From Methanobacterium sp. (lineage in GTDB: Archaea; Methanobacteriota; Methanobacteria; Methanobacteriales; Methanobacteriaceae): a stretch of DNA of 11,401 bases. The notes below the pieces were generated by a model. It was not told where the DNA came from. It saw only the letters and a list, made by a program, of their open reading frames with translations, and made no database searches. How positions within the stretch are numbered: the first letter of the stretch is position 1; every line of letters begins with the position of its first letter. The position numbers and the translations under genes are program-made. Shown piece after piece: positions 1-11,401 of the stretch. The stretch is from positions 1,859 to 13,259 of the forward strand of contig PMWA01000047.1 in NCBI GenBank assembly GCA_003166335.1, given 5' to 3'.

Positions 1-1791
1 TATTCAATTTATTTTACCATTACCACTATATCAACTGTGGGATTTGGTGATATTGTTCCAATAACTCCGTTACAAAAAATTTTTGTTATTAGTTTAATAA
101 TTTTTGGTGTTGGTTTATTGGCTTATGCATTTATTTTGGTAATAACGGTGACTATAATGGCATGGGAAGAAGTAACATCTGGCGTTAGACAGAAAAGAAA
201 GATAGAAGGAACTAATAATCATTTTGTATTATGTGGCTATGGACGGGTGGGTAGTGCTGTTCACGAAGATTTATTAAAAAGGAATCAAACCGCAATAATA
301 ATAGAAAGCAATAGAAGTATTATTGAAAAGGAACTATGGGAGAATCCAGAAGTCCTAGCCCTACATGGTGATGCCACCGATGAAAGCATAATGAGAGACG
401 CTGGAATAAAAAGAGCCAGAGCAGTTATAATAACTACTGGCGACGATGTGGATAATCTATTTATAACTTTAACCGCCAGAGAAATGCGCTCTGACATATG
501 GATAGTCACCAGAGCAAGTAAAAAAGTAAATATAAAAAGACTTTATCGTTCGGGAGCGGACAAAGTCATATCTCCTGAGACTAGTGGAGCAGAGGATATT
601 TATTTTGCAGCTATTCAACCAACACTTATTAAGGTCACTGAAATGCATTGGGTAGATGATATGAAAAGGGAAGCTGATATCATCTTTAAACATGGATGTA
701 CTTTGGAGAGTATAGAATATCATTTACCTGAACTTAAAGGGCCTTTAGTTAGAGAAATAGAAAATTCCAATGAAGATCAGTTTAATAAATTTTTAGATAG
801 TTTAGAGCGTGAACCTTCTCGTAAAAAATCTTTAGAACGCATGTATGAGTCAATGAGTGGTATTCATTCCCATTGGATTTCAGGACCCAGTAAAGAAGCA
901 TTGGATGCTGTGGTGAATGAACTTAAACAAGAAGGATTTTTATTAGGAGTAAATCTTAATGAGGAAGAAATACAAGAGGCTGCTCGTAAATACGGACGAC
1001 TAGTTGAAGTAGTTATTAAACCTGAGATAAAAGTTACTGAAACTCATGGTGTGGCAGATATACGTGATGAATCCGAAATAATCTTAAAACATGGCGGTAC
1101 ATTAGAGGATATTGAATATTACTTACCCGGATTCAATGAACCTTTGCTTAGGAAAATTGGGTTGTCTGAATCTGAAGAAATGGAGAGATTTTTAACTCGT
1201 CTGGAAGAGGATGACAAGAGAATGGAGTCTCTTGAAAGACTATATAATTTATCAGGTGCTGGTGTTCATTCACACAGGATTTCAGCTCCTGACACTGACA
1301 TTCTTGGTAAAATAGAACAGGAATTAAACAATAAGGGTTTTCTTTTAGGTGTTAACCTGACTCATGAAGAGATTATAAAAAGAATTAAGGAATATGGAAG
1401 GGTTAGTGAAATGTTTTTAAGGCACGAACCGAGTCAGACTGATGATAAAATGATTGTGATAAAAACAGGAGGACGTATACTGGATTCAAAATATTATCTT
1501 CCCGGAGTAAGGCAAGTAGTAACTAGGCAGCTCTATTTAAGGAATGATGAAGATCTTAAAAATTGTGAAAGAGAATATCAGAAGCCAGAGTCTCAAAGAT
1601 CTCTTAAAGCCCTTTCTGGAATATCAAGAAATATACATTCACACACTGTATCTGCAGGAAATTTCAAAACTATAAAGAAGATAGAAGAAGCCTTAAATAA
1701 ATCAGGGATGCTTATAGGAGTTAATCTTGAGGAGGATGAAATTTGGAATATCATTGAAAGAGAGACTACAGGAAAAATCTGTATTGAATAA
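1..1791 (+). CDS. Potassium channel (MthK-like 2TM pore + RCK/TrkA-N domain) with three C-terminal tandem 3H-like domains; 5'-truncated by the window edge
   Basis: Frame 1 is open from base 1 ([20 protein letters not shown]), giving the pore helix and selectivity filter TVGFGD, so the track's GTG start at 37 is internal. The inner TM helix follows, then a Rossmann motif [22 protein letters not shown] and GADKVISPE typical of RCK/TrkA-N. From about nt 620 there are three ~125-135 aa repeats, each with an N-terminal His, an HSH motif and G(F/M)L(L/I)GVNL. Stop TAA at 1789-1791. Confidence 0.92.
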
Positions 1792-1837
1792 ATTAGTTTA
1801 AAATTTCAAAAAAAGATTAGTAAGGGAAATAAATCCC

Positions 1838-2731
<894 letters not shown>

Positions 2732-2985
2732 TTTATCACGTTCTCCTACTTTAATTTGAACTAAAAACTTTCAATTTATTACAATTAGCTACCTAGTCAG
2801 ATGCTATCGTAATGCCTTAATATTTTTCTCTCAAATAAGCTATTGTTTATTTGGAATAAATAAACCTATCAAAATATTGATTTTTTTTCCTTTTTATATT
2901 TTTATAAATTAATCTCAGATTTTTATAGAACTGAATAAAAGTAGATGATTAAACAGCTTATTTTTAAATCAGTAAAAAAAATTCA

Positions 2986-3996
2986 TCAAATTTTGCCTGA
3001 TAATTTATCAAGCACTGCTGATCCATAATAAGGTATCAATGCAACACCAATAAATGAAGTCAACCAGAATGATATTAACCTTTCAATAATTGTGGCAGCA
3101 GCACTTATTGATGGAGGTACACCAGATATAGAAAATATAATAATCATCACTCCATCCACAGCTCCTACTCCTCCCGGCAGCAGTGGTATTAAGGCAATTA
3201 ACGCGGATATGACAAATACAGATGCAATTACTAATAAAGAGACGTGAGTATTGAATGCTAAAAAGATTATATAAAGTCTTATTATCTCAATAAACCAAAT
3301 TAAAAAGGATAGTGGGAGAGCGTATAATAATACGTTCCTGCTTTTAATTACAGATCGAATGCTATTTTGAAATCCATGTAAAGCATCCAGAGCGTTTTTT
3401 TCTAGTTTACTGTGTTCTTTTTTTGAAAATCGCTTAATAATAGTTACTATCCATTTAGTAACCTTCTCGCCCATTTTCTGGTTGATAGACATATAAAATC
3501 CAATTATAAACAATACCACCAGTATCACTAATGAGATTGTTAAAGTTAAAATCAGGAAAAAGGACAATTTCAAATATAAAACCGCAGAAATAATAGTTAT
3601 TATAGCTAAAAGAAACAATGGAAATGTGTCTAAACCTCTATCCGCTATCACTGAAGCAAAAGAAGTCTCTGTAGGGGATTGAGAAAATTTACTTAGAATG
3701 TAGGCTCTGACAGGTTCTCCTCCGCCCGCGGGAGTTATATTGTTAATACCCTTACCCACTAGAGTCATAGGTAAAAGAGGCATTTTTTTAATTGATATTC
3801 CAACAGCATGAATATTTATCGACCATCTAACAGTCCAGAGTAGGTATAATATAAATTGTATTGCTAATGCCAGTAGTACGTACAATGGATTGGCCATTGC
3901 AATGGCTTCTTCAATTTTAACAGGACCTATGAATAGAACTAGAAGAGCTAGAATTCCTATTCCAATTGCTAAGAAGATCAAAGTGTGGTATCTCAT
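2986..3996 (-). CDS. UPF0104 / lysylphosphatidylglycerol synthase TM-domain (AglD2-like flippase-domain) membrane protein
   Basis: 336 aa multi-TM protein with family motifs RW, NNITPAGGGEPVRAYIL, SVIADRGLD, PLLPGGVGAVD and ERLISFWL. Confidence 0.88.
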   Translation of the reverse strand: MRYHTLIFLAIGIGILALLVLFIGPVKIEEAIAMANPLYVLLALAIQFILYLLWTVRWSINIHAVGISIKKMPLLPMTLVGKGINNITPAGGGEPVRAYILSKFSQSPTETSFASVIADRGLDTFPLFLLAIITIISAVLYLKLSFFLILTLTISLVILVVLFIIGFYMSINQKMGEKVTKWIVTIIKRFSKKEHSKLEKNALDALHGFQNSIRSVIKSRNVLLYALPLSFLIWFIEIIRLYIIFLAFNTHVSLLVIASVFVISALIALIPLLPGGVGAVDGVMIIIFSISGVPPSISAAATIIERLISFWLTSFIGVALIPYYGSAVLDKLSGKI

Positions 3997-4102
3997 TAAA
4001 ATCCACTAAAAGCTTTTTTTAATTCATTAATTTATAAAATTGAATATAAAAGTTTGTTTAGAATCTAAATTATGTTTTTCTAACTAACATATTATGATGA
4101 TG

Positions 4103-4600
4103 CTAAAGAAATATAACTTGATAATTCAAATCGTCAGAATCCATTAGAACTACTGTTTCATTACCGGATAAGTATCCGCATGTTTCTCCAGGGTTTATAA
4201 CGAGAGTTTCTCCATCTATAATTTCCACTTTGTGAGTATGACCTCTCACTAATACTTCATATTTTCCACTGCAAGATATTGCTTCCACAATAGTCTGATT
4301 AGAGCCATGCATAATTGCCATTAGTTTATTTCCTAACTCAAATTCTTTAAAATCCTCCAGATAACATAACTGTTTATAAGCCCTTCGCAAACCATGCCTT
4401 TCTCCATCATTATTTCCGAAAACTGCTAAAAATTGAGAGTCAAGATTTTGGAATATCTCAGCTGTGAAAGGAGAAATCAAATCCCCAGCATGCACTACTA
4501 AATCAACCTTTTCCTGGTTAAAAAACATTACTGCCTTTTTTATTGACTCTAAATTATCGTGGCTATCAGACATTATACCAATAATAATTTCATCCACCAC
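4103..4600 (-). CDS. YfcE/MJ0936-type metallophosphoesterase (calcineurin-like)
   Basis: 165 aa, GTG start (exact start uncertain). Motifs SDSHDN, HAGD, GNND, MHG, GHTH and NPGE are in canonical order. Confidence 0.92.
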
Positions 4601-4844
4601 TCAGATATTTTTAAGTGATATTAATATTATATTTTAATTAAATTAAAATTAACGTAAAGAAAAACTTATTTTGAAAAAAATATATTTAAATGACTATTGT
4701 TTCTAAAAGTTAGTATTATAATTTTCTGAAGGATTATTTAAAAAATATAAGCACACACTAAACTGAATTTCATAAAGCCTCCTAATGATTTAGAATTTGA
4801 TTAAATTTTTTGAAGATGAACTGTAAATCAGAAATCATATCAAC

Positions 4845-4878
4845 TTAAAGTTAGTTAGAAATTAAAGGTAGTTAGAAA
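4845..4878. repeat. Tandem 17-bp direct repeat
   Basis: TTAAAGTTAGTTAGAAA (4845-4861) followed directly by TTAAAGGTAGTTAGAAA (4862-4878); 1 mismatch. Confidence 0.8.
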
Positions 4879-4882
4879 TTTG

Positions 4883-4938
4883 AACTAGACGTGATGATAT
4901 CATTTAAAAGGCCTTTTATCTTACTGAACCTAGTTTTT
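4883..4938 (+). ncRNA. Candidate box C/D (kink-turn) small RNA
   Basis: Terminal stem AACTAG (4883-4888)/CTAGTT (4930-4935), consensus box C GTGATGA (4891-4897), box D CTGA (4924-4927), then a T-tract. No C'/D' boxes and only 26 nt between the boxes. Confidence 0.35.
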
Positions 4939-5122
4939 ACGATAAAGTTAAATTTAAAATTTCAAACTCTATAAAACGAAATCTTAAGTTTGTAAAGTAT
5001 TAAAATAACGAAAATTTTAAAAAATCTAAATTTATATGTTTCTGGAACATTTGTATTTCTTTAGTTTTTTTACCCATTTTTTGGATTGAGAGATTTATAC
5101 TCCTCTTACAGATTAAGCATTC

Positions 5123-5186
5123 AAAATTTTAACTAAACTTTTAGTCAAAATTTTATTTGAAAACTCTCCTTTTTTAGTTAAAATTT
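5123..5186. repeat. Inverted repeat with a third half-site upstream of the SPFH gene (possible operator)
   Basis: AAAATTTTAACTAAA (5123-5137), CT, TTTAGTCAAAATTTT (5140-5154), 1 mismatch; a further TTTAGTTAAAATTT at 5173-5186. Confidence 0.5.
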
Positions 5187-5242
5187 AATATGAGTTCCGT
5201 TAATATTATTAGTCAATGATAATATAATTAGGAGGTTGAAAA

Positions 5243-6025
5243 ATGGTAGATTATGTAACTCTTACCTTCATTGGTATTATAATATTAATTATTTTAGGTC
5301 TTTCCATACGTATAGTAAATCAATACGAGAGAGGAGTAGTTTTTAGATTGGGAAAGGTTATCGGAATCAAGGAACCGGGTCTTCGTCTCATCATCCCCCT
5401 CGTGGACAGAATGGTTAAACCATCATTAAGAATAGTTACCATGCCCATACCCGCTCAAAAAATCATAACTCAGGATAACGTGACCATTGACGTGGCTGCA
5501 GTAGCTTACTTCAAAGTGACTGATGCTTATAAAGCTGTAGTTGAAATTGAAAACTATAATCGGGCGGTTAACCAGATTGCACAGACCACATTGAGAAGTG
5601 TTGTAGGAAAATATGCCCTAGATGAAATATTATCAGAAACGCAGAAATTAAACCAGAGCATGCAGGAAATCATAGATACTCACAGTGAACCGTGGGGTAT
5701 AAAAGTCACCACCGTAGAAATAAAGGATATTAAACTACCTGACAGTATGCAGAGAGCTATCGCACTTCAAGCAGAAGCTGAAAGGGAGAAAAGAGCTAAA
5801 ATCATATCGGCTGAAGGTGAATATCTGGCTGCAGGTAAATTAGGAGATGCAGCAGATATTATAACAGAACATCCAGTAGCTCTCCAATTACGTATAATGC
5901 AAGTTCTAAGCAACATTGCTGCAGAAAAGAATTCAACCATAGTATTCCCAGCCCAGTTACTCAACAGCATAAGGGATATTAAAGACTTTATGACATCAGA
6001 GTTAGGTGAAACAGAGAAAAAATAA
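5243..6025 (+). CDS. SPFH/band-7 (stomatin/slipin family) membrane protein
   Basis: 260 aa. N-terminal TM anchor, [60 protein letters not shown] and ALQLR. Strong SD GGAGGT 6 nt before the ATG. Confidence 0.96.
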
Positions 6026-6049
6026 AACAGTGTTTACTAACTTTCTCTA

Positions 6050-6099
6050 TTTTTTTTTAAATTTTTTAATTATTCTTTCCTTGTGAAATTAAAAAAATT
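6050..6099. terminator. Probable bidirectional oligo-T terminator between convergent genes
   Basis: T9 tract at 6050-6058 after the SPFH stop and an A7 tract at 6091-6097 (T-tract on the minus strand) after the MBL gene stop. Confidence 0.5.
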
Positions 6100-6111
6100 C
6101 ATATATTAAAT

Positions 6112-6729
6112 TTAAAATTCCATGGCAACTTCATAAGCCATTTTCACGTGTTTTGAACCATCTGAAGTACAGGGCCCATGTCCCGGAAGTAAGTATTCAA
6201 TTTCAAGTTCACTCAATCTTTTTAAGGATTTTTTCATTGAATCCATATTTCCCCCCAAATCAATCCTTCCGAAACCACCATCTGCAAAAACAGTGTCCCC
6301 TGATATGAGAGTTTCTCCATTATAAAGACAGATCCCCCCTACTGTGTGTCCCGGAGTGTGTAAAACTTCAAAATCATGGATTTTATCGCCTTCATGAAGT
6401 TTAACTTCCACTTTCATGTTGCATAATGATTTTCCAAACATGTCTGCAGCAGTAGTTTTTTCATCACCTTCTTCCAATGCTTTAGCATCTTCTTGGTGCA
6501 TTGCCACCTTCAAATCGAGATGAACATTGCCTCCAATGTGATCGTAATGATTGTGGGTGTTCACTATGAGTGAGAGATTATTTGGATCGTACTCTGCATT
6601 TTTCAAAGAGTTGAGTACGTAATTCATGTTTTGTCCTGTTCCGGTATCCACTATGACATCTTCAAAGACGTAAATATTAGAATCAAAGCCTTTTCCTTCA
6701 ATCATTATAATATCCTTGATCTTTCGCAA
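6112..6729 (-). CDS. Metallo-beta-lactamase-fold hydrolase (glyoxalase II-like)
   Basis: 205 aa. DTG, THNHYDHIGG (HxHxDH), HTPGHT, SGD and PGHG motifs. TTG start preceded by SD GGTGAT at 5 nt. Confidence 0.93.
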   Translation of the reverse strand: MRKIKDIIMIEGKGFDSNIYVFEDVIVDTGTGQNMNYVLNSLKNAEYDPNNLSLIVNTHNHYDHIGGNVHLDLKVAMHQEDAKALEEGDEKTTAADMFGKSLCNMKVEVKLHEGDKIHDFEVLHTPGHTVGGICLYNGETLISGDTVFADGGFGRIDLGGNMDSMKKSLKRLSELEIEYLLPGHGPCTSDGSKHVKMAYEVAMEF

Positions 6730-6780
6730 AATGTATCACCAAATAATTTAAAAATAATATTAAACTAAAATAATAAAAAG

Positions 6781-6924
<144 letters not shown>

Positions 6925-7038
6925 TAATCATGTTTCGAAATTATTTAATTTAACAATTTAGCAGGAAACATTTGAATTATGGATAAGCACTAACTAAAAG
7001 GCTAACCATAGCTCATTACTTAAGTTGAATTTCTTTAA

Positions 7039-7053
7039 TATTTAAAACTTACT
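7039..7053 (-). promoter_or_regulatory. Putative BRE/TATA promoter for tRNA-Trp
   Basis: Minus strand AGTAAGT-TTTAAATA (TATA at 7046..7039) matches the methanogen consensus and predicts a start near 7015. Confidence 0.5.
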
Positions 7054-7147
7054 ATGAAAATTCTTATTCCAAATATCAATTAAAAAAAACTCTTTAATCT
7101 AAGATGTTTTCCATAAAATCTTTAAATAAATAATTATTTAATAAATC

Positions 7148-7543
7148 TCATCCTTGATTATCTAAAATAATTATCTGACTAGCATTAGTCTGAGGTGGGT
7201 AAGTTTGAAGTAGAGGTCCACTAAATTTGATTCCAATAACCTGTCCCGGTACAAGATCATTGGAAGATGCATTTTCAAGAGTATTTCCCTGTTTATATAG
7301 CACAACTGTATTTTTTGTTATTTCAACTGATATATTTTGATCTTCAGAGCTTCCGGACGTTGTTCCCTGAACTAAAATAGAATCAAGTACATTATTATTC
7401 CCTTGCAAATTATTCTGGCAAATACCAATTATTTTACCACTCATATCAACACTATTATTCCCTGTGGCAGAGATTGCACCATAAACAACACCTAAAAATA
7501 ATACAAAAAGGAATGCCATTATAGTTATTGTTATACCCTTCAT
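7148..7543 (-). CDS. Secreted/membrane-anchored DUF3221 (YobA-like) protein
   Basis: 131 aa. N-terminal hydrophobic signal/anchor, beta-rich body, and a C-terminal DLxxGQxIxIxFSGPLLQTYPPQTNAxxIxI pattern recalled from DUF3221. Confidence 0.7.
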   Translation of the reverse strand: MKGITITIMAFLFVLFLGVVYGAISATGNNSVDMSGKIIGICQNNLQGNNNVLDSILVQGTTSGSSEDQNISVEITKNTVVLYKQGNTLENASSNDLVPGQVIGIKFSGPLLQTYPPQTNASQIIILDNQG

Positions 7544-7865
7544 TTTCTACCCTTTTCAAGCTAAAGGCAATTTAGTTATGTCCCTGTTTTATATAATTTA
7601 TAATTTATATAGTATTCGGTTAAATCATTAATATTTTTAACTAAATGCTAACTACATCTAACAAAACCCCTTTAAATTTCAAGACTAAAAAATTCTTATG
7701 CAAACAATCTACTCCAAAAAAAATTAAATTCTTCAAAAATTAAATTATACCAAGAACAATTCTAAATAATTTATTCCTCCTCAAACATTGAATTTTCATT
7801 GATCAAAAAAAATTAAAGATATGTTAGTGTTTTATAGTTTTCAGGCTAAATTATTAACCGATTAA

Positions 7866-9233
7866 ATGAAGGATCGCGGATCTCTTAAAAATTATGCATT
7901 ACTGGTAAGCATCATAGTCAGTTTTTTAGTTACCTATGTAAGTTCCGCTATTAATATAGCCTTACCAGATATCGCCCAGACTTTTTCGCTTAATGCTATA
8001 TTTTTAAGCTGGATCCCCACTTCGTATCTGCTTTTTTCAGCTATTTTTTTAATACCATTCGGAAAAATCGCTGATATATACGGTAAAAAACGTATTATCA
8101 CCTATGGAATAATAATATTTATATTAGCTAGTTTTTTATCTGCAATATCTAATTCTGGAACCATGTTATTAATATCCAGAATTTTTCAGGCTTTAGGGAG
8201 CTCTATGATTTATGGTAACGTATATTCACTAATCGCCTCAGTTTATCCCCGAGAAGAGGAAGGAAAACCATTATCCATCACTGTAGCAGCTGCATATGTT
8301 GGACTTTCTACAGGACCGGTTCTAGGGGGATTTCTGACACAGTACTTCGGATGGCGAAGTATCTTTCTTTTCACCATTCCCCTTGGAATAATAGCCATTT
8401 TAGCCATATCCAAACTAGAAAAAGAATGGTTCGAAGCGCAAGGGGAAGGATTAAGTATTAGTAGTATTTCCATCTTAGCATTATCTTTAATAGCCGTTAT
8501 GTATGGTTTCTCAGTCATAACCACTAGCATTGGAATATTAACAATGATACTTGGATCTTTAGGCGTTATTGTATTTATCTGGCTTCAAACAAAAGTTAAA
8601 AACCCCCTACTAGATCCCAAAATACTATTTGACAGGGTATATATAATCAACAACCTAACATCTCTGGTGAACTATGGTCCCGGAATATTTACCATTTTCC
8701 TTTTAAGTCTCTATCTCCAAAACCTAAGGGGCTTAACGCCTACTCAAACAGGTCTATTGTTATGTGTCCAATCAGTTTTCGTAGCTGTTTCTTCTTTTCT
8801 GGTCGGTAAACTCCTAGATTTCACATTACCCCGATATATTGCAGCCGTTGGTATGGCAATGACCGCCATAGGATTAACCTTTTTCCTAATGTTAAATGAA
8901 ACCACTAGTTTTGTTTTTATAATTACAGCCCTCTCTATCATCGGGTTTGGATATGGCCTTTCTGCCGCCTCCAGCACAGAAATATCCTTAAAATACTTTG
9001 ATAAAAGATTTTTCGGAGTTTCCAGTGCGACATTAAACACCATGAGAGTTGTGGGCCAAATGATAGGAATGGGAGTGACCATGGCTGTTTTAACTATATT
9101 CATGGGAAATGCTCAGTTAACACCTCATAATTACAGTATTTTCATCGAAAGTAGCAAAATACCGTTTATAATATACGCTATTTTATGTTATATCTCCATA
9201 TATGGTTATTTCATCATTAGAAGAAAAAATTAA
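7866..9233 (+). CDS. MFS transporter, DHA2 (EmrB/QacA-like) drug/metabolite exporter
   Basis: 455 aa, highly hydrophobic. INIALPDI, motif A GKIADIYGKKR, RIFQALG, GPVLGGFLTQYFGWRSIF, and LYLQNLRGLTP. No clear SD; TTTATA at 7831-7836 suggests a near-leaderless transcript. Confidence 0.93.
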   Translation: MKDRGSLKNYALLVSIIVSFLVTYVSSAINIALPDIAQTFSLNAIFLSWIPTSYLLFSAIFLIPFGKIADIYGKKRIITYGIIIFILASFLSAISNSGTMLLISRIFQALGSSMIYGNVYSLIASVYPREEEGKPLSITVAAAYVGLSTGPVLGGFLTQYFGWRSIFLFTIPLGIIAILAISKLEKEWFEAQGEGLSISSISILALSLIAVMYGFSVITTSIGILTMILGSLGVIVFIWLQTKVKNPLLDPKILFDRVYIINNLTSLVNYGPGIFTIFLLSLYLQNLRGLTPTQTGLLLCVQSVFVAVSSFLVGKLLDFTLPRYIAAVGMAMTAIGLTFFLMLNETTSFVFIITALSIIGFGYGLSAASSTEISLKYFDKRFFGVSSATLNTMRVVGQMIGMGVTMAVLTIFMGNAQLTPHNYSIFIESSKIPFIIYAILCYISIYGYFIIRRKN

Positions 9234-9409
9234 ACATGCAATTCTTTAATTAATGTTCCATTAAATTTAAGAAAACTCTCTGAGCCTGAATGTTCTATTA
9301 ATTGCATTTAAAACATTATAAAATGTAAATGGATCTATCTGCATGAATTTTATATTATAAAGTTCCAGCTAACTATTTTTCAAATAAGAATTTCAATATT
9401 TTTGTTATG

Positions 9410-9766
9410 TTAATTCAAACTAATTTCTTTTAATTTAGTTATTTCGATTTCATGATTAACTTTAAGTTCATTTAATTGTTCTTTATAGGAGTTTTCCGCG
9501 CTTTCTAATTTTTGTTTTAATTCTTTAACTCTTTTAGCATAATTAGTATATAATTCTATTTTTTTTCTTAATTCTGATATTATATTAATATCGATCACTT
9601 CTGGGAAGTCAGAACATCGCAAAATAATTACTGTATCACCACAATTAAATCCATAAGCTTCATCTAATTTAACGTAATAATGTTCATTTTCTTTAATGTT
9701 TTGATTATCTTTCACCATATAACATTTTACCCCGGTTTTAGGGATTTTATCGCTCAAATCTTCCAT
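9410..9766 (-). CDS. Hypothetical protein: small beta-rich N-terminal domain plus C-terminal coiled coil
   Basis: 118 aa ORF in AT-rich DNA with a strong SD GGAGGT 7 nt upstream; K/E/L heptad pattern in the C-terminal half. Confidence 0.75.
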   Translation of the reverse strand: MEDLSDKIPKTGVKCYMVKDNQNIKENEHYYVKLDEAYGFNCGDTVIILRCSDFPEVIDINIISELRKKIELYTNYAKRVKELKQKLESAENSYKEQLNELKVNHEIEITKLKEISLN

Positions 9767-9988
9767 TAATATTACCTCCAGGTTTTAATATCAAATTGCG
9801 TAATAAATTCTCAAAATTAGTGAATATTGTAACTAAAAATTTTATTTAATAAATGATAGTAGAATATATAATTAAAAAAAGTTTTTCCCAAATTATTTTT
9901 ATTTTCAACCTAATATGGTAGACTTATAAGAAGTATATGCAATAAATCTATATTTGATATAAACGATTATTTTTCTGATTTAATTTCG

Positions 9989-10786
9989 TCATAAATTACT
10001 AACCCCTTCTGGCAAAACCATATTGTTTATCCAATTTCTTAGTACATTATTAAAGAGTTTTGGAGATTCTAAATTCCAAAGATGTCCTACTTTCAAAGCC
10101 ACCGCTCCTTCTGAATTTGGAAGAACATTCAATAAATCCTTGGCAAATTCTTTTAAGATTTTATAGTCTTTTTCTCCTACCATTACCAAAACGGGTAAAT
10201 CGGTATTTCTAAGACCATACGGCATTTTAAACAGCATATTTTCTTTGAGAATTCTTTTTAATGAATCTGATTTAATTATGCATGAGGATTCTTTGAACTC
10301 ATTAAAAAAACTTTTTGGCATGTTATAAGTTCTCATATTGGCCTTTATGAAAAAATCAGTGTTTTTCATAGGTTCATAAGCATTGATCAAATAATCAAGA
10401 AGTTTTAAAAATGTTTCAGTGTGAAATATGCTGCGAACAAGTGTTCCGCTGACTAACGCATGATCCACCACTTCAGGATTTGTAATTAGAATCTGGACGA
10501 TGATCTGAGCACCTAGAGAGAACCCTACCAAATGGGCTTTCCCACCGTGGGCCTTATTACGGATGATATCTATTATCGTGTCTGCAGTGCCTTTCATGGT
10601 GAATGGTCCCATTTCAGCACTTTGTCCGTGCTCTGGAAGATCTGGAACTATACAGTGATAATCTTTGAAGGATTCTACTTGTTTATCCCACATCCAACCA
10701 GCTAATCCACAACCATGGAGAAATATTATGGTTTCTTGATTCTCTTGACCTATTTCTTTTACATGTAAATTCATTAAACTAACCAT
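9989..10786 (-). CDS. Alpha/beta-fold hydrolase
   Basis: 265 aa. FLHG oxyanion region, PDLPEHG, nucleophile elbow GFSLG, acid in VGEKD and His in VGHLWN. The true start could be the second Met (10774). Confidence 0.93.
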   Translation of the reverse strand: MVSLMNLHVKEIGQENQETIIFLHGCGLAGWMWDKQVESFKDYHCIVPDLPEHGQSAEMGPFTMKGTADTIIDIIRNKAHGGKAHLVGFSLGAQIIVQILITNPEVVDHALVSGTLVRSIFHTETFLKLLDYLINAYEPMKNTDFFIKANMRTYNMPKSFFNEFKESSCIIKSDSLKRILKENMLFKMPYGLRNTDLPVLVMVGEKDYKILKEFAKDLLNVLPNSEGAVALKVGHLWNLESPKLFNNVLRNWINNMVLPEGVSNL

Positions 10787-11023
10787 TCAACAATATTTAT
10801 CTGATACTGGATGTAAATTTAAGCGTTAAAAATAATATCCATAATCATATTTTAACATTTTTGTTGACCTGAAATTGAAAATTTAATTTTTCTTCAATTA
10901 TATAAGTTTCGGAATTATTAAATACCAGAATATTCTTTTAAGATATAAAAATTGCTTAAAATTTGATTTTCTAATTAAATAAACATTCTGCTTATTTTCT
11001 AAGAATTTAATATTCTTTTTAAA

Positions 11024-11054
11024 CCTAAAAAGAGTTTTTAGGAAAATTATTATA
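11024..11054 (+). promoter_or_regulatory. Perfect inverted repeat abutting the putative afpA BRE/TATA
   Basis: CCTAAAAA-GAG-TTTTTAGG (11024-11042), then AAAA and TTATTATA (11047-11054). Confidence 0.45.
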
Positions 11055-11104
11055 GAACTAAATCCAATATTAATAATCAGTTATTATCAGGAGTATTCAA
11101 TATT

Positions 11105-11401
11105 ATGGAAAAAAGAAAAATTGTTGCATGGGGAATTACTGGTGCTGGTGATAAAATAGTAGAAACCTTGAAAGTGATGAAGAAAATAAATGCAGAATAC
11201 CAGGATCAAGTGGAGATAGAAGTTTACATCTCTAAAGCTGGGGATCAAGTTGTTAAGTATTATGGAATATCCAATGAACTAGAAAGTAATTTTGAGAATA
11301 TTTGGGTTGAAATAAACGCTAATTCGCCTTTTTTAGCTGGCCAAATACAATTAGGTAAATATGAATTCCTTTTAATAGCACCAACCACTTCTAACACGGT
11401 T
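11105..11401 (+). CDS. afpA: Archaeoflavoprotein AfpA (FMN-binding flavoprotein family); 3'-truncated, not in the ORF track
   Basis: Manual translation MEKRKIVAWGITGAGDKIVET...VYISKAGDQVVKYY...EINANSPFLAGQIQLGKYEFLLIAPTTSNTV runs off the window. WGITG, ANSPFLAG and APxTxNTV are AfpA-type motifs; AGGAG lies upstream. Confidence 0.88.
   Translation, partial: MEKRKIVAWGITGAGDKIVETLKVMKKINAEYQDQVEIEVYISKAGDQVVKYYGISNELESNFENIWVEINANSPFLAGQIQLGKYEFLLIAPTTSNTV

Follow-up and report, generated by a model that had tools for sequence, protein, structure and literature searches.

A 2TM potassium channel of Methanobacteria with three 3H domains after the RCK N-lobe and a conserved, probable internal start signal

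The 11,401-nt stretch of Methanobacterium DNA analysed here (the window) begins inside a gene for a two-transmembrane (2TM) K+ channel in which the N-lobe of an RCK domain is followed by three tandem 3H domains. This 2TM-RCK-3Hx3 channel is a real variant of the MthK kind, conserved, catalogued and unstudied, and by its sequence it falls outside MthK proper, since the C-lobe and the Ca2+ site are absent. The explanation that we favour, with some reservation, is that an internal start at Met103 supplies soluble subunits to an octameric ring, which may sense an adenine nucleotide together with a metal-held carboxylate. The internal start signal, a split-gene case and the case against niacin as the ligand are new here; the joining of a TrkA module to 3H is not, having been in print by 2008.

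Architecture of the channel gene

Window positions 1..1791 form one open frame of 596 aa that is open at its 5′ side. The features of the gene and its convergent neighbour are as follows.

1..1791, + strand: 3′ 596 codons of the 646-aa 2TM-RCK-3Hx3 K+ channel gene (frame and Pfam)
34..51, + strand: K+ selectivity filter TVGFGD
67..156, + strand: inner helix TM2, up to Met103
147..159, + strand: putative internal start, with SD-like GGTGA at 147-151, a 5-nt spacer and the ATG of Met103 at 157-159 (P0003 numbering)
223..612, + strand: RCK N-lobe, with TrkA_N at 223-576, GYGRVG at 235-252, Glu152, Pro-Glu243 and helix alphaF
643..942, + strand: 3H repeat 1, with His at 646, Glu at 670, Arg at 751 and HSH at 865-873
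1039..1344, + strand: 3H repeat 2, with His at 1045, Glu at 1069, Arg at 1150 and HSH at 1267-1275
1417..1713, + strand: 3H repeat 3, with a divergent pocket, His at 1423, Asp-Lys at 1444-1449, Arg at 1525 and HSH at 1636-1644
1838..2731, − strand: ftr, formylmethanofuran:H4MPT formyltransferase (Pfam)

Upstream of the window, across a two-N gap that immediately precedes window position 1 on the contig, are TM1 and the real start of the gene (GTG after GGTGA, G000:C40:1656). Together with this start and TM1, the 5′ side of the gap holds a slightly different 53-nt near-duplicate of the pore helix, so that two pore-helix copies flank the gap in the assembly, as might be expected if the gene were broken or a two-pore chimera. 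That reading is scarcely credible, because contigs from three of the four runs searched (X1, X14 and X15; X17 stops short of the gap position) join 1806 to 1860 and skip the 53 nt, and the gene thus bridged is 1941 nt or 646 aa long, the length of P0003, an intact protein 99% identical to the window gene product. The gap is an assembly artefact, and the contigs of X1, X14 and X15 rule out a two-pore or pseudogene identity; the locus is one single-pore gene. The runs containing the gene are peat and permafrost metagenomes, and both the adjoining ftr and the names given to close homologues point to a Methanobacterium-like methanogen. A fraction of 0.41-0.87 of the gene's words occurs in six RNA runs, and the channel coding region is covered by RNA contigs from X15; lacking a silent-stretch control, neither observation was counted as evidence of expression.

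The first-pass annotation, made from the letters alone, had described a channel with a TVGFGD filter, an RCK N-lobe with an intact GYGRVG motif and three 3H domains in place of a TrkA-C lobe, and had proposed Pfam searches by which to check it. These returned every expected domain in the 596-aa frame: Ion_trans_2 at aa 2-49 (E 5.9e-11), TrkA_N at aa 75-192 (E 6.4e-32) and 3H (PF02829) in three stretches (E 3.5e-60, 200.7 bits against a cut-off of 25). TrkA_C gave no match in the channel at E≤0.01, while other genes of this genome do match it. The T, G, G and D of the filter are fixed in 133/133 full-length homologues, with F or Y at the middle position. The AlphaFold model (pLDDT 82, pTM 0.48) shows TM1, a pore helix, a long TM2 and a Rossmann lobe ending in alphaF, with the first 3H strand directly after it; alphaG and the C-lobe are absent in Pfam and model alike. 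Foldseek with the whole chain ranked MthK and GsuK first. The arrangement of the domains is not fixed by AlphaFold (pTM 0.48 and 0.51), which counts against our favoured explanation.

The RCK residues G129, G131, R132, G134 and E152, making up a GxGxxG...D/E motif, are present in 95/95 sequences. In a pairwise alignment the MthK residues D184, E210 and E212, which we take to be the Ca2+ ligands in keeping with the titles of mutant structures, fall on T, R and S of the channel. The closest solved N-lobe is GsuK RCK2 (E 8.9e-22), in which the same motif is the nucleotide motif and ADP and NAD+ bind and activate (PMC3510474, in excerpt); GsuK RCK1 lacks alphaG and still forms a ring (same excerpt). 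Since the GxGxxG and Glu are invariant and the three acidic positions of MthK are replaced, the channel's RCK probably binds an adenine nucleotide, as the annotation had suggested from the motif, and gating by Ca2+ of the MthK type is not expected.

Around the channel, ftr is the convergent neighbour in 57/64 three-repeat loci, and nnr, encoding a bifunctional NAD(P)H-hydrate epimerase/dehydratase (L001:55-1542, − strand, upstream of the window), is divergent from the channel in 56/64. Genes for LPG-synthase-like, metallophosphoesterase, band-7 and metallo-beta-lactamase-fold proteins follow ftr (window 2986-6729), and several relatives have trkH/trkA no more than about 8 kb away from the channel (L026, L027, L030-L033). 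Elsewhere in the window, a 144-nt Rfam tRNA match at 6781-6924 (− strand), with a CCA anticodon and an intron carrying C/D-box-like motifs, was missed by ARAGORN and is likely the usual archaeal pre-tRNA-Trp, and a 118-aa ORF at 9410-9766 (− strand), with a coiled-coil-like C-terminus in an AT-rich stretch, had no Pfam match.

A probable internal start signal where TM2 ends

Two invariant residues, Val100 and Met103, stand at the end of TM2, and the SD-like GGTG(A/G) and Met103 are fixed in 68/68 single-gene copies. All 67 multi-repeat ORFs compared, from 64 genomes of four families that are kin and not independent, read NNG GTG RNN NNN ATG at this place (75 ORFs, minus four from two split genomes and four one-3H ORFs); L072, missed by the pattern, also carries the signal. 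The first codon is ACG in 37, TCG in 18, ATG in 8 and GCG in 4, so that the amino acid may be Thr, Ser, Met or Ala and the codon always ends in G, whereas the share of ACG, TCG and GCG within their codon families is 3-6% in these genes, and that of GTG 21%. The two signal columns are the only fixed ones among 150 four-fold columns (next 0.77, median 0.45). Pairing with the anti-SD, for which we assumed the sequence because the 16S 3′ end was not found in the window genome (G000), averages −7.7 kcal/mol at Met103 against −1.4 at 614 other in-frame ATGs. Across G000, a GGTG(A/G) precedes 6.8% of the 962 first ATGs at a distance of 4-6 nt, compared with 0.8% of the 8559 internal ones, and the gene's own start also uses GGTGA.

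Two genomes of one genus, representing a single event, have this arrangement divided between two genes. In G088 and G045 the full-length copy reads TCT GTG, with the G of the SD lost and a pairing energy of −3.5, and 26 or 59 nt downstream follows a pore-less tandem copy that starts at the equivalent of Met103 and keeps the SD (−6.1 and −7.2). The pore-less copy has a dN/dS of 0.21 over 540 codons, indicating purifying selection. The tandem pairs lie at L065:3734-7299 (G088) and in L071 (G045), the full-length gene without internal SD first and the pore-less RCK-3Hx3 gene second; the two copies group with different relatives in the repeat tree, so one was perhaps acquired or is an old paralogue.

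In MthK the octameric ring consists of four attached and four soluble RCKs, the latter made from an internal Met107 (PMC9440719 and PMC2920069, in excerpt). By its conserved signal the channel gene very probably has translation starting at Met103 as well, yielding a soluble 544-aa RCK-3Hx3 subunit, and by analogy with MthK we expect, with good though lesser confidence, that an octameric ring forms. The fixed nucleotides could instead mark an RNA element or a protein-binding site. SD strength is also an unreliable guide, since in 14 orthologues of MthK the known internal start shows no more than a weak SD. The one-3H forms described below lack Met103; most show AGGAG-like letters before an ATG nearer the RCK (the start codon is TTG in three of 29), and seem to use that other Met. 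Because the internal start is conserved, a ring would hold eight RCK-3Hx3 units and 24 3H sites, and the figure of 12 sites per tetramer in the first-pass annotation is likely too low by half.

The 3H repeats, their distribution and candidate ligands

Each repeat alone passed the PF02829 cut-off of 25 (69.5, 76.2 and 67.2 bits), and the annotation's positions for the first His codons (646, 1045 and 1423) and the HSH motifs (865, 1267 and 1636) were exact. Foldseek placed three NiaR structures (7cv0, 1j5y and 9ebr) at the top for the repeats, with ACT domains weak behind, and the three-repeat model matched only these three at E≤0.001 (2.6e-6 to 1.6e-5). The whole-chain rmsd against NiaR is high because the alignments ran into the HTH; the secondary structure predicted by AlphaFold agrees with the C-domain fold of NiaR. 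The repeats thus have the 3H fold, as first proposed. The nine His are invariant in 133/133 full-length homologues, and a His/Glu/His/His site, corresponding to His83, Glu91, His150 and His152 of BhNiaR, is intact in 68/68 of repeat 1 and 68/68 of repeat 2. In repeat 3 the Glu at His+8 gives way to Asp-Lys at His+7/+8 and the pocket, with Ser/Cys, is more polar; this repeat likely binds something different or is structural.

In BhNiaR, Glu91, His150 and His152 hold zinc, and the niacin carboxylate displaces the zinc's water and bonds to His83, with the niacin ring among M88, L92, V105, L119, F130, M134, L141, L142 and Y112′; TmNiaR binds Ni through all three His and Glu, and NiaR 3H domains dimerise via the beta5 strand (all from excerpts of PMC7713382). 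Judged by fold and alignment, the His of the channel should likewise converge on a metal, and its 3H sites in all likelihood hold one, in line with the metal sites originally suggested. The pocket was compared with that of 63 NiaR-like proteins. Repeats 1 and 2 retain most of the hydrophobic positions of NiaR, including 88, 119, 130 and 134, whereas L92 has become small, V107 is Tyr or His, H109 (61/63 NiaR-like) is mostly Leu in methanogen repeats and Y112 (63/63) is Phe, Val or Ile. At the position of Ala117, where the NiaR-like proteins most often have G (26), A (22), V (7) or E (2), all 253 methanogen 3H domains grouped, kinase domains included, have Arg; Lys replaces this Arg in repeat 2 of 1/95 sequences. 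From strand alternation, residues 107 and 117 (Arg) are predicted to face the pocket.

A near full-length match to the channel was found in 28/41 genomes searched (53-100% identity). In a phylum sample of 151 genomes, 74 had four or more 3H matches, 29 had two and 48 at most one. Where the DNA was examined, four matches stand for three channel repeats and one kinase, two for a one-3H channel and a kinase, six for an added two-repeat paralogue and seven for an added pore-less tandem copy; for the remaining genomes we infer the same meaning. The architecture is, by sequence comparison, conserved in Methanobacteria, with one-3H forms in Methanobrevibacter and Methanopyrus. Of fourteen control genomes, Methanocaldococcus, Methanosarcina, Haloferax and Sulfolobus among them, only those of Bacillus subtilis and Thermotoga maritima had 3H. 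A scan of genome contigs gave back no locus besides the query's own. Searched with a profile, 1.84 billion representatives yielded 225 matches, and 20 proteins scanned among the best 150 of these (P0003 and cDPG synthetase not included) were all channels, kinases, NiaR-like proteins or fragments; the ESM Atlas gave no usable match. In the repeat tree (123 columns, 103 rows, no Methanopyrus rows), in which we relied only on the two starred branches, repeat 2 and repeat 3 have a branch apiece, and both branches take in G039, a genome from another order, which makes the triplication old; the tree does not separate an ancestral from a reduced one-3H form in Methanobrevibacter.

The channel is dispensable, a point against our favoured explanation: 48/151 genomes carry no more than one 3H match, and in two relatives the pore region is broken. 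The breaks lie in or just after the filter codons (L031:5150-5420 and L032:5520-5760), one being the loss of a base and the other a short duplication that brings in a stop; from Met103 onwards both genes are intact, and the breaks reflect either sequencing error or loss of the pore. A non-syntenic second paralogue with two 3H repeats, the second without Glu and last His, occurs at L066:3989-5542, L067:3510-5063 and in L105; its neighbours in L066, judged by eye, include CBS/NRAMP-like and metallo-beta-lactamase-like ORFs. Two one-3H homologues, P0162 and P0168 (the latter standing for the Methanopyrus cluster), have degenerate filters, TGVGCAN and SGYG, and by these are possibly not K+-selective.

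The first-pass annotation had proposed a niacin-like ligand, by which the repeats would couple NAD status to K+ flux. Nicotinate is the sole 3H ligand on record, the metal ligands and hydrophobic positions 88, 119, 130 and 134 are kept in repeats 1 and 2, and the NAD(P)HX-repair gene nnr is a frequent neighbour; nnr is, however, transcribed divergently and ftr is as conserved a neighbour, so that with the two-repeat paralogues sitting elsewhere the gene neighbourhood gave no ligand clue. L92, V107, H109, Y112 and A117 of NiaR are all changed, and genomes showing the three-repeat pattern almost lack nicotinate salvage: of those with at least four 3H matches, 1/74 has a match to NAPRTase (PF04095), a fragment within a frame of 75 aa, compared with 21/29 with two and 25/48 with at most one, a split that follows lineage and amounts to one or few events. 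We consider sensing of nicotinate or a niacin-like pyridine improbable, and the channel's 3H ligand, judged by its pocket, is probably not nicotinate. Methanogens depend heavily on Ni and Fe, and sites that sense a transition metal (Ni, Zn, Fe or Co) or protons with no organic ligand would agree with the nine invariant His and with a threefold repetition suited to cooperative sensing. TmNiaR shows that three His and Glu can bind Ni (PMC7713382, in excerpt), but the first His of BhNiaR contacts the organic ligand and not zinc (same excerpt), and the hydrophobic pocket and Arg conserved beside the site would be superfluous in a metal-only sensor, making this reading unlikely.

It is also quite unlikely that the adenine nucleotide at the RCK gates alone, with 3H as a metal-stabilised structural replacement of the C-lobe or a dock for a partner such as the kinase-3H protein. 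NiaR 3H domains do dimerise via beta5 (PMC7713382, in excerpt), and one-, two- and three-repeat forms exist, the two-repeat paralogues with a degenerate second site; against this, the site residues have been invariant in all three repeats since before the G039 split, beyond the needs of a scaffold. The pocket would best suit a metabolite that binds the metal by a carboxylate and has a second anionic group. The lead candidate, named tentatively, would be a phosphoglycerate (2-PG, 2,3-DPG or cDPG), because the other 3H host resembles 2-phosphoglycerate kinase and cDPG occurs in the same lineages. Reports of cDPG cover Methanothermobacter, Methanobrevibacter, Methanothermus and Methanopyrus (PMC1224877, in excerpt), and these lineages are the ones with these 3H proteins; cDPG synthetase is nearly universal (140/151 genomes, with or without the channel), and its co-occurrence is therefore not discriminating.

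In the explanation that we favour, four membrane and four soluble subunits would assemble into an MthK-like eight-membered gating ring, each RCK of which would bind an adenine nucleotide, while up to 24 3H sites would each bind a metal-held carboxylate metabolite. Following NiaR, the carboxylate of the ligand would take the place of water at the metal and form a hydrogen bond with the first His, and the ligand's second anionic group would be held by the Arg typical of the methanogen domains. The 3H domains would fill the role that the C-lobe has in MthK (Ca2+) and KtrC (c-di-AMP), and we lean towards ligand binding at the 3H sites changing gating. As a speculation with little more than an outside chance, a private 3H sub-family of Methanobacteria and Methanopyri may sense phosphoglycerates on both a 2PGK-like kinase and a K+ channel. 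If so, a ring of 24 sites, with its response graded at the RCK by energy charge, would adjust the flux of K+ to the pool of the cell's main organic anion, for which K+ is the counter-ion; a K+ channel would then be gated via a metal cofactor by a central-carbon osmolyte, and repeat 3 would read a second ligand.

Relation to known systems

Prokaryotes sense ligands in K+ transport most commonly through RCK rings, whose known C-lobe inputs are Ca2+ and c-di-AMP. In this channel an unrelated sensor fold has replaced the C-lobe and become threefold, within a lineage with an old K+ and cDPG physiology. Beginning at the internal start, a soluble construct of 544 aa could be purified and screened for ligands without membranes; the same start predicts the ring stoichiometry, and the split-gene genomes show such a start turning into a separate gene. 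If the ligand were identified, the 3H domain would gain its second known function, and the PRK12338 kinase would become easier to interpret. The TrkA-module 3H proteins already catalogued have the same fusion (RefSeq "3H domain-containing protein"; Methanopyrus kandleri AAM02762), and 3H in TrkA-module proteins and 2-phosphoglycerate kinase is mentioned in an excerpt of PMC2330245, citing Anantharaman 2001. Databases name the homologues "3H domain-containing protein" or "voltage-gated potassium channel". The literature searched held nothing on the channel's function, ligand or internal start, with subscription papers and supplements as places where they may be mentioned, in agreement with the original view of the architecture as catalogued, apparently without functional characterisation.

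The PRK12338 family is the best NCBIfam match of each channel repeat, and its 3H shares the Tyr/Pro/Arg/HSH signature of the repeats; unlike the channel, it is a 2-phosphoglycerate-kinase-like P-loop enzyme with a single C-terminal 3H. It is the only other 3H protein in G000 and is present in most genomes sampled. Its 3H site is partly degenerate in some genomes, and in the window genome the kinase no longer has the first His or the Glu; its gene lies at L004:1459-2469 (G000:C102) beside ZPR1-like zinc-finger and histone-fold-like ORFs (by eye). NiaR/YrxA/TM1602 (1J5Y, 7CV0/7CV2, 9EBR) shares the 3H fold and the His/Glu/His/His site, whereas the channel has no N-terminal HTH_11, has three tandem 3H domains and has changed pocket and dimer-interface residues; with HTH absent and pocket changed, it falls outside the NiaR repressors.

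Among RCK systems, KtrA has a motif and Pro-Glu that align with the channel, while the KtrC C-terminal subdomain in which c-di-AMP is bound (bioRxiv 2023.04.24.538052, in excerpt) is missing here. GsuK, a channel activated by ADP/NAD+ and inhibited by Ca2+, provides the closest solved N-lobe and the GxGxxG...D/E motif, but with two RCKs in each chain it does not depend on a soluble copy. MthK, whose orthologues are separate genes in relatives (L136-L149), has the same 2TM pore and RCK N-lobe and is the top sequence and fold match of the channel's N-terminal half; it also has the internal start for a soluble ring subunit (PMC9440719, in excerpt), a likeness seen here at the level of sequence. 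In contrast to MthK, the channel has three 3H domains instead of alphaG and the C-lobe, an intact GxGxxG with T/R/S at the D184/E210/E212 positions, and an internal start 21 residues before the RCK His where that of MthK lies 10 residues before it.
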